The position numbers and the translations under genes were made by a program. Below are positions 1-64,000 of a stretch of 64,000 nucleotides of DNA, one piece after another. The DNA comes from an uncultured Bacteroidales bacterium. Its GTDB lineage: Bacteria; Bacteroidota; Bacteroidia; Bacteroidales; PUMT01. The notes under the pieces were generated by a model. The model saw only the letters and a program-made list of their open reading frames with translations. It made no database searches and had not been told where the DNA came from. The stretch's first letter is position 1, and each line of letters opens with the position of its first letter. The stretch covers positions 70,524-134,523 of the forward strand of contig CAYQXY010000001.1 in assembly GCA_964421595.1 (NCBI GenBank), read 5' to 3'.

Positions 1-2131
1 CAGGATATTCAAACAGGTTCTGCCGTGTTTCAGTCTCCGACAGAGAATAGCCCCATATACTCTGGTATTCATCAACATTCTCACCCATATCTCCCAGCTG
101 GTTAAGATATTCGCCAATTGGTTTACTTTCTATGATGATCATTTTACCAAGTCTATTGATAATCGGACTATGCCAGCGTTTATGGTCGTGGTCAAATTCC
201 AGAATTCTCCTGCCCCATCGGGTAATTCCGATTGTCCTGAAAGTCATACTCTTTCCAACTGCCGGAAGATTAATCACATTCCTGTCTGAAGCCAGAAATG
301 GTACACCTGCCTCCTCCCTCAAATTGCGTATATTTTCAACCATCTTTTCTGCATCGTCGGAAAAATTCTTAATTCTCTCATTAAACTCCTCCTTAATCCG
401 GCCAATGTACTTTTCTTCTAACTGCTCCTGAACAGACCTTGCATTGGTTGCATAGTTAAAGGTATTTTCAAGAAAACCCTTAACAGAGAAAGTGTAATAA
501 GTTATTACGCCAATATCATTCAGGACCTTTCTGAGCATTGAACTGTGACCTCTGCGGGAAGCTGCTGTAGTAAACACAAGCTGGTTTGCGACTATCCAGC
601 CGGCAGATATCAGCCGCTGAACTGCAAGTTTTGATTCAGGAGTTACCTCCATGGGACTTTGAAAATGGGTTTGTATAACAAACTGTTTCATTCCTATTGC
701 TGATGCTTTGTTACGGAATTTATTAAGAATACTGATCAGCTCAGGTGTAACTCTTTGCGGGAGGTATGCAAGAATCCGCGTACCTAGCCTGATCCGTAAT
801 ATCTCAGCATACTTTTCACCGTCTTTCCTAAATTTGTTTGCCTCTCTTTTCCTGAGGGCCATTTCATAAACACCGTCAAGGATCTTTTCGAGTGATTTAT
901 CACGGCTCATTAGTGCATCTCCTCCAGTAATAAGGATATCCCGCAACTGACTGTCGTTTTCAAAATAATCAAGCAAGGACCTCAATTTACTGTCCCAGTT
1001 TTCATCAGGTTTGAGCTTATCAAGATTGAAATTGAGATTTCCTCTCTGGAAATCATACATCCGCTGACAGGATACACATAATCCACCACAAGCCCTGCCC
1101 ATTGTGTCTGGTATCATTATAGCCACTTCCGGATATCTCCGGTGAACATTTCTGAGAGAGGGCAATATCCATCCGGCAGCATTTGGCTTTCCGGATTGAA
1201 CCTTATCTTCTTTTTCCCAGGCTTCAATTTGTCCGAACTGTTCAATCAATGACTTGCTGTAAATAACATAATGCCGTATAGCAAGGTCCGCTCCGGCGGC
1301 AAAATCGAGGGTGCTGGTACTAAGCAGTGAAATATAATAGGGATTGACAAAGAAAGGTATACCTTTCTTCTCTGCCTTATTTAGCAACTTCATGGTATCC
1401 AGGTCGAGCGAATAATCGAGCAATTCATTAAGCAGATCAGGCGACCGGACTGCAAAATGAAGGTGGAACATATGGTCGTTCCACCATTCCCTTACCTGAT
1501 CAATTTTCTCATCCCGGGTTGCACCTTCACGAAAAGAATATTTGTTGTCACCCTCACAGATCCCTATCCTTTCAGCCAGGATACTGATGATCCTTTCCTT
1601 GTTAGTTTCCCTGATCCTGATTATTTCTTCCTGAAGGCCATGCCTCCAGCGATTCATCCATTCGTCTACAGTTTTCCTGTCAGGCTTCTCGCCTGAAACC
1701 CGATCTGTAAACTGACGAAAAAGATGTATCATATCTTCGAAAAACAATGGTTTTGAACCGCCACTTCCCTTTTTCACACCCAGCCACAGGAAGTTGAAAG
1801 GATCATTCATCATTTTCTCTCCTCCCCTGTGCGGGTTGATAAATTCACGGCCGGCATTATCAAGGTAGTCAAGAATGCGAATGGCTGCAATGTCTTTCCA
1901 TCGCAAACCAGCATATGTTTCAGGGGACGTTTTTTCTTTATTGTAATATTTTCTTGCAGCTTCATTGTCCGCAATGACTTCTTCCGCCCACTCCCTTATC
2001 AGTTTCCATGCCTCTTCTTCCGATCCGGACTGACTAAAAATGCTTTCAAGTCGTGGATTCTCTCTCAGCAGCTTCCTCAGGAGTGTTGCAGACTTAACAG
2101 ACAGGGCTATTTTTTCAGGAAGATATTGCAT
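1..2131 (-). CDS. KamA-family (lysine 2,3-aminomutase-like) radical SAM protein, long form; 3' end runs off the window
   Basis: Hand translation of the minus strand from the ATG (reverse complement of 2129-2131) gives MQYLPEKIALSVKS... and stays open to position 1 (>700 codons). It contains CGGLCVSCQRMY (CxxxCxxC) followed by ITGGDALM, the KamA-type core, after an N-terminal extension of roughly 290 aa. It is absent from the ORF track because it is truncated. Confidence 0.75.
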   Translation of the reverse strand, partial: MQYLPEKIALSVKSATLLRKLLRENPRLESIFSQSGSEEEAWKLIREWAEEVIADNEAARKYYNKEKTSPETYAGLRWKDIAAIRILDYLDNAGREFINPHRGGEKMMNDPFNFLWLGVKKGSGGSKPLFFEDMIHLFRQFTDRVSGEKPDRKTVDEWMNRWRHGLQEEIIRIRETNKERIISILAERIGICEGDNKYSFREGATRDEKIDQVREWWNDHMFHLHFAVRSPDLLNELLDYSLDLDTMKLLNKAEKKGIPFFVNPYYISLLSTSTLDFAAGADLAIRHYVIYSKSLIEQFGQIEAWEKEDKVQSGKPNAAGWILPSLRNVHRRYPEVAIMIPDTMGRACGGLCVSCQRMYDFQRGNLNFNLDKLKPDENWDSKLRSLLDYFENDSQLRDILITGGDALMSRDKSLEKILDGVYEMALRKREANKFRKDGEKYAEILRIRLGTRILAYLPQRVTPELISILNKFRNKASAIGMKQFVIQTHFQSPMEVTPESKLAVQRLISAGWIVANQLVFTTAASRRGHSSMLRKVLNDIGVITYYTFSVKGFLENTFNYATNARSVQEQLEEKYIGRIKEEFNERIKNFSDDAEKMVENIRNLREEAGVPFLASDRNVINLPAVGKSMTFRTIGITRWGRRILEFDHDHKRWHSPIINRLGKMIIIESKPIGEYLNQLGDMGENVDEYQSIWGYSLSETETRQNLFEYP

Positions 2132-2511
2132 TACACATAAAATTTAGAGATAAACATTTACTGGACTACAGGCAAATCAGGGATTAAATTTTTTCGTACG
2201 GGAAAAATGTATCCACCTGTATTCCGGTTTGCCGGAAAATTTAATGAAACCCTTATTTTCCGGGACTTTAACCGCTAAGATACAAAACCCCTCAAATTAA
2301 AAATGTGTTATATATCATGTAGAAAAATAAGCGAAAATTGTTACTATAAAAAAATTCATTAAACTGTGATCCCCTGCCTTTGATTTAACAAATAACAGCC
2401 TGATCATTCTGGTATAACTCACTGGATATTCGTAATTTGATTACATTTACAAACTTTAGGGAATAAGTTTGATTAAAAATGTAATTTAGCAGTAACCGGA
2501 ACTTTGAAATT

Positions 2512-3744
2512 ATGTTAAAAAAAGGTAAAGAAAGTAAACCTCATATTGGTATATACGGCCGACGGAACAATGGAAAAAGCTCACTGATCAACCTGCTGGC
2601 CGGACATAGCATTGCTATTGTGTCAGAAATCCCCGGAACAACGACCGATCCGGTAAAGAAATCCTTTGAGATCACAGGCTTCGGACCGGTTGTTTTGATA
2701 GACACTGCAGGATCTGATGATACAGGGCAGCTTGGTGACATGCGTACATCCAAAACGATGGAAACTCTCAACAACGTAGACCTTGCCATCCTGGTTATAG
2801 CACAAAACAGTTTTGGAGAACCAGAGAAAAAGCTTATTAGTGTATTTAAGAACCTCGATCTTCCATATATTATTGTTCATAACAAATCAGACATTGAAAA
2901 ACTTAGCAAAGAGAAATACAATGAGATAGTCGTTGAAACAGGCGTAAGAATTCTTGAAATAAGCAGCCTTTCAGGGGAATATCCCGAAGAGGTCATCTCT
3001 GCCATAAGAAACACCATACCCGAATCGGCACTAAAAGTTCCCGGACTAACAGGCGATCTGCTAAGCTATGGTGACATAGTGCTGTTAATAACCCCGATAG
3101 ATGTCCAGGCGCCCGCCGGGCGCCTTATCCTGCCACAGGTACAGGCTATTCGCGACATACTTGACAATGACTCCATTGCTATTGTATTAAAAGAAAAAGA
3201 AGTCGATGGGTTCCTGAGAAAAACAGGAATCAGGCCGAAGCTTGCCATAACCGACAGCCAGATCTTTATAAAAGCCGATGCTTCAATACCCGATGATATT
3301 CCATTGACCAGCTTCAGTATTATCCTGGCCAGGCAAAAGGGAGATTTTGAAAGATACCTGGAGGGAACACCAAAAATCTCCGAATTAAAAAACGGCGACA
3401 GGATTCTGATCCTCGAATCATGCACCCATCATGTATCGTGCGATGATATCGGCAGGGTAAAGATACCCCGGTGGATCAGCAACTTCACAGGGAAAAAGCT
3501 TGATTACGACACTGTCGGGGGCCTCGGAAACCTTCCCAGGCCGATAACCGATTATTCATTGGTGATCCAGTGCGGTGCCTGCATGATTACAAGAAGGCAA
3601 CTTATCAACAGGTTAAAACCAGCCATTGATGCGGGTGTTCCCGTCACTAATTACGGCATGGCAATTGCCTGGGTACAGGGTATCTATAAAAGGGCTGTAG
3701 CCCCTTTTGTTGACCGGGAAAGCAGTTCAGAGAATTATCTTTAA
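2512..3744 (+). CDS. hydF: [FeFe]-hydrogenase H-cluster maturation GTPase HydF
   Basis: 410 aa. The N-terminal GTPase has GRRNNGKSSLINLL (P-loop), GTTTDPV and DTAG. The C-terminal FeS-binding pattern is CTHHVSCDDIGRVKIPRW ... QCGACM, as in HydF. Confidence 0.85.
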   Translation: MLKKGKESKPHIGIYGRRNNGKSSLINLLAGHSIAIVSEIPGTTTDPVKKSFEITGFGPVVLIDTAGSDDTGQLGDMRTSKTMETLNNVDLAILVIAQNSFGEPEKKLISVFKNLDLPYIIVHNKSDIEKLSKEKYNEIVVETGVRILEISSLSGEYPEEVISAIRNTIPESALKVPGLTGDLLSYGDIVLLITPIDVQAPAGRLILPQVQAIRDILDNDSIAIVLKEKEVDGFLRKTGIRPKLAITDSQIFIKADASIPDDIPLTSFSIILARQKGDFERYLEGTPKISELKNGDRILILESCTHHVSCDDIGRVKIPRWISNFTGKKLDYDTVGGLGNLPRPITDYSLVIQCGACMITRRQLINRLKPAIDAGVPVTNYGMAIAWVQGIYKRAVAPFVDRESSSENYL

Positions 3745-3748
3745 TTCT

Positions 3749-3964
3749 TTTACTTTTTTTCAACAGCAAAAAAAAGTAACAAAAAAATGCCGCGCTGACG
3801 GAATAAGGCTAAAAATCAGTGTTTTTTTCTAAAAACCGTGAACTCGCTGCGCTCAAACAGCACGGTTTTCTTAACGAAAAAAACACTGATTTTTTTGACG
3901 CCTTTTTCCTAGGCGGAATGCACCCAACTGATCAAAAGAAGTGAGAAGTTGAAAAAAAGTAAGT
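3749..3964. repeat. Nested inverted-repeat (long hairpin) element in the hydF 3' intergenic region
   Basis: There are three nested arm pairs. Outer: TTACTTTTTTTCAAC (3750-3764) with GTTGAAAAAAAGTAA (3949-3962). Middle: GGAATAAGGC (3800-3809) with GCCTTTTTCC (3900-3909). Inner near-perfect: AAAAATCAGTGTTTTTTT (3811-3828) with AAAAAAACACTGATTTTT (3878-3895), plus AAAACCGTG (3832-3840) with CACGGTTTT (3861-3869). Confidence 0.55.
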
Positions 3965-3984
3965 ATAAATAATTTAAAAAAGCA

Positions 3985-4012
3985 AAGGGGAAGCACTTGC
4001 GCGCTTACCCCT
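3985..4012 (-). terminator. Candidate intrinsic terminator for the 4153-5319 gene
   Basis: A 10-bp stem, AAGGGGAAGC / GCTT(A)CCCCTT, with one bulge and a 7-nt loop. On the minus strand it is followed by a T-rich run (plus-strand AAAAAA at 3975-3981). Confidence 0.45.
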
Positions 4013-4025
4013 TAAACCCTGGCTA

Positions 4026-4058
4026 CCTAACCTAACCTAAACCTAAACCTAAACCTAA
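4026..4058. repeat. Microsatellite (CCTAA)3(ACCTAA)3
   Basis: Direct reading gives cctaa cctaa cctaa acctaa acctaa acctaa. Degenerate AACCTAAAA copies continue to about 4100. Confidence 0.85.
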
Positions 4059-4152
4059 AACTTAATAATTAAAACTTGTAATTAACCATAAAACCTAAAA
4101 CCATTAATCTTATATATTGCTGAACCTCAAACTAAATAATCTAAATCAGGTA

Positions 4153-5319
4153 CTACCAAAACCTTAAACCTGCGTTCAGTCCAATCCAGATTTTTGTGTC
4201 GGCCCTGCTTCCTTCATACTCAACTATATGATATGGTGCCGGATCTATCAACCCTGATTCTCCATTATTCTTTCCGGAAACCAGGACATTCAAAACCGGT
4301 CCTGCAAAAATCTGCCATCTCTCATCAATATCCCTGGCATAACTTACCTTAAGCTGGTTAAGCAAGGTTAAACGTTCACTCCTCCACAATTTTTGCTTCA
4401 CTAAATTCTGTGATCCAATTTCGATATTCAAATAACGACTATCCGACATATAGAATTCCGAACCAATACCGTATCCGTAAGAATAAACAGAATTATCGCC
4501 AATAAATTGGGCGCCCATTGTTAAAAAATTATAAAATCTTCTTACACCTAATTTAAATCCGATATTAAGGTTCATGACATCCCCGCCTGAAAGTTCAAAC
4601 TTTTTATATCCGCCTCGCTTAACTACACTGATGAATCCGACAGGAATTCCATCAATTGTATCGGCTACGTTTATAAAGCCCAGTTGCATTCCTTTTATTC
4701 TCCCTGCCACATTTATGAACCCGGCCAGCTGTACTCCCTCTGCTTCACTGGCTATATTAGCAAAACCTGCTGCCTGTAATCCATTCATTTTTCCTCCGGT
4801 AACGTTTACAAAGCCGGCTGCCTGCAAAACTTCCGCATCACCTGAAACAACATTTGCAAATCCTGAAGCCTGTGCACCATTAATATTCCCGTTTATTACA
4901 TTAGTGAATCCGGAAGCCTGAAAAATTTTTGCACTGTTATTAACCACATTGATGAAACCTGCTCCCTGGAAACCATTTGTGTAGGAATTATTTACATTGA
5001 AAAAGCCGGCAAGTTGTATACCATCAGTATTTCCATTGACAATATTGCCAAAGCCCGAGCCCTGCAGCCCTTTCATAGTATACCTGTTAATATTGACCAG
5101 ACCGCCTAATTCTATTCCGTCAACACCACCGGTTATTCCTGCTAATAAATTCAGCGAGATATTGTAGATATAATTATGAGAATAGGCACCCTCAGTCCCC
5201 ACATACGGAAAAACACTCAGTTGAAAGTTTCTTTTCTCAACAGTACTATCAGGGTTGGCAGCAGTTGAATTTAAAGTCCAGAAAAGGCAAAAAATAAAAA
5301 TCAGAAAAAGTCTTAACAT
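4153..5319 (-). CDS. Secreted or outer-membrane repeat protein (about nine ~20-aa G-x-Q-x-[AS]-G-F-x-N-[VI] repeats plus a beta-barrel-like C-terminal domain)
   Basis: 388 aa with signal peptide MLRLFLIFIFCLFWTLNSTAA. The motif recurs as LQGSGFGNIV, IQLAGFFNVN, FQGAGFINVV, FQASGFTNVI, AQASGFANVV, LQAAGFVNVT, LQAAGFANIA, VQLAGFINVA and MQLGFINVA. The C-terminus ends in an aromatic residue (...GLRFW), as is typical of OMP barrels. Confidence 0.6.
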   Translation of the reverse strand: MLRLFLIFIFCLFWTLNSTAANPDSTVEKRNFQLSVFPYVGTEGAYSHNYIYNISLNLLAGITGGVDGIELGGLVNINRYTMKGLQGSGFGNIVNGNTDGIQLAGFFNVNNSYTNGFQGAGFINVVNNSAKIFQASGFTNVINGNINGAQASGFANVVSGDAEVLQAAGFVNVTGGKMNGLQAAGFANIASEAEGVQLAGFINVAGRIKGMQLGFINVADTIDGIPVGFISVVKRGGYKKFELSGGDVMNLNIGFKLGVRRFYNFLTMGAQFIGDNSVYSYGYGIGSEFYMSDSRYLNIEIGSQNLVKQKLWRSERLTLLNQLKVSYARDIDERWQIFAGPVLNVLVSGKNNGESGLIDPAPYHIVEYEGSRADTKIWIGLNAGLRFW

Positions 5320-5465
5320 TTTGTTTTATTTTAATAATTATCAATTCAACCAGGACAAACAAGTAATATACCATTATTGGTAATATACTCATTATCTTGA
5401 ATTAAGCTGAATTCACAGCAGGCATACCTCTGTACGGATACGTACATAAAGCGTGCAGGTAAATT

Positions 5466-6992
5466 CTAAAACTGGAAATAAATGAAGGGCTGTATTCCGG
5501 CCGACCTGAACTGATAGAATAAAAAAACCATAAGAACCGCAAACACAATTTTAACCAGAATGTGAGTCCGGATATATATCCCCCTGTACCATTCCTTGAA
5601 ACCGGCAGGCAACCAGTGAACTACCAGGGCAAAAAGCATAAGTAAAAAGACACTGCTGTATGCATACAATATTTGCGGAACAAATTCAATACCGAATTCA
5701 TTCCATATCCTGTTCATCATAACAAAAGCTGATGATATGCTTTCAGACCTGAAAAACAACCAGGTAAATGACACAAACTGGAAAGTGATAAAAACTGAAA
5801 AAAACCTGCTCATGGTAGTTTCGCGCTGTGATATCCGTTTTTTTCCACGAAAGTGATCAGTACTGAATTTATGAGCTGCAAGAGCAATGCCATGTAATCC
5901 GCCCCAGATGATGAACCGTAAACTCGCCCCGTGCCAAAGGCCGCCAAGGATCATGGTAACCAGAAGATTTGCATATGTCCTCAATGACCCTCTGCGATTT
6001 CCACCCAAAGGTATATACAGGTAATCACGGAGCCAGGAAGAAAGTGAAATATGCCACCGACGCCAGAAGTCCGCTATATTATCAGCCTTATAGGGAGAAT
6101 TGAAATTGACCGGTAATTTAAAACCGAGCAGCAGAGCAACACCGATTGCTATGTCAGTATAGCCTGAAAAATCGCAATAGATCTGAACTGAATATCCATA
6201 AACTGCCATCAGATTTTCAAATCCGGTAAATGAGGCAGGATTATTGAAAACCATATCAACATAATTAGCCGAGATATAGTCAGATATAAGGATCTTTTTC
6301 ACAAGTCCGCTCATAATCAAAAACCAGGCATGTCCCATTTCCTGGATGCTCAGTCGGAACGAAGTATAAAGCTGAGGAATGAATTCAGATGCCCTCACAA
6401 TCGGGCCGGCAACTAGCTGGGGAAAAAATGAAACATAAAAACCAAAATCGACGATATTGCCGACTGGTTTGAGTTTTTGCCTGTAAACATCAACCGTATA
6501 ACTGATAGTCTGAAATGTATAGAATGAAATACCCACCGGAAGAATGATTACGGATATGTCTGCAGTGCCTCCCATATACTGGTTGTACAATAATGACGGA
6601 TAGTTAATCACCGCCAGATCCAGTCCGGTAATCTGATTAAAAAAGCCTGTAAGAAAATAGGCATATTTGAACCATGCAAGAAGTCCGAGATTAAATGTAA
6701 CACTCACCACCAGAAACAGCTTTTTTAAAAAGCCTGTCCTTGCCCTGTAAATCAAATGCCCCAGGGTAAAATCTGCAATGGTTGAAATGATTAGCAGTGA
6801 AAAAAAGTATCCTCCCGACTTATAATAGAAAAAAAGGCTCATAATGAGCAGATAGGCATTACGCCAGGGATTCTTCTTATAGATCAGGCTGTAAAACAAA
6901 AGCAAAACCAGAAAGAAGCCCCAGAAATAAATCCGGGTAAATAGCAGCGGTGCATCTTCGGAATAAGTAAAAATGCCGGGAAAAAGATCCAT
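5466..6992 (-). CDS. MBOAT-family membrane O-acyltransferase (AlgI/PatA/DltB-like)
   Basis: 508 aa and polytopic. It carries the hallmark FWRRWHISLSSWLRDYLYIPLGGNRRG and the conserved His in GGLWHGAS. Confidence 0.85.
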   Translation of the reverse strand: MDLFPGIFTYSEDAPLLFTRIYFWGFFLVLLLFYSLIYKKNPWRNAYLLIMSLFFYYKSGGYFFSLLIISTIADFTLGHLIYRARTGFLKKLFLVVSVTFNLGLLAWFKYAYFLTGFFNQITGLDLAVINYPSLLYNQYMGGTADISVIILPVGISFYTFQTISYTVDVYRQKLKPVGNIVDFGFYVSFFPQLVAGPIVRASEFIPQLYTSFRLSIQEMGHAWFLIMSGLVKKILISDYISANYVDMVFNNPASFTGFENLMAVYGYSVQIYCDFSGYTDIAIGVALLLGFKLPVNFNSPYKADNIADFWRRWHISLSSWLRDYLYIPLGGNRRGSLRTYANLLVTMILGGLWHGASLRFIIWGGLHGIALAAHKFSTDHFRGKKRISQRETTMSRFFSVFITFQFVSFTWLFFRSESISSAFVMMNRIWNEFGIEFVPQILYAYSSVFLLMLFALVVHWLPAGFKEWYRGIYIRTHILVKIVFAVLMVFLFYQFRSAGIQPFIYFQF

Positions 6993-7120
6993 CCGAATTT
7001 TTTAGAAGTTATTAACCTGGTTTTAAGCCATATTCACCAACAAAAGTGGTTACCACACATGGATCAACATTGGTCTTATGTCACTTGCTGTGGCCCTGGT
7101 TCATGGGTGATTAATCCGAA
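6993..7120 (-). repeat. Partial copy (a) of the GATC-hairpin/ATTCGG upstream cassette, plus an inverted second core
   Basis: In gene sense the region reads ...TGTTGATCCATGTGTGGTAACCAC...AAAAAATTCGG-ATG (MBOAT start). A second core, TTCATGGGTGATTAATCCGAAAG, lies at 7100-7120 in the opposite orientation. Confidence 0.5.
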
Positions 7121-7244
7121 AGAATATCAGTTTTCTATCGAATGACCAATTTACTAATTTTGTTTAATATGACCGTAAAAAAAGGGTGCTCAGTGTACTG
7201 GCTGGATCAGTGGAAGTCACAACAAAAAGCAGATTTTCTGAGAA

Positions 7245-8750
7245 TTACTGTTTTTGAAGATCCAGGTATTTATTATATTCTTCTGCAATAGCACTATATA
7301 TTAAATCACCTACAAGAGCAGATCCTCTGAAAGTAAAGTGAATATAGTCAGGCTGTCCTAAAGACGGATCGGCCATGACCCATGAAGGCATGGAATTTTG
7401 CCCTCCCATTGCAGCAAAAAGATCCCAGAACGGAAACCCTGCACCAAACGCAGCGTTCCTCTGGGCGTCCCTTATTAGCCCTATATTCGGATATGATTCA
7501 AATTGCCCTCCTGGAATACGTCTTGACATATCTGACACACCTATTACTATGATACACAAATCCGGGCCCACAGATTTAAAAAACTGCAACTGCCTTAAAA
7601 GTGCTCTTTCATAATATGAATAGTCATCAACAATATTGGGTACTACATTTACCCCGAACTGCAACAAAACAAGTCTGACATTAAGAACTTCAAGCATCCT
7701 TTTCAACAATCGTTCATCTGTTTCTGAAAACTCCAGTCCACTGCTCCCACGCATAGCAATGTTATCAACTGCAACTCCTGAAGTATCGTCAAGCATAACC
7801 GAATATATTTCAGGACTGCCTTCGCCATTTATCCTGACAGTATATTCACCCGAACTCTCCGGCAATGTCATTCCGATCCATCTTAGAGAATCGGAAGGAA
7901 AAAAAAGCTCTGCTTCAATTGTTTCGCCTGCCCGAAGCAGTTCCATAAGAAATGGGGAATTTGTATTCCCGAAAAATATACTGAGCTGGTTCATATTGCG
8001 GGACCGGGCACTTCCGTAGTTAGTCGACCTGATACTGAATGTACCTCTTATATCAGGGGCTCCATCAGGTTGTGCGATTGAAGAGAATGACATGAGCAGA
8101 CCATAGCGGTTATGTCCGGGATTTCTGCTTCCTCTGTCAAGAGGCGTAAAACGCTCCCATCTGCCGGAGGTCTGCACCTGGATCGAAGCACTATGCGGCA
8201 CCGGTGATACAACAGGGAACATGCCGATCCCGCTCCCACCGAATCTGGCCTGGAACCGGTTCCTAAGGGTAGAACTTATCCTGTTGTTTTCTATCTGGGA
8301 ATCGCCATAATGAAGGATCCTGAGCAAATTTCCCCTTTCTCCGGCTTTATCAAGATGTCTGAAAAAGGAATACATTACGGTATCATTACTGTCGGGAAAT
8401 TCGAGTGGAACGACTAATTTTCTCAACTCCTGTTCGTCAGTTGGAATTGTAACCTGATTATACTCATAAAGGCTGTCATTGACCGGCTCTTCAGTAGTAC
8501 CTTCAACTGTATCCTGTACAGGATAAGCAGGCGGGTCATCCTTATCAGTCCAGGCATCAAGCAGATCGGTAATATCGGCGTATTCAGGATCATCAGATTT
8601 TAATATACTGCCCGGATCGGGGAAATACAAATAAAAATCTTTCCCCAGGCGTATACCATTTTGAGGAAAGATAATTGAAATTACTGAAAGTAAGCCCAGG
8701 ATAGCAAGAAGGAATAAAAAAATGTGAAAAGGTCTGATACCCTGTTTCAT
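7245..8750 (-). CDS. SGNH/GDSL-like hydrolase or acyltransferase, probable periplasmic partner of the MBOAT protein
   Basis: 501 aa with an N-terminal membrane anchor. Block I is HYGDSQ and block V is DYIH (DxxH). It sits directly upstream of the MBOAT gene on the same strand. Confidence 0.6.
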   Translation of the reverse strand: MKQGIRPFHIFLFLLAILGLLSVISIIFPQNGIRLGKDFYLYFPDPGSILKSDDPEYADITDLLDAWTDKDDPPAYPVQDTVEGTTEEPVNDSLYEYNQVTIPTDEQELRKLVVPLEFPDSNDTVMYSFFRHLDKAGERGNLLRILHYGDSQIENNRISSTLRNRFQARFGGSGIGMFPVVSPVPHSASIQVQTSGRWERFTPLDRGSRNPGHNRYGLLMSFSSIAQPDGAPDIRGTFSIRSTNYGSARSRNMNQLSIFFGNTNSPFLMELLRAGETIEAELFFPSDSLRWIGMTLPESSGEYTVRINGEGSPEIYSVMLDDTSGVAVDNIAMRGSSGLEFSETDERLLKRMLEVLNVRLVLLQFGVNVVPNIVDDYSYYERALLRQLQFFKSVGPDLCIIVIGVSDMSRRIPGGQFESYPNIGLIRDAQRNAAFGAGFPFWDLFAAMGGQNSMPSWVMADPSLGQPDYIHFTFRGSALVGDLIYSAIAEEYNKYLDLQKQ

Positions 8751-8788
8751 TCTTTTTTAGGCAAATCAATAAACATTATCCCTTACCT

Positions 8789-10522
8789 TTAGTCTCCGCG
8801 TTTAATCCTTAATCTCTGGCCTGGATAAATACGGTTAGCATTACTTAATTCATTAAGTCTTAATATGTCACGATCGGTTACCCCCGGAAACTGTCGGGCA
8901 ATTTCCCAAAGAGTGTCACCCTGACGTACAGTGTAATACAAGAATTCCCCCGACCCGTCCGGGGTCAAAGCTGTTGAAGGTTGATTTGTTGCAGGAGTCC
9001 TTCCTACTCTTGCCTGCTTCTGAGCAAAACTGAGGCTGTTAACTGCATTAAAATAATCTGTCTGGCTGGAAGGAACATGGATCACAAGCCTCTGACCTGG
9101 TCGTATAATGTTCCCCCTGATATTGTTCCAGCTTCGAAGGTTAGCTACACTTACATTATACCATCTTGAGATAACGCCCAGATTATCACCCGATTTAACT
9201 GTATAATGAACCGGTGACCGGCCGGAAGGAACCGAAGCCGCGGCAGTACTGCTTAATGGCCCGGCGGTCAGGTTTGCACGATTCAGGTAAAGATCTGCCC
9301 TGTGAGCAGAGATGCTGTCAATATTGTCAATGAAGCGTGATGAATAATCTACAGGAAGCCTGAGAGAATAGGAACGGTCACGTGCAGGAATAATATCGCT
9401 CAGGTATTGCGGATTCATATCTCTAAGCATTTCTACAGGAATATCAAGTACTTCAGAGATCTGCATCAAATGCATCTCCTGATGGATCATTATTGTGTCG
9501 GTATAAACAGGAAAATCAACTGCAATTGGCACCAGTTTATGTTCGTCATAATAGTGCATCGCATAGGTGGCTGCAACAAAAGCAGGCACATAGCCCCTTG
9601 TCTCCCTGGGCAAATAGTTATAAATAGCCCAGTAATTACGCGCTCCTCCTGCCCGTCTGATTGCCCTGTTAACATTTCCGGGCCCGCAATTGTAGGCAGC
9701 AAGTGCAAGAGTCCAGTCTTTATAAATACCATGCAGGTCCCTCAGGTATCTGGCGGCTGCATGGGATGATGCCAAAGGATCACGGCGCTCATCAACCAGT
9801 GAATTCATGTTCAGATTATACATTCTGGCAGTCCCAAACATAAACTGCCACATCCCGGTGGCCTTTGCCCTTGAAACAGCACGCGGATTCAGGGCTGATT
9901 CAATGACAGGCAAATACCTGAGCTCCAGGGGGAGTCCGTACTGATCGAGCACCTCTTCAAACATAGGGAAATAATAATCGGTAAGCCCCAGCATTACTTC
10001 CATCTGGCCTCTTCTGTTTTTGGTGTACACCCCGATATAGGCTTTAACTACATTATTATAAGACAGATCAATTACAGAAGGAATATTGCTTAGCCTTTTT
10101 ATGTATACTGAGTCATGAAACTCCGGGATAGGAAATAGTGAAGTATCACGCTCTGTGAGGTGACTGGCTATTCTGGGAGACTGCCGTATATACCAAAGCT
10201 GAAGCAGGCTGTCAAGGTTAGTTTCAAAATGTAATTCAACCTCATCATCAATATCAGTAACACCAACATCCCTGGTAGAAGCCGGTTGATATACCGGTCT
10301 GTCAGGATCATGATCAGGCAGAGCATTGGCTTCTTCCGGAACAACAGCCAGTCCCTGTTCAGGGTCGGAAGTTTCAAACGCGCTGTCCAGCACCGCGACA
10401 ATAGCTTCATATGACTCGTCTGTGGCGGCTACAGGGCTTGTTTCATTTTCATTTATTCTTGACTGTGAAGAACACCCTAACAAGAATAGCAGACTGATAT
10501 TTAATACGATAAGGTTTTTCAT
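8789..10522 (-). CDS. MltD-like lytic murein transglycosylase lipoprotein (SLT domain plus two LysM domains)
   Basis: 577 aa with lipobox LLGC. SLT motifs are GMWQFMFGTARMY and AAYNCGPGNVNRAIR. There are two C-terminal LysM units (YTVKSGDNLGVISRWY... and YTVRQGDTLWEIARQF...). Confidence 0.85.
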   Translation of the reverse strand: MKNLIVLNISLLFLLGCSSQSRINENETSPVAATDESYEAIVAVLDSAFETSDPEQGLAVVPEEANALPDHDPDRPVYQPASTRDVGVTDIDDEVELHFETNLDSLLQLWYIRQSPRIASHLTERDTSLFPIPEFHDSVYIKRLSNIPSVIDLSYNNVVKAYIGVYTKNRRGQMEVMLGLTDYYFPMFEEVLDQYGLPLELRYLPVIESALNPRAVSRAKATGMWQFMFGTARMYNLNMNSLVDERRDPLASSHAAARYLRDLHGIYKDWTLALAAYNCGPGNVNRAIRRAGGARNYWAIYNYLPRETRGYVPAFVAATYAMHYYDEHKLVPIAVDFPVYTDTIMIHQEMHLMQISEVLDIPVEMLRDMNPQYLSDIIPARDRSYSLRLPVDYSSRFIDNIDSISAHRADLYLNRANLTAGPLSSTAAASVPSGRSPVHYTVKSGDNLGVISRWYNVSVANLRSWNNIRGNIIRPGQRLVIHVPSSQTDYFNAVNSLSFAQKQARVGRTPATNQPSTALTPDGSGEFLYYTVRQGDTLWEIARQFPGVTDRDILRLNELSNANRIYPGQRLRIKRGD

Positions 10523-10551
10523 ATCCTGTTAATTTTTAGAATGTAAAGATA

Positions 10552-11187
10552 TTAAAAATTTAAACTGAATCGGACTCCCAGTCCGAATTGTGATCCCGGT
10601 TTTCCCGGAACCGGCTGGCTGGCGCCCCTGAAGGAGGGTCCCAGCTTCATTCCGAGATCGTCACTTACATCGAATTCATATAAATGAGCATCTACTGCTG
10701 CATCTATAATAGTAATTGCGTAAAACACTGCCGTAAAGATAACTGTACGGTCACGTTCCCTCCTGTAATAATCTTTAAACCTGGTAAGCACTTCTTCGGT
10801 ATAGCGGGGATCTCCGTCAAACTCATTTACCGTTGAAGGATTATTATCAGTTGCATAATCCAGGGCAGTCCTGTAACGGACAAATTCATCATGAGCAAAA
10901 AATGTATACCAGGTGAGTCCGGCAAATCCACCATATACGATCGGTACTTTCCAGTATTTTCTGTTGTAAATCTGTCCGAGTCCGGGCAAAACTGCAGCAT
11001 ACATGGAAGCTTTCCGCGGATCAGGACTATATCGTACTCGTTCCTGAAGGTAGTTATCATCAGAAACACTTATATCCTGCACAGGGACAACCTCCTGACA
11101 ATTACCTGATATAAAAGGGTGCAGAAGGATAAGTATGATTATGGTACGTAATAATCTATTCAACTTGGAATTATGTTCAGATACCAC
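10552..11187 (-). CDS. DUF5683-like membrane protein
   Basis: 211 aa. The AAVLPGLGQIYNRKYWKVPIVYGGFAG segment and the position immediately downstream of parB are typical of Bacteroidota. Confidence 0.6.
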   Translation of the reverse strand: MVSEHNSKLNRLLRTIIILILLHPFISGNCQEVVPVQDISVSDDNYLQERVRYSPDPRKASMYAAVLPGLGQIYNRKYWKVPIVYGGFAGLTWYTFFAHDEFVRYRTALDYATDNNPSTVNEFDGDPRYTEEVLTRFKDYYRRERDRTVIFTAVFYAITIIDAAVDAHLYEFDVSDDLGMKLGPSFRGASQPVPGKPGSQFGLGVRFSLNF

Positions 11188-11210
11188 AACATAACGTACC
11201 GGAAAATGAT

Positions 11211-12098
11211 TTAAGTATTCAGTTTGTCAAGCAAACCTACAATTCTTTCAAGTTCATCATTGGTACTGAAAGGAATCACTATCTTGCCCTTACCTTTCTC
11301 GTTCCTTCTGAATTCAATATTGGTGCCAAAGAAACCAGCCAGATGGTCGCGCAGGGATTCATAATCATTCAGAAATGTTTCGGTAGAGGATGGTTCCGGC
11401 TCCTTATCTCCGGCTGTCTTCGAACTTTGAAGTTCTCTTACAACCTCTTCTACTTTCCTCACAGAAAGATCATTATTTATAATTCTGTGATAAATTTCTA
11501 TCTGTAAATCAGGGTCATCAATTCCAATTATAGTGCGGGCATGCCCCATGGTTATCTGTTTATGCTTTATTCCGAGCTGGATTTCTGCAGGTAACCTGAG
11601 CAACCGTATATAATTTGAGATTGTCGAACGCTTCTTCCCCACCCTCTCACTAAGATTTTCCTGGGTGAGGCTGCATTCATCCATTAGCCGCTGATAACTT
11701 ATTGCCACTTCTATAGCGTCAAGGTCTTCTCTCTGAATATTTTCAACCAGGGCCATTTCAAGGAGGGCCTGATCATCGGCTGTCCTGATGTATACAGGGA
11801 TTTTCTTCATTCCAATCATACCCGCGGCCCTGAAACGGCGTTCCCCGGCAATAAGCTGGTATTTCCCGTCTCCCTTGTGCCTCACCGTTACGGGTTGTAT
11901 AATGCCGAGTTCCTTAATTGAGGAAGCCAGTTCATTAAGCGACTCCTCTTCAAACCGGGTTCTGGGCTGAAACGGGTTGGCTTCAATAAGGCTAAGCTCC
12001 ATTTCGTCATGACCGGAGGCATTATTTCGCTGGCGTGGTTCCTGATCTGTAATCAATGCACCAAGACCCCTACCCAAAGCATTTTTCTTTGCAGCCAT
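11211..12098 (-). CDS. parB: Chromosome partitioning protein ParB
   Basis: 295 aa. It has IQPVTVR, LIAGERRFRAA and an HTH segment (LSERVGKKRSTISNYIRLLRL). Confidence 0.9.
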   Translation of the reverse strand: MAAKKNALGRGLGALITDQEPRQRNNASGHDEMELSLIEANPFQPRTRFEEESLNELASSIKELGIIQPVTVRHKGDGKYQLIAGERRFRAAGMIGMKKIPVYIRTADDQALLEMALVENIQREDLDAIEVAISYQRLMDECSLTQENLSERVGKKRSTISNYIRLLRLPAEIQLGIKHKQITMGHARTIIGIDDPDLQIEIYHRIINNDLSVRKVEEVVRELQSSKTAGDKEPEPSSTETFLNDYESLRDHLAGFFGTNIEFRRNEKGKGKIVIPFSTNDELERIVGLLDKLNT

Positions 12099-12261
12099 TA
12101 TCTATTATTTCTTAAAATTTAGTTCGATAAACTTAATTGTCATATATTTTCAGCCATACTATGGCCAGTTAACCGGATATCTTTAATTCCTGATGATTGC
12201 ACCAACAAGTTGTGCAATTTATACTAAATTACGGTCAGGAAAAAGCAACTTCCAAAAATCA

Positions 12262-13062
12262 CTACTCTATAACCTTATCAGCGTTTTTTATCCTGGTTTT
12301 ATCATTATTCTGAAGAACTTCCCTCGCAAGGTTCAGGTAGTTTACGGCACCTGTCGAATTAACATCATACATAAGGACCGGCTTCCCAAAACTCGGAGCC
12401 TCACTTAGCTTGATATTCCGCTGAACGACTGTTTCAAATACCATTTGCTGGAAGTGCTTCTTAACTTCCTCAACAACCTGGTTAGACAGGCGCAGACGAG
12501 CATCGTACATGGTCAGAAGGAAACCTTCAATTTCAAGTGTAGTATTCAGTCGGGTCTGAACTATCTTTATGGTGTTGAGCAATTTTCCTAGTCCTTCGAG
12601 TGCAAAATATTCACACTGGACAGGTATAAGGACTGAATGGGATGCAGTAAGCGCATTCAGAGTAATTAATCCCAAAGAAGGAGAGCAGTCTATTAGTATA
12701 AAATCGTATATGTCATCTATTTTCGCTATCACCGATTTCAGAATCTGTTCGCGGTTTGGCAGATTGGTCATTTCTATCTCTGCTCCAACCAGATCTATAT
12801 GAGAGGGTATAAGATCGAGCTTTTCAACCTCAGTATTTAAAATAATACTATTTGGATCCAGATCATCAATAAGGCACTCATAAATACTGGTTTTAATCGT
12901 CCTTATATCGAAACCCAGACCGGATGTGGCGTTTGCCTGAGGGTCTGCATCAATGAGAAGAACTTTTTGATCCAGTACCGCCAGACTTGCTGCAAGATTG
13001 ATCGCGGTTGTTGTTTTCCCTACGCCTCCCTTCTGGTTCGCTAGTGCAATTATTTTGGCCAT
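12262..13062 (-). CDS. parA: Chromosome partitioning ATPase ParA/Soj
   Basis: 266 aa with the deviant Walker [12 protein letters not shown] and a ParA-type body ([12 protein letters not shown]). Confidence 0.9.
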
Positions 13063-13437
13063 TTATAATTCTTTTTTTGTAAAAATTTTCTCCACAATAA
13101 TAATAAAATTATTCCAAGAGAGATCAAAAGTACAACTTAAATGACAGAACAGATGAAGAGCATTTATTGTGAGTTTTAAACAAAAAATGAAAGCTTTTCA
13201 ACAGATTATGAACAATTGGAGCGGAATTACCTCATTTGCAATCGTCTGTCCGGCATCCCGGTTAAGTCTATAAATTAAATTTGTTTATAAATAAAGTATT
13301 GTTCATAAGCGGCTAATACAAACATAAATCTCGTGCAATTATAATGTACAATCGAAGGAATTATCCGAACTTGTGAAAAAAGAAAAAAAAGTATAGGTTT
13401 GGCGGTAATTTTAGGAATTCATTTTATTCTTTTCAGA

Positions 13438-14382
13438 ATGACACCAGAAACAAATGATTCGCACCTCGTGATAATAAATCCAAATGCAGGCAGGCGGAAA
13501 GGGCAAAAAGACTGGGACAGGATTTCAAAATTGCTCCATGAAGCCGGCATACATTTCAAAGCAGTGTTTACACAGGCTAAGAGACATGCGATTGATATCA
13601 CAGTCTTCCATATCGAGAACGGCTATAAAAATCTTATTGTTGTCGGTGGAGATGGCACAATGAATGAGGTGGTTAATGGAATTTTTTTACAAAAACGCTA
13701 TCCAACATCAGATATCTCACTTGGAATGATAACTGTTGGAACAGGTAATGACTGGGGCCGCATGTTCAATATTCCCAGGGAATACAGGGAGGCTATTGCA
13801 ACAATCAGGACCAATAACAGTTTTATTCAGGATGCAGGCGTTGTAAAATATTTTCACGGTGAACAGCAAAGCAGCAGGTATTTTGTCAATATAGCAGGTA
13901 TCGGATTTGATGCACTTGTAGTAAGCAAAACCAATAAAATGAAGGAAGATGGGAAAGGCGGTCCGCTGGCTTACCTGAAAAGCATAATACTCAGTCTCAT
14001 AAAATACCGCCATACATACACAAAAATCAACATAGACAATCGGCTGATAAATAATAATGTATTCAATATCAGTATAGGCATATGTAAATTTAACGGGGGT
14101 GGGATGATGCAACTTCCTGATGCGGTTGCCGACGACGGACTGTTTGATGTAACCGTCATAAACAAGATAAGGAAATTTGATGTTATCCTGAATCTTCAGC
14201 GGCTGTACAATGGTACAATCACCAAACATCGGCTGGTGGAGACCTATAAGGGAAAATCGATCATGATAGATTCAGATCCGGTTATACATCTTGAAACTGA
14301 CGGAGAAACCCTTGGCCACAGTCCCTTTACCTTTGAGATAATACCACGGAGTATAAGAGTTGTAATTGGCGAAACTGCCTGA
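13438..14382 (+). CDS. Diacylglycerol/lipid kinase family protein (YegS/BmrU type)
   Basis: It has the VVGGDGTMNEVVNG motif. I place the start at ATG 13438 (MTPETNDSHLVIINPNAGRRKG) rather than at the TTG at 13399 used by the ORF track. Confidence 0.8.
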   Translation: MTPETNDSHLVIINPNAGRRKGQKDWDRISKLLHEAGIHFKAVFTQAKRHAIDITVFHIENGYKNLIVVGGDGTMNEVVNGIFLQKRYPTSDISLGMITVGTGNDWGRMFNIPREYREAIATIRTNNSFIQDAGVVKYFHGEQQSSRYFVNIAGIGFDALVVSKTNKMKEDGKGGPLAYLKSIILSLIKYRHTYTKINIDNRLINNNVFNISIGICKFNGGGMMQLPDAVADDGLFDVTVINKIRKFDVILNLQRLYNGTITKHRLVETYKGKSIMIDSDPVIHLETDGETLGHSPFTFEIIPRSIRVVIGETA

Positions 14383-14386
14383 CCTC

Positions 14387-15493
14387 TTATTTGGCGACAA
14401 GCTCGATCTCAAAAAGCCGGGGCCAGTTCTTGCCGGTTACAAAAAGCCGGTCATTTGTATGATCATAAGCAATCCCGTTCAATACATCAAGCCTTGGGTG
14501 ATGATACCGCCGGTCAAGCAATCCTGTCAGGTCAATGACACTTTTCACCCTACCGGTTTCACGTTCTATTCGTACTATCCTATCAGTACCGTAAACATTG
14601 GCATAAATCAATCCATCCCTGAATTCCAGTTCATTCAGGTTATTGATTTTGCCGTTATGATCAAATACCTCAATTCGCCCTGTCTCAGAAAAATATTGTG
14701 GATCGAGAATATAAATATTATGGGATCCGTCACTTTTCAGAAGATTTGTTCCATCACTTGTCAGTCCCCAACCTTCCGTATCATAATAAACCCGGTTAAG
14801 CAACCTGAAAGTTTCCTTATCATAAATAAATCCTACACGTGATTTCCATGTCAGCTGGTAAAGTTGACCGTCATGCACACACAGTCCCTCTCCAAACATT
14901 TCTCTGTCAAGACTCACGCTTCGAAGAACCTCTCCTGTTTCAAGGTCTACCTTCCGCAAAGTTGACTGACCATACTGTCCGGTAGATTCATACAGGAATC
15001 CGCTGTCATATACAAGTCCCTGGGTAAACGCCCTTATATCATGGGGAAAACTGTTAACAATCCTGAATGAGAATTCCTCAGGAATAATATCCGAATGGAG
15101 AATGATTTGCAGCGGATAAGTCTCAGAGCTCTGATCGTCAAACCCTATAACCAGATTTAAATTTCTGGCACCAACCGGCTGTCCTCTGGTACTCCATACA
15201 ATATTACCCGGAACCTGCCCGGAAAACTCTGCGTCACTGCCATTAACTTTAAGCACTGTGGAAGTAACCATCTTTTCAGTGTTACTGAAAGAGAGGGATA
15301 TTTCCACGTCATCACCGGTTATAAAAACACTTCCTGCTTTAGGCTGGTCAATTTTCCCGGAAAGCCGTGCTGTCGAACCTTCTTGCCGTGGCCTGTCCTG
15401 ATCAGGCCGACTGCTTCTGTTTCTGGGCGCTTCAGCACAACATGTCAGTAAAATAATTAAAAGCGACCAGGTAAATAATGAAAATTTCTGCAT
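14387..15493 (-). CDS. Glutaminyl-peptide cyclotransferase (beta-propeller type) with an N-terminal extension
   Basis: 368 aa with a signal/lipobox (LLTC). The C-terminal ~260 aa reads FPHDIRAFTQGLVYDSGFLYESTGQYGQSTLRKVDLETGEV...FGEGL...LYQLTWKSRVGFIYD, typical of the glutamine cyclotransferase family. An extra ~110-aa domain precedes it. Confidence 0.8.
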   Translation of the reverse strand: MQKFSLFTWSLLIILLTCCAEAPRNRSSRPDQDRPRQEGSTARLSGKIDQPKAGSVFITGDDVEISLSFSNTEKMVTSTVLKVNGSDAEFSGQVPGNIVWSTRGQPVGARNLNLVIGFDDQSSETYPLQIILHSDIIPEEFSFRIVNSFPHDIRAFTQGLVYDSGFLYESTGQYGQSTLRKVDLETGEVLRSVSLDREMFGEGLCVHDGQLYQLTWKSRVGFIYDKETFRLLNRVYYDTEGWGLTSDGTNLLKSDGSHNIYILDPQYFSETGRIEVFDHNGKINNLNELEFRDGLIYANVYGTDRIVRIERETGRVKSVIDLTGLLDRRYHHPRLDVLNGIAYDHTNDRLFVTGKNWPRLFEIELVAK

Positions 15494-15522
15494 AATAAAC
15501 TCTTAACTTCATTTATGCTTAA

Positions 15523-15927
15523 CTACCTGCCTATTACCTTCTTCCAGAAACCCGGCCTTTGCCTGGCAGATTTGGGCTGCTCTTTGCCATCAATTTGATT
15601 AAGCATTTGCCATATTTCGCTCCATCCGGGGAAACCTCCTATATTTCTGTCATCAATAAAAACGTGTGCATGAATTTTCCTGCTAATGCCTGATTCGTAA
15701 ACTTCCTCAGGATAGCTCTGATTTATTGCATAAAATTCGATTCCATATTTTTTGCAGTATTCTACAGCTTCTTCCAGTTCATTGCCTGACCGGTATGTCC
15801 ACAATATCAGCTGATGTTTCTGCTTTTGAAGTTCCTTGAGAGTTTCGAAAGCAAATAGCATTGGTTTCCCAATTTCAGGATACGCATCTTCCACAATTGT
15901 CCCGTCAAAATCTATAGCTATTTTCAT
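15523..15927 (-). CDS. Small HAD-superfamily phosphatase (BT0820-like)
   Basis: 134 aa starting MKIAIDFDGTIVED (DxDGT catalytic motif), with a later FIDDR. Confidence 0.6.
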   Translation of the reverse strand: MKIAIDFDGTIVEDAYPEIGKPMLFAFETLKELQKQKHQLILWTYRSGNELEEAVEYCKKYGIEFYAINQSYPEEVYESGISRKIHAHVFIDDRNIGGFPGWSEIWQMLNQIDGKEQPKSARQRPGFWKKVIGR

Positions 15928-15951
15928 TATAAAAAATGTAAATTGTTATCA

Positions 15952-17034
15952 TCATAAATTCTCATCCCTTCTGAATACGTATCTGACTGAGAAAATGTTC
16001 GAATACAAAGATATTGTACGGGGTGAAATATTACTGATCGCATAATCAAGATAAAAATTTCCTAAATGTAAGCCTAATCCGGCTGAAGGATCTGCGGTCA
16101 CCCTCTTTTGGCCGTGAAATTCGTTAATTCGCTGCATATTTCCAAGGCCGGCCCTGAAAAAAACCAGGTTGCCATAATTAAACTCAAGACCAAGCAGTGG
16201 TTCCATACTGATAATATCACCACTAATAACATCAGATCTCCTGCCATCGAAAGTAAAGGAGGAATTTATCTCAGCAAGAATTGAAAATTTCTTATTTACA
16301 GGGAAAATTCGGGACAATCCGATATACAAACCTGGAAGAGTCATCTCCAGGGAATTATCAGGGGGCAGGTTAAAAAGAGAATCACCAACCTCAATTATCA
16401 GTTCTTCACTATTAAACTGCCAGGCATTAAATGTGCTGGTTGCATCACGTAAAACAGCTCCGATTACCCATTTCTCAGTTTTGTATTTTGCTGCCAGATC
16501 TATTCCGAATCCCCAGGCTGATGCAAACTCACCTATTAGCCTTCTTATAATCTTGACATTCCCTCCAAGGTCAAGCCCTTCTATAGCGGAAGCCCTTGAA
16601 TAGGAAAGAAGCAGCGCATAATCAGCTGCTGAAAATCTGTTGATGCGGTCATAATCGATATTCCCTTCAGAGTCAATCAGGTCAACGGTATTAGGAATAT
16701 CATCAACTCCGTATCGCAGTAGCGTTATCGCTACTGCGCTTCGATCGTCAAGCCGGCTGGCACCGCCCAGGTAATCAAACCGGGCAATACCGGCAAAATA
16801 CTGAGCATGCATCAAAGCAGCCTGGTGTACACCTGACAACCTGACAAGACCGGCCGGATTCCAGTATGCAGCTGTCACATCATCGGCAGTTGCAACAAAA
16901 GCACGTCCCATTCCAATCGATCTTGCACCTGCTCCTACATTCAGGAACTCGTTTGAATATTTCGCAGGCTGCGAAAATGCAACTACTGTCAATAAATTCA
17001 GTAATAATAAGATCATTGGATATCTGCCTGACAT
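15952..17034 (-). CDS. PorV/PorQ-family outer-membrane beta-barrel (T9SS-associated family)
   Basis: 360 aa with a signal peptide. The motif GAGARSIGMGRAFVATADDVTAAYWNPAGL is characteristic of this barrel family. Confidence 0.6.
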   Translation of the reverse strand: MSGRYPMILLLLNLLTVVAFSQPAKYSNEFLNVGAGARSIGMGRAFVATADDVTAAYWNPAGLVRLSGVHQAALMHAQYFAGIARFDYLGGASRLDDRSAVAITLLRYGVDDIPNTVDLIDSEGNIDYDRINRFSAADYALLLSYSRASAIEGLDLGGNVKIIRRLIGEFASAWGFGIDLAAKYKTEKWVIGAVLRDATSTFNAWQFNSEELIIEVGDSLFNLPPDNSLEMTLPGLYIGLSRIFPVNKKFSILAEINSSFTFDGRRSDVISGDIISMEPLLGLEFNYGNLVFFRAGLGNMQRINEFHGQKRVTADPSAGLGLHLGNFYLDYAISNISPRTISLYSNIFSVRYVFRRDENL

Positions 17035-17123
17035 TCTAGCTGTTTTATAATTAAAAAGCTCCGGAAATGATTTACCTGTTAATATTAATATTTACTGAAT
17101 CGCACAACATACAAATTTTAACT

Positions 17124-17131
17124 TATTTTTG
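17124..17131 (+). promoter_or_regulatory. Bacteroidota -7 box (TAnnTTTG) upstream of pssA
   Basis: TATTTTTG lies about 45 nt upstream of the pssA ATG. Confidence 0.45.
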
Positions 17132-17175
17132 CACTATTTATTGTAATTAACAGCAGCGCTGCCCAAAGGAATTAA

Positions 17176-17958
17176 ATGATGATGACCAGCTTTAGAAAAA
17201 CCCTCAGTAAAAACATTCCGAATATCTTTACCATGTTAAACCTGATGTCAGGTTGCCTGGCAATTTTATTGAGTTTTCACGACATTGCACTTGCAGGACT
17301 TATGGTACTGCTTGCCGGATTTTTCGATTTTGCCGATGGCATGGCAGCCAGAATATTTAATGCATATTCAGACTTTGGCAAGGAGCTGGATTCCCTTGCT
17401 GATATGGTCAGCTTCGGTGTTGCACCCTCCTTTATTCTTTATCAACTGTTAAAGATGTCACTAATCGTATCCAATCCCTTATTTAACCTTGAGCTCCTTA
17501 AGGGCACAGAAATATTGATCCTTTCATCCTCATTTTTGCCTGCTCTTTTCACTTCAGTCAGACTGGCGAAATTCAATACTTCCGGAGATGAATCAGTATT
17601 CAGGGGACTGCCTTCCCCTTCCTCGGGAATTTTTTTCGCATCCCTAGGTTATATCCTGCTTACAACTGATTCAGAAAGTATCCAGTTTTTATTACTGAAT
17701 ACGAGCCTTCTTCTCATTATCAACATTACCATTTCAATTCTTATGGTAACTACCTTGCCAATGTTCACTATCAAATTCCGGAACTTAAAGTTTGCCGACA
17801 ATAAGATCAGGTACTTTTTTGCCATCCCTTCGATTTTTATTTTTATTTATCTCGGTGTAAAATCTATACCATTGATCATCTTATGGTATATAATACTTTC
17901 AGTTGGCATGACAGTCATTCCAAAAATGTCTGCAGGGTCAGCTGACAGGAGAGACTGA
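17176..17958 (+). CDS. pssA: CDP-diacylglycerol--serine O-phosphatidyltransferase
   Basis: 260 aa. The CDP-alcohol phosphatidyltransferase motif is DFADGMAARIFNAYSDFGKELDSLADMVSFG. The protein is polytopic. Confidence 0.8.
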   Translation: MMMTSFRKTLSKNIPNIFTMLNLMSGCLAILLSFHDIALAGLMVLLAGFFDFADGMAARIFNAYSDFGKELDSLADMVSFGVAPSFILYQLLKMSLIVSNPLFNLELLKGTEILILSSSFLPALFTSVRLAKFNTSGDESVFRGLPSPSSGIFFASLGYILLTTDSESIQFLLLNTSLLLIINITISILMVTTLPMFTIKFRNLKFADNKIRYFFAIPSIFIFIYLGVKSIPLIILWYIILSVGMTVIPKMSAGSADRRD

Positions 17959-18051
17959 ATTAATTTGTTACCGGAAATATAACAGGCGTGTACATGATCA
18001 GTCAATGTCTGACACCAATACCATGATTTAGTGTGGTGAACAGTCTTGAGT

Positions 18052-18333
18052 TCATTCGTTTCTGTTCCCGACCTCATGCTGTATCCGGATTGACTCCCTG
18101 TGTATAAGTTGAAGGATGTCTGCGGTAAAGATTTCCGGCAATCCGGCCTTGATGGCATACTCCCGTCTTGATGCCATTACCTCATCCCACCGGCCTGACT
18201 GCAATATTGGTATTCCCCTGTCACCTTTTATTTTACCTATTTTTTCAGAATATTTAAATCTTTCTTTCAGGAGGTCGATAAGCTGTTTATCTATCCTGTC
18301 AATATTTTCGCGGTATTTTTCAAGCTCGGTCAT
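18052..18333 (-). CDS. Chorismate mutase (AroQ class)
   Basis: 93 aa. The LEKYRENIDRIDKQLIDLLKERFKYSEKIGKIK helix pattern is typical of AroQ mutases. Confidence 0.75.
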   Translation of the reverse strand: MTELEKYRENIDRIDKQLIDLLKERFKYSEKIGKIKGDRGIPILQSGRWDEVMASRREYAIKAGLPEIFTADILQLIHRESIRIQHEVGNRNE

Positions 18334-18379
18334 AGTTCAGATTTGAAAACAAAAATAACAAAAATACTGCCATGCCACG

Positions 18380-18414
18380 AAAAAAAGCTGTCCCGGCATT
18401 ACTTCCGGGACAGC
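18380..18414 (-). terminator. Intrinsic terminator downstream of the 18460-20373 gene
   Basis: A perfect 10-bp stem, GCTGTCCCGG / CCGGGACAGC, with an 8-nt loop. It is preceded on the plus strand by AAAAAAA, which is a U-run on the minus transcript. Confidence 0.7.
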
Positions 18415-18459
18415 CCTGTGTTCTGTAAGATGTTAATTATCGCCAGCAGGAGCGTTTCT

Positions 18460-20373
18460 TTATTTTACCGGCAACCCCTCTTTTTCAATGGCATAATTGG
18501 TCTGATTCCCAAACACATCATCACCATTTGAAATTATAAGTATTACATCATTAAAATCTTCATCACCGTTTTTTAACATATCTTCAAAACCAAGAACAAT
18601 ATCAAGGCAGCTTTCCTCAAGGAAGAGGACATGCTTACGATCTTCACCAGGATTAAAGGCAGGGTTTGTATAAACTGTATGAATCCCATCAACCATTTTT
18701 TTCAATTGCCTGTCCCAACCCTGGGCGACTATGTAGAACCCGATTATTGTACCTTCCTCAAACACAATGTCTCCTCCCAGCCTGATCCTTTCGCCCATAG
18801 CTCTTTTCTGGCCATTGGCGCTTTCATTAACATAGGGGTAAACAATCTCTCTGGCATCAAGATCAATAAGCTCTTCAACACTTGCCGGCGGATTGTCCTT
18901 ATGGTAGCTGTAATAACCAAATGAATTATGCCATCCTGCTCCATTATGTATGAAAGTGATATAAACCGGGGCATCTTCTGTTAACTCTATTGTTCCCGGC
19001 AATGACATATCTGACAGGTTATGTGATGGATGGTTAGAATTATGAATGCTCTTCGTTTCAGGGAATAGTTCGACTATCCTGTCCCATAATGTTTCACAGG
19101 TCTCAGTAGGTTCTACAGGGACAATCTCCAGTATTTTAAGTCCACCTTTTCCGGTAGCAACAAAGATCTTGTTATCCCTTGCTTCAACAAAATTAGCTGA
19201 TGAACCATATTCAAACATGAACTTTCCAATTGTTTCAATTTCTCCGGAATTATAATGCTCAGCAATATGGATACCGGAACCGCCATTGGCAACCAGTATA
19301 AGGTTATCATTCAATGAAACCCCGTTGCTAACATAATTAAGCGGAGTGTCGGCATTTTCATATTCTACCGGACGTGGAAGAGAACCAGCTTTTTCACCGG
19401 TATTGATATTATAAACTTCCATCCCTCCTGTCCCTGCTGCAACAAAAACAAGATCACCCTTAAGTCTGATAATTGATTTCGCCTCGAGATATTGATCGTT
19501 AAAAAAGTGATCGCCACCAGTACTGATCTCATTTTTACGATTCCCCTCCATATCATAAACAAACAACTTGCTGTCCTCAGCACTGTATACGACCAGATTT
19601 GTACCATCAGTGTCAACAGAGCGGGTGTATGGTATATCAATAAATTTACTCATGTCCAGACCGTTGTTCAAAAAGGTTAGTCCCCCGTCAGAACCCGAAG
19701 TTGCAAATACCTTCTCAGAATGATAACGCACATCATTTCCTGTGCGCCCGGGCAGGTCATAGAAACTGCGGACCTTGTCAAGATGCTTGAACTGGTTTGC
19801 TTCATTTACAATTACCCTCTCAACAACTGCGGGTGATTCCAGTTCGAGTTGATCAAAATCAAGATTACGTGCCCCGGCAAGATATACAAAGTTGTTGTTC
19901 CCCTCTCCTAGTGGACTGACATCTACCGAACTAATGTCTTTTTCAGGAAATGTCGCATGGGATATAAGTACCGGATTTCTTATATCGCTGACATCAAAAA
20001 TATCGACACCACCGAGATAATCAGGTCCCTTTAAATTATACGTTACATAAGCATAGTTATCGACTATCTTAATATGTGACGCCTGCAGGGTTCTGCCTTC
20101 ATGAACCGGGGGATCAACCTCAGCCCGCAGATATATCTGGTACTGGGTTGCAGATTTCAGACTCTTGGTTGTTGAAATAAAGTCCACCGGCAAAATCTGC
20201 ATGCTATTATTGTCGGTATTGATTTTAACCCTTTTACTCAAAACATTAAGATCATTGTTAATGACCATTTCATCCTGATTGAATATGTCTTCAATGGGAT
20301 GTTTTTCACATGAGGTTATTACAATTGCCGCCAGGGCAGTTATTAAAAGTAATCTGGTAAATTTGTCTCTCAT
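18460..20373 (-). CDS. Lipoprotein with LVIVD-type beta-propeller repeats and a C-terminal DUF4114-like domain
   Basis: 637 aa with lipobox ITSC. Repeats include LVVYSAED..LFVYDM, LVFVAAGTGGMEVYNI, LILVANGGSGIHIAE and KIFVATGKGGLKILEI. The C-terminal LGFEDMLKNGDEDFNDVILIISNG is DUF4114-like. Confidence 0.6.
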   Translation of the reverse strand: MRDKFTRLLLITALAAIVITSCEKHPIEDIFNQDEMVINNDLNVLSKRVKINTDNNSMQILPVDFISTTKSLKSATQYQIYLRAEVDPPVHEGRTLQASHIKIVDNYAYVTYNLKGPDYLGGVDIFDVSDIRNPVLISHATFPEKDISSVDVSPLGEGNNNFVYLAGARNLDFDQLELESPAVVERVIVNEANQFKHLDKVRSFYDLPGRTGNDVRYHSEKVFATSGSDGGLTFLNNGLDMSKFIDIPYTRSVDTDGTNLVVYSAEDSKLFVYDMEGNRKNEISTGGDHFFNDQYLEAKSIIRLKGDLVFVAAGTGGMEVYNINTGEKAGSLPRPVEYENADTPLNYVSNGVSLNDNLILVANGGSGIHIAEHYNSGEIETIGKFMFEYGSSANFVEARDNKIFVATGKGGLKILEIVPVEPTETCETLWDRIVELFPETKSIHNSNHPSHNLSDMSLPGTIELTEDAPVYITFIHNGAGWHNSFGYYSYHKDNPPASVEELIDLDAREIVYPYVNESANGQKRAMGERIRLGGDIVFEEGTIIGFYIVAQGWDRQLKKMVDGIHTVYTNPAFNPGEDRKHVLFLEESCLDIVLGFEDMLKNGDEDFNDVILIISNGDDVFGNQTNYAIEKEGLPVK

Positions 20374-20897
20374 CTTCCTTTGTTTTCATTAAAAAATATA
20401 AACCCTTAAGTATGTAAAAAACATGGTTTCCCATTATACGAAAAACTTCAGGTTTTGTTGGTAGAAGTTTGACCAATTTGCATATTTCTTACACCAAAAT
20501 ATAAAAAACACAAACAAGTGTCTAAATTTAATCCAGATCCAGCCAACAAGCCCTTTACTCAAACCGGGTATGCAAGGTAGAAACATTATAGTTATCATGC
20601 AAGAGTCATTTGACAATTAAGTTAAAGAACCGGATCAGCAAAATAGTCTGCGTTTGGCTTTTAAACCGGTTAGCTAAACAAACCAGATTCTTAACTAAAC
20701 TATAATTTGAATAATTATAAATTACGAAAAATGAATACTTATCAATGTTTAATTGAATTTCTTTTACTTATTTTACGTATCTTTCTTTTATAAAAGCCTT
20801 TACATAATTCAATAATTAACATATACAACTAACTGATTTTATTAACTTTGTTGATTAACAGCCTTGAAAGTTTACTAAAAAGAGGATAATTATCATT

Positions 20898-21683
20898 ATG
20901 ATGAAAATTGCATTTTCTCTGATTTTTTTACTGGGCTTCCAGATTATGTCGGCCCAGGGTGGATTGACACAGGAAACCGTTATAGGGGTGGATGAGAAGC
21001 TGGGGGAAACACTCCCCGACGATATAAGACTTATTGACGAATCAGGGGATACTGTATACCTGGAACACCTCATCGACAAACCTACTATCATTACACTGGT
21101 ATACTACCGTTGTCCGGGTATTTGCAGTCCTCTTATGGAAGGAGTTGCAGTAGCCATTGACAGGACAGACCTGAAACTCGGAGAAGAGTACCAGGTTTTG
21201 ACAATAAGCTTTGATGCCAGGGAAACTACCGAACTGGCAGTTAATAAAAAACGCAACCATCTTACTCTGATGCGCAACCGTGAGGCTCAGGAACACTGGA
21301 AATTTTTCACCTCAGACAGTGCAAGCATTGCCCGGCTTACCGACGGAGTTGGATTCAGATATAAAAGGGCCGGCAATGATTTTATACATTCTGCCACTCT
21401 TGTAGTGGTTAGCCCCGAAGGAAAAATAAGCCGTTATCTTAATGGAACATATTTTCTTCCTTTCGAAGTAAAAATGGCGGTACTGGAGGCTTCTGAAGGA
21501 AGAGTCGGACCTACAATCAACAAGATCCTGCAATTTTGCTACGCATATGACCCTGCAGGACAAACCTATGTTCTGAATATTACGAAAGTGGCAGGAATTA
21601 TAATTGTATTTTTCTCTGTACTCCTTCTGATTGTCCTTAGTGTTAAACCAATAACACGGAAAATAAGGGGTGCCGCCAAATAA
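20898..21683 (+). CDS. SCO1/SenC-family copper chaperone
   Basis: 261 aa with a signal peptide, the thioredoxin-fold motif YYRCPGICSP (CxxxC) and a C-terminal TM helix. It lies at the head of the cytochrome oxidase cluster. Confidence 0.8.
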   Translation: MMKIAFSLIFLLGFQIMSAQGGLTQETVIGVDEKLGETLPDDIRLIDESGDTVYLEHLIDKPTIITLVYYRCPGICSPLMEGVAVAIDRTDLKLGEEYQVLTISFDARETTELAVNKKRNHLTLMRNREAQEHWKFFTSDSASIARLTDGVGFRYKRAGNDFIHSATLVVVSPEGKISRYLNGTYFLPFEVKMAVLEASEGRVGPTINKILQFCYAYDPAGQTYVLNITKVAGIIIVFFSVLLLIVLSVKPITRKIRGAAK

Positions 21684-21831
21684 CCAAATTATTCCAGGGC
21701 GATCCCTGTTTAAATTTACTGATACAGTCAATCAACGAGGCAGCCTGAAGTGAGCAAAATGACTATTATATAATTATATATCTGATTTACTAAATTGCAA
21801 TATTTCCGGAGAACCAATTAAACCAATACTA

Positions 21832-23448
21832 ATGTCTGAAAGCGTTAACTCCTCAATGCAGCCCAGTTATCTCCAATATAAGGGAAAGTACAAGGGAATT
21901 TTTGCATGGATATTTTCGACCGACCATAAAAGGGTCGGACTCCTGTATCTTTATTCTGTCATGGGATTCTTCATTGTTGGAGCAATTCTGGGACTGATGA
22001 TGAAAATGGAACTTATTGCTCCGGGGAAAACCATCATGGGCCCACAGGCTTATAATGGCTTTTTTACGCTCCATGGTATAATAATGATCTTTCTTATTGT
22101 CATACCCGGTACTCCAGCAATATTCGGAAATTTTTTCCTTCCTCTTATGATCGGCGCAAAGGATGTGGCTTTTCCAAGGCTGAATCTTGCATCATGGTGG
22201 ATTTATATGATTGGAGCCATAGTGGTTCTTTTTTCCCAGTTTACAGGTGGCGGACCTCCTGATACAGGATGGACCTTCTACGCACCATACAGTTTCCAGA
22301 CACCAACCAATATGCTCCCTGCAGTTCTCGGGGCATTCATACTTGGCTTTTCCTCTATCCTGACAGGACTGAACTTCATAGTTACAATTCACAGGATGCG
22401 GGCTCCTGGAATGACATGGCTTAAAATGCCGCTTTTCCCGTGGACTTTATACGCGACTGCCTGGATACAGATAATTGCAACACCAATTGTTGGTATAACA
22501 CTTCTTATGATAGCGGCAGAGCGTGTGTTAAAGATAGGATTCTTTGATCCGGCACTTGGCGGCGACCCAATTTTGTACCAGCATCTGTTCTGGATATATT
22601 CGCATCCTGCAGTATATATAATGATATTACCAGGTATGGGTGTCATATCGGAAATAATACCAACTTTTGCAAGGAAAACCATATTCGGATATCAGGCCAT
22701 AATAGTTTCAACGCTTGCCATTGCATTTGTTGGATACTTTGTCTGGGGTCACCACATGTTTACCTCCGGAATGAGCGGAGTAGCACTTTTCACATTTTCA
22801 ATATTGACATTCCTGGTTGCTATACCAAGTGCTGTAAAGGTTTTCAACTGGGTATCGACACTGCACAAAGCTTCCATAAATATGCAGGTTCCATTGTACT
22901 GGGCGCTGTCATTTATTTTTGTATTTATGGTTGGCGGGTTTAGCGGACTGACTCTGGGTGCACTTTCAACAAACGTCCATCTTCATGACACACATTTTGT
23001 TGTGGCACATTTCCATTTCATAGTCTTTGGCGGCACCGGCTTCTCCTTTCTGGCTGCCATGCATTACTGGTTCCCCAAAATGTTTGGAAAGACCTATGAC
23101 AGAAGATGGGCATTTTCAGGCTGGATAACTTTTTTCGCAGGATTCTTAACCCTTTACACCCCGATGTTTTATCTCGGTATAGATGGTATGCCCAGAAGGT
23201 ACTACGACTATGTTGATCAGTTTCATGACTGGAATATAGTTTCATCCTTTGGTTCAATAGTTATGGTCGCAGGCCTGGCCATAATAATAATCAACCTTGT
23301 CAAATCAGCCATGTGGGGAAAAAAATCGGAACACAATCCGTGGAAGGGTATCACACTGGAATGGACTGTACCTACTCCTCCTCCACTTGAAAATTTTGAT
23401 GAAATACCGCAGGTAACAAAAGATCCATATGATTTTACTAAAGAATAG
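21832..23448 (+). CDS. ctaD: Cytochrome c oxidase subunit I
   Basis: 538 aa with 12 or more TM segments and canonical heme-copper oxidase motifs (WFFGHPEVY-like IYSHPAVYIMILPGMG, and HHMF). Confidence 0.95.
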   Translation: MSESVNSSMQPSYLQYKGKYKGIFAWIFSTDHKRVGLLYLYSVMGFFIVGAILGLMMKMELIAPGKTIMGPQAYNGFFTLHGIIMIFLIVIPGTPAIFGNFFLPLMIGAKDVAFPRLNLASWWIYMIGAIVVLFSQFTGGGPPDTGWTFYAPYSFQTPTNMLPAVLGAFILGFSSILTGLNFIVTIHRMRAPGMTWLKMPLFPWTLYATAWIQIIATPIVGITLLMIAAERVLKIGFFDPALGGDPILYQHLFWIYSHPAVYIMILPGMGVISEIIPTFARKTIFGYQAIIVSTLAIAFVGYFVWGHHMFTSGMSGVALFTFSILTFLVAIPSAVKVFNWVSTLHKASINMQVPLYWALSFIFVFMVGGFSGLTLGALSTNVHLHDTHFVVAHFHFIVFGGTGFSFLAAMHYWFPKMFGKTYDRRWAFSGWITFFAGFLTLYTPMFYLGIDGMPRRYYDYVDQFHDWNIVSSFGSIVMVAGLAIIIINLVKSAMWGKKSEHNPWKGITLEWTVPTPPPLENFDEIPQVTKDPYDFTKE

Positions 23449-23453
23449 CTGAA

Positions 23454-24071
23454 ATGGAACACTCTACTGTAATTTCACATGTCCATCGTGATGATGAAGC
23501 CGACAAACTGGGGATGTGGTTATTTATTTTCAGTGAATTGCTGCTTTTTGGAGTACTCTTTCTGACATATTCCATATACAGATATTTGCACCCTGTGGCA
23601 TTTGGTCTGGCGGCAGAGGAACTGGACGTTGTAGTTGGCACCATAAATACCATAATTCTTTTGCTCAGCAGCCTGACAATAGCAATGTCAATCACAGCTG
23701 TTCAAACCGGCAGAAAACAGCATGCCATAGCTTTTCTTGGTGCTACTCTCTTTCTATCCCTGATATTCATGGTTAATAAATATTTTGAGTGGAGTGACAA
23801 AATAAGCCACGGGTTGTATCCCGGATCGGAGCATATGCAGGGCCTCGGCCAGGGAGACACGTTGTTTTTCGGTCTGTATTATATGCTGACAGGGGTTCAC
23901 GCCCTGCATATGATCATTGGAATGGCAATTATAGGATTTGTAATCTATGAAGTCAAAAGAGGCAAGATCAATAAAGGAGATTATGCCTTCCTGGAGAATA
24001 CCGGATTATACTGGCACCTGGTTGATCTGATCTGGATATTTCTATTCCCGCTATTCTATTTGGTAACCTGA
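23454..24071 (+). CDS. ctaE: Cytochrome c oxidase subunit III
   Basis: 205 aa. It has GMWLFIFSELLLFG, and a C-terminal YWHLVDLIWIFLFPLFYL. Confidence 0.9.
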   Translation: MEHSTVISHVHRDDEADKLGMWLFIFSELLLFGVLFLTYSIYRYLHPVAFGLAAEELDVVVGTINTIILLLSSLTIAMSITAVQTGRKQHAIAFLGATLFLSLIFMVNKYFEWSDKISHGLYPGSEHMQGLGQGDTLFFGLYYMLTGVHALHMIIGMAIIGFVIYEVKRGKINKGDYAFLENTGLYWHLVDLIWIFLFPLFYLVT

Positions 24072-24084
24072 AAAAATCACAGAA

Positions 24085-24426
24085 ATGGCAGACCTGGAAA
24101 AAAAGATTGAACATAAAGTTGAAGAAACAGAAGATCGCCTGGAGGCACAGGGCTCACATCATATTGTTCCCTATAAATCACTTATACTTGTACTATTATC
24201 ACTGATTGTCCTGACAATTCTTTCCGTGGCCGTTACGAGTGTTGAGCTTGGACCTCTTACAGTAACCATTGCCCTGTTGCTTGCCTCGACAAAAGCCCTT
24301 ATTGTGCTGATATACTTTATGCACCTGAAGTTTGACAATATAATGTATACACTGTTACTGATATTTACATTATTTGCAATCATCAGCATCATAATTATAA
24401 CATTTTTGGATTACTTATTCAGATAA
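24085..24426 (+). CDS. Cytochrome c oxidase subunit IV (prokaryotic small subunit)
   Basis: 113 aa with three TM helices and the YFMHLKFD motif. It follows subunit III. Confidence 0.75.
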   Translation: MADLEKKIEHKVEETEDRLEAQGSHHIVPYKSLILVLLSLIVLTILSVAVTSVELGPLTVTIALLLASTKALIVLIYFMHLKFDNIMYTLLLIFTLFAIISIIIITFLDYLFR

Positions 24427-24436
24427 ATCTCATATC

Positions 24437-25375
24437 ATGAATCAAGAGATAAACGAATTTTCAAATTTTGTACCCGGTTTTGATACCACTTTGAGTTTAA
24501 TTTTCTGGACCGGCATTTTCTTTATTGCAGGTATCAGCATTACCATGATATATTTTCTGTACACATACAATAATAAAAAAAATCCGGTTGCAACTCAAAT
24601 CAAGGGAAGTCTGCCGCTGGAAATTATATGGACTGCTATTCCTGTAGGACTGGTAATTGTAATGTTCTACTTTGGCTGGACAGGATGGAAGCCAATGATG
24701 GATCCGCCGGAGGATGCCATGGTCGTTAAAAGTTATGCAAGGATGTGGAGCTGGATGTTTGAGTATGAAAACGGCAGAATAACTGATACTTTATACGTTC
24801 CTCAGAATCAGCCTGTAAGAGTAGACCTGATAGCTCAGGATGTATTACACAGCCTTTATATTCCTGCCTTCAGAATCAAGCAGGATATGGTTCCGGGAAA
24901 AGAAGGATTTCTGTGGTTCGAAGCAGGAATACCAGGAACGTACGATCTGTTCTGTGCCGAATATTGCGGATTGCAGCATGCCTTTATGACAACTGCAGTA
25001 GTCGTAATGCCTGAATATGATTTTGTAGCCTGGCTTGCTGATACAACTCAGGTCCTGGTAGCAGATACGGAACAGCCAGGTGCACAGGGACTGCAGGTAT
25101 TAAGGCTTAATGGGTGCTTTGCCTGTCATTCAACCGACAGGTCTCAACTCGTTGGGCCAACCTTTGCAGGATTATTCGGTTCTACGGTCAGGGTTATGAC
25201 CGACGGGGAGGAAAGAGAAGTAGTTGCCGATGAAGATTATATCAGACGTTCCATCTATGAGCCCAATGCAGACATTACAGTTGGATACCCTCGCGGATTG
25301 ATGTTATCCTACCAGAACCTGATAGATGAAGACGGCATTCAGCATATTGTCGAATATCTGAAAACTCTTGAATAA
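24437..25375 (+). CDS. ctaC: Cytochrome c oxidase subunit II fused to a C-terminal mono-heme cytochrome c domain (caa3 type)
   Basis: 312 aa. CuA ligands are HSLYIPAF ... CAEYCGLQHAFM. The C-terminal heme site is CFACHS. Confidence 0.9.
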   Translation: MNQEINEFSNFVPGFDTTLSLIFWTGIFFIAGISITMIYFLYTYNNKKNPVATQIKGSLPLEIIWTAIPVGLVIVMFYFGWTGWKPMMDPPEDAMVVKSYARMWSWMFEYENGRITDTLYVPQNQPVRVDLIAQDVLHSLYIPAFRIKQDMVPGKEGFLWFEAGIPGTYDLFCAEYCGLQHAFMTTAVVVMPEYDFVAWLADTTQVLVADTEQPGAQGLQVLRLNGCFACHSTDRSQLVGPTFAGLFGSTVRVMTDGEEREVVADEDYIRRSIYEPNADITVGYPRGLMLSYQNLIDEDGIQHIVEYLKTLE

Positions 25376-25481
25376 GTAACGCATACTTAAGGCGATAGGT
25401 GATTTGCAGGAATTATAGTACTTTTGAATTCTCGAAATACAATTTGATCTGCTATCTCACTGTTTAATAGTCTTAATAACC

Positions 25482-26363
25482 TTGTCAATAATTGCTACAG
25501 CCAGAGATTCTGCCAGAATTGCCGGCACTCTTTCCAAGGTACGCATATCATTACCGGTAACAGCTACGACATTTACCGGTTTTATAGTGTATTCCGGAAA
25601 TCTGACCACCGATCTGATCCCCCTTCTTACCGGAGTATTTCTGCTTGCTTCCGGCTCATCAGCACTTAATCACTACCAGGAACAGGATACGGACAGGGTT
25701 ATGGAAAGAACGAAAAACCGTCCCCTCCCCCGGGGACTGATTACACCTGTCTTTGTATTATTATTTTCATTGATATTGCTGGCTTCAGGGAGTCTCATAC
25801 TATATTTATCCTTTCGTCTGCCGGTCGTTCTTTTAGGTCTCTTCAATGTCATCTGGTATAATGCAGTTTATACAAACTTAAAAAAGATTACTGCATTTGC
25901 TGTGATTCCCGGCTCTGTTACCGGGGGGGTTCCTCCAGTTATCGGTTGGGTTGCTGCAGGAGGGTACTGGCTTGATACTTCTGTTCTTTTGATATTTGTG
26001 TTCTTTGTTATAGGCCAGATCCCACATTTCTGGCTTTTACTGCTAAAATATGGCAAACAATATGAAAAAGCAGGGCTGCCAAGTCTGACATCTTTTTTTT
26101 CATACAGGCAAATAAGCAGAATAAGTGTTGCGTGGATTGCTGCCACACTTGCAGCGTCGGGACTCTTGCCGGCATATGGATTAATCAGCAACCCCTTTGT
26201 TTTATATTCATATATGTTAATAGCAAGCCTTTTTATTGTGGTCATTATTACACCTTTTGTTTGCATGCGAATTAAAGACATGCAAGGCCTTCACTTCCTC
26301 GCATTGAACTTATTTTATCTTTTAATGATGCTGCTTCTTGTGATTGACAATATAAATATTTGA
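25482..26363 (+). CDS. ctaB: Protoheme IX farnesyltransferase (heme O synthase)
   Basis: 293 aa, UbiA-family polytopic protein with NHYQEQDTDRVMERTKNRPLPRG. There is no early in-frame ATG, so the start is a TTG. Confidence 0.75.
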   Translation: MSIIATARDSARIAGTLSKVRISLPVTATTFTGFIVYSGNLTTDLIPLLTGVFLLASGSSALNHYQEQDTDRVMERTKNRPLPRGLITPVFVLLFSLILLASGSLILYLSFRLPVVLLGLFNVIWYNAVYTNLKKITAFAVIPGSVTGGVPPVIGWVAAGGYWLDTSVLLIFVFFVIGQIPHFWLLLLKYGKQYEKAGLPSLTSFFSYRQISRISVAWIAATLAASGLLPAYGLISNPFVLYSYMLIASLFIVVIITPFVCMRIKDMQGLHFLALNLFYLLMMLLLVIDNINI

Positions 26364-26656
26364 CCACACAACTTAAACCTGCACTGAATCTTAATACCAC
26401 CAGTTTAACATATATAATTCTACATTAGCACATTATCGCTGCAAGAATAATTTTAAACGGAAATTGAACATTTACTGAATAACACCGTTTAATATTTGAG
26501 TTGACGTAAACTACTGATTTAACTGAATCATCAGTTTTTCACTTTTCGTCTATCACACTTTAACTAATGGAATAACTAACATATAATCAACACAATAACA
26601 AAGTCTTATTTTGATGTATCTACCACGAACCAGGGCACTCAGAAAGAAATGAATAA

Positions 26657-26737
26657 GGCATGGGCGATCTATCCCTGGCAAACACGTTAAACGGACACAT
26701 ATCTTACTTTAATTAAAAATAATAACACTTTATTCCG
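26657..26737 (+). promoter_or_regulatory. Copy (e) of the GATC-hairpin/CACGT/TTACTT/ATTCCG upstream cassette, abutting the copper-chaperone ATG
   Basis: The sequence is GGCATGGGCGATCTATCCCTGGCAAACACGTTAAACGGACACATATCTTACTTTAATTAAAAATAATAACACTTTATTCCG-ATG. It aligns along its full length with the copies before actD and psd. Confidence 0.55.
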
Positions 26738-27085
26738 ATGAAAAGATCAATTCCTATCCTGCTTCTTGCAATTGCACTCAGTGCATGCCAGGGAAGCGGT
26801 GAATCAAGAACCGCAGAAGAAAACTATCCTGAACCTGCAGTGGAAGTTGCCGCTGAAAATATGGCGACTATTAGTTTCGATGTAGAGGGAATGACTTGCC
26901 CCTCATGTGAAAACACTGTTAAACAATCACTTGAGAGGATAGAAGGTGTGGTCGAAGCACAGGCATCTCATCTCGACAGCCTGACAGTTGTTCAATATGA
27001 CAAGAGCCGCGTTACCGCTGAAGAAATGGAGGAAGCCATAGTATCGAGAGGTTATAAGGTTACAGGCCATAGTCCGCGCCAATAA
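26738..27085 (+). CDS. Heavy-metal-associated (HMA) domain lipoprotein, probable periplasmic copper chaperone
   Basis: 115 aa with lipobox LSAC and the metal site GMTCPSCENTV in a ferredoxin-like HMA fold. Confidence 0.75.
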   Translation: MKRSIPILLLAIALSACQGSGESRTAEENYPEPAVEVAAENMATISFDVEGMTCPSCENTVKQSLERIEGVVEAQASHLDSLTVVQYDKSRVTAEEMEEAIVSRGYKVTGHSPRQ

Positions 27086-27210
27086 ACCGCAATATCGCAA
27101 CCCTGGTATTTGCCCTGACATCGCAAAGCATAATAAATATCGGGATATTCTATCCGGAAAACCTCTTGACCTATTATAAAAATACAGGATTGTTCAGATG
27201 GTTTAAACCA

Positions 27211-28371
27211 TTACAGGTGGTGATTCAGGCTTTCCTGCAAAAACGGATGATTTACCGGAACCAGGGAAGCCCTTGATAGAGCATACATAAAAAGCAGCAT
27301 AAACAGACCTGCAAATCCGGCGAAACTCCCTATTTCGATAAACCCTATGTTAATATAGCCAATGCTGCCCGGCATAATCTGAAGGAACAGGCTTATATAA
27401 AAGCCAAAAAGAAGAAGCACGCTTATTGAAGCAAGAACAACCCTCTTGCGGCCAATTTCATCAGACATCAGGATGAGGAACGGAATAGTCCAGTTAACAA
27501 TCAACTCGGTATAAAAGAGAAAACTCCACGGTTCGTTAACCCTGTAGACATAATAAAACGTTGTTTCGGGTATATTTGCAAACCAAATAATAAAATATTG
27601 CATAAACCAGAGATAACCCCATACTATGCTCAATCTGAACAGGTATCGTGAAAAATCATTGAGATGATATTTATTAAGGGGAGCGAAGTATCCTGAATTA
27701 TTGAGCCAGAGAATCATCAACACCATAAAGGCAATTGCATAATAAAAAGATGATATAATGGCCTTGAGCCCGAACAAGGTACTGAACCAATGTGAATCAA
27801 TGGACATAATCCAGTCAAAAGCTGCTACCGAGAATGTCAGGGCATATACAAATATAAACACCCGTGAAAAATGCTTTAACTTTATAAACATGGCAAGCCC
27901 GCCTTCGGTGTCTTCACGCAACGAATATTTCCTGATAATATAAAGCAAAAAGCTCCAGGCACCGAAAAGCAGAAGTACCCTGATATAAAAGAAAGGGATA
28001 TTCAGGTATGGCGCCTTGTGAGCTATCAGGTAATCTTCTTCCGTTATTCCCGGAACCGCCCATTCATATATTTCCCTTACCCCGGCAAGCATTATCAGCA
28101 TAACGACAAAAGCAACAGGAACATAGGAAGTCATGGCCTCAGGTATTCGCTTGAACATGGTTGACCAGCCTGACTCAGTTACATATTGTATGGATATAAA
28201 AAACAATGCCCCCAGTGCAATTGAGAGAAAATAAAAGTTATTCAGCAAAATGCTGGCCCAGGTTCTTGAAGAATCTGTAATAAAGCCAAAAATCAATGCC
28301 AGTAACCCTGCAGCAATTAATACCATGGCAAGTATTCTGGCCTTCTGAGGAATTTCGAATGTATCTCTCAT
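27211..28371 (-). CDS. actF: Alternative complex III subunit ActF (NrfD-like membrane subunit 2)
   Basis: Polytopic protein that is last in the act cluster. I place the start at ATG 28371 (MRDTFEIPQK...). The ORF track's TTG start at 28431 would overlap actE by 35 nt. Confidence 0.7.
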   Translation of the reverse strand: MRDTFEIPQKARILAMVLIAAGLLALIFGFITDSSRTWASILLNNFYFLSIALGALFFISIQYVTESGWSTMFKRIPEAMTSYVPVAFVVMLIMLAGVREIYEWAVPGITEEDYLIAHKAPYLNIPFFYIRVLLLFGAWSFLLYIIRKYSLREDTEGGLAMFIKLKHFSRVFIFVYALTFSVAAFDWIMSIDSHWFSTLFGLKAIISSFYYAIAFMVLMILWLNNSGYFAPLNKYHLNDFSRYLFRLSIVWGYLWFMQYFIIWFANIPETTFYYVYRVNEPWSFLFYTELIVNWTIPFLILMSDEIGRKRVVLASISVLLLFGFYISLFLQIMPGSIGYINIGFIEIGSFAGFAGLFMLLFMYALSRASLVPVNHPFLQESLNHHL

Positions 28372-28396
28372 TTCAATAATTATATCTGGTAATAAA

Positions 28397-29035
28397 TCAG
28401 TCTTCCTGTAATTGCTGCCCCTGTAATTCAACTCTTATATAATTAATGGCTCTCCATCTGTCTTCAGGGAGAATAAGAGTACCATGTTCAGCCATTACTC
28501 CGAAACCAAGGGAAATTACATGATAAATATTCCCATCCGGCAATTCTCTGGCCGTTTCATCTATTAACGATGAAGGTGGTACAAGGTATCTCCCCGATGT
28601 AAATATATGACCCAGTCCGTCGCCTTTTTCACCATGGCAAACCATGCAGTAAACAGAATAAACCTGGCTTCCCCTCTCTACTACCTGCGCTGTAGCGGGA
28701 AACGGGTTCAACAGTTCCTGCCCCGCCCTTTCACGGTCTTCGTCAGTCCTCTCGTACTGAAAAGGGATCATATTTCTCGGAATGGTGCCTTCAACAGGTG
28801 GCTGCATAGTCTTTCCGTCTTCAAGAACCGGGTTATCTGACCATGTCTGGTAAGCAGGAGAATAAAACATATCAGGGAAATAATCCCATCCGGGGTCGTT
28901 GGCACCCCGGTTGCATGAAGCAAATATCATTCCTGCGATAAGCATTATATATATTCTGCAGCCAAATAAACTTTTTCTCCCTGTATTTATATTAGTTTGC
29001 ATAGATCCAAAATTATGATTGCGGTTATCTTTCAA
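28397..29035 (-). CDS. actE: Alternative complex III subunit ActE (mono-heme cytochrome c lipoprotein)
   Basis: 212 aa with lipobox FASC and a single CMVCHG heme site. An internal start at 29002 is also possible. Confidence 0.75.
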   Translation of the reverse strand: MKDNRNHNFGSMQTNINTGRKSLFGCRIYIMLIAGMIFASCNRGANDPGWDYFPDMFYSPAYQTWSDNPVLEDGKTMQPPVEGTIPRNMIPFQYERTDEDRERAGQELLNPFPATAQVVERGSQVYSVYCMVCHGEKGDGLGHIFTSGRYLVPPSSLIDETARELPDGNIYHVISLGFGVMAEHGTLILPEDRWRAINYIRVELQGQQLQED

Positions 29036-29540
29036 CTATTTCAACAGCGCCATTTTCTTTAAGTATTTCCTTAGCCTGTGACCATCCGTCTTCACTTATT
29101 CCTTCATCCTGTCCGAGCGATATAATAAATTTATCATCTGATGCACGTGCAAACTGCTCATCAGCATCCTTACCCGGATATAATCCTGTTCGGACCTGAA
29201 ATACAGCCACTGTACCTGCGAAAGTCAGCAAAATGGTAAGAAGATAAATGACCACTACAAATGAGGGGAACGAAAAGACTGGTTTCCCTCCGTAAAGAAT
29301 TGGGTAATCAATAACAGCTGTATAATACAGAAACAAAAACACAAGAACAACGGCACTTGCTCCGGCAAAAACTGAGAAGTATGGCAGTCGGCTCTCCCTG
29401 CCCAGAAGTTTTAATACATCATGCACGGGGAAAGGCGTCCACGCATCCCTGATGGGAATGTTTTTTTCCTTTAGTTTTCCAATAGCACTGACCAGATCTC
29501 GGTCATTGTTAAACACTGCCAGCATATTAGTTTGATTCAT
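29025..29540 (-). CDS. actD: Alternative complex III subunit ActD (DUF3341-type membrane protein)
   Basis: 171 aa. It has an N-terminal soluble segment (AVFNNDRDLVSAIGKLKEKNI) plus two TM helices, and lies between actC and actE. Confidence 0.75.
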   Translation of the reverse strand: MNQTNMLAVFNNDRDLVSAIGKLKEKNIPIRDAWTPFPVHDVLKLLGRESRLPYFSVFAGASAVVLVFLFLYYTAVIDYPILYGGKPVFSFPSFVVVIYLLTILLTFAGTVAVFQVRTGLYPGKDADEQFARASDDKFIISLGQDEGISEDGWSQAKEILKENGAVEIVER

Positions 29541-29625
29541 CCGAATATAGTGTTGTTATCATGTTTAATATAAGTAAAACAATATCCATGTCACGTGGTT
29601 GCCACGGATCGATCACCCATGGATT
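29541..29625 (-). promoter_or_regulatory. Copy (b) of the upstream cassette, inside the 125-nt actC-actD spacer
   Basis: In gene sense it reads TCCATGGGTGATCGATCCGTGGCAACCACGTGACATGGATATTGTTTTACTTATATTAAACATGATAACAACACTATATTCGG-ATG. Confidence 0.55.
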
Positions 29626-29665
29626 ATTAGCCTCTTTTTGTATGCCCCGGTTCGTGAGTGATTCA

Positions 29666-31036
29666 TCATATATCAGATTTTTCATCATCCGGTTTATGCC
29701 CGGTAAGTCCCTTAACTTCAGAGATGGCTATCATTGGAATAAAGCGTATAAATAAAAGCATGCCAGCCGAAAATATACCAAAAGTACCTACATAAACCCC
29801 AATATCAACGATTGTCGGAGAAAAACTAACCCAGCTTGAAGGCAGGTAATCCTGGGCAAGCGATGATATAAGGATAATATATCTCTCGAACCACATCCCT
29901 ATATTGATAATTATTGAAATTGCAAGCATCCAGTTAAGGCTGGTCCTTATTCTCCGGAACCAGAAAAGTTGCGGTATCACTGCATTACATACAACCATTA
30001 TCCAGAAACCAGACGAGAAATTTCCTGTCGCCCTTGACTTGAAAAAAGTAAAGATCTCATAGGTGCTTCCGGAGTACCAGGCAATAAAAATTTCAGTCAG
30101 GTAAGCCAGTCCGATAACCATACTTCCAAATATCAATACCCTGGTAATCGAATTAAGATGCCTGTCAGTAATAAAGTCAGTCAGCGAAAAAGTTTTTCTT
30201 ATAAGGATCATAATTGTCAGAACCATCGCAAATCCGGAAAATATTGCACCAACGAAAAAGTAAGGAGGCAGGATAGTTGTATGCCAGCCCGGGATAACAG
30301 AAACAGCGAAATCAAGAGCTACGATTGTATGAACCGATACTACCAGCGGAGCTGCCAGTCCGCCAAGCACCTTCGATAACGCCTCATAACGAACCCAGTT
30401 CTGCACTGAACCTACCCAGCCCATACTGAAAAACCCGTAAATTCCTTTTTTAACTTTTGAAGTCGCCCTGTCTCTCAGAGTGGCAAGATCGGGAATCATC
30501 CCAAAATACCAGAGAGTAAGTGAAAGCAGAAGATATGTCGAAATTGCAAGCACGTCCCAGAAAAGCGGTGAATTGTAGTTTACCCATAGCGGACCTCGTG
30601 TATTGGGATAAGGCATAATAAAGAATATTAACCAGATACGTCCAAGGTGCAACGCCGGGAACAGCCCTGCGCACATTACGGCAAACACTGTCATAGCCTC
30701 TGCTGTCCTGTTTATGGCCGCAGTCCATTTAGCCCTGAAAACAATCAGGAATATAGTGAAGGCAGTACCGGCATGGCCTATACCTATCCACCACACAAAA
30801 TTTATAATATCCCATCCCCATCCTATGGAATTATTCAACCCCCATGTACCCAGGCCTTCTGTTACCGTTACATACATTGCCCATAGTCCGAATAATAATG
30901 CCAGGGTGGCAATGGTCATTGCAATATACCACCAGGTGGCAGGGCTTCTGTCTGTAGGGCCGGCTATATCACTTGTCACCCGGGAAAAGGATTTGTTTCC
31001 CGTTACAAGGGTGGGTCGGACTGCAGTGTTATACAT
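29666..31036 (-). CDS. actC: Alternative complex III subunit ActC (NrfD/PsrC-like quinol-interacting membrane subunit)
   Basis: 456 aa and polytopic (about 10 TM helices), immediately after actB. Confidence 0.8.
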   Translation of the reverse strand: MYNTAVRPTLVTGNKSFSRVTSDIAGPTDRSPATWWYIAMTIATLALLFGLWAMYVTVTEGLGTWGLNNSIGWGWDIINFVWWIGIGHAGTAFTIFLIVFRAKWTAAINRTAEAMTVFAVMCAGLFPALHLGRIWLIFFIMPYPNTRGPLWVNYNSPLFWDVLAISTYLLLSLTLWYFGMIPDLATLRDRATSKVKKGIYGFFSMGWVGSVQNWVRYEALSKVLGGLAAPLVVSVHTIVALDFAVSVIPGWHTTILPPYFFVGAIFSGFAMVLTIMILIRKTFSLTDFITDRHLNSITRVLIFGSMVIGLAYLTEIFIAWYSGSTYEIFTFFKSRATGNFSSGFWIMVVCNAVIPQLFWFRRIRTSLNWMLAISIIINIGMWFERYIILISSLAQDYLPSSWVSFSPTIVDIGVYVGTFGIFSAGMLLFIRFIPMIAISEVKGLTGHKPDDEKSDI

Positions 31037-31041
31037 ATCAA

Positions 31042-33996
31042 TCAGCTTTGTTTATTCTTTACTTTAGTTAGATAACCTACTGAAGGCAGGGTGTGCAGCT
31101 CCTCCAGCAGATGATAATTCCGTTTGTCCAGGAAAAGTTTATAGATACGGCTGTTCTTGTCGGCTAAATTTCCGAAGACGATTGCATTCGAGGGACAGGT
31201 CTGTGCACACGCAGGCATAACTTCATCTTCCCGCAATACCCTGTTCTCAGTTTTTGCCCGTATTTTTGCTTCCTGTATTCTTTGAACACAAAAAGTGCAT
31301 TTTTCAACAATACCTCTTTCCCTGACTGTTACATCAGGATTAAGAACCATTCGTCCAACATCGTCATTCATATAGTTATTGAACTTGTCACTTCTGGTAT
31401 AATTAAACCAGTTGAAGCGCCTTACTTTATAGGGACAGTTATTTATGCAGTATTTTGTGCCAATGCAGCGGACATAAGCCATCTGGTTAAGTCCTTCGTC
31501 ACTGTGATTAGTTGCTGCTACCGGACATACATTTTCACAGGGGGCATTATCACAATGCTGGCACAAGACGGGCATAAAATGAACATCGGGATTGTCGCTG
31601 CTGCCCGAATAATACCTGTCCGTTCTCATCCAGTGCATGATCCTTCTTCTGTAAACCTCCTCCTTCCCGATAACGGGAATATTATTTTCTGCCTGGCAGG
31701 CAATAACACATGAGCTGCAACCATTACATGCATTAAGGTCTATTGCCATACCCCAATGAAGTCCGTCATATACCACCTCTTCATAAAGAGTATACTTATG
31801 ATTCAGGATATTCTGCCGCATTTCATTCCCTGCAGAAGGGTTGTTCCTGTATTGCTCAAGTGTTGTTTCTCTTACAATTGCCCTGCCTTCCATGGAATGG
31901 TGGGTCTGGCTAAGGGCTATCCTGTGTTTTTTGCCGGTCTTCTCCATTGATGAAAGCAGACTTCTGTAACTAATGCTCCCGTTAATATATCCTGCCTGAC
32001 GAACCACATTCACACCTGTCCCCTCTGCTACCTTTCCTCCCACAGTACGTCCATATCCCATAGCAACCGAAACGGTGCCGGAAGTCTGTCCGGGCTGAAC
32101 AAGAACCGGTACCTCAATGCTATCGTTTATTAAAACCATATCGCCGGTCTCAAGCGAATAGGAAGCTGCGTCTGAAACTGATACCGCCAGAAAATTATCC
32201 CAGCATACTTTTGATATCGGATCAGGTAGTTCCTGAAGCCACGGATTATTAGCATGCTTTCCACTTCCAATAGCAACTGACTGAGTTATTTCAAGTTCAA
32301 AAATACTTTCGGGAGCTGTACCGGCAACAGCAGCTCCGGGCATACCATCTGAATACTGAACATTGAATTGCGGTTGCTGGTCTGTTGATGGGGGACCGGA
32401 CCATATGCCTTTCTGAAGCGTTTCAAGCCACAATATGCTTTCTGATGTTCCGGAATCAGGCAAAATATTATTCAGCCAGAATTCCTTCAGTCTTTCAGAA
32501 TAACTCTTTTCGCTACCGTTCCATACCAATAAACTGTCCTGCATCTGCCTTGTATTTCCCAGTGGCCTGATAACGGGCTGTTGAAGACTATACTGCCGGC
32601 TTACCGGCTCTGCATCCCCCCAGGATTCGAGGTAATGATGATCAGGACATATAAAATCACACAATTCAGCTGTCTCATCCGGTGCCCCGGCTAAAGATAC
32701 CTTCATCGAAACTTTTTCCATTCCGGCCGCAAACCCCTCGCCCAGCGGATGATCAAAAACAGGATTAACATTATGGATCAGGAGGGCAGATACCTCACCT
32801 CTCTCCATTTCATCAATAAGTGACAATATTGCAGCATCATCGCCCTGGCGAAGATTAACCGGATTTGAAAGATCAAGTGTATTTCCATAATTTCCAAGGG
32901 CATGGTTAATAGCATTTACCAGCACCTGATCGCCTGTTTCATTACTGCCGCATACAACCAGTGACCGGCCGATTTTCTCAAGCAGCCTTGCAGCCAGGCC
33001 ATCGAGAATATCAGCATAATGTGGCGTTGAAGACGGATTATTGCCCTTCACCTTCTGGAGAAGATATTCCAGTGCAGGATTCACCTCCGAAGGTTTAATC
33101 TGGATGCGTTCATCTGCATTGGCTCCTGTAAGCGAAAGGCCACTTTCAAAATGAATATGTTCTGACATTTCCGGATTGCCTTCAGTAACAATCCTTCCGG
33201 AAGCATATTGTCGTGCAAAACTTACAGGCAGTAACCAGGTTCCGAGGAAATCAGCGCCAAAACTTACAATTATTTCAGCCCTTTCAAAATGAATCGAGGG
33301 TATGGCCCTGGTTTCAAAACAAAGCCTGTTTGCCTCGAGAGGCGCTGAGAAAGAAAGCGGATCATACTGCACCCATTTTGAACCGGGATGCCCGTTAATA
33401 AAATCGTCTATAATTTCCCGGGTAGAAGGGCTGATTACCGTTCCTGTAAGCAGAACAATATTACCATCCATTCCCTGCGATGCAAAAAGACCTGCCCTTA
33501 TCCTTTCATCGGCATCATCCCAGCTTACAGGATTTTTATTCTCCAGCGGCGACCGGTAGCGGGCTGTATCGTACAGCTCCAGAACTGAGGACTGTACCCG
33601 GGCTGTTGCGCCGCCGGCCGAAATTTCCGACAGGTCATTGCCCTCAATCTTAATTGGCCGGCCGTCACGAACTTTAACTATAATACTTCCGTAATCATCA
33701 CCATCAAAAAAGGTGCTGGCATAATAATTAGACTCACCAGGGATTACCTCCTCAGGCTTGAACAAATAGGGTATTGCCTTTTGCACGGGTCGTTCACATC
33801 CGGCAACCAGGGCTGTTGTTGCAATGCTGAATCCGCAAATTTTCAGGAAGTCACGCCGGGAAGATGATAAATTCGCCGTGTCGCCCTCTACCAGGTCGCG
33901 TATCTCATTCCTGTCAATATCCTGATAATCTTCGAGATAATCTTTTTCAGGGCTGCTTTTGAGCTCTTCTAAACTTTTCCAGTATTTTTTATCCAT
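31042..33996 (-). CDS. actB: Alternative complex III subunit ActB (molybdopterin-oxidoreductase-like domain fused to a 4Fe-4S ferredoxin domain)
   Basis: It has a Tat signal (SRRDFLKICGF) and C-terminal cluster motifs CNGCSSCVIAC, CQHCDNAPCENVCP and CIGTKYCINNCP. I place the start at ATG 33996 (MDKKYWKSLEEL), which leaves a 5-nt gap after the actA stop. Confidence 0.85.
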   Translation of the reverse strand: MDKKYWKSLEELKSSPEKDYLEDYQDIDRNEIRDLVEGDTANLSSSRRDFLKICGFSIATTALVAGCERPVQKAIPYLFKPEEVIPGESNYYASTFFDGDDYGSIIVKVRDGRPIKIEGNDLSEISAGGATARVQSSVLELYDTARYRSPLENKNPVSWDDADERIRAGLFASQGMDGNIVLLTGTVISPSTREIIDDFINGHPGSKWVQYDPLSFSAPLEANRLCFETRAIPSIHFERAEIIVSFGADFLGTWLLPVSFARQYASGRIVTEGNPEMSEHIHFESGLSLTGANADERIQIKPSEVNPALEYLLQKVKGNNPSSTPHYADILDGLAARLLEKIGRSLVVCGSNETGDQVLVNAINHALGNYGNTLDLSNPVNLRQGDDAAILSLIDEMERGEVSALLIHNVNPVFDHPLGEGFAAGMEKVSMKVSLAGAPDETAELCDFICPDHHYLESWGDAEPVSRQYSLQQPVIRPLGNTRQMQDSLLVWNGSEKSYSERLKEFWLNNILPDSGTSESILWLETLQKGIWSGPPSTDQQPQFNVQYSDGMPGAAVAGTAPESIFELEITQSVAIGSGKHANNPWLQELPDPISKVCWDNFLAVSVSDAASYSLETGDMVLINDSIEVPVLVQPGQTSGTVSVAMGYGRTVGGKVAEGTGVNVVRQAGYINGSISYRSLLSSMEKTGKKHRIALSQTHHSMEGRAIVRETTLEQYRNNPSAGNEMRQNILNHKYTLYEEVVYDGLHWGMAIDLNACNGCSSCVIACQAENNIPVIGKEEVYRRRIMHWMRTDRYYSGSSDNPDVHFMPVLCQHCDNAPCENVCPVAATNHSDEGLNQMAYVRCIGTKYCINNCPYKVRRFNWFNYTRSDKFNNYMNDDVGRMVLNPDVTVRERGIVEKCTFCVQRIQEAKIRAKTENRVLREDEVMPACAQTCPSNAIVFGNLADKNSRIYKLFLDKRNYHLLEELHTLPSVGYLTKVKNKQS

Positions 33997-34001
33997 CTTA
34001 T

Positions 34002-35375
34002 TTAATAGTGACATTTCATGCAATCAGTCCCGCCGATCTCCCGTGCAGTTACAAGGTCTATCCTGCCTTCACGCAAATCGTCCCGTAAGAGCATGTAATC
34101 AGAATAAAATTCATTTGCGAAAATATCTACTTCATTGGTACGATGACAATCCAGGCACCATCCCATTGAAAGATCATTTACCTGTACCACACGATCCATT
34201 TGCTCAACCTCGCCGTGGCATTCGGCACAGTCGAGTCCGGCAACACCGACATGCTGGGCATGTGAGAAATGCGCATGGTCAGGAAGATTATAAACCCTGA
34301 CCCACCTAACCGGCATTTCGTTATCATATGCAGCAACTAGTTTATTGATTTCGAATCGTCCTGAATTTGTCCCTTCCCGCACTATAATATGGCAGTTCAT
34401 ACAGTGGGCAGCAGAAGGTATTCCGGCAGATTTGGAATATTCGGCAGTATTGTGGCAATAAAGACATTCTGTCTGGTTATCATTAACATGGACCGCATGT
34501 GAGAATTTAATTGGCTGATCAGGTTCATAATATTGCGAACGACCCAGGGCAATCGCTTCGTAAGAAATCATATCGACTATAAAAAATCCACTACCCAGAA
34601 TTATTACCAGATGTACCAGTTTGAAGGGAATTTTTTTGAATATTGTAAGATCGGCCAGGGCACCCATAAAAATAACCAGTAAGCCGATAAATATCAATGT
34701 ATTGGTAATTACAGGCCGTTCTGTTGTCTCATCAGCAGCATAACTATCCATAAAAGCCTTTATCTGAAAAAAATCACCATCAGATATATCATATCCTTCA
34801 TGTACCTCCATCATTTTTGCTGTTACAGGAGACATTACTACTGACCTCAGGGCAGCAACATCCCTTTCTCTGTTTGCGAGCGATATTTCATAAGCCGACG
34901 GATTCCAGTTAAATGTATCTGAAATGCCTGTATAATGGCAGGAAGCACATGAGGCTGCGTCAGCACCGAGAGGCAATAATCCTCTGAACAATCTCTCACC
35001 TCTTTTGATATCATCTGAAGTAACGGGCCTTACCACTGATTCATCTTCCTGAGTTACCGCAATATCATTTCCGGTGTCAGCATCAGCCTCTGTTTCAGTA
35101 ACAGGTTCTTCTGGTTCAGCCACATCTTCTTCTATCGCCGGATCCTGTCCTTCTGTTTCAGGATCCTGACCTTCTGTTTCAGGATCCTGACCTGCACTTC
35201 CGGCCTCCTGACCTACTGCTTCCCAGGCCAGATCTTCGGTATTCTGAATCCTGTCACTGGTTGCGGCGGCTGAAATCTGAAAATTTGACAGAGAAAGACT
35301 GATTAAAACAAAAAACATGCAAAACAAAAATAAACGTTTGCATGATCTGCTGAATATACCGGGTCGATTTTGCAT
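34002..35375 (-). CDS. actA: Alternative complex III subunit ActA, extended hexa-heme form
   Basis: Six CxxCH sites are present: CASCH, CLYCH, CMNCH, CAECH, CLDCH and CMKCH. There is a central TM helix. I place the start at ATG 35375 (MQNRPGIF...) rather than at the GTG at 35441. Confidence 0.8.
   Translation of the reverse strand: MQNRPGIFSRSCKRLFLFCMFFVLISLSLSNFQISAAATSDRIQNTEDLAWEAVGQEAGSAGQDPETEGQDPETEGQDPAIEEDVAEPEEPVTETEADADTGNDIAVTQEDESVVRPVTSDDIKRGERLFRGLLPLGADAASCASCHYTGISDTFNWNPSAYEISLANRERDVAALRSVVMSPVTAKMMEVHEGYDISDGDFFQIKAFMDSYAADETTERPVITNTLIFIGLLVIFMGALADLTIFKKIPFKLVHLVIILGSGFFIVDMISYEAIALGRSQYYEPDQPIKFSHAVHVNDNQTECLYCHNTAEYSKSAGIPSAAHCMNCHIIVREGTNSGRFEINKLVAAYDNEMPVRWVRVYNLPDHAHFSHAQHVGVAGLDCAECHGEVEQMDRVVQVNDLSMGWCLDCHRTNEVDIFANEFYSDYMLLRDDLREGRIDLVTAREIGGTDCMKCHY
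35140..35195. repeat. 21-bp tandem repeat inside actA (encodes GQDPETE acidic repeats)
   Basis: ggatcctgtccttctgtttca, ggatcctgaccttctgtttca and a partial ggatcctgacc... unit. The protein reads EGQDPETEGQDPETEGQDPAIE. Confidence 0.85.
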
Positions 35376-35608
35376 CACTACTTTATAAGTAATATTAAAA
35401 AAGCCCCTGTAACACATTATTCCTGGAAGTATTACAGGCACTCTTATTCAAGGATATTTGAAATTATTGATAAATATATAAAATTAAATAATTATCAATC
35501 CAAACGAAAATCAGTTTCTTAATAATTTAGAATAAGAATTAATCTACATGTTTGAATATGGATATTATTCAATTTTCTGAATTGGCTGGAATAGAGGGGG
35601 TTAGGTTT

Positions 35609-36232
35609 TTAGTTGCCGTAAAATATATGAACAAATCCGTTCTTGTTATACTCAGGTTCAGAAGATGTAATAACATAATAATAAACACCCGGACGAACTC
35701 TCAGTCCGGCAGGAGTTTTGCCATCCCAGTTAATTACAGGAGAGGTGTGTTTGTAAACTATGCTTCCGCTCCTGTCAAATATTGTAATATTAAGCGGCGT
35801 AACTCCATTCGATCTGACAATAAAAGAGTCATTGTAGCCATCTCCATCAGGCGTAAAAACATTGGGCACCTCAAATGTATCTGAAACCGTTACCTGAATA
35901 TTGCCAGTGAAACTAAGCAGTGGATTGCTGAGGTCAGTAACTGTGATTACTACAATGTAAGTTCCTGCCATCGGATAACTATGCATTATTACAGGGAGGT
36001 TTCCGGTCATACCATCACCAAAGTCCCATTCGAACCGGTAATTGAGAGTATCCTGCATTGTGAAGTGAACCGGCGAACCTGCTCCCGACTGGTAATAGCT
36101 TCTGAAGGTTACCGAAAATGAAGAGAGATTATCAATCTGATAATCGGCTGAAACTTCATCGATCTGAGCATTAACCGATACAAACGGGGCAATCAGGCAA
36201 AACAGAATCAGAACAGGCAGAAGTTTCTTCAT
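35609..36232 (-). CDS. Small PKD-domain protein with a T9SS type-B (gliding-motility) C-terminal sorting domain
   Basis: 207 aa with a signal peptide. PKD signature: WDFGDG...GTYIVVITVTD. C-terminal domain: PNVFTPDGDGYNDSFIV...GVYYYVI. Confidence 0.75.
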   Translation of the reverse strand: MKKLLPVLILFCLIAPFVSVNAQIDEVSADYQIDNLSSFSVTFRSYYQSGAGSPVHFTMQDTLNYRFEWDFGDGMTGNLPVIMHSYPMAGTYIVVITVTDLSNPLLSFTGNIQVTVSDTFEVPNVFTPDGDGYNDSFIVRSNGVTPLNITIFDRSGSIVYKHTSPVINWDGKTPAGLRVRPGVYYYVITSSEPEYNKNGFVHIFYGN

Positions 36233-36277
36233 ATAGTGACATATTTGACCAGATGGTTTTAAAACACCCGCAATTTA

Positions 36278-37402
36278 TTAAATTTTTTCAGTCAATCGTT
36301 TAACCAGCTTGAAATTATTAAAAAACTCCTTAGCAAATACCCTTATTACAGTATATGCGGGAATTGCAAGAAACATGCCCAGTATACCTGCAGTGCTGCC
36401 GGCTATCATGAGTACCAGAAAAATTTCCATTGGGTGAGCATGAACACTGCTGGAATATATCAGAGGCTGAAATACAAAATTGTCTATTAACTGAACGCCC
36501 GCAAATACAATCAGCATATAGGTGAGCATCGGCAGCATCTCATTATAGAATGACAGGTCAAGATGTGTCATAACCCCTATGAATATCCCAAGTGTAGCCC
36601 CTATTACCGGGCCAATATAAGGTATAACATTGAAAATGCCAACAAGTAACCCGATAACGAGCGCATTGTTGAACTTAATTCCTACCAGCAGCATGCCTGT
36701 TGTTATGAGAATTATGATAAAGGTAATCTGAAGGAATATGCCGATAAAATAACGCATTAAAAGATACCTGATAGAGGACATTGCATGGCGGACTGCATTT
36801 TCGTGGCCGGTGGGGACAAATATCAGTAAACCTTCAAGAAACAGGCGATCATCCTTTAGAAAGAAAAATGTCATGAATGTTATTGCAAAAGCAGCGATAA
36901 GGAGGTTACCCAGGAGTGTGGCGAATGAACCAAATATCAGGGTGAAGAATTCTATATTTAGAATGGAATTAAGTTTCGCTGACACGAATTCAGTGATGCT
37001 CAAATCTCTGAATGCATCAAGCCTGAACCGGTGCATAAAGGCCTCAAGTTGCTGGATAGGTTCCTTAAGGTTCCCGATAACAACTTCGGAATTAATGTTT
37101 CCAAGCTCACTTGCCTGAAAGGCAATAATAGGAATGAATATCCTGAAGAACAACAATAATAGCCCCCAGAGCAATACAACCCCTAAAATTGCACTTACAA
37201 TTCTCGGCACCCTTAAATTCCTATATCTGATTTTATCCAGCAATGCAACTACAGGGCGGCCTACCAGAGAGAGAACAAAGCTGATCAGGATAAAAAATAT
37301 TATAGACCGTAAGTGCCATAAAATAAACAACAGAGCCGCTAAACCAAGGATAATCAAAAATAATTTGATCCCGCTGTTTTTAATTTCAAATGTCTGATTC
37401 AA
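36278..37402 (-). CDS. AI-2E family transporter (PerM/UPF0118)
   Basis: 374 aa and polytopic, with a family-typical segment NVIPYIGPVIGATLGIFIG. Confidence 0.75.
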   Translation of the reverse strand: MNQTFEIKNSGIKLFLIILGLAALLFILWHLRSIIFFILISFVLSLVGRPVVALLDKIRYRNLRVPRIVSAILGVVLLWGLLLLFFRIFIPIIAFQASELGNINSEVVIGNLKEPIQQLEAFMHRFRLDAFRDLSITEFVSAKLNSILNIEFFTLIFGSFATLLGNLLIAAFAITFMTFFFLKDDRLFLEGLLIFVPTGHENAVRHAMSSIRYLLMRYFIGIFLQITFIIILITTGMLLVGIKFNNALVIGLLVGIFNVIPYIGPVIGATLGIFIGVMTHLDLSFYNEMLPMLTYMLIVFAGVQLIDNFVFQPLIYSSSVHAHPMEIFLVLMIAGSTAGILGMFLAIPAYTVIRVFAKEFFNNFKLVKRLTEKI

Positions 37403-37680
37403 TATTCTGAATTAAGAGTTTTGACTGGAGTAATAACATATCCGGTTGAAGTTATATAAATGACCAGAACCATAAAACTACGTAAAAATAACCAAAATGG
37501 CAGCATTACAAATTGAAGAAATAAATTACAGCGAGAAATAACTAATGGAAATTACCATCACAATGCAGTTGCAGTACAAAATCACTCTGTTTAATCAAGG
37601 TTGGATACCATTTTTATTTAATGGCATCAAATTTTAATTGCTTTGATTATCTTCGTGGCCTTAATTAAGAAATTTTATTT

Positions 37681-38616
37681 ATGCTTCAATCCCATACGGG
37701 TGAGCTGGCTGCTCTTCTGACAGCAATCTTCTGGACATTTACAGCACTGGCATTCGAATCGGCCGGTAAAAAAATAGGGTCAATAACTGTTAACCTGATC
37801 AGGCTGTTTATGGCCATAATGTTTCTGGGTACATTCACCCTGTTTACCAGGGGTCAGTTTTTCCCTGTCGGAGCAAGCTATCATAACTGGGTTTGGCTCT
37901 CTTTATCAGGCCTTGTAGGATTCGTACTGGGTGATCTATTTCTTTTCAGGGCTTATGTGGTAGTCGGAGCCCGAATATCAATGCTTATAATGTCACTGGC
38001 ACCCCCTATTGCTGCATTGGTTGGATGGATGCTGATGGATGAAACCCTTTCGGGGAAAAGCATGATTGGAATGGCTGTAACATTTGCCGGTATCTCAATG
38101 GTAATTCTTACACGGCAGGATATTGACCCGGAACTGTTATCAGAAGCAGGAAAAAAACGCAGAACAAACAAGCTTAGATTCACATATCCGCTGGCAGGAT
38201 TATTACTTGCCTTCGGAGGTGCTGCCGGTCAGGCTACCGGATTGGTCCTGAGCAAATATGGAATGGGCGACTATGATGCATTTGCCGCCACCCAGATAAG
38301 GGTCATCACCGGACTAGCCGGATTTGTATTCATATATACTATTATGGGAAGATGGAAAAGACTTCTTCCGGCAATCAAGAATAAACCAGCCATGAAAAGC
38401 CTGACAATAGGTGCTTTCTTTGGCCCTTTCCTGGGAGTCTCCTTTTCGCTCCTTGCAGTAAGATATACATCTTCAGGAATTGCCGCAACCATCATGAGCA
38501 TAGTCCCCGTCCTGATAATCCCCTTTTCCGTTTTAATGTTTAAGGAAAAAATAACCCCCAGGGAAATACTGGGGGCATTTGTGGCAATGGCAGGTGTTGC
38601 ATTATTTTTCCTGTAA
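37681..38616 (+). CDS. DMT-superfamily transporter (two EamA domains)
   Basis: 311 aa with 10 predicted TM helices in a duplicated EamA-like arrangement. Confidence 0.7.
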   Translation: MLQSHTGELAALLTAIFWTFTALAFESAGKKIGSITVNLIRLFMAIMFLGTFTLFTRGQFFPVGASYHNWVWLSLSGLVGFVLGDLFLFRAYVVVGARISMLIMSLAPPIAALVGWMLMDETLSGKSMIGMAVTFAGISMVILTRQDIDPELLSEAGKKRRTNKLRFTYPLAGLLLAFGGAAGQATGLVLSKYGMGDYDAFAATQIRVITGLAGFVFIYTIMGRWKRLLPAIKNKPAMKSLTIGAFFGPFLGVSFSLLAVRYTSSGIAATIMSIVPVLIIPFSVLMFKEKITPREILGAFVAMAGVALFFL

Positions 38617-38631
38617 GGACAATTTTATAAA

Positions 38632-39867
38632 TCAGCTGCTCATGCTTACAGGCGATTTCAGATCGGGCATCTGCCTGGCGAAATTCTTTCCGAAATTTTT
38701 CAGCTCTTCTGTCTTTTCAGCATGAGAATAAAATTTCCCGCCATAACCGGCATCTGAAATTTCCAGTTTAAGGTTTCTCAAATTATCTTCAATGATTTTC
38801 ACTGCTTCACCACTCCACCCGTAAGAACCAAATGAAGCGGCGAGTTTTCCTTTATCCCTGATGGGATTAATAAGGGCAAACATCTTATATACCGGGAGAA
38901 GCGTATTCTGATTGAAGGTAGGAGATCCGACCAGCAGACCGTTGCAGCGCACGATAAGCGATTCGAGTTCGCCCAGAGGCATTGTTTCAATATCTGCCAG
39001 TTCCACTGTTACATTTACATCCGATTCGCTGATGCCACTGGCAATGATCTCGGCCATCCTTTTCGTATAGCCATAAGCAGAGACATAGGTTACCAATACA
39101 TGATTTCCGGTTATGCGGGTATCATCAAGATATTCCCTGGAGAATTTCTCTGACAGATCTACATATTTCTTCCAGTTTTTCCGCAGTATAGGGCCATGGC
39201 CGGTGGCAATTACAGATATATCAAGTGGTCGTATCTTCTCTATGGCCTTAATCATAAACTTACTGTAAGGCTTGAGAATAACATCAAAATAATATTTAAA
39301 AGAATCGTCGTAATTGCCGACCAGATCATCAAACATTTCTTCAGTACAGAAATGGGCGCCAAAAGAATCGCAGGTAAAGAGCACCTTATCCTCTTCAAGC
39401 CAGGTATAAATTGAATCGGGCCAGTGAAGATTGGGTGCAGAAATAAATTTCAGTGTTTTAGTGCCAAGATCAAGAGTATCGCCGTCCTTTACTTTCAGGC
39501 TTTTGAAAGGGACAGATACGATGTCTTCAAGATATCGTATTGCATTGCCGCTACCAACGACAATGGCCCCGGGCGCCAGCTTCAGAAGATTCTGAAGGTT
39601 GCCCGAATGGTCAGGTTCAGTATGATTCAGTATAATATAATCAATATCAGCCGGGTCGGTAACACCTTTAACCTTTTCTATCCATATGTCCCAGAATGTC
39701 GCCTTTGTGGTTTCAATTATTGCTTTTTTGCCGGCATCAATAAAATATGAATTATAGGTGGTACCATATTTTGTTTCCATGACAATATCAAACGCAACTA
39801 TATCCTTGTCAAGAACACCTATCCATTTTACATCAGGGGTAACATCCAGTATCTTGTTGTCTCTCAT
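38632..39867 (-). CDS. fprA: FprA-family flavodiiron protein (O2/NO reductase)
   Basis: 411 aa. It has a metallo-beta-lactamase-like di-iron motif (NHTEPDHSG) followed by a flavodoxin-like domain (LVTYVSAYGYTKRMAE). Confidence 0.85.
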   Translation of the reverse strand: MRDNKILDVTPDVKWIGVLDKDIVAFDIVMETKYGTTYNSYFIDAGKKAIIETTKATFWDIWIEKVKGVTDPADIDYIILNHTEPDHSGNLQNLLKLAPGAIVVGSGNAIRYLEDIVSVPFKSLKVKDGDTLDLGTKTLKFISAPNLHWPDSIYTWLEEDKVLFTCDSFGAHFCTEEMFDDLVGNYDDSFKYYFDVILKPYSKFMIKAIEKIRPLDISVIATGHGPILRKNWKKYVDLSEKFSREYLDDTRITGNHVLVTYVSAYGYTKRMAEIIASGISESDVNVTVELADIETMPLGELESLIVRCNGLLVGSPTFNQNTLLPVYKMFALINPIRDKGKLAASFGSYGWSGEAVKIIEDNLRNLKLEISDAGYGGKFYSHAEKTEELKNFGKNFARQMPDLKSPVSMSS

Positions 39868-40159
39868 CCGAATATTTTTAATAGTGAAATTATTCTCTGA
39901 AATCTGCTTAAATCATTTCTGATGGCGGGAACTATGAAATCTACAATTTGCCGGTAACATTTATTATTTTCTGTTATCTTTTTAAATGGCAGATGATCAA
40001 AAAGTTCATTTATCCATCAGGTCAACGAATTTACGCTCGTAATCCCGGCTGAAAATTATACTTAATCAGGGACAATCAGATTTCTTCACAAAAATAGCAA
40101 TTACAAGGCAAAAAAAAAGCTCCCTTAACAGGGAGCCATTTAAAATTCATAAAGTATGC

Positions 40160-40624
40160 TTATTTATTCTCGGCTATCCTGCTGTCAGTTTCAGCTTTTT
40201 CTGAACAACAGGCACCTTCAGCTTTAGTTGCAACAGCTTCGGCTCCACCGGCTTCACTGCAATCAGCTGCTTTATCAGCAATACTAGCAGTTTTTACAAC
40301 ATTAGCATCGTCACAACCTGATTTTTCCAGATTTGCTGTTTTTACAACTTCAGCACCGCCAGATTCGCTGCAACCAGCTGATTTCTCAACTAAATTGGCG
40401 GTTTTGACAATGCTGGCATCATCGCAACCAGCTTTTTCAGCATTTGCTGTCCTGACTACTTCAGCACCTCCACCACACTCAACAGCTGATGTTTTTACAA
40501 CATTCTCTACGGTTGCGCAAGCTGATTTATTCTCGGCAGTTTTTGGTTTTTCTGTGTCAACAGAAAAAGCATAAAGTCCGGCAACCATAGTGACCATAGC
40601 AATAAAAGCAAAATATTTCTTCAT
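40160..40624 (-). CDS. Small secreted Cys-containing repeat protein, function unknown
   Basis: 154 aa with an N-terminal signal or anchor. An internal ~33-aa duplication reads GGAEVV[RK]TAN.EK.GCDDA..VKTA....K.A.CSE. Confidence 0.5.
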   Translation of the reverse strand: MKKYFAFIAMVTMVAGLYAFSVDTEKPKTAENKSACATVENVVKTSAVECGGGAEVVRTANAEKAGCDDASIVKTANLVEKSAGCSESGGAEVVKTANLEKSGCDDANVVKTASIADKAADCSEAGGAEAVATKAEGACCSEKAETDSRIAENK

Positions 40625-40653
40625 AATAGTAATTTTTTTAAGTTTATTTGGAT

Positions 40654-40661
40654 CAAATATA
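40654..40661 (-). promoter_or_regulatory. -7 box TATATTTG upstream of the Cys-repeat gene
   Basis: The reverse complement of caaatata matches TAnnTTTG and lies about 30 nt upstream of the ATG at 40624. Confidence 0.4.
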
Positions 40662-40716
40662 AATTAAATTCCCTGAAAAATATGTTAATCAAATGTTAAT
40701 ACATCTTAACAAGGCA

Positions 40717-41373
40717 TTAATGAAATGATCCTATAACTGAGGTTTTACCTGTTACTTTCTGACCAACAGCAACCTTAACATTAACTTCAGGCGGCAGAAA
40801 AAGGTCAACCCTTGAACCAAATTTTATAAATCCAAGCTCATCACCCTGAAGAACCTCATTCCCCTCACGGGCATAACATACAATGCGCCTTGCAACAGCG
40901 CCGGCTATTTGTCTTACAAGAACAGCCGTACCATCTTCCTTCTCTATAACAAGTGTATTGCGTTCGTTGTCAAGAGAAGATTTCGGATGCCAGGCTACCA
41001 GATACTTACCAGGGTGGTATTTATAATATTTAACATTTCCGGTAACCGGGTATGCGTTAGAGTGAACGTTTAGCGGCGACATAAATACAGAAACCTGGAG
41101 TCTTTTGTCTTTGAAATATTCAGGCTCTTCGGTTTCCTCAATGGCAACAACAACACCATCGGCTGGTGAAACTATGAGGTTCTCATCAAGGATGACCTTT
41201 CTTGATGGCATTCTGAAAAACCATAGAAAAAATAAAAAAACCGCAGCAGAAAAAACCAGAACGACAATGCTTGCTATATACCATTCAGTCAGAGTAAAAA
41301 TCAGTGAATTAACAGCTACCAAAACTACCAGTGTTATTATCAGGGTAACAAAGCCCTCTTTGTGAATTTTCAT
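40717..41373 (-). CDS. psd: Phosphatidylserine decarboxylase proenzyme
   Basis: 218 aa starting MKIHKEGF, with N-terminal TM helices and the C-terminal processing region FIKFGSRVDLFLP. Confidence 0.85.
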   Translation of the reverse strand: MKIHKEGFVTLIITLVVLVAVNSLIFTLTEWYIASIVVLVFSAAVFLFFLWFFRMPSRKVILDENLIVSPADGVVVAIEETEEPEYFKDKRLQVSVFMSPLNVHSNAYPVTGNVKYYKYHPGKYLVAWHPKSSLDNERNTLVIEKEDGTAVLVRQIAGAVARRIVCYAREGNEVLQGDELGFIKFGSRVDLFLPPEVNVKVAVGQKVTGKTSVIGSFH

Positions 41374-41457
41374 CCGAATAATTTATAAGTTCTAATCAAA
41401 ATATAAGTAAATTAAAATTGCTAATCACGTGTTCGTCACAGATGGATCACCCGTGGA
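41374..41457 (-). promoter_or_regulatory. Copy (c) of the upstream cassette, filling the whole cdsA-psd spacer
   Basis: In gene sense it reads GATCCACGGGTGATCCATCTGTGACGAACACGTGATTAGCAATTTTAATTTACTTATATTTTGATTAGAACTTATAAATTATTCGG-ATG. Confidence 0.55.
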
Positions 41458-42276
41458 TCATACAATCATACACAGGTAAACCCAAACAATTGGAATAACA
41501 AAAAGCCATGCATCGACACGATCAAGAACACCACCGTGTCCGGGAAGGAGTTTTCCTGAATCCTTAACGCCAAGCCCCCTCTTATACAAGGATTCCAAAA
41601 GATCACCGTAAATTCCAAAAACCGCAATTATAGCGGCAATAACCATCCAGCTGGAATGTCCGGGCAGAGGGAATATGCTCTTAATTAAAAAGGAAGCTGC
41701 CAATACTGTCAGACCACCTCCAATTGTTCCTTCCCAGGTCTTTTTTGGCGACACACTTTCAAAAAGCCGGTGACGGCCAAAAGGCACACCAACGAGATAG
41801 GCTGCGGTATCATTTACCATTATAAGAATAAATATTCCTGCAAGGATATTGGGATTGTATTGATCACCTGACTCCCCTCCCGAAAATATTATCATATTCA
41901 GCAGACTGAAAGGCACCGCTATATAGATAATTCCAAAAAACGTCCATACAAGGTTGTTGAAGGGGTTATCCTTTTTTCTGTAAAGTTCGGCAATCATAGC
42001 AACAGGAGGGAAAACAAACAAAACAGACAGGAACCTCAATTCCGAATAACCTGATGAATAACCGAACATAAAAAGGAAAAAGACAACAGATGCCAGCAGG
42101 CCTGTGAATTTCTGGACATGCACCCCCTTTGTTTCAGCAAGCTTATAAAATTCAAGTAGAGTAAGAATCAGCAAGACCAGGTAAAAGATCAGGAATGCTA
42201 TGCTTCCGGCAAATATTGTTCCGAATACCAGCGCCCCGAATAATGCACCGGTTATAGCACGTTGAAGCAGGTTCAT
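41458..42276 (-). CDS. cdsA: Phosphatidate cytidylyltransferase
   Basis: 272 aa with the signature SLYKRGLGVKDSGKLLPGHGGVLDRVD. Confidence 0.9.
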   Translation of the reverse strand: MNLLQRAITGALFGALVFGTIFAGSIAFLIFYLVLLILTLLEFYKLAETKGVHVQKFTGLLASVVFFLFMFGYSSGYSELRFLSVLFVFPPVAMIAELYRKKDNPFNNLVWTFFGIIYIAVPFSLLNMIIFSGGESGDQYNPNILAGIFILIMVNDTAAYLVGVPFGRHRLFESVSPKKTWEGTIGGGLTVLAASFLIKSIFPLPGHSSWMVIAAIIAVFGIYGDLLESLYKRGLGVKDSGKLLPGHGGVLDRVDAWLFVIPIVWVYLCMIV

Positions 42277-42320
42277 CAGTAAAAATTAGGCATAAAATTG
42301 TAGCAAAAATTTATACATCT

Positions 42321-42388
42321 ATCCGAATAAAGTGATCAAATTATTATTATAAGTAAACCTTCGTCGCCATGGATGGATCAGCCATGCT
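42321..42388 (-). promoter_or_regulatory. Copy (d), a shortened upstream cassette 45 nt ahead of the cdsA ATG
   Basis: In gene sense it reads GCATGGCTGATCCATCCATGGCGACGAAGGTTTACTTATAATAATAATTTGATCACTTTATTCGGAT. Confidence 0.5.
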
Positions 42389-42467
42389 TTATTCACTTCT
42401 TATCGTGTGTATTGTTTAGAGGGTAAATCAATTAATGAATAGTTTTAATTTCAGCCCGGCAGAATAT

Positions 42468-42674
42468 TCAGAGCTCAAACTCCTTAAGTAATTGCTCAGC
42501 CTTTTCCTGATCATCTTCCTTTACCATTAAATCAATATGACCGATTGAAGGATAAGCAGAATCTACCTTGTTCATGATAATTGCCTCAATGTCATTATCA
42601 TTAAGCATTTGTCTGGCCATTTCCGCAAGATGCACCTCATTAACTGTAAACACCACTTTCCAGTTTTTATCCAT
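42468..42674 (-). CDS. DUF2007-like small protein (putative signal-transducing fold)
   Basis: 68 aa from the internal ATG: MDKNWKVVFTVNEVHLAEMARQMLNDNDIEAIIMNKVDSAY.... The longer 133-aa ORF in the track overlaps the ftsH 3' end and is not credible. Confidence 0.6.
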   Translation of the reverse strand: MDKNWKVVFTVNEVHLAEMARQMLNDNDIEAIIMNKVDSAYPSIGHIDLMVKEDDQEKAEQLLKEFEL

Positions 42675-42693
42675 AAATTCAATCTCTAAACTG

Positions 42694-44808
42694 TTATTCA
42701 GAATCCTTTTCCGGGGCATTCTTATTCTCGGCATCAACCGGAACAGAATCCTTATCAATATTATTGGTACTCTCTTCTGCATTAACCGGTGCAGACTCCT
42801 CTTTATTAAACTGTTCCGGAGAAGCCTTAAGGAGAACCATATCATTCTTTTTGAACTTCCTGCTCCCAAAAACTTTTTCCAGATCTTCGCTGAATATCAC
42901 TTCCTTTTCAAGCAGCAATTCAGCAAGCCGGGTAAGTCCTTTTTTATTTTTTATCAATAGCTCCTTGGCCTGTTGGAAGGCACCGTCAACAATAGCCTTA
43001 ACCTCCTGATCGATAATCTGGGCGGTAGTCTCACTGTATGGTTTTGAAAAATTATATTCATTTTGTCCTGAAGAGTCATAAAAACTGATGTTTCCAAGTT
43101 TCTTACTCATACCAAAGTATGTAACCATTGCATAAGCCTGCTTTGTGACCCTCTCCAGGTCATTAAGCGCCCCTGTTGAAACCTTGCCGAAATTGATCTC
43201 TTCTGATGCCCGGCCGCCCAGTGCAACACACATTTCGTCGCTAAGCTGATCAGTTGTGGTTATCTGCCTTTCTTCAGGAAGGTACCAGGCCGCACCCAGC
43301 GATCTTCCTCTCGGAATAATGGTAACTTTTACGAGCGGATTGGCATGTTCAAGCAGCCAGCTTAGAGCTGCATGTCCGGCCTCATGAAATGCGATGGTCC
43401 GTTTCTCGGTCATCGTAATTATCTTGTTCTTCCGTTCCAGTCCACCGATAATCCTGTCAATAGCATCCAGAAAATCCTGTTTACCAACAGACTGTTTATC
43501 TTTTCTGGCTGCAATCAGTGCTGCCTCATTACATACATTGGCGATATCAGCTCCGGAGAAACCTGGGGTCTGACGGGCCATGAATTCTGTGTTAAGGTTC
43601 TCCTCAAGCCTTACCGGCCTCAGATGGACCTTGAATATCTGGGTTCTCTCATTTAAATCAGGCAATTCGACATGTATCTGGCGGTCGAATCTTCCGGCTC
43701 TTAGCAGGGCGCGGTCAAGAACATCGGCCCTGTTAGTTGCTGCAAGTAAAATAACACCCATATTCGGCTCAAAACCATCCATTTCGGTCAGCAGCTGGTT
43801 AAGGGTATTTTCTCTTTCATCATTTGCACCAAACCCTGGATTCTTTCCTCGTGCACGTCCGACAGCATCTATCTCATCTATGAACACAATACAGGGAGCC
43901 TTATCTTTTGCCTGTTTGAAAAGATCACGTACCCTGGAGGCTCCGACACCAACAAACATCTCAACAAAATCGGATCCTGAAATCGAAAAAAACGGCACAT
44001 TAGCTTCTCCGGCAACAGCTTTGGCAAGTAGTGTCTTCCCTGTGCCGGGAGGCCCTACCAGCAAAACTCCTTTAGGTATTTTACCACCAAGCTGTGTATA
44101 CTTCTGGGGTGTTTTGAGAAAATCTACTATCTCTTTAACCTCCATTTTAGCTTCCTCAAGTCCGGCTACATCCTTAAAGTCAATTTTGACATGAGATTCC
44201 CTGTCAAACATTTTTGCCTTTGACTTTCCAACGTTGAAAATTCCGCCGGGTCCACCGGCACCTCCGGCGCCACTCATCCTGCGGAAAATAAACAACCAGA
44301 TGGCCACAAGTATAAATATGGGAAGAACCCAGCTAAGAATATCAGAAAAGTAATCACGTTCAGTAACGTAATTTACACTTACTACATCTCTTTGCTCAAC
44401 ATCCTCCTGCGCTTCGCGCAAACGCTGCTCAAAAAGCTCAACCGAGCCGATAGTAAAAAAATAATGCGGACCAGATCTGGCTGCCGATGCGAAACCACGG
44501 TCAAATAATTCTTCATATTTTGGCAGGTGGAGCCTGTCTTGCTTTATATAAATCCTTGCTATTTCACGGTTGACAACTTCGACTTTCTCGATATCACCGT
44601 CAGTAAGCATATCTCTCTCAAATTGCTGAAAATTTATTTCCAGAGGCTTGCTTCCTGTCCCGAATATCTGGATTCCAATAAATGCAAGGGCTATAATCCC
44701 GTATATCCAATATAAATTGAATTTAGGTCGCTTGCTGTTATCATCCGTTTTCTTGTCCGGATCTTTAGGTGAATCATTATTTTGATTCTGTTCAAACATA
44801 TTCTTCAT
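42694..44808 (-). CDS. ftsH: ATP-dependent zinc metalloprotease FtsH
   Basis: 704 aa with Walker A GPPGTGKT, the SRH region, the HEAGH zinc site and a low-complexity C-terminal tail. Confidence 0.95.
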
Positions 44809-44827
44809 CAGTTTTTTCTCCTTCTTC

Positions 44828-45193
44828 CTACTCCATTGTTTCTATTTTTCCATCTGCCCATAACTCCTCAAGCCGGTAAAAATCTCTGAACTCCTTCTGA
44901 AAAACGTGAACGACTACTGTTCCATAATCCATCAGGATCCATTGTGAATTACCAAGCCCCTCCTTACCTGCAGATTTCCATCCAAGGTATTCCTTCATTT
45001 CCTTATCTACCGAGTCGGCTATAGCACTTACGTGTGTATTTGAATCGCCGTGGCAAATTACAAAATTCTGGCATATCCGATGTTCCAGACCAGTAAGATC
45101 AATATTTACAATTTCCTTCCCTTTAACTTTTCGGATCCCTTCTATAATGTTTCCCAGAATTGTCTCGGTGCTTACATCTATCTCTTTCCTCAT
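44828..45193 (-). CDS. rsfS: Ribosome silencing factor RsfS
   Basis: 121 aa. The FVICHGDSNTHVSAIADSV...WILMDYGTVVVHVF pattern matches the Iojap/RsfS family. Confidence 0.85.
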   Translation of the reverse strand: MRKEIDVSTETILGNIIEGIRKVKGKEIVNIDLTGLEHRICQNFVICHGDSNTHVSAIADSVDKEMKEYLGWKSAGKEGLGNSQWILMDYGTVVVHVFQKEFRDFYRLEELWADGKIETME

Positions 45194-45353
45194 TCAATAA
45201 TTTTAACTGCAAATGTAATCAAATTTTAAAACATACTGCCCATACAGCACCATGCAGTCAGGCAGTAATATCTAATAAAATGAATTAGTATATTTGTTCC
45301 TAAAACGTACTTTTAACAACCATATTGCCAAACTGTTCATCAACTATAAACAA

Positions 45354-46106
45354 ATGCATCAGTACTTTGTTGGAAAAAATATTCTAACCTTCAGATCACT
45401 TGACTCGACCAATGATTACAGCAGACAACTGATTGATAATAAAAATGTTGATGAAGGGACAGTAGTATGGACACGATCTCAGAAGAAAGGCAGGGGATAT
45501 GCCGGAAATGTCTGGGAAAGTAGAGACGGGGAAAACCTTACTTTCTCAATTATTCTCCGACCGGCATTTCTGGATGCTGCTGAACAGTTCATGCTTTCAA
45601 TGGTAATTTCACTTGGAATTGTTGATTATCTGGATGAAATCATTGATAATGTTTCCATTAAATGGCCAAATGATATTTATGTAGGTAATCATAAAATTGG
45701 AGGTATCCTGATTGAGAACTTCATCATAGAGAACAGAATAACAAACTCAATTATTGGTATAGGTCTAAATATCAACCAGGTGAGTTTCGGAGAGAATTTA
45801 ATTAACCCTGTCTCAATAAGGCAAATAACCTTTAAACGCTACAACCTCAGGAATTGTCTGAGTAAAGTTTGCGAAAAAATCGACTACAGGTATTGCCAGC
45901 TGAGAAAAGCTGAAAAAGAGAATCTCAGAAAACAATATACTAACCGGCTATTGAATCTTAACAGGAAATGCAATTACAGGGCAGACAATAAAATATTTAT
46001 TGGACAGATATGTGGTGTGGATGAGTTTGGCAGGCTTGTTATTGAAACAGAGAAGGATGGATCAAGAAACTTTGATTTAAAAGAGGTGGTTTTCCTTGAC
46101 TTATGA
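45354..46106 (+). CDS. birA: Biotin--[acetyl-CoA-carboxylase] ligase
   Basis: It has KKGRGYAGNVWES (GRGRxGRxW-like) and KWPNDIY. I place the start at ATG 45354 rather than at the TTG at 45294. Confidence 0.8.
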   Translation: MHQYFVGKNILTFRSLDSTNDYSRQLIDNKNVDEGTVVWTRSQKKGRGYAGNVWESRDGENLTFSIILRPAFLDAAEQFMLSMVISLGIVDYLDEIIDNVSIKWPNDIYVGNHKIGGILIENFIIENRITNSIIGIGLNINQVSFGENLINPVSIRQITFKRYNLRNCLSKVCEKIDYRYCQLRKAEKENLRKQYTNRLLNLNRKCNYRADNKIFIGQICGVDEFGRLVIETEKDGSRNFDLKEVVFLDL

Positions 46107-46225
46107 ATGACAGTTCAAACTAATCTGCATCACCGGCAACTTTCAGGCTTCACAATCTTTTGCTGACAGTCGATTAATCATAATTTAAAAACTCCTTTAC
46201 AAAGTATATATCATGACGGATGTCT

Positions 46226-46654
46226 TTAAGTCCACTGCCTCTGATTCAGATGTTCTGTAAGACGCGAAGCAACCATTTCTATTCCGTCTTCAAGCGGTTT
46301 CCGGGCCATCATTTTCATCATCACATTTAAATCAGCCTCCATAGACAGGTTCATCACTGTAAGGCCCGGATCGGCGCCGCTTAGATTTACCTGCAGACTA
46401 AATCCGAATGGCACTGAGCCTTCTGACCCGAATATTATTGTTTCGTAAGGATTCTCGGTCACAATCCGGATACCAACCTCCCCCAGACCGTCTACATGGA
46501 ACCTGGCATAATCCCGGCCTGATTCAAAATCCCTTACTTTCCCTTCCGGAACAAGGGTTGCGAAATTATTTATATCCGAAAGAAATTCAAATACCTGCTT
46601 TCGGTCAGCCAAAATAGTTTTTGTGGAACTTTCAAAGTTAGTCATACGTTTCAA
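46226..46654 (-). CDS. SRPBCC-superfamily protein (CoxG/polyketide-cyclase-like fold)
   Basis: 142 aa. The call rests on size and general sequence character only, so it is weak. Confidence 0.45.
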   Translation of the reverse strand: MKRMTNFESSTKTILADRKQVFEFLSDINNFATLVPEGKVRDFESGRDYARFHVDGLGEVGIRIVTENPYETIIFGSEGSVPFGFSLQVNLSGADPGLTVMNLSMEADLNVMMKMMARKPLEDGIEMVASRLTEHLNQRQWT

Positions 46655-46714
46655 ATGTTATCCTCAGAAAGACAAACCGGAGATGATTTTGTTGCGATTT
46701 ACATTACTTTTTTT

Positions 46715-47353
46715 CTACAGCCCCCATTTAGCGGGATCTTTGCGCCACTCCTGCAGGGTCTCAAGCTGGTCTTTTCCGATATAACCCATCTCTCCGGCAA
46801 CACTGATCAGTGTATGATAATTGGTAAGAGTATTAAGTTCGCATGAACCCGTCTTGAAATTTTCCCTTGCTATGTCAAAATCATAGGTAAAAATGGCAAG
46901 CATACCTAAAATCTCACAATCTGCGGCCCTGAGAGCTTCTGCAGCAGCAAGGGAACTTTTTCCGGTTGAGACCAGATCTTCTATTATCACAACCCTGTCT
47001 CCCCCCGATACCCGGCCTTCAATAAGGTTGGAGAGACCATGTGATTTCGGTGACGGGCGTACGTAGGCAAATGGCAACTCAAGCTGGGCAGCCACCAGTG
47101 CTCCGTGAGCAATCGCACCGGTAGCAACTCCTGCAATCAGGCTGGCAGAAGGATATAATAATTTGATAAGCTCACAAAAGGAGCCGGTAACAAGTTTACG
47201 GGTGTCAGGATAGGATAATACCAGCCTGTTATCGCAATATATCGGCGAAAGCCAGCCAGAGGCCCATAAGAATGGTTTTGCTGGTTCCAATTTAATTGCT
47301 TTAATTTGTAATAAATGTTTAGCAATTGATTTTTCAGTTTCCTTCATCTTCAT
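46715..47353 (-). CDS. pyrE: Orotate phosphoribosyltransferase
   Basis: It has the PRPP-binding motif VVIIEDLVSTGKSS and WASGWLSPIYCDNR. I place the start at ATG 47353 or 47347, not 47380. Confidence 0.85.
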   Translation of the reverse strand: MKMKETEKSIAKHLLQIKAIKLEPAKPFLWASGWLSPIYCDNRLVLSYPDTRKLVTGSFCELIKLLYPSASLIAGVATGAIAHGALVAAQLELPFAYVRPSPKSHGLSNLIEGRVSGGDRVVIIEDLVSTGKSSLAAAEALRAADCEILGMLAIFTYDFDIARENFKTGSCELNTLTNYHTLISVAGEMGYIGKDQLETLQEWRKDPAKWGL

Positions 47354-47360
47354 TGCACAA

Positions 47361-47975
47361 ATGTATAAAGTTTTTTTCAACGAACGAATTGTATTTCTGA
47401 CTCAGGATTTCTTAAGGAGTTTTCAGGAACACCAGGGCTTGTTTTACAAGTTCCGTGAAAAAAAAGAACTAAAGGAACTGTTACTGGTATTTGTTGCACT
47501 TAAAACCATTAATCAATTATTTATCTGCCACACCGACATTGAAAAACTTTTTACCGAATTCCGTTCATGTTTTCGTTACGTTGAAGCAGCCGGTGGCCTG
47601 GTAAGCAATACTTCCGGGGAAGTGCTTTTTATTAACCGTCTGGAAAAATGGGACCTGCCTAAAGGCAAAGTCGAAGCCAATGAGTCAGCTCCGGAAACAG
47701 CCCTGAGAGAAGTTGAGGAGGAGTGCGGAATAAGCGGGATGAAAATTGTGTCTGAGTTACAGTCAACATATCATACATATTTCGACAAAGCTATTCCCCA
47801 TCTGAAAAAAACCAGATGGTTTGAGATGAGCTATGAAGGAAATGTAAAACCGAAGCCCCAGACCGAAGAATTTATAACCGAAATAATATGGGCCAGGCAG
47901 ACTGAACTTAAAAGAATACAAAAGAATACCTACCCCTCTATTATCGACCTTATGAAAGAGACCGGCATTATTTAA
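47361..47975 (+). CDS. NUDIX hydrolase
   Basis: 204 aa with the Nudix box GKVEANESAPETALREVEEECGI. Confidence 0.8.
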   Translation: MYKVFFNERIVFLTQDFLRSFQEHQGLFYKFREKKELKELLLVFVALKTINQLFICHTDIEKLFTEFRSCFRYVEAAGGLVSNTSGEVLFINRLEKWDLPKGKVEANESAPETALREVEEECGISGMKIVSELQSTYHTYFDKAIPHLKKTRWFEMSYEGNVKPKPQTEEFITEIIWARQTELKRIQKNTYPSIIDLMKETGII

Positions 47976-49395
47976 CCTCTCCCCTCTCACGCATTGTCCT
48001 CAGCAGGAGTACTTCAAAGTTTTCACCGGGTGAGGGTGCCGGCGACATAAGCAGTGTCCCGTCACGGTCAATAAGGTAATAGCCCGGAAACATCCTGATA
48101 TCATATTCCTTAAGTATAGATGGCTGGTTGCCGTAGAATAAAAAATCCCAGTCATAATCATACTTGCTTAAAAAATCAAGCATAGAATCATAACTATCGT
48201 CAATAAAAATTGTAACCAGCTTTAGGTAGGGCTTATGGTTAACGATCATCCGGCTCAGGAGATCATACTCTGAAAGACAGCTATAGCTGGCAGCAGTACA
48301 AAAATTCAGATATACATAGTAGCCATGATAATCTGATAGTGATACAAGTTCCCCCCTTGAATCCAGAAGTTCAAACGCAGGGGGCCTGAAACCTTTGAGC
48401 AAACGTGTGACTTTTTCCCTGATATGTCCGGCTATAAGTTCATGCTCGGCATATATTGTTGTAGCTGCCAGAGAATCAAGCACTACCAGCAGGGCGGATC
48501 TTGAAAAGTCAGAGCCATAGAATGAGTCATGCAGGCCTTTCAACAAAACCATTTCAAGTAACCGTCCTCCCCCGAGAACCGGATCAGTCTGCAAAGTATT
48601 TTTGAGTGAGCTCAGGCTTCTTTTCTTGTTTATGTCTTCAAATATCCTGCTACCTGACGGAGTCCTGGAAAAAAATTGAAAATATTTATTATAAACCTGG
48701 TTGAAAAGTTCCATATACGAAACATTTTCATAAAGAACCGGATCATTAAGAAAGTAATTGTCTGAGAGGAGCTTTGCAGAGTGTTGCTGGGAGATGATAC
48801 CGAAAAGGGCCATCTTATACCTCTTGTAATCATCGAAATAGTAATTGGTACTTGTACTGAATTCCATATCAAACTCGTTGATTATGGAATCAAACAGTTG
48901 CTGATCGCGGTTTACCGTAAGTCTGATCAAAGGTTCGCCGAAAAGCGGTTCATACATATTATCAAACCTGCTAATCAGGGTATTTATGCATGAATCATCT
49001 TTATTGAGGACTGCAATGTGGGTGGGAGTGCCTTCAAAGTATGGATTCAGTCTCTCCCATGGAGTTTTGTTGGTTTTTCCGGGAAGCATAACAACATAAT
49101 CTTCTCCTGATTCAACATACATATAAGTATAATTGGTTCCGATATGGGAAAAGATGTACTGAATATTTGTCCCGGTCAGAAAGTCAACTGAAAACTCATC
49201 ATTCGTGTCAACACTGAATCTGAAAATCTCCTTCTCTGTTCGGGTAATATGATCAGTATATGCATAAAATATTATCTCTTCACCGGCGTACCCGGGAGCC
49301 CGGCCTTTAAGGCTGACTGTATCGGTACTGTCAGTACCTGCAACCGACCCGGCACAAATCAGCATAAAATACAGAATACTTATTGATCGTATCAT
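47968..49395 (-). CDS. Secreted protein with a C-terminal thioredoxin-like (TlpA/AhpC-TSA) fold and a non-canonical Cys motif
   Basis: 475 aa with a signal peptide. The C-terminal FELLDSRGELVSLSDYHGYYVYLNFCTAASYSC...MFPGYYLIDRDG resembles TlpA-type redoxins, but CxxC is replaced by CTAASYSC. Confidence 0.5.
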   Translation of the reverse strand: MIRSISILYFMLICAGSVAGTDSTDTVSLKGRAPGYAGEEIIFYAYTDHITRTEKEIFRFSVDTNDEFSVDFLTGTNIQYIFSHIGTNYTYMYVESGEDYVVMLPGKTNKTPWERLNPYFEGTPTHIAVLNKDDSCINTLISRFDNMYEPLFGEPLIRLTVNRDQQLFDSIINEFDMEFSTSTNYYFDDYKRYKMALFGIISQQHSAKLLSDNYFLNDPVLYENVSYMELFNQVYNKYFQFFSRTPSGSRIFEDINKKRSLSSLKNTLQTDPVLGGGRLLEMVLLKGLHDSFYGSDFSRSALLVVLDSLAATTIYAEHELIAGHIREKVTRLLKGFRPPAFELLDSRGELVSLSDYHGYYVYLNFCTAASYSCLSEYDLLSRMIVNHKPYLKLVTIFIDDSYDSMLDFLSKYDYDWDFLFYGNQPSILKEYDIRMFPGYYLIDRDGTLLMSPAPSPGENFEVLLLRTMRERGEVK

Positions 49396-49399
49396 TTTA

Positions 49400-49873
49400 T
49401 CAGAGTCTGAATTCCGTCAATTTAACACCACCTGGCACGAATCTGGATGCATCACCTCCATGCCTGACAATATCGCGAACTATGGTAGAATTGATGGGTG
49501 TGTGTTCAGGGCTTGTCAGCATAAATACTGATTCAATATTGTTATCCATAGCTTTATTTACATGAGCAATTGCCCTTTCAAATTCAAAATCGGCAGCAGT
49601 ACGCAGTCCGCGTAATATAAATGAAGCATTTTTCTCGCGGCAGAAATCAACGGTTAATCCACTGAACCAGGCAACTTCAACCGCTGGCTCATTCTGAAAC
49701 ACATTTCCTATCCACTCAAGTCTTTTTTCCAGTGGAAAAAATCCTTTTTTATTTGAATTGTAGCCAACTGCAATGATTATTTTATCAAAAAAGGAAAGGG
49801 CCCTGAGAACTACAGATTCATGACCAATCGTAAAAGGGTCAAATGAGCCGGGGAAAACAGCAGTTTTTTGCAT
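49400..49873 (-). CDS. coaD: Phosphopantetheine adenylyltransferase
   Basis: 157 aa with FPGSFDPFTIGHESVV (T/HxGH) and a family-typical body. Confidence 0.9.
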   Translation of the reverse strand: MQKTAVFPGSFDPFTIGHESVVLRALSFFDKIIIAVGYNSNKKGFFPLEKRLEWIGNVFQNEPAVEVAWFSGLTVDFCREKNASFILRGLRTAADFEFERAIAHVNKAMDNNIESVFMLTSPEHTPINSTIVRDIVRHGGDASRFVPGGVKLTEFRL

Positions 49874-49920
49874 TGTGCGATAATTGTTTTATATAATTAC
49901 ATTCCGGAATTCCTGAGTTG

Positions 49921-50033
49921 CAAATGTAAATGAATTTCCCATCAACTGAAAATCAATCAGAGATCAGGATATTGCATGGGTAATCGACCTTCAGGTCAAA
50001 TATTTTTATCCGAAATCACACGAAAACGGATAA
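49921..50033 (+). repeat. Copy 1 of a ~100-nt paralogous intergenic unit (17-codon ORF plus hairpins); also carries the coaD -7 box on the other strand
   Basis: It is nearly identical to 61396-61508. The ATG at 49930 opens MNFPSTENQSEIRILHG*. It has a GACCTTCAGGTC palindrome and the hairpin TTATCCG(N14)CGGATAA at 50006-50033. The reverse complement of 49921-49928 is TACATTTG. Confidence 0.6.
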
Positions 50034-50071
50034 AGAAACTTTATTGTAAAGCAAAGCGGTTCCTCCTGTAA

Positions 50072-50117
50072 GGCAAAATTTTGTATTTTTCAGACAAAAT
50101 TTTGCCTTCTTGTTTTT
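50072..50117 (+). terminator. Plus-strand intrinsic terminator with no annotated plus-strand gene upstream
   Basis: An 11-bp stem, GGCAAAATTTT / AAAATTTTGCC, is followed by TTCTTGTTTTTT on the plus strand. Confidence 0.5.
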
Positions 50118-50146
50118 TACAGGAGAAACATATACAAAAGCTGTTT

Positions 50147-50172
50147 AAAAAAGACGCCGGGGAATTCCAGCG
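50147..50172 (-). terminator. Intrinsic terminator for the 50191-50730 gene
   Basis: On the minus strand the stem CGCUGG/CCGGCG is followed by UCUUUUUU. On the plus strand this appears as AAAAAAGACGCCGGGGAATTCCAGCG. Confidence 0.5.
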
Positions 50173-50190
50173 CAAGCAAAAAAACAGGAA

Positions 50191-50730
50191 TTAGCGGCTA
50201 TCTGTCACCAGGACTACGCTGCCAAATACAATATTAATCACTATATCAAGGTGAGGCAGGTCCGGGTCAAAACCTTCCGATGAATAATACCCCTTGCCAA
50301 TAACAGGTGAGTTCCTGCCCGGCATTTTAACACTTGCAAAAACAGCATCAACGTTAATGTTTACAGGAACATCGGGTGGAAGGTATACAGTGCAGCCTGA
50401 GAATATACTGTTTATATTCAGTTTTCTTTTTTCCCCGCTCAGCTGCAGATCTCCAAGACTGAACCTGCTTTCAGAAAAAATAAGCTGATAGGACGGATGA
50501 AGTTCATTGCTTTCAATTTTTGCAGATGCAAAGATAAACTCATTGTCTTCTGATTCCAAAGGCCAGAGCATGAAATTTCCAAACATTATTTTCAGTCCCA
50601 GTAGTATGAAAAACAGTCCGGCCAATATTTTCATAACCGGGAAATCGATATTGAATATCACTCTTATTAACAATGTGAATCCGATAATAATGAGGAATAT
50701 ACCCCAAAATGCAAAATTGTCTATTTGCAT
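50191..50730 (-). CDS. Hypothetical membrane protein (two N-terminal TM helices plus a beta-rich C-terminal domain)
   Basis: 179 aa. I recognise no motif. Coding is supported by ORF length and by its own terminator. Confidence 0.45.
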   Translation of the reverse strand: MQIDNFAFWGIFLIIIGFTLLIRVIFNIDFPVMKILAGLFFILLGLKIMFGNFMLWPLESEDNEFIFASAKIESNELHPSYQLIFSESRFSLGDLQLSGEKRKLNINSIFSGCTVYLPPDVPVNINVDAVFASVKMPGRNSPVIGKGYYSSEGFDPDLPHLDIVINIVFGSVVLVTDSR

Positions 50731-50799
50731 TTGACAAGCTTTAGTTATTAGTTATCTGTTACGGGATAAAAAATCCCATTCTGCATATATGCAGGAAAA

Positions 50800-53268
50800 T
50801 CAGTTTTCCATTCCGACAGGCAATGATCCGCTTACTTTTTCTTTAAGCAATGCATTATCCAGTACGTCTAATATAGTCCTCACATAATGAAAAGTGAGTC
50901 CCTTAATATATACCTCTTTGATCTTGGCCATGTCTTTCCTGTTATCCTCAGACAATATGACATGTGAAATCCTGGCCCGCTTTGCAGCAAGTATCTTTTC
51001 CTTGATCCCGCCAACAGGCAAAACACGTCCCCTTAATGTTATCTCTCCCGTCATCGCAATTCCTTTCCTCACCCGTCGTCTTGTAAAGGCAGATGCCATA
51101 GATGTAACCATTGTAATACCAGCAGAGGGTCCGTCTTTGGGAATTGCACCTTCAGGTACATGTATGTGAACATTCATCTTTTCAAACACCTCAGGGTTGA
51201 TATCCAGATAGGCTGAATGTGCCTTCAGGTATTCAAGTGCCAGTTGTGCCGATTCTTTCATTACCTCTCCGATATTTCCGGTAATTGTCAGGTTGCCTTT
51301 CCCCCTGCTCAGACTTGTCTCAACAAACAATATTTCACCCCCTGCAGGAGTGACTGCAAGACCTGTTACCACCCCTGCAAACTCATTACCCTGATATATA
51401 TCCCTGCTATACTCGGGAGGCCCCAGGATTTCATTAACCATGCCCAGGTTCACCTTTTTCTCAAATGATTCACCAAATGCCTGCCTTTTTGCGAGGCCCC
51501 TTACCATCTTGGCAATTTTCTTATCAAGTTCCCTTACCCCTGATTCACGGGTGTGGTTTTCAACAACAGCCTCGAGTACTTTTTTCGAAAAAACTGCAGA
51601 ATCAAGCTGGAGACCGTGATTTATCAATTGCTTGGGCACAAGGTGCCTTCTTGCAATCTCTATCTTCTCTTCAACTATATAACCGTGTACATTAATCATT
51701 TCCATCCTGTCCCTGAGTGCCGGATGGATAGTGCTTACGGTATTGGCAGTAGCAATGAACAATACCTTTGACAGGTCGTAATCGAGCTCAAGATAATTAT
51801 CATGGAAAGCAAAGTTCTGTTCCGGGTCCAGCACCTCGAGCAATGCAGAAGCAGGATCGCCATGAGCATCCCTTCCTACCTTGTCAATCTCATCCAGAAT
51901 AAAAACAGGATTCGAAGATTTTATTTTCTTCATGTTTTGCAGTATCCTTCCCGGCATCGCTCCAACATAAGTTTTGCGGTGGCCCCTGATCTCTGATTCA
52001 TCATGAAGGCCTCCAAGTGACATTCGGATATATTTCCTTCCAATCGCACCGGCAACAGATTTTCCGAGAGATGTCTTTCCTACTCCTGGAGGTCCTATCA
52101 GGCAGATAATAGGTGATTTCATATCTCCTTTAAGCTTGAGTACAGCAAGGTGCTCAAGTATTCTCTCTTTAACTGTATCAAGACCGAAATGATCACGGTC
52201 AAGTATCTTACGAGCCCTGTTCAGGTCGAAATTATCTCTGGTAAACTCTCCCCAGGGCAGCTCAAGCATCATATGAACATAGTTCACCTGAACTGAATAT
52301 TCACCTGAAGCAGGATTTAGTCTCTGGAGCCTGGTAAGTTCCTTTTCAAATGCTTCACCTACCTCCTTTGACCATTTCTTTTTGGAACCCAGTTCCCGCA
52401 TTTCAGCGATCTCCTTTTCAACAGGATTTCCTCCCAGTTCATTCTGAATGGTTTTGATCTGCTGATTTAGTAAGTATTCTCTTTGCTGCTGGTCGAGTTC
52501 GGTTTTCACTTTAGACTGTATATCCTTCTTGAGCTCCAGCAACTGGACTTCTTTACTCAGGAACTCCAGCAGTATCCCTGCCCGTTTATTAAGCTCATCA
52601 GTTTCAAGAAGTTTCTGCTTTGACCGAATGTCCACATCAGAATTTGAACAGATAAAATTTACCAGGAAGGTAGAACTCTCAATATTCTTAACAGCAAAGG
52701 ATGCTTCCGGTGGTATATTGGATGACAGCTTTATTATCCTGAGAGACAGATCTTTCAGCGACCCTATCAGTGCCTGAAACTGATTCCCCTTCTTTTTCGG
52801 TAGAATGTCTTCCATACTTCTGACTTTGCCTGTCAGATATGGTTCTTCTGAAACAAGTTCAACTATCTCAAATCGCTTTTTCCCCTGGATTATAACTGAG
52901 GTTGCACCATCAGGCATTTCAAGGATCTTGAGAATCTGGGCAACGGTACCGATTTTATAGAGATCATCAAGCTGAGGGTCATCCATCTCCATATCCTTCT
53001 GGGCAACTGCCCCTACAATCTTATTCCCTTTATATGCTTCGCGTATCAGTTTTATCGACTTTTCCCTTCCAACAGTTATGGGAATAATAACGCCGGGGAA
53101 AAGCACGGTATTCCTGAGAGGAAGCAGTGGCAGGATATCGGGGACTTCCGTCTTGTTTAGCAATTCCTCATCTTCATCTGTGATCAGGGTTATATAATCA
53201 GATTCTTCATCAATCGGACTTCCGTCCATAAGGTCTGACCAGACAATATCTTTATTTTTTTTTCTCAT
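50800..53268 (-). CDS. lon: ATP-dependent Lon protease (endopeptidase La)
   Basis: It has Walker A GPPGVGKTS and the catalytic region PKDGPSAGITM. I place the start at ATG 53268 (MRKKNKDI...) rather than at the TTG at 53301. Confidence 0.95.
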   Translation of the reverse strand: MRKKNKDIVWSDLMDGSPIDEESDYITLITDEDEELLNKTEVPDILPLLPLRNTVLFPGVIIPITVGREKSIKLIREAYKGNKIVGAVAQKDMEMDDPQLDDLYKIGTVAQILKILEMPDGATSVIIQGKKRFEIVELVSEEPYLTGKVRSMEDILPKKKGNQFQALIGSLKDLSLRIIKLSSNIPPEASFAVKNIESSTFLVNFICSNSDVDIRSKQKLLETDELNKRAGILLEFLSKEVQLLELKKDIQSKVKTELDQQQREYLLNQQIKTIQNELGGNPVEKEIAEMRELGSKKKWSKEVGEAFEKELTRLQRLNPASGEYSVQVNYVHMMLELPWGEFTRDNFDLNRARKILDRDHFGLDTVKERILEHLAVLKLKGDMKSPIICLIGPPGVGKTSLGKSVAGAIGRKYIRMSLGGLHDESEIRGHRKTYVGAMPGRILQNMKKIKSSNPVFILDEIDKVGRDAHGDPASALLEVLDPEQNFAFHDNYLELDYDLSKVLFIATANTVSTIHPALRDRMEMINVHGYIVEEKIEIARRHLVPKQLINHGLQLDSAVFSKKVLEAVVENHTRESGVRELDKKIAKMVRGLAKRQAFGESFEKKVNLGMVNEILGPPEYSRDIYQGNEFAGVVTGLAVTPAGGEILFVETSLSRGKGNLTITGNIGEVMKESAQLALEYLKAHSAYLDINPEVFEKMNVHIHVPEGAIPKDGPSAGITMVTSMASAFTRRRVRKGIAMTGEITLRGRVLPVGGIKEKILAAKRARISHVILSEDNRKDMAKIKEVYIKGLTFHYVRTILDVLDNALLKEKVSGSLPVGMEN

Positions 53269-53450
53269 AATGTGATATACTATGACATGGAGGCAAGACA
53301 ATATGTCATCTCACAAACGCTCCGGAACAATTTACCCATGCATGGCAAGTCTTGTGCCAATTAGACTGAAGTGTATATTTATTAACAATTTTATTTAATT
53401 TAAGTTCGTATGGTGCTGAAGCTTATACTTAACCGGCTTTCGCATAATAT

Positions 53451-53485
53451 AAAAAAACCCTGCATATACTTAGGCAGGGTTTTTA
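53451..53485. terminator. Bidirectional intrinsic terminator downstream of rpmE2
   Basis: The sequence AAAAAAACCCTGC-atatacttag-GCAGGGTTTTT has runs flanking the stem on both sides. Confidence 0.65.
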
Positions 53486-53502
53486 TTAGTTTTAAAAGCC
53501 GT

Positions 53503-53766
53503 TTATTTCTTCTTGTCCATATGCTTTTTATACCTGTTCATGAATTTGTCGACACGGCCTGCAGTATCAACAAGCTTCATCTTGCCTGTATAAAATGGAT
53601 GTGACGTATTGGAGATTTCAAGTTTATAAAGAGGGTACTCCTTACCATCTTCCAGCGTAATGGTTTCTTTAGTGGCAGCAGTAGAACGTGAAATAAAATA
53701 ATTTTCGTTCGACATATCTTTAAATACCACAAGACGGTAATTCTCCGGATGAATGTCTTTTTTCAT
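53503..53766 (-). CDS. rpmE2: 50S ribosomal protein L31, type B
   Basis: 87 aa from the internal ATG: [17 protein letters not shown]...HPFYTGK. There is no CxxC zinc motif. The 169-aa ORF in the track is an artefactual 5' extension. Confidence 0.85.
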
Positions 53767-54092
53767 ATCAAATATTTTTCTCGGACTATATTTCTTTAAC
53801 TTACAATTTAGTAATCGGATTGCAAAGATAACTCTTGTAATGAAATATGCAAAACATTTTAAGTCATAAGTATAATATTTTATATTATAACTTTTTATTA
53901 TGCTGTGAAACAGGCGAAAAACAAAATACCTCTGGTTGAAATTCACCTCCTCCCCGGGTGATTTAACCGGACAAATTGGTGCTATTATATTTACTGACAG
54001 AAAGTAACACATCCATATGACATGGTCGCCGGTGATGAATTACCCATGCCTTGTTCATTTCTGCTTTTTTATATACATGGTTCGGGGGAGAC

Positions 54093-55559
54093 TCATTTCA
54101 ATTCAAACAATTCAGTCAACGCTTCCGGGTTTAACCCTCCAAAGTTATTGTGAACAAATTCATTCTTACGAAGTACATGGCTGTAACCCTTACTTAATAT
54201 ATCAATGTTTTCAACTACCTCCCTGATTGAATCAATTATGTATAAAGCCTCACCGTCAGTTGTTGTCGGATGAACCGAAAGCCTTACCCAGCCAGGTTTG
54301 GCCGAAAGGTCACCGTGATTTATCATATCGGTAATCTCCTGTGATTTCTCGTGAGTAACCTCAAGCAGGAAATGGCCATAAGTTCCTGCACAGGCACAAC
54401 CTCCGCGAACCTGAATGCCATATTTGTCATTCAGCAATTTCACGAAAAGGTTATAATGAATACCCGGATGGTAAAAGGAAAAAACTGCAAGCCGCGATTC
54501 AATATTGTCGGCGAGAATAACAATGCCTTCGATCGACCGAAGTCCTGAAAATATTATTTTTATCAATTCAGCCTCTCTTTGACTGATAAATGTTGTGTTC
54601 ATGTTGTTTTTCAGCTCAATAGCCAGGGCTGTGCGTATTGCCTGTAAAAACCCAGGGGTGCCGCCGTCTTCACGCACTTCGATATTGTCTACATATTTAT
54701 ATTTTCCCCATGGGTTTGTCCAGTCAACTGTCCCGCCTCCGGAGTCATCGGGAATCTCGCTGTTATAGAGGCTCACATCAAATATCAGAACTCCCGAAGA
54801 ACCAGGCCCTCCAAGAAACTTATGGGGGGAGAAATATATTGCATCAAGCTTCTCCAGCGGGTCTTCCGGGTGCATATCAATATCAACATATGGTGCAGAT
54901 GCAGCAAAATCGACAAAACAAACACCACCAAACTCGTGCATTATCCGGGCAAGTTCATAGTAAGGTGTGGTTATTCCGGTAACATTGGAACAAGCCGTAA
55001 ATGCTCCGATCTTAAACTTCCTGTCACTGTATTTCTCAAGCTGAACCCTGAGAGACTCCGGGTCAACCATAAGATTTTCATCCGGTTCAATAATTACCAC
55101 ATCAGCAATTGTCTCATACCATGAGGTATGGTTGGAGTGATGCTCCATGTGTGTAATAAATACTACGGGGCGTTCTATTTCTCTGAGACAGGTCTTGTTG
55201 TAAAGTTTTCCGCATCCCTTCAAACCGAGAATACGCTGAAGTTTATTCACAACTGAAGTCATACCACTCCCAGCAGTGATAATTATATCATCTGGTCCGG
55301 CATTAACATGCTGCTTAATCATTTGCTGTGCAAGGTGGTAGCAATGTGTTGTATGACATCCGGTGTAGCTTGTTTCCGTATGGGTATTACCAACAAACGG
55401 ACCGAAAACAGAAACAATTTTATCTTCAACCGGTCTGTACAACCTTCCGCTGGCCACCCAGTCGGCATAGACAATTTTACGGGTTCCGAAAGGCGATTCA
55501 AATGTTGAATCAATCCCAATGATGTTCTGGCGGAATTTAGAAAAATAGTTTTCAAGCAT
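54093..55559 (-). CDS. Class-V-fold PLP-dependent aminotransferase (cysteine-desulfurase-like)
   Basis: The PLP lysine context is YFSPHKFLGGPGSSGVL. I place the start at ATG 55559 (MLENYFSKF...). Alternative starts are at 55607 and 55634. Confidence 0.7.
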   Translation of the reverse strand: MLENYFSKFRQNIIGIDSTFESPFGTRKIVYADWVASGRLYRPVEDKIVSVFGPFVGNTHTETSYTGCHTTHCYHLAQQMIKQHVNAGPDDIIITAGSGMTSVVNKLQRILGLKGCGKLYNKTCLREIERPVVFITHMEHHSNHTSWYETIADVVIIEPDENLMVDPESLRVQLEKYSDRKFKIGAFTACSNVTGITTPYYELARIMHEFGGVCFVDFAASAPYVDIDMHPEDPLEKLDAIYFSPHKFLGGPGSSGVLIFDVSLYNSEIPDDSGGGTVDWTNPWGKYKYVDNIEVREDGGTPGFLQAIRTALAIELKNNMNTTFISQREAELIKIIFSGLRSIEGIVILADNIESRLAVFSFYHPGIHYNLFVKLLNDKYGIQVRGGCACAGTYGHFLLEVTHEKSQEITDMINHGDLSAKPGWVRLSVHPTTTDGEALYIIDSIREVVENIDILSKGYSHVLRKNEFVHNNFGGLNPEALTELFELK

Positions 55560-55706
55560 TTGATAGTGGATCTTATTTAATAACCTTTGCAGCCTGAACG
55601 AGGGCATGTAATTGTTTAATGCCCGGCGGAACAAAGGTAAATGACATTTTGGAGTAAATACATAACAAATAGCATGTTTTAATTCATTGGCAGGTCAATA
55701 ATATTG

Positions 55707-57110
55707 TTAATGCAGCCTGATGATGCGATGATCGATCAGCATGAATATGACAATAATAAGGAAGGTATAAAGGAAGTAAACTCCAAGCGGAATATACTGC
55801 TGTGGACGGATCTTAAGTTTAAAGTAGTTATATGCAACAAGCACCATTTTCTCAACCAGGAAAACTATTGCCGTTGCCACTGCAACTCCCACGATTCCGT
55901 AAAACCTGATCAGGAAAAGACTTAGAGAGACATTAAGTATTATTTCAACCACAGACGCAACCAGAACGATTCTGGTTTTCTTAAGTCCAATGAGAATTGT
56001 CTGCGGAAAAACAAGCCGGCTGATAATCAGAAGAAGATATACCATAAAGACATCGGCACTCCGGGAAAATGTTTCATTGAACATAGCTATATAGAGCACT
56101 TTGCTAAAGAAAAGCAGTGCGATTGAAACCGGAAACAGTACATGCATCAGTTTTGCTGACTTTTCTTTAATTGTCGCCAGTGCTGTATGCAATTTATCTC
56201 TCGTTGAGAATTCAGGCAGCATGGCATTGCTCAGTCCGTTAGCCATTAATATAACAAGTGGAAACTCCTTTGCGCCAAACCTGAAAAGAGCAAAATTCGC
56301 AGCATCATAAGAGGCAGTTATAATTATTCCGTCAATATATTGAGCCGAACCACTAAGAAGTGAACTTAATATCAGGGGCAATCCAAGAGACATATGCTCC
56401 TTCATGAAAGCAAATGATATTTTCAGCCGGGCATGCCTTTTTAATAAAATTCCAAGCCAGATCAATCTGACTACAGATATTGCAATTAATCCCCAGATGG
56501 CAAATTCTACAGGATACCCTGAAACAACCGGTACGGTAACGATAACCAACTGTACGGCAAAGGTTAAAAATCCATAGACTATCAGTTCTGCAGATTTGTT
56601 CTTGAGAAGATAAATGTATTCGATAAGGTGACCCGGATTACTGACCAGAATATAGACGAAAATCAGGTTCATAAAGGAAATATCCTTTACACCTTCGAAC
56701 AGGTGGAACGCTCTCTGAAAAAGAAGACAGAAAATATATGCCAGGACGCTGAATGCCGATAGCAATACAAAAGCATTGAAAAGTTCAGGAGATTTTGATT
56801 TTTTATTTACTGCAAGCACCCTGAAGGTTTTGTTGCTGTTATAAAGCGGCAACAATGACTGGATAAGTCCGTTTACCCAAAAAAAACTTACAGCGCTGGC
56901 AATGAAAAGTGAAAGCTCGTAATATCCTATTTCTTCGACTGAAACCTGACTCTTTGTAAAAATGATACTTATTAACAGGAATGTGGTAAACCTCAAAATC
57001 TGAATAGTTTGCAAACTACCAATATTGGATATCTTATTAACCAGGCTCAAGATTTTAAGGATTGATTTTGCAAGCAAATATAAAACAATAAATAAAGACA
57101 AAACAGTCAA
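55707..57110 (-). CDS. MOP-superfamily oligosaccharide or polysaccharide flippase (Wzx-like)
   Basis: 467 aa with about 12-14 TM helices and flippase-like topology. The start is non-ATG (TTG) because there is no early ATG. Confidence 0.55.
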   Translation of the reverse strand: MTVLSLFIVLYLLAKSILKILSLVNKISNIGSLQTIQILRFTTFLLISIIFTKSQVSVEEIGYYELSLFIASAVSFFWVNGLIQSLLPLYNSNKTFRVLAVNKKSKSPELFNAFVLLSAFSVLAYIFCLLFQRAFHLFEGVKDISFMNLIFVYILVSNPGHLIEYIYLLKNKSAELIVYGFLTFAVQLVIVTVPVVSGYPVEFAIWGLIAISVVRLIWLGILLKRHARLKISFAFMKEHMSLGLPLILSSLLSGSAQYIDGIIITASYDAANFALFRFGAKEFPLVILMANGLSNAMLPEFSTRDKLHTALATIKEKSAKLMHVLFPVSIALLFFSKVLYIAMFNETFSRSADVFMVYLLLIISRLVFPQTILIGLKKTRIVLVASVVEIILNVSLSLFLIRFYGIVGVAVATAIVFLVEKMVLVAYNYFKLKIRPQQYIPLGVYFLYTFLIIVIFMLIDHRIIRLH

Positions 57111-57154
57111 TGAAATTTTAAGTTTTCAGATTGCGTATCTTCAAAAGAAATATT

Positions 57155-57162
57155 TATATTTG
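57155..57162 (+). promoter_or_regulatory. -7 box TATATTTG for tRNA-His
   Basis: It matches TAnnTTTG and ends about 10 nt before the tRNA 5' end. Confidence 0.55.
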
Positions 57163-57172
57163 CAGCATAAAT

Positions 57173-57250
57173 GGTGGTCGTAGCTCAGTTGGTTAGAGCG
57201 TCAGATTGTGGTTCTGAAAGTCGCCGGTTCGAATCCGGTCTTCCACCCCA
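57173..57250 (+). tRNA. tRNA-His (anticodon GTG) with genome-encoded G-1 and CCA
   Basis: Hand fold: G-1, acceptor GTGGTCG, D arm GCTC-AGTTGGTTA-GAGC, anticodon arm TCAGA-TTGTGGT-TCTGA, variable AAGTC, T arm GCCGG-TTCGAAT-CCGGT, 3' acceptor CTTCCAC, C73, CCA. Positions 5:68 (U-U) and 6:67 (C-U) do not pair. Confidence 0.8.
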
Positions 57251-57262
57251 CCATTAACCATC

Positions 57263-57302
57263 AAAAAAGGCAATTAACCTCACGGAAAATTGCCTTTTTT
57301 AT
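57263..57302. terminator. Bidirectional intrinsic terminator between tRNA-His and the fasciclin gene
   Basis: The sequence is AAAAAAGGCAATT-aacctcacggaa-AATTGCCTTTTTT. Confidence 0.7.
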
Positions 57303-57348
57303 TTATCTCCTGCTGTTGCAGTTATATATTACTCAGCTGTCACCGGTA

Positions 57349-57855
57349 TTACTCAGGCAGAACTACACCTTCAATTACATGAATAATTCCATTGGTACCT
57401 TTTAGATCGGTGGCCGTAACAAATGCAGTATTGCCTGATTCATCAGTCAGTTTAACTTTCCCCATGTCAAGAGAGGCAGTTAGTTTTCCGCCGCTGACAG
57501 TAGTTAATTCTGCCTTGCCATTACCATCGCTGATTGCTGACATTACCGCAGCCGCATCAAGATTACCGCTGTATACATGATAAGTCAGTATTTCAGCGAG
57601 CCGGGCCTTATTTTCAGGTTTCAGCAATTCCTCAACAGTACCTGCGGGCAATTTATCAAATGCCGCATTGGTTGGAGCAAACACCGTAAAAGGGCCACTG
57701 CCTTTAAGAGTTTCTACCAGACCAGCTGCTTTTACGGCAGCTACCAGAGTTGTATGGTCAGTCGATCCTGCTGCAATATCAACAACATCTTTTCCCTGAC
57801 TGAAAGCACTCATTGTTGTAATGAATGCAATTAAAATAATTGATAATTTTCTCAT
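57349..57855 (-). CDS. Fasciclin (FAS1) domain protein, secreted
   Basis: 168 aa with a signal peptide. FAS1 motifs are FTVFAPTNAAFDKLP and GIIHVIEGVVLP. Confidence 0.85.
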   Translation of the reverse strand: MRKLSIILIAFITTMSAFSQGKDVVDIAAGSTDHTTLVAAVKAAGLVETLKGSGPFTVFAPTNAAFDKLPAGTVEELLKPENKARLAEILTYHVYSGNLDAAAVMSAISDGNGKAELTTVSGGKLTASLDMGKVKLTDESGNTAFVTATDLKGTNGIIHVIEGVVLPE

Positions 57856-58049
57856 AATATTAATTGTTTTTTGTTTAACGTTTTTAATTACTCCTTAAAC
57901 ATCACAAAAATTGATTTGTTCATTATATATAAAAACAAATAACATATTTTAATACATACAGTAAATAAAACAGCTGTAAAATGCTGTTTTTATGCCTTTT
58001 ACACTTACATTAACTTGAGAGAAAATTTTCAACCAAATAGTTTTTCTAA

Positions 58050-58057
58050 TAATTTTG
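58050..58057 (+). promoter_or_regulatory. Candidate -7 box TAATTTTG about 250 nt upstream of the 58311 gene
   Basis: It is the only exact TAnnTTTG match I saw in the 455-nt spacer on the plus strand. Confidence 0.3.
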
Positions 58058-58310
58058 CAATATAGAGTTTCTACCTAAAGATTTAACAAAATACAATTCA
58101 ACTGAAATCTTCGAACCATTTCCACCGGAAGAAATCCGATCAAACCCATGATTACCTCCTCCTGTAGCAGTTAATGATCAACATCAAAATATGCCAATGT
58201 TGAAATTGACTCAGCTTACCGGAATTGGCTCACCTGAACGGGATAAACATAACCAATAGTTTGTTGTTACTTCTTTAAAACCTATCTGTTATTTTTAAAA
58301 CCTTAATAGT

Positions 58311-58823
58311 ATGGCAAAAACAAAGAAGCAAAAAAAAGCAGCCAACGTCATGACTGACGTTGCGATTAAAGATCTGATGAGCGAATATCTGGATATTTGT
58401 AACCGTGCAATTGATAAAAATGCCGGTAATTTCTGGTATGAGAAGGCAATACAACTTAATAACGCCATCTGGGAAAAGCCCTATTTCCGTGTTTCAGTCT
58501 ACGATAAGGACCCTGACAAAACACTGGAAGAGTTTATTGTTCATTTTAGCACCTATAATAACAGGCTAAGCCTTTCCCATTCAGTTAATGAAGTTGAGTT
58601 TTCCTGCAAATTCCCGTTAAGTTATATTGAAGATGTACTGACAAGGCCTGACTTCTACATTCAAAATCCATTGATGCTTGACTGGAAATGGTTTACTGAC
58701 AGGGTAAGTACCGGATCACAGACGTTTTTTCAAAATAACAAATATCTTTCAATTGGTCTTGGTCTGATAACAGGAGCCTTGTTGACTCTATTCCTGGTTC
58801 GCAGGTCATCAAAAAGGGAATGA
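58311..58823 (+). CDS. Hypothetical C-terminally membrane-anchored protein, translationally coupled to rtcB
   Basis: 170 aa with a basic N-terminus (MAKTKKQKKAAN), no motif I recognise and a C-terminal TM helix (LSIGLGLITGALLTLFLV). Its stop overlaps the rtcB start (ATGA at 58820-58823). Confidence 0.55.
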   Translation: MAKTKKQKKAANVMTDVAIKDLMSEYLDICNRAIDKNAGNFWYEKAIQLNNAIWEKPYFRVSVYDKDPDKTLEEFIVHFSTYNNRLSLSHSVNEVEFSCKFPLSYIEDVLTRPDFYIQNPLMLDWKWFTDRVSTGSQTFFQNNKYLSIGLGLITGALLTLFLVRRSSKRE

Positions 58824-59980
58824 TCAGGACAATTACAACAGAAAGGATTCCAATCAAGCTATGGCTTGATGACATAGAAGAAGGGGCTCTGCAGCAGGCC
58901 AGGGATATTGCAAACCTGCCGTTTTCCGCCTGTCATGTTGCCATTATGCCCGATGCTCACCAGGGTTTTGGAATGCCAATTGGCGGGGTCCTTGCCACAA
59001 GGGGATTTGTAATACCAAATGCAGTGGGAGTAGATATAGGCTGCGGTATGAGTGCCCTGAGAACTTCGCTTACGCATGCGTCTCATTCCGAACTTGTGAA
59101 AATTACCGAAGAGATTAAAAGGATTATTCCGTCAGGATTCAGACATCACAAGAAACCTGTAAGTGAAGGATTACTGCCTTCCATTAGCAATAAGCTCCCT
59201 GTTGTGGAACGAGAATCCGGCAATTCAGCTTTTCAGCTGGGAACACTCGGCGGAGGGAATCATTTTATCGAACTGCAGAAAGGGTCTGACGGATATATAT
59301 GGATAATGGTCCATTCCGGCAGCAGGAACCTTGGCAAGCAGGTGGCCGATCATTATTTCAGGGAAGCGGTGAAGCTCAATGAAAAGGAGTGGAAAAAAAA
59401 CAAAATTCCCCGCGAGCTTGCCTCCCTCCCGGTCGATTCAGACATCGGTCAATTATACCTGAACGAGATGCAGTATTGTATCAACTTCGCCTTTGCCAGC
59501 AGAAGAAAGATGATAGATGTAATCTCAGAAATCATTACCGGACACTTCAGAAATATCGACTTTAATGATTTCATCAATATTGCCCACAATTTTGCAAATA
59601 CAGAAACCCATTTCGGCGAGAGGCTCATAATTCACCGGAAGGGGGCGACATCGGCCAAAAAAAATGAGCGATGCATTATTCCCGGATCGCAGGGAACAAG
59701 CAGCTTTATTGCAACAGGAAAAGGTAACCCGGAAAGTTTCGAAAGCTGTTCACACGGAGCCGGAAGGGTAATGGGAAGGCGACAGGCCCGGAAACAGCTT
59801 GACCTTAAAAGGGAACGAAGACTTCTTGACGATAAAGGAATCATCCATAGCCTGTTAAGGCAAAACGACCTTGATGAGGCGACATCAGCATATAAGGATA
59901 TTAACCTGGTGATGAAGCTCCAGGAAGACCTGGTTGACCTTGATACTGAACTGCAGCCGCTGGCGGTAGTAAAGGGATGA
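58820..59980 (+). CDS. rtcB: RtcB-family RNA 3'-phosphate ligase (short form)
   Basis: 386 aa with GVDIGCGM, GGGNHFIE, HSGSRNLG, HRKGAT and SCSHGAGR, which carry the RtcB metal and GMP-histidine motifs. Confidence 0.85.
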   Translation: MIRTITTERIPIKLWLDDIEEGALQQARDIANLPFSACHVAIMPDAHQGFGMPIGGVLATRGFVIPNAVGVDIGCGMSALRTSLTHASHSELVKITEEIKRIIPSGFRHHKKPVSEGLLPSISNKLPVVERESGNSAFQLGTLGGGNHFIELQKGSDGYIWIMVHSGSRNLGKQVADHYFREAVKLNEKEWKKNKIPRELASLPVDSDIGQLYLNEMQYCINFAFASRRKMIDVISEIITGHFRNIDFNDFINIAHNFANTETHFGERLIIHRKGATSAKKNERCIIPGSQGTSSFIATGKGNPESFESCSHGAGRVMGRRQARKQLDLKRERRLLDDKGIIHSLLRQNDLDEATSAYKDINLVMKLQEDLVDLDTELQPLAVVKG

Positions 59981-60122
59981 TGATCAAGAATAAAGAGAAT
60001 CAGAAATTAGCAGGGAAAAAACTTCCCGGCATAAATGCAGCCTGAAAAGCTGAAAGTGATCCGGGAAATTTAATTATGATTATCCAGAATAATAATTCAC
60101 CTCACTCTTTGTGTAAAGAATG

Positions 60123-61322
60123 TTATTTTGCAGGTAAAAATTGCTGGGTAATTTTGCCGGACTTTTTCTCTTTAAGAATTCTTTTTACAGATCCGTCGGG
60201 CATTACCTCCTCCTTTACAAGTAAATGATCGGCATCAAAATCTTCAAATGCAGAAATAGACTCAGCCTTTTCCATTCCTCTCCATACATCAAGGTTTACC
60301 GGCTCCCATTTTTTTGATTTGACTGAACGGTAACATGCGTCCATTATTTCATTCACCACATACCCGTCATAAAAAGTTTCTGTGCATGGCTCACCTTTTT
60401 CCAAGGCATCAAACATATCGGTAAACATATTTGTATAGCCCAGTTCATGTATCTCGTCGCTAACAGGGAAAACCCACCCCTGGTTACTTTCGGCTTTCTC
60501 TGCCACATAACCCTTCTTCCCTCCGGCGGTAAACATCTCAATTCCTGTACGCAGAAAATTGTTGACCCATATTGTTCCCTCGGTACCCATTACCTCATCC
60601 CTGAGATCCATCCCACCACGGAACGACCAGCTTACTTCAAACTGCGCCATGGCACCTGAATCATATCTGACAAAACCAACTGCATTATCTTCAGCATCGA
60701 TGGGTTTTACAAGAGTATCAGCCCAGCAGATAACCTCAACAGGACGCACATCTTTTCCGATATATGACCTTGAAATCTCTATGCAGTGGCAGCCCATATC
60801 CAGAAGTACTCCTCCCCCCGAAACTTCGCGGTTCCAGAACCAGTCAGAATGAGGACCTGGATGTGTCTCCCTGGACCTGGCCCAGATGACGCTACCTATT
60901 GCACCGTTTTTTACAGATTTAACAGATGTAAGGGTTTTGGGCGTATATACCAGATCTTCCATATATCCGTTAAAAAGTCCCGCTTTCTCCACCGCATCGA
61001 GCATGATTTTTGCTTCAGAGGCATTTCTTCCAAGGGGCTTGGTACACAGTACTGCTTTTTTGGCTTCAACAGCCATCAATACAGCTTCCAGGTGCAGATT
61101 GTTAGGCAGGGCAACGACAACAACATCTACCTCAGGATTGTTGACAGCTTTGTACATATCGGTTGTCCACTCAGGTATACCATATTTTTTTGCAAAGGTG
61201 CTTCCCCTGGTTTCATCACGGGAATAAATAACCTGTACCTTATCTCTGCTGCGTTGTGCATGAATGGATTGAGTGTAGAAATCGCCTATAAATCCGGCGC
61301 CGAGCATAGCGATTTTAGCCAT
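60123..61322 (-). CDS. Gfo/Idh/MocA-family NAD(P)-dependent oxidoreductase
   Basis: 399 aa with an N-terminal Rossmann motif ([13 protein letters not shown]) and a family-typical EKP-like region (CTKPL). Confidence 0.8.
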
Positions 61323-61395
61323 AATTTTAAAGTTTTGGTTAACAGAAATAATTCAAGAAACTGTGTATTTCAGGAATAGAAATGGAATCTGTTAA

Positions 61396-61508
61396 CAAAT
61401 GTACATGAATTTCCCATCAACTGAAAATTCAACAGGGATAAAGACATTGCATGGGTAATCGACCTTCAGGTCAAATTTTTTTATCTGAAATTACACACAG
61501 ACAGATAA
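61396..61508 (+). repeat. Copy 2 of the paralogous intergenic unit; also carries the oxidoreductase -7 box on the other strand
   Basis: The ATG at 61405 opens MNFPSTENSTGIKTLHG*. It has the same GACCTTCAGGTC palindrome. The hairpin TTATCTG(N14)CAGATAA at 61481-61508 has a compensatory change relative to copy 1. The reverse complement of 61396-61403 is TACATTTG. Confidence 0.6.
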
Positions 61509-61541
61509 AAAAACAGGAGAATATCATCAAATTTCGCTAAT

Positions 61542-61586
61542 AAAAAAAAGCCGGGATCCCATTTAGAGATCCAGGCCTGTTTTTTG
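61542..61586. terminator. Bidirectional intrinsic terminator downstream of rpoD
   Basis: The sequence is AAAAAAAA-GCCGGGATC-ccatttaga-GATCCAGGC-CTGTTTTTT, with one mismatch in the stem. Confidence 0.6.
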
Positions 61587-61627
61587 GTTAATCCTCATTA
61601 TTCAAACCTCGATAGAATAATCCAGGC

Positions 61628-62488
61628 TTAACCGAGGTACATCCTTAAGAGTTTGTTCTTTGATTTATGCCGGAGCCTTTTCAAAGCTTTTTCCTTGATC
61701 TGCCTTGTACGTTCCTTGGTAAGACCCAGTTCTTCACCGATAGCCTCAAGCGACATTTCCTGCCGGCCAAGTCCGAAATAACATTCAAGCACATTTCGCT
61801 CTTTGTCAGTCAGTATACTCAGGGTACGGGTTATTTCTTTTCTCAGCGAGTCAACCATCAACTGTGAGTCGGCTATGGGAGAATCCTTGTTCTCCATTAC
61901 ATCAAGCAATGAATTGTCCTCCCCGTCAACAAACGGAGCATCGAAGGACATTGGACGGCCATTAAGCTTTAAGGTGCCGTCAACCTTCTCCTTGGTCATT
62001 TCAAGTTTCTCTGCAAGCTCCTCGGCTGAAGGATCCCTTTCATTTTCCTGCTCAAACCTGGAACTGATCTTATGTATCTTGCCCAATGAACCTACCTGGT
62101 TGAGAGGAAGTCTAACAACTCTTGCCTGTTCGGAGATCGCCTGTAAAATTGATTGTCTTATCCACCAGACAGCATAGGAAATAAATTTAAATCCCTTGGT
62201 CTCATCAAATTTAGTAGCTGCCTTTATCAGACCCAGGTTACCCTCATTAATCAGATCAGGCAGACTGAGCCCCTGGAACTGATACTGTTTGGCAACAGAT
62301 ACAACAAATCGTAAATTAGCCTTTACCATTTTCTCAAGTGCTGCCTGATCGCCGTTTCTAATCCGCTGGGCCAGTTCGACCTCCATTTCAGGGGAAATCA
62401 GATCTTCTTTACCTATCTCCTGAAGATACTTTTCAATAGAATTTGAATCACGGTTGGTGATCGATTTTGTTATTTTTAACTGCCTCAT
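61628..62488 (-). CDS. rpoD: Primary RNA polymerase sigma factor (short Bacteroidota SigA/RpoD)
   Basis: 286 aa. Region 2 is [11 protein letters not shown]...[18 protein letters not shown]...[13 protein letters not shown]. Region 4 is [20 protein letters not shown]. Confidence 0.9.
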
Positions 62489-62526
62489 ATATAATATTTT
62501 GTGTTTTATTTATAACCCGGTAACAA

Positions 62527-62811
62527 CTAATCTGTTTTATATTTTAACAAGACCGAATAGCGATCATTATTAATATTGTAATTCGGGGGATCGATCTTTT
62601 TCTCGATCAGTCCAAGTAATTCAAGTTCAAGTATATGGTTTGTTCCGGTTGGCTGAGAAATTTCAAACTCACGTATTATATCTCCAAATGAGGACGGCCC
62701 TTCCTTTTCCAATAATCCGAGGATGTCCATCTTCATTTTATCATTCAATATTTCCCTGGATCTCTCAATTGTTAGCTTTTCAACAATTTTGTTACCGGTT
62801 TGTTCATGCAT
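62527..62811 (-). CDS. Small winged-helix (ArsR/MarR-like) DNA-binding protein
   Basis: 94 aa. ILGLLEKEGPSSFGDIIREFEISQPTGTNHILELELLGLIEKK fits an HTH-plus-wing pattern. The call is weak. Confidence 0.45.
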   Translation of the reverse strand: MHEQTGNKIVEKLTIERSREILNDKMKMDILGLLEKEGPSSFGDIIREFEISQPTGTNHILELELLGLIEKKIDPPNYNINNDRYSVLLKYKTD

Positions 62812-62826
62812 ATCAGTTATTTTTTA

Positions 62827-63897
62827 TTATACCAGTTTCTTATCAATATAATTTGAATTCATTATATGAAGTGCGCCCATATAGTTAAGCCTGAATTCAA
62901 TCAGGTCTCCAACCTTGTATTTGGGTTTCCTCGTTCCCAGATCAATAACAATCATATCTGAACTTGCACCACAAATGTTAATCTGATTGTCAACCAGTTC
63001 AATGTTTTCAATATTGATATCAAGAAGGCCGATATCCAGAATTGCACGATATGCCTTCTTCCCGAGGTCTTTATTATCGAACTCCAGTTTTTCTCCAGCT
63101 ACATTGGTACCTATCTCCCCTACCGGAACTATAGGTTTTTCTGTCAGCTCAATTATTTCAGCATGCAACCGGAATAAACCGTTAACAAGGCCTTTTATAA
63201 GTTTACCTGAAAACAGGTCTTTGCCGAAAAACAAGCTTTCTCCTATACGGAAATGATCAACACAGGAAGGTAATATCCCTTTAACAAGCAGAGGTATAGT
63301 AACTGACGATCCTCCGGAAACATATGGGATTTTTCTGCTAAACTTTAATTCAATCAACTGTTTATATAACCCAAGCTGAATTAGCTTATCCTGACTAGGC
63401 ATTATACCATACAAACAGTTTAAGTTGGTCCCGATTCCTATTACCTCGATATTTGGAAGATTAAAAATTTTTCCATAAAAATCAACAACTTTATCTCCCA
63501 GCACCCCTTCCCTTAAATCACCCATTTCGATCATAATAATGATCTTGTGTATCTTGTTTTTTTTAAGTGCCTCATCATTCAGCAGCTTAATAGTATATAG
63601 TTCTGTATTAAGGCTGATATCAGCATATTCGATCACTGAACTTATTGCTCTTTTTGCCGGGGGTTTAATATAAATCGTTTCAATACCCGGATCAATACTT
63701 TTTATTACCTTCAGGTTACTTACCCTGGAATCGCAAACCTGTCTTATTCCCAGGTCAATTATTTCTTTCAGATACGATCTGTTCCCACATAATAACTTTG
63801 TAACGATACCCCACTCAATTTTATTTTGCCGGAACATTCCGTTCAATACATCATAATTGTGCTTTAGCTTCTTTTTATTTAGTTCTAAATATGCCAT
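62827..63897 (-). CDS. Alanine/ornithine-racemase-family PLP enzyme (YhfX/Orr-like)
   Basis: About 356 aa from ATG 63897 (MAYLELNKKKL...). It has an N-terminal TIM-barrel with the VTKLLCG lysine context and a C-terminal beta domain. Confidence 0.6.
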   Translation of the reverse strand: MAYLELNKKKLKHNYDVLNGMFRQNKIEWGIVTKLLCGNRSYLKEIIDLGIRQVCDSRVSNLKVIKSIDPGIETIYIKPPAKRAISSVIEYADISLNTELYTIKLLNDEALKKNKIHKIIIMIEMGDLREGVLGDKVVDFYGKIFNLPNIEVIGIGTNLNCLYGIMPSQDKLIQLGLYKQLIELKFSRKIPYVSGGSSVTIPLLVKGILPSCVDHFRIGESLFFGKDLFSGKLIKGLVNGLFRLHAEIIELTEKPIVPVGEIGTNVAGEKLEFDNKDLGKKAYRAILDIGLLDINIENIELVDNQINICGASSDMIVIDLGTRKPKYKVGDLIEFRLNYMGALHIMNSNYIDKKLV

Positions 63898-63910
63898 TCC
63901 TGTAATAAAA

Positions 63911-64000
63911 TTAAGTAACAACCTGTCTCGGTGTTCCTTCAGGCAGTCGTGTTAATAATTCATAATTTAGCTGATTACTGAACTCACTGAAGGATGCAAC
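63911..64000 (-). CDS. 3' end of a gene whose C-terminus resembles alanine racemase (partial)
   Basis: The minus-strand frame reads ...VASFSEFSNQLNYELLTRLPEGTPRQVVT*. The xxNYELLTRL tail resembles alanine racemase C-termini. Only 29 codons are visible. Confidence 0.4.
   Translation of the reverse strand, partial: VASFSEFSNQLNYELLTRLPEGTPRQVVT

Follow-up and report, generated by a model that had tools for sequence, protein, structure and literature searches.

The window analyzed here, a 64,000-nt stretch of DNA from an uncultured Bacteroidales bacterium (GCA_964421595.1 CAYQXY010000001.1:70524-134523), contains an ACIII operon in which actC, encoding a member of the NrfD family (29666-31036, minus strand; TGA stop at 29668-29666), is followed by actD (PF11821; 29025-29540, minus strand, start at 29540). 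The two genes are separated by a gap of 125 nt (29541-29665), the letters of which are identical to those quoted in the original prediction, and the remaining act junctions overlap or are shorter than 30 nt, as had also been noted. The gap is occupied by a 126-nt copy of a repeat that spans it from one gene to the other: the first A of its 5' ATGAATCAC doubles as the last base of the actC TGA stop, and its 3' TATTCGG touches the actD ATG.

The regions upstream of psd (41374-41457) and of a gene encoding an HMA-domain protein (26657-26737) are homologous to the actC–actD spacer over its whole length, as was claimed when the repeat was first described. A profile built from these three copies detects three more in the window (nhmmer), on the rpmE2 side (54103-53967, E 3.3e-13), upstream of cdsA (42417-42321, E 2e-9), and upstream of an MBOAT gene (7125-6990, E 4.8e-8), and on this basis the proposed new repeat family is real. 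A seventh copy, degenerate, is found immediately beyond the left edge of the window, which brings the main family to seven copies in approximately 80 kb of this genome, five of them minus-strand and two plus-strand:

29541-29666, minus strand: 126-nt insertion between actC and actD
26614-26737, plus strand: copy at the HMA-domain gene, flush with its ATG
41374-41469, minus strand: copy at psd, flush with the ATG and 5'-truncated, its 5' part overlapping the final cdsA codons
42323-42432, minus strand: copy at cdsA, 46 nt upstream of the ATG, with an internal deletion and a target that is not a start codon
53967-54096, minus strand: copy between a class-V aminotransferase gene and rpmE2 (hereafter c54; nhmmer and Pfam)
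6993-7115, minus strand: copy at the MBOAT gene, flush with the ATG
L059:7227-7338: seventh copy, degenerate, just left of the window

The homology reported earlier stands, but the unit had been drawn too short. Similarity between the HMA copy and the spacer runs approximately 45 nt further 5' than was first described, through CACGAACCrGGGCA to (G)ATGAATC, where it overlaps the actC stop, and the true unit is 110–130 nt. Units begin at or across the upstream stop codon; in c54, the 5' ATGA supplies or overlaps the stop codon of the aminotransferase gene, and the 3' end lies approximately 200 nt ahead of the real rpmE2 start (about 53766). The mechanical open reading frame at this gene (53503-54012, minus strand) encodes 169 aa with an L31 domain from residue 83, and relatives call a protein of 87 aa, which together place the true rpmE2 start at ~53766. 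The family consensus was built by hand, and approximately 10 independent sites were sampled.

Several further occurrences had been proposed. Of the three copies described as shortened or degenerate, the one at cdsA is supported by its profile match and the one at MBOAT is a true copy of full length, whereas the one at ctaD is not supported. The regions upstream of ctaD, lon, fprA, and actA give consensus scores within the range of shuffled sequences; ATTCGG-ATG does precede fprA, but no element is detectable there. Among the additional core matches that had been listed, the rpmE2-side copy is confirmed by the profile, the units at 49.9 and 61.4 kb belong to a related subfamily (see below), and the one at lon is not supported. 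Upstream of lon, GCATGGGTAAAT (53328-53348) matches part of the core in surroundings that show no similarity; it arose by chance or is a relic no longer recognizable. The short motifs by which the family was originally described are not enriched by themselves: CATGGGYGATC with up to two mismatches occurs 25 times versus 26.4 expected, and ATTCGGATG with up to one mismatch occurs 19 times versus 18.5.

Filled and Empty Sites in Related Lineages

Four related lineages were found via homologues of ActD and FtsH and are named here by the identity of their FtsH to that of the window: a strain approximately 4.5% diverged (L001, L061), the 98% lineage (ENA ZHEN22), the 96% lineage, and a 95% sister species that is syntenic with the window over more than 40 kb, their relationships being drawn from these two proteins. 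At actC/actD, the sister species is fully syntenic (ActD 89% identical) and has an empty allele (ATATATGATGAACCAAAC, or ...ATCTGATATATGATGAACCAAACTAAT...) in which stop and start overlap as TGATG, and the window carries exactly 126 nt extra at the identical point. Strain L001 and lineage L058 (ActD 88% identical) carry the copy as well. In Bacteroidales with 65–67% ActD identity, actC and actD mostly overlap or abut, and none carries the element. From these comparisons, we read the actC–actD gap as a copy of a small lineage-specific mobile repeat and not as a conserved regulatory cassette. Selenocysteine insertion or read-through at the actC TGA was dropped as an explanation because the sister species has the same TGA in its overlapping junction. 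One Logan contig (SRR3310977) ends within the actC–actD copy (L057:1-100), which is the behavior expected at a repeat, and its ActD is called five residues short.

Filled and empty alleles were compared at the following sites, with a slash marking the insertion point:

actC/actD: empty in the 95% sister; filled in the window, L001, and L058 (126 nt)
HMA: empty in the 95% sister (L043; CATTAAA/ATGAAAAAATC); filled in the window
cdsA upstream: empty in the 95% sister; filled in the window and in the 98% and 96% lineages
rpmE2 side: empty in the 96% and 95% lineages; filled in the window and in the 98% lineage
MBOAT: empty in the 95% sister (L069; 130-nt spacer, CTGCCAG/ATGTACC); filled in the window
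coaD-like gene (subfamily 2, 204 nt): empty in the 98%, 96%, and 95% lineages; filled in the window
BPL–RsfS (subfamily 2): empty in the window (near 45225-45240) and in the 95% lineage; filled in the 98% lineage (L053:9375-9513, 139 nt) and, with a shorter copy, in the 96% lineage (L050, about 9420-9490)
DUF5777–Rieske: empty in the window (25-nt spacer); filled in the sister (about 190 nt)

The insertions are discrete, polymorphic, and sequence-specifically placed, and they have conserved ends. The psd copy is the oldest that we found; the 98% and 96% lineages have it too, and the 95% sister keeps a probable remnant that is fuller and diverged. The distribution at BPL–RsfS does not fit a simple tree and suggests precise excision, repeated (parallel) insertion, or recombination between lineages.

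Some copies in the relatives are rearranged. The insertion between the DUF5777 and Rieske genes of the sister species (L069:18100-18310) consists of a full unit and a partial one, both antisense. In the 96% lineage, two tandem units lie upstream of cdsA (L050:12366-12640), the upstream one near-consensus and the downstream one degenerate, and the second begins right after CGGATGAAT of the first. The central ~75 nt of c54 are inverted in the 98% lineage (L053:594-663 vs. window 53990-54060) between collinear flanks, and the edges of the inversion carry the short inverted repeats CAGAAA and TTTCTG.

Once inserted, the element decays roughly neutrally. The actD copy has diverged by 27.6% between the window and L058, compared with 33% at adjacent third codon positions. 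For the cdsA copy, divergence from the 98% and 96% lineages is 9.8% and 22% (third codon positions, 12.5% and 41%), and for the psd copy it is 33% and 36% (third codon positions, 19% and 44%). The changes are unevenly distributed, with 10% divergence in the last 13 nt before the ATG, 17% at the 5' end, 20% in the core, and 35–39% in the AT-rich parts; the core and the final 13 nt may change more slowly because of some constraint, gene conversion between copies, or alignment noise. The native rpmE2 leader beside c54 is only 4.9% diverged. Approximately 180 nt preceding the real rpmE2 start (53767-53950, minus strand) are 95% identical to the 98% lineage and 81–87% identical to the others, with TATCTTTG at -64, and this conserved stretch is probably a genuine L31 leader or promoter.

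Ends, Target, and Internal Core

The main-family unit begins with ATGAATCACCC and finishes with CTTTATTCGG. Every copy starts with an ATGAATC.CCC-like sequence independently of its target; at the HMA gene, for example, the 5' end of the copy is ATGTATCTACC and the gene itself starts ATGAAAAG. Immediately 3' of the element comes the native target sequence, beginning with ATGAA or ATGrAT in five of six sites, and the unit thus has, directly on its 3' side, a sequence similar to its own 5' end. In the 96% lineage, the well-preserved copy lies directly upstream of the ATGAAT of the degenerate copy, and c54 is followed by an ATCACCC relic, both of which are consistent with the 5' end of the element itself being a target.

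This resemblance complicates the reading of flanking repeats. The actC/actD copy is flanked by a perfect 9-bp direct repeat, GATGAATCA, whose 5' copy coincides with the 5' end that the family conserves at all sites, and the repeat may represent either element–target resemblance or a target-site duplication, both of which are compatible with the data. Evidence for duplication varies among sites, from the perfect 9 bp at actC/actD to only ATG.A at HMA and five of seven flank bases at the young subfamily-2 copy c49.

Exact placement at a start codon is seen in four of the seven main-family copies (actD, HMA, psd, and MBOAT). ATGAA is the commonest start context in the window (12 of 38 genes), and ATGAAT and GATGAA each occur approximately 70 times, mostly within genes. 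We attribute the flush placement to the resemblance between the 5' end ATGAATCACCC and the ATGAA target combined with selection among survivors. Copies are in the sense orientation to the downstream gene at seven of nine distinct sites, and the two antisense copies indicate that orientation along the gene is not obligatory. All four lineages conserve the native start region of fprA (39868-39900, minus strand; CACTAaTAA..TATTCGGATG), which is similar to the 3' end of the element; that 3' end may mimic or derive from a native leader such as this one.

Searches for terminal inverted repeats (TIRs) in three copies and in the consensus, also with shifted boundaries, found none; the only inverted-repeat matches link the internal core to either the 5' end or the 3' junction. 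Conservation is highest in GGGTGATCCATCCG, a block that equals, at 13 of 14 positions, the reverse complement of the hypothetical end-to-end junction CGG/ATGAATCACCC and that matches the 5' end at 12 of 13; GAATAAAG is complementary to CTTTATTC at all eight positions. Across copies, 76% and 66% of cells are paired in register, compared with 24–55% when the strands are slid by one to three columns. Within the main family, neither of these two long-range helices shows compensatory changes, and a single position co-varies between subfamilies (AATCACCC with GGGTGATC vs. AATTTCCC with GGGTAATC). Pairing that is in register and lacks compensatory change suggests that core–end complementarity is a feature needed for movement of the element and not maintained afterwards. 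An attC-like nested hairpin was rejected because the pairing of GAATAAAG with CTTTATTC crosses the core–junction pair.

The units at 49.9 and 61.4 kb are near-identical to each other and roughly collinear with the main family at approximately 50% identity, and on account of this collinearity we refer to them as subfamily 2:

49922-50125, plus strand: subfamily-2 copy (c49), a 204-nt insertion antisense to the flanking genes and upstream of a coaD-like gene
61397-61519, plus strand: subfamily-2 copy between an rpoD-like gene and a GFO/IDH/MocA gene, antisense to both

The 61.4-kb site has identical ends in all sampled lineages, with internal modules that differ. The 5' end of subfamily 2 is AAATGTA, preceded by C at all three sites seen. 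Read on the other strand, the empty alleles are TATGTTT/G, which is the coaD empty site in the 98%, 96%, and 95% lineages, and TATATTT/G; both are perfect -7 boxes interrupted just ahead of the G. Filled sites read TACATTT/G at the same distance from the gene, with TACATTTG rebuilt on the minus strand at 49928-49921 and 61403-61396, and the rebuilt box lies 47 nt from the ATG of the coaD-like gene, 57 nt from that of BPL, and 74 nt from that of the GFO/IDH/MocA gene. This rebuilding on the opposite strand explains why the units at 49.9 and 61.4 kb are antisense. Only here does the suggestion that the repeats carry promoters gain some support: the main family has no TAnnTTTG box, as had been stated at the outset, whereas subfamily 2 rebuilds a -7 box on the opposite strand.

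An extra module in the 49.9-kb unit (50040-50125) contains a long perfect hairpin (AAGGCAAAATTTTGT...ACAAAATTTTGCCTT) followed by runs of T on either strand, the appearance of a bidirectional terminator; the 98% lineage has this module in its subfamily-2 copies as well. Upstream of the 61.4-kb unit lies a gene for an rpoD-like primary sigma factor with regions 1.2, 2, 3, and 4 (61628-62488), which is followed by a clear intrinsic terminator on the minus strand (61520-61565), GCCTGGATC...GATCCCGGC and then T8.

RNA Structure, Coding Potential, and Alternative Explanations

Rfam searches of the whole window at the gathering threshold and of the actD–HMA locus at E values up to 10 returned no family for the repeat, the output consisting of a tRNA and chance C/D-box matches from an ATGATGA run. 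The repeat is not a known RNA family. Folds of single copies are no better than those of shuffled sequences (z-scores of -1.1 to +1.4), the RNAalifold consensus has essentially no structure (-0.57 kcal/mol), and no hairpins are predicted near either end of the element. A central hairpin had been described in which the stem sequences differ between copies and stay paired, and this description is not supported: the hairpin is paired in 69% of cells, compared with 69% in shuffles, and shows no covariation. Covariation, which the original prediction had proposed as a check, was found in none of three candidate helices.

The original prediction favored a shared cis-regulatory cassette that would co-regulate respiratory and envelope-lipid genes, in the form of a promoter with an operator or of a 5' leader RNA common to them. 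We consider this unlikely. Six of the seven copies in this genome do share the direction of the downstream gene, four end exactly at an ATG, divergence is lower in the core and the last 13 nt than elsewhere, and subfamily 2 puts a perfect TAnnTTTG box 48–81 nt upstream of two genes. However, the element is missing at orthologous sites in a syntenic sister that otherwise has the same genes, its overall divergence is near that of third codon positions, and the main family offers neither a TAnnTTTG box nor a consensus fold, covariation, or an Rfam family. The claim that all downstream genes have membrane, respiratory, or lipid functions fails for rpmE2 and also mirrors the gene content of the window. 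The empty sister sites and the antisense copies, outcomes that had been named in advance as evidence against it, contradict both an alternative-sigma promoter with an operator and a shared leader. A domesticated REP-like element had been offered as a third role; the repeat-element part of that suggestion is retained, and the domestication part is not supported.

A second alternative is an insert of the type described for mycobacterial MIRUs (see below), in which ribosomes would be passed across the insert by an internal ORF that is translationally linked to the preceding stop and shares 4 nt (ATGA) with the next start. The mycobacterial elements provide a precedent (PMC12548453), and parts of the sequence fit. 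The element's 5' ATG runs into the preceding stop codon at two sites, actC (TGATG) and the aminotransferase gene (ATGA). Of 10 copies flush with a start, counted over all lineages, nine finish with GATGAA and so produce an ATGA overlap, and one frame of the hand-built consensus is open throughout the unit and ends in that TGA. We nevertheless judge this reading to be very unlikely. The -4 frame of actual copies stays open over just 18–84 nt and usually lacks a start (51 nt and no start at actD), an open frame that could be started exists in only four of the 10 start-flush copies, and an internal ATG is present in only approximately five of 12 aligned copies. The short ORFs that do occur (MNHPRT...) are frame-shifted between copies. 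The whole-unit frame occurs in the consensus only, where it hinges on uncertain indels, and by a rough estimate its 43 open codons are not significant at this base composition.

That the repeats are nonmobile relics of a 5' untranslated region spread by local duplication or gene conversion, or a family of small RNA genes, is very unlikely: the fprA start region does resemble the 3' end of the element, but identical discrete boundaries recur at unlinked sites with clean empty alleles, and the main family has no promoter, terminator, or stable or conserved fold.

A Probable Family of Mobile Repeats and Its Relationship to Known Systems

Considering the distribution, ends, and target of the repeat together, we think it likely that the actC–actD spacer is a member of a family of approximately 110–130-nt noncoding, nonautonomous mobile repeats that is restricted to its lineage and hosted by an uncultured Bacteroidales genus. 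All sizeable ORFs of the window and of approximately 8–10 kb to either side were covered by Pfam or precomputed annotation, which revealed no transposase, integrase, or recombinase gene, and no longer, autonomous relative was found, so mobility is inferred from the presence/absence alleles only. Scans of 185,579 species genomes (one genome each) with four patterns gave only one chance match, and the absence of the core sequences from these genomes indicates that the family is private to this genus; pattern scans of metagenome and viral contigs gave chance matches only, which were weak by nhmmer, and blastn against PLSDB plasmids returned nothing relevant.

We propose that a sequence-specific trans-acting enzyme integrates the unit beside ATGAA. 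Candidates would be a site-specific recombinase acting at the short shared core or a single-strand transposase that uses the core–end complementarity, and the substrate would be an end-to-end joined or folded intermediate. Insertions within genes would be lethal, leaving as survivors those that are flush with start codons and mostly in the orientation of the gene. At TGATG, the first A of the insert would restore the upstream TGA and the downstream ATG would be untouched, and the ACIII operon would tolerate the insertion because the stop is re-created and the start preserved. The likely cost would be the loss of actC–actD translational coupling, with translation of actD then having to begin on the AT-rich third at the 3' end of the element. 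Subfamily 2 would follow the same logic, inserting at TAnnTTT/G with the element end restoring the -7 box.

We are more cautious about generalizing this scheme. A possible but doubtful extension is that a superfamily of TIR-less mini-elements homes to host expression signals by resemblance, with the core serving as a built-in guide or recognition partner for the putative enzyme. The ATGAATC 5' end would then direct insertion to ATGAA starts and the reverse complement of TACATTT to TAnnTTT/G boxes, each split signal being rebuilt. If true, signal-mimicking homing combined with a self-complementary core would constitute a mechanism distinct from those described for MITEs, REPs, and MIRUs.

In behavior, the closest analogue appears to be the mycobacterial interspersed repetitive unit, or MIRU (Supply et al. 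1997, as summarized in PMC12548453). MIRUs are apparently mobile, insert at start codons, and contain an internal ORF coupled at -4 nt (2025 review, PMC12548453). The likeness extends to short noncoding intergenic units within operons, insertion at start codons with ATGA-type overlap, a mostly genic orientation, the possibility of tandem copies, and little effect on flanking ORFs. It is a likeness of described behavior: the host phylum differs, the sequences are probably unrelated, and the internal coupled ORF, which defines the logic of MIRUs, does not appear to be maintained in this family. In addition, the Bacteroidales repeat has an inverted copy of its own junction and a subfamily that targets -7 boxes.

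Three other groups of elements share parts of this behavior. MITEs and palindromic repeats such as Correia/NEMIS, ERIC/IRU, and RUP are multi-copy, nonautonomous elements of approximately 100–200 nt that are co-transcribed, polymorphic among strains, and accompanied by modular deletion derivatives. The repeat is likewise small, noncoding, multi-copy, and polymorphic for presence or absence. However, it has no TIRs, so it is not a strict MITE, and it shows no consistent target-site duplication across sites and inserts at a specific sequence that mimics its own 5' end.

IS200/IS605-derived PATEs and REP/REPIN elements have neither TIRs nor duplications; they use a short specific target matching one end, leave seamless empty sites, and contain internal stretches that can pair with the cleavage or junction region. 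The repeat resembles them in inserting 5' of ATGAA, and its empty sites are exact. It differs in having no paired subterminal hairpins, only one weak central hairpin without covariation, and no Y1 gene was seen in the sampled DNA; its orientation follows genes and not one replication strand. An identity with REP/REPIN, which usually pairs a G+C-rich palindrome of 20–40 nt with a RAYT, was rejected, since the unit is ~126 nt and AT-rich, its 5–6-bp hairpin does no better than shuffles, and the sampled DNA contains no RAYT.

Integron cassettes and core-sharing integrative elements have a core direct repeat at both junctions, an inverted internal core, a fixed orientation, and arrays. The repeat shares the core direct repeat at its junctions, the inverted internal core, the fixed orientation, and arrays that grow by insertion beside a unit already in place, but it is a ~126-nt unit with no gene and no integrase or attI context.

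On this reading, the odd gap in the ACIII operon would be a tolerated insertion and not a regulatory device, which counsels caution against interpreting repeated motifs as regulons in MAGs. Such repeats break assemblies and shift start-codon calls. The family would be a second independent example, after MIRUs, of repeats that land on start codons and spare the genes, with unusually clean filled and empty alleles in four close lineages. To our knowledge, the movement mechanism of start-codon-landing elements has not been worked out, and the link between ends, target, and core, together with a subfamily that splits -7 boxes, may provide a concrete, testable clue to it.

Follow-up and report, generated by a model that had tools for sequence, protein, structure and literature searches.

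The two similar units in this window, a 64,000-nt stretch of DNA from an uncultured Bacteroidales bacterium, belong to an interspersed repeat family that is modular, non-coding and lineage-specific. Copies of the repeat are placed in promoter-side intergenic DNA with a fixed polarity. Empty sites show at two loci that the element was inserted within the neighbouring gene's -7 promoter box, and position shows the same at two more. The explanation that we consider probable, on balance, is that of a non-autonomous modular repeat of BOX/Correia-like, mobile-promoter type, which sits in -7 boxes and provides the gene beside it with a core promoter.

The two window copies align without gaps over 119 nt (49921-50039 and 61396-61514) at 87% identity and have unrelated flanks. 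Their differences are substitutions and sit mostly in a central patch, much as an earlier note on this DNA had described. That note had regarded the units as a pair of paralogues and had suggested a genome-wide search for more; the first search of the bacterium's own genome (4.85 Mb, 88 contigs, 98.9% complete) returned 47 matches and an nhmmer profile then returned 53 hits, which places the family at about 40 loci of the same genome and disposes of the two-copy description. The repeat was found in all 15 genomes of the same genus (congeners, which are soda-lake-sediment MAGs) and in all three from a sister genus within the family, and was not found in the 22 further genomes searched, comprising one further genus of the family (g3) and 21 genomes from other families of the order. 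There are at least 30 copies in G014, all those listed being of a single type (terminal box, H and B, see below), and at least 44 in G010, many of them at contig ends. Neither window copy has a match in Rfam 15 at E ≤ 1 (window positions 49000-62500), the conserved core of module B has no match in the viral contigs scanned, and no transposase gene is flanked by any of the nhmmer copies in the bacterium's own genome.

Among assemblies of the same species, the three informative contigs all retain the 317-nt coaD spacer, hence copy 1 is present in each, and no recent movement was seen among these assemblies. Two Logan contigs break about 28 nt inside the repeat. One copy (C23:7632) adjoins a copy of a different repeat, which in the window lies at 29541-29665.

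The features of the two window loci are as follows.

49400-49873, minus strand: coaD; copy 1 lies upstream of it
49921-49933, minus strand: terminal box of copy 1, CAAATGTAAATGA on the plus strand and TCATTTACATTTG on the minus strand
49934-49997, plus strand: unit U of copy 1, 64 nt, from copy-number variation, fold and pair alternatives
49998-50041, plus strand: module H of copy 1, an A/T-extended hairpin with core TTATCCG ... CGGATAA
50042-50125, plus strand: module B of copy 1, a repeated module with covarying helices
50126-50132, minus strand: left-over part of the native coaD -7 box, TATGTTT (AAACATA on the plus strand)
50154-50173, minus strand: the upstream gene's own intrinsic terminator, from a terminator scan, outside the repeat boundary
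50191-50730, minus strand: upstream gene, LiaF-like
60123-61322, minus strand: Gfo/Idh/MocA oxidoreductase gene; copy 2 lies upstream of it
61396-61408, minus strand: terminal box of copy 2, CAAATGTACATGA on the plus strand and TCATGTACATTTG on the minus strand
61409-61519, plus strand: body of copy 2 (U, H and the end of B), from nhmmer model positions 1-119 and sequence
61520-61526, minus strand: left-over part of the native oxidoreductase -7-like box, TGATATT where congeners have TAATATT-G (AATATCA on the plus strand)

The modules follow a constant order: the terminal box CAAATGTACATGA (which reads AAATGTACATGA when the architecture is summarised), the 64-nt unit U in zero to two copies, the hairpin H and the nested hairpin B, with optional modules C and D between H and B; module C is a TCCTCAT...ATGAGGA hairpin. 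Alignment of the three longest copies, namely window copy 1, C49:1881-2085 and C17:12097-12301, gives a full-length element of 204 nt, and unit lengths range from 130 to 204 nt with four different stems. Unit U is single in the window copies, absent from copies of the H-B kind and tandemly doubled in others (C19:57401, C20:61561 and C4:140909). The commonest and most widespread form consists of terminal box, H and B without U; copies that look like H and B only still open with the terminal box, and every copy in the family has a sharp left edge at this box. Many copies are without B (copy 2 for example) or without H, module B recurs joined to H or to other modules, and head-to-tail arrangements such as C12:110353-110789 are frequent.

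Copy 1 is a full copy and runs to 50125, well past the end at about 50021 that had been ascribed to it. Its first 8 nt, CAAATGTA, are the reverse complement of TACATTTG, so that a perfect TAnnTTTG -7 box lies at 49928-49921 on the minus strand, ending 47 nt before the coaD ATG (49873); the earlier note had remarked that the repeat includes the coaD -7 box, a remark that proved central. Within unit U, stem S1 (CCCATCAA/TTGcATGGG) pairs 49938-49945 with 49972-49980 around a variable 26-nt loop (49946-49971), and this loop is the divergent patch between the two window copies. A GACC-TTCA-GGTC hairpin, the palindrome GACCTTCAGGTC, follows at 49986-49997 and recurs in copy 2 at 61461-61472. Module B opens with a conserved unpaired block, AAAGC(A/G)AAGCGGTTC, at 50048-50062. 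Its outer stem pairs CTCCTGTAA (50063-50071) with TTACAGGAG (50117-50125) and encloses a 13-bp inner hairpin (50072-50106) and a T-rich tract (50107-50116); the terminal CAGGAG occupies 50120-50125. In copy 2, U lies at 61409-61472 and H, with TTATCTG ... CAGATAA, at 61473-61513; the terminal CAGGAG of B follows straight after H at 61514-61519, the remainder of B having been deleted internally. The perfect -7 box of copy 2 ends 73 nt before the oxidoreductase ATG (61322).

The hairpin and T-run at 50072-50116 had been taken for an orphan plus-strand terminator. Both are present, but they belong to module B and lie inside the repeat; because the outer stem encloses the 13-bp hairpin together with the T-run, the 'terminator' forms the inner part of a longer, nested hairpin. 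On the plus strand the 13-bp stem is followed by CTTCTTGTTTTTT, and there is no plus-strand gene upstream at copy 1. A consensus terminator scan did not call B, whose 9-nt loop exceeds the limit of the scan. The separate terminator attributed to the minus-strand neighbour was confirmed at 50154-50173.

Conservation of the stems was tested by applying a named structure (H stem, B outer stem and B inner stem) to 48 distinct H-B sequences from several genomes. Paired bases occupy 90.2% of cells, compared with 42-56% when the 3' partner is slid by one to three columns; 13 pairs have changes on both sides, and none of 500 shuffles reaches the observed value on any measure. The H helix has 15 pairs, five of them with two-sided changes, and the compensatory difference noticed between the two window copies (TTATCCG/CGGATAA and TTATCTG/CAGATAA) extends across the family as whole-stem swaps: ATCCG/CGGAT, ATCTG/CAGAT and, in congeners, TGCGT/ACGCA. 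The two helices of B are 89.6% and 96.9% paired. Covariation is seen both in the outer stem (CTCCTGT/ACAGGAG, ATCCTGT/ACAGGAT and CTTCTGT/ACAGAAG) and at the base of the inner stem (GTC/GAC, GGC/GCC, GTT/AAC and GAT/ATC), so that the check for covariation in relatives proposed in the earlier note finds stems kept by compensatory changes. In unit U, S1 pairs 18-60 and 19-59 show CG, TA and AT alternatives, the stem of the palindrome is constant around a variable 4-nt centre, and the minimum free energy fold recovers S1 and the palindrome stem. Both strands of copy 1 fold much more stably than shuffled sequences, with z = -4.7 and, for the gene strand, z = -5.4. RNAalifold on the H-B alignment recovers the inner B hairpin and nothing else of the structure. 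Wobble pairs are biased towards the plus strand, with 85 G.T versus 36 A.C overall and 42 versus 9 in B. This bias is left unexplained by the promoter model and favours folding of the strand that is not read from the proposed promoter; it keeps a plus-strand sRNA, or a single-stranded DNA or RNA intermediate, in play.

Bacteroidota sigma-A promoters have a -7 box, TAnnTTTG, and a weaker -33 TTG about 19-21 nt upstream of it; a scan for sigma-70-type promoters was set aside as irrelevant to Bacteroidota. The bacterium's own genome makes use of this motif: sense-strand TAnnTTTG is over-represented 20-70 nt ahead of start codons. On the opposite strand the element's left end reads TCATGTACATTTG, which ends in a perfect TAnnTTTG with TACATTTG as the -7 box, and this gene-facing end is the sole position on either strand at which a perfect TAnnTTTG is conserved across copies; the box stands at distances from start codons that are usual in this genome. 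On the plus strand no conserved TAnnTTTG occurs anywhere in the element across copies; there is only a one-mismatch AAnnTTTG inside the B stem. At the -33 position the element has TTTTC or TTTC at the expected spacing and not TTG, a weak correspondence.

The box end faces the start of the adjacent gene in 17 of 18 copies in the bacterium's own genome (copies starting at model position 1-2; crude ORF-based gene calls). In congeners, by equally crude ORF-based calls, the neighbouring gene reads away from the box end in 44 of 53 copies and toward it in 9 of 53. The genes downstream include coaD, the oxidoreductase, thymidylate kinase (tmk), panB, lplA, yebC and hemA, as well as genes for a PPIase (cyclophilin), a rhomboid protease, an NlpC/P60 protein and an epimerase. 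For many housekeeping genes the spacer from box to ATG is often 3-30 nt, and therefore no other promoter fits between the two. Copies with a broken box (TGTTCATTT) are at gene starts in 2 of 14 cases versus 27 of 39 otherwise (Fisher p = 5e-4, a value that overstates the significance, since the broken-box copies are related to one another). From these sequence features we infer that the element-borne box is the active promoter of the adjacent gene.

The insertion point can be read at both window loci. Most congeners have a native coaD box 49-53 nt before the ATG (for example ...agccttttaTGTATGTTTGcagcag...), close to the 47 nt of the element-borne box in the window. Beyond the distal end of copy 1 the sequence ...cagcttttgTATATGTTT precedes the element's C; it represents the native box, minus its final G, in its native upstream context, so that the coaD box remnant now abuts the element's C in place of G. 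The joined flanks of copy 1, ...cagcttttgtatatgttt^gcaactc..., align with ...agccttttatgtatgtttgcagcag... of the congeners, with no extra base when the element ends at 50125, and base 49921 is the counterpart of the native G of the split box. At the oxidoreductase locus, congeners have a native TAATATTG at the equivalent place followed by homologous TTAGCAGAT, where the window has TTAACAGAT. The joined flanks of copy 2, ...gaaatttgatgatatt^gttaacagat..., are colinear with ...gaatttagctaatattgttagcagat... of G015, G011, G008 and G014; with the box marked, the join reads ...gaaatttgaTGATATT^Gttaacagat... as compared with ...gaatttagcTAATATTGttagcagat... in these four congeners. At both window copies, then, the insertion divides a native box TAnnTTT^G between its seventh base and the G. 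The element, in gene sense, is 5'-CTCCTGT...TCATGTACATTT-3', ending TACATTT, and its last seven bases together with the native G make a new perfect TACATTTG whose distance from the start codon is the native one.

Exact reconstruction of empty sites applies to these two loci, as congeners have about 80% protein identity and most spacers are unalignable. At yebC and the NlpC/P60 gene the element box lies at the position of the native box (in 11 and several congeners, respectively) and is followed by a homologous 5'UTR. More generally, the distal flank after ...ACAGGAG starts with AAAnnTA in 26 of 40 non-tandem copies, against a background of 0.5%. This is a box without its G read on the plus strand, and its two variable bases are more diverse than those of the gene-proximal box. 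The surviving distal box is without the invariant G in all copies (TAnnTTT-C or TAnnTTT-A). Among distal boxes the variants of the element itself (CA and TA) are over-represented, so some of these boxes derive from tandem units that have decayed and not from native boxes. Within one copy, the left and right boxes agree at 8.90 of 12 positions versus 8.52 of 12 after shuffling (p ~2e-4), part of which comes from tandem units. Not every insertion was into a box, because the empty sites of lplA in congeners have none. At panB many congeners have different module arrays and the rest have element-like 'solo' AAAATTCATGTAGGTTTG boxes.

No clean target duplication was found, the flanking direct repeats being similar but not identical within a copy. 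There are no terminal inverted repeats, since neither of the ends, CAAATGTACATGA... and ...TTTTTTACAGGAG, is an inverted copy of the other. The repeat thus has neither the inverted termini nor the fixed-length target duplication of a MITE. A search for a Y1 transposase (PF01797) gave no match in the bacterium's own genome (G000, 98.9% complete), and the control genomes responded.

Under the mobile-promoter reading, coaD, the oxidoreductase gene, tmk, panB, yebC, hemA and others would now be transcribed from the element-borne box. Insertion would be neutral or rewiring rather than lethal, because the gene would read from that box, and use of an element-borne promoter would explain both the polarity and the tight spacing to the ATG. 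Boxes would be the preferred insertion target, and we propose that tandem arrays arise because the box that the element carries is a target as well. The hairpins may be kept for propagation of the element by some enzyme, for a role of B as terminator, or for both. As an intrinsic terminator B would act on the strand pointing away from the gene served, and it could terminate behind a gene, as in the 9 of 53 copies that neighbouring genes read toward. A more specific proposal, which we put forward tentatively and would sooner expect to be revised than upheld, is a mobile element without terminal inverted repeats or transposase that homes into TAnnTTT^G, regenerates the consensus box, replaces dozens of housekeeping core promoters, and spreads by recombination between boxes or through an RNA or single-stranded DNA intermediate folded in the plus sense.

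The earlier note had offered a small plus-strand gene, for a micropeptide or an sRNA, as one explanation of the units. Both window copies do have the 17-codon ATG...TAA frame that it described (MNFPSTENQSEIRILHG and MNFPSTENSTGIKTLHG; 49930-49983 in copy 1), and about 9 of the 18 U-bearing copies of the bacterium's own genome retain the ATG, frame and stop. The others show how the frame decays: there are internal stops in C4:83629, C28 and C5, the start is lost in C5 and C23, 1-nt deletions shift the frame in C26 and C9, and the stop is lost in C32, C2 and C20. The variable patch alters amino acids freely, which does not amount to a conserved start, frame and stop with synonymous bias; the segment is missing from the main form of the repeat, and the frame overlaps the covarying stem-loop. 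The existence of many copies in which the ORF is not conserved is what the note itself had named as grounds for refutation, and since the comparison of copies shows this decay the micropeptide reading is refuted; we give it hardly any credence. The ORF is a chance frame within a stem-loop unit. A multicopy sRNA gene deserves more attention, though we think it unlikely. It would make a plus-strand RNA of about 120-200 nt, divergent from the neighbouring gene, from H, the AAAGCGAAGCGGTTCC seed and B as a Rho-independent terminator, and this is a classic layout of 5' hairpin, conserved unpaired block and terminator hairpin with T-run, with stems supported by covariation and with the plus-strand excess of wobbles. 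The element, however, offers such a transcript no promoter beyond the one-mismatch box inside the B stem, and the left flank, where a plus-strand promoter would need to be, is not conserved. The T-run is enclosed in the covarying outer stem, B or H is missing from many copies, no Rfam family matches, and the coincidence of the element's end with the position of the neighbour's -7 box is left unexplained.

Transcription of the repeat in the other direction, as a cis-acting 5' leader read on the gene strand from the native upstream promoter, appears less likely still. The native box and its upstream context do survive distal to the element, the gene strand folds strongly (z = -5.4), and selection against sense-oriented terminators alone would yield a polarity bias, as the opposite orientation would put a terminator before the gene. 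Yet the distal box has lost its invariant G throughout, the wobbles would be A.C mismatches on the gene strand, and neither the perfect box at the very edge of the element nor the absence of broken-box copies from gene starts is explained. The same note had also raised a shared operator or duplicated promoter DNA. Promoter DNA is indeed duplicated, but the operator part did not hold up, and a regulon of about 40 genes controlled by a factor that binds the palindrome GACCTTCAGGTC, the block AAAGCGAAGCGGTTCC or both seems to us very improbable. In its favour, the perfect 12-bp palindrome lies at a constant position about 60 bp upstream of the -7 box and has conserved half-sites and a variable centre. 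The downstream genes have unrelated housekeeping functions, which speaks against a regulon operator; the 80-90% identity covers all of the 130-200 nt and not one binding site, the palindrome unit is missing from most copies, including all those listed in G014, and orthologous genes in congeners are without the element. The unrelated downstream genes also led us to reject a riboswitch or leader, a CRISPR-like or attC array was rejected as there is no regular spacer or cassette context, and IS end fragments were rejected since no copy flanks a transposase gene.

In Correia elements the termini are 26-bp inverted repeats, a TA target is duplicated and the promoter boxes are of the sigma-70 -35 and -10 kind; by contrast, the present repeat is without inverted termini, is polar, targets or replaces the Bacteroidota TAnnTTTG and forms head-to-tail arrays. 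The Correia elements of Neisseria (CREE/NEMIS) are cited as repeats that generate functional promoters (PMC3575422, PMC3049150), and the likeness is that both are small, non-autonomous, high-copy and gene-adjacent, with a repeat end that contributes promoter elements and a structured transcribed form. The putative mobile promoters (PMPs) of Matus-Garcia, Nijveen and van Passel (2012) are an operational class with no defined anatomy, recognised by at least 80% identity over at least 50 nt upstream of non-paralogous genes, and the screen covered -150 to -50 and mostly missed the core box (PMC3575422). The window copies, with 87% identity over 119 nt upstream of coaD and the oxidoreductase gene, fall within this class, and the other downstream genes are likewise unrelated. 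The family resembles PMPs in being similar non-coding DNA before non-homologous genes, with promoter elements and no IS association, and is unlike them in its sharp ends, modules, covarying hairpins and a junction exactly in the -7 box.

The fixed end modules and variable tandem internal module make this a repeat that works like a BOX element, with no claim of homology. Pneumococcal BOX is built as boxA-boxB(n)-boxC, and SPRITE is a terminator-like repeat (PMC3049150). The likeness to BOX lies in an internal stem-loop module that occurs a variable number of times (0-2) between fixed ends, with stems predicted as RNA, and the likeness to SPRITE in the terminator-like module B. Pneumococcal repeats occur preferentially downstream of coding sequences (PMC3049150), whereas this family is enriched directly upstream of gene starts in one polarity, has no sequence relationship to those repeats and belongs to another phylum. 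BrickBuilt of Porphyromonas gingivalis is described as a MITE with inverted repeats enclosing a minisatellite (PMC4596501); compared by that description only, both are non-coding composite repeats with internal tandem units in Bacteroidales, and the present family is set apart by the inverted termini, none of which were found in it. REP sequences are short (20-40 bp) imperfect palindromes with a GTAG or CGTC tag (PMC3733652). The family resembles REP, BIME and REPIN sequences as dispersed extragenic hairpin repeats with mosaic arrays and strand-asymmetric stems, and differs in having no Y1/RAYT gene, in its 130-204-nt units and in its place on the promoter side of genes. REP and BIME sequences usually lie 3' of genes. 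No GTAG- or CGTC-tagged short palindrome is visible in the consensus, so that neither this tag nor a RAYT gene links the repeat to the REP/BIME-RAYT system.

Promoter-carrying small repeats such as Correia, ERIC and IS ends are a known route of regulatory rewiring, and to our knowledge almost all such examples are from Proteobacteria and Firmicutes and have sigma-70-type boxes. The present family would exemplify a promoter-carrying repeat for the unusual Bacteroidota promoter, one that splits the native -7 box with single-base precision and puts its own perfect box before the essential genes coaD, tmk, panB, hemA and yebC. For annotation, the units should be masked as repeats, and calling them small ORFs, sRNAs or orphan terminators should be avoided. 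Short-read assemblies also break at them. If the element box is active, one core promoter would be shared by about 40 genes in each genome of this soda-lake Bacteroidales lineage; such a family would amount to a natural experiment in promoter replacement, would provide Bacteroidota genetics with a ready-made portable promoter/terminator cassette and would point toward a box-specific insertion mechanism.

The promoter-box repeat is a mosaic family, and in addition to the 64-nt units, the A/T-extended hairpin module H and the nested hairpin module B, two further modules, C and D, were recognised in copies of the window's own genome (G000) that all lie outside the window. Module C is a hairpin, TCCTCAT...ATGAGGA, that follows H, and module D, which precedes B, reads AGGTTCCC...ATTATGCATGGGTTG...TTAATAAA. 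The composites reach about 475 nt in length.

Loci in G000 with modules C or D (contig:positions)
C4:88219-87744
C12:110483-110789
C19:57401-57283
C21:3425-3684

Many contigs of the congeners and of same-species assemblies terminate within the promoter-box repeat, including L077, L079, L082, L084, L085, L093 and L097 of congener G010 and the Logan contigs L119 and L121; Logan unitigs stop about 28 nt into it. Short-read assemblies are broken by this family, and its copy numbers are therefore lower bounds. A second, distinct small repeat is present at 29541-29665 of the window and at C23:~7540-7500 of G000. The promoter-box copy at C23:7632 continues straight into the latter (...CCATGTAACGCGGTCGCCACAGATGGATCACCCATGGATTATT...), and the two families therefore cluster together.

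Two side observations concern the lon region. On the minus strand at 53454-53543 there is a weak match to Rfam isrJ (28.4 bits against a gathering score of 37, E = 0.077); most of the matching stretch is a hairpin of terminator type that lies downstream of the lon gene region. The match is probably due to chance. The Lon protease is encoded by one gene of 809-833 aa in the window (50800-53301) and in GCA_050330815.1, and is called as two products of 659 aa and 153 aa in L116 (JGI 3300076001 contig, same-species metagenome), so that this contig has either undergone a frameshift or been misassembled there.

Within module B, both arms of the inner stem carry AAATTTTG in most copies, a sequence one mismatch from the Bacteroidota -7 promoter box TAnnTTTG. 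In copy 1, upstream of coaD, these sites are as follows.

50076-50083, plus strand, AAATTTTG at model position 156
50097-50104, plus strand, AAATTTTG at model position 176

The 3'-arm AAATTTTG would drive transcription outward through the right end of the element, and in about half of the copies plus-strand genes lie to the right of the element at distances of 48-400 nt.

In congeners, some promoters without the repeat body nevertheless carry AAAATTCATGTAnnTTTG, both upstream of panB (L133, L137, L138 and L142, in G013, G014, G006 and G007) and upstream of coaD (L103 and L113, in G004 and G013). This sequence fits the last 17 nt of the promoter-box repeat and not the context that promoters of the genome have in general. 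These solo boxes may have been left behind when elements were excised or deleted, or they may be the ancestral sequence from which the end of the element was derived.
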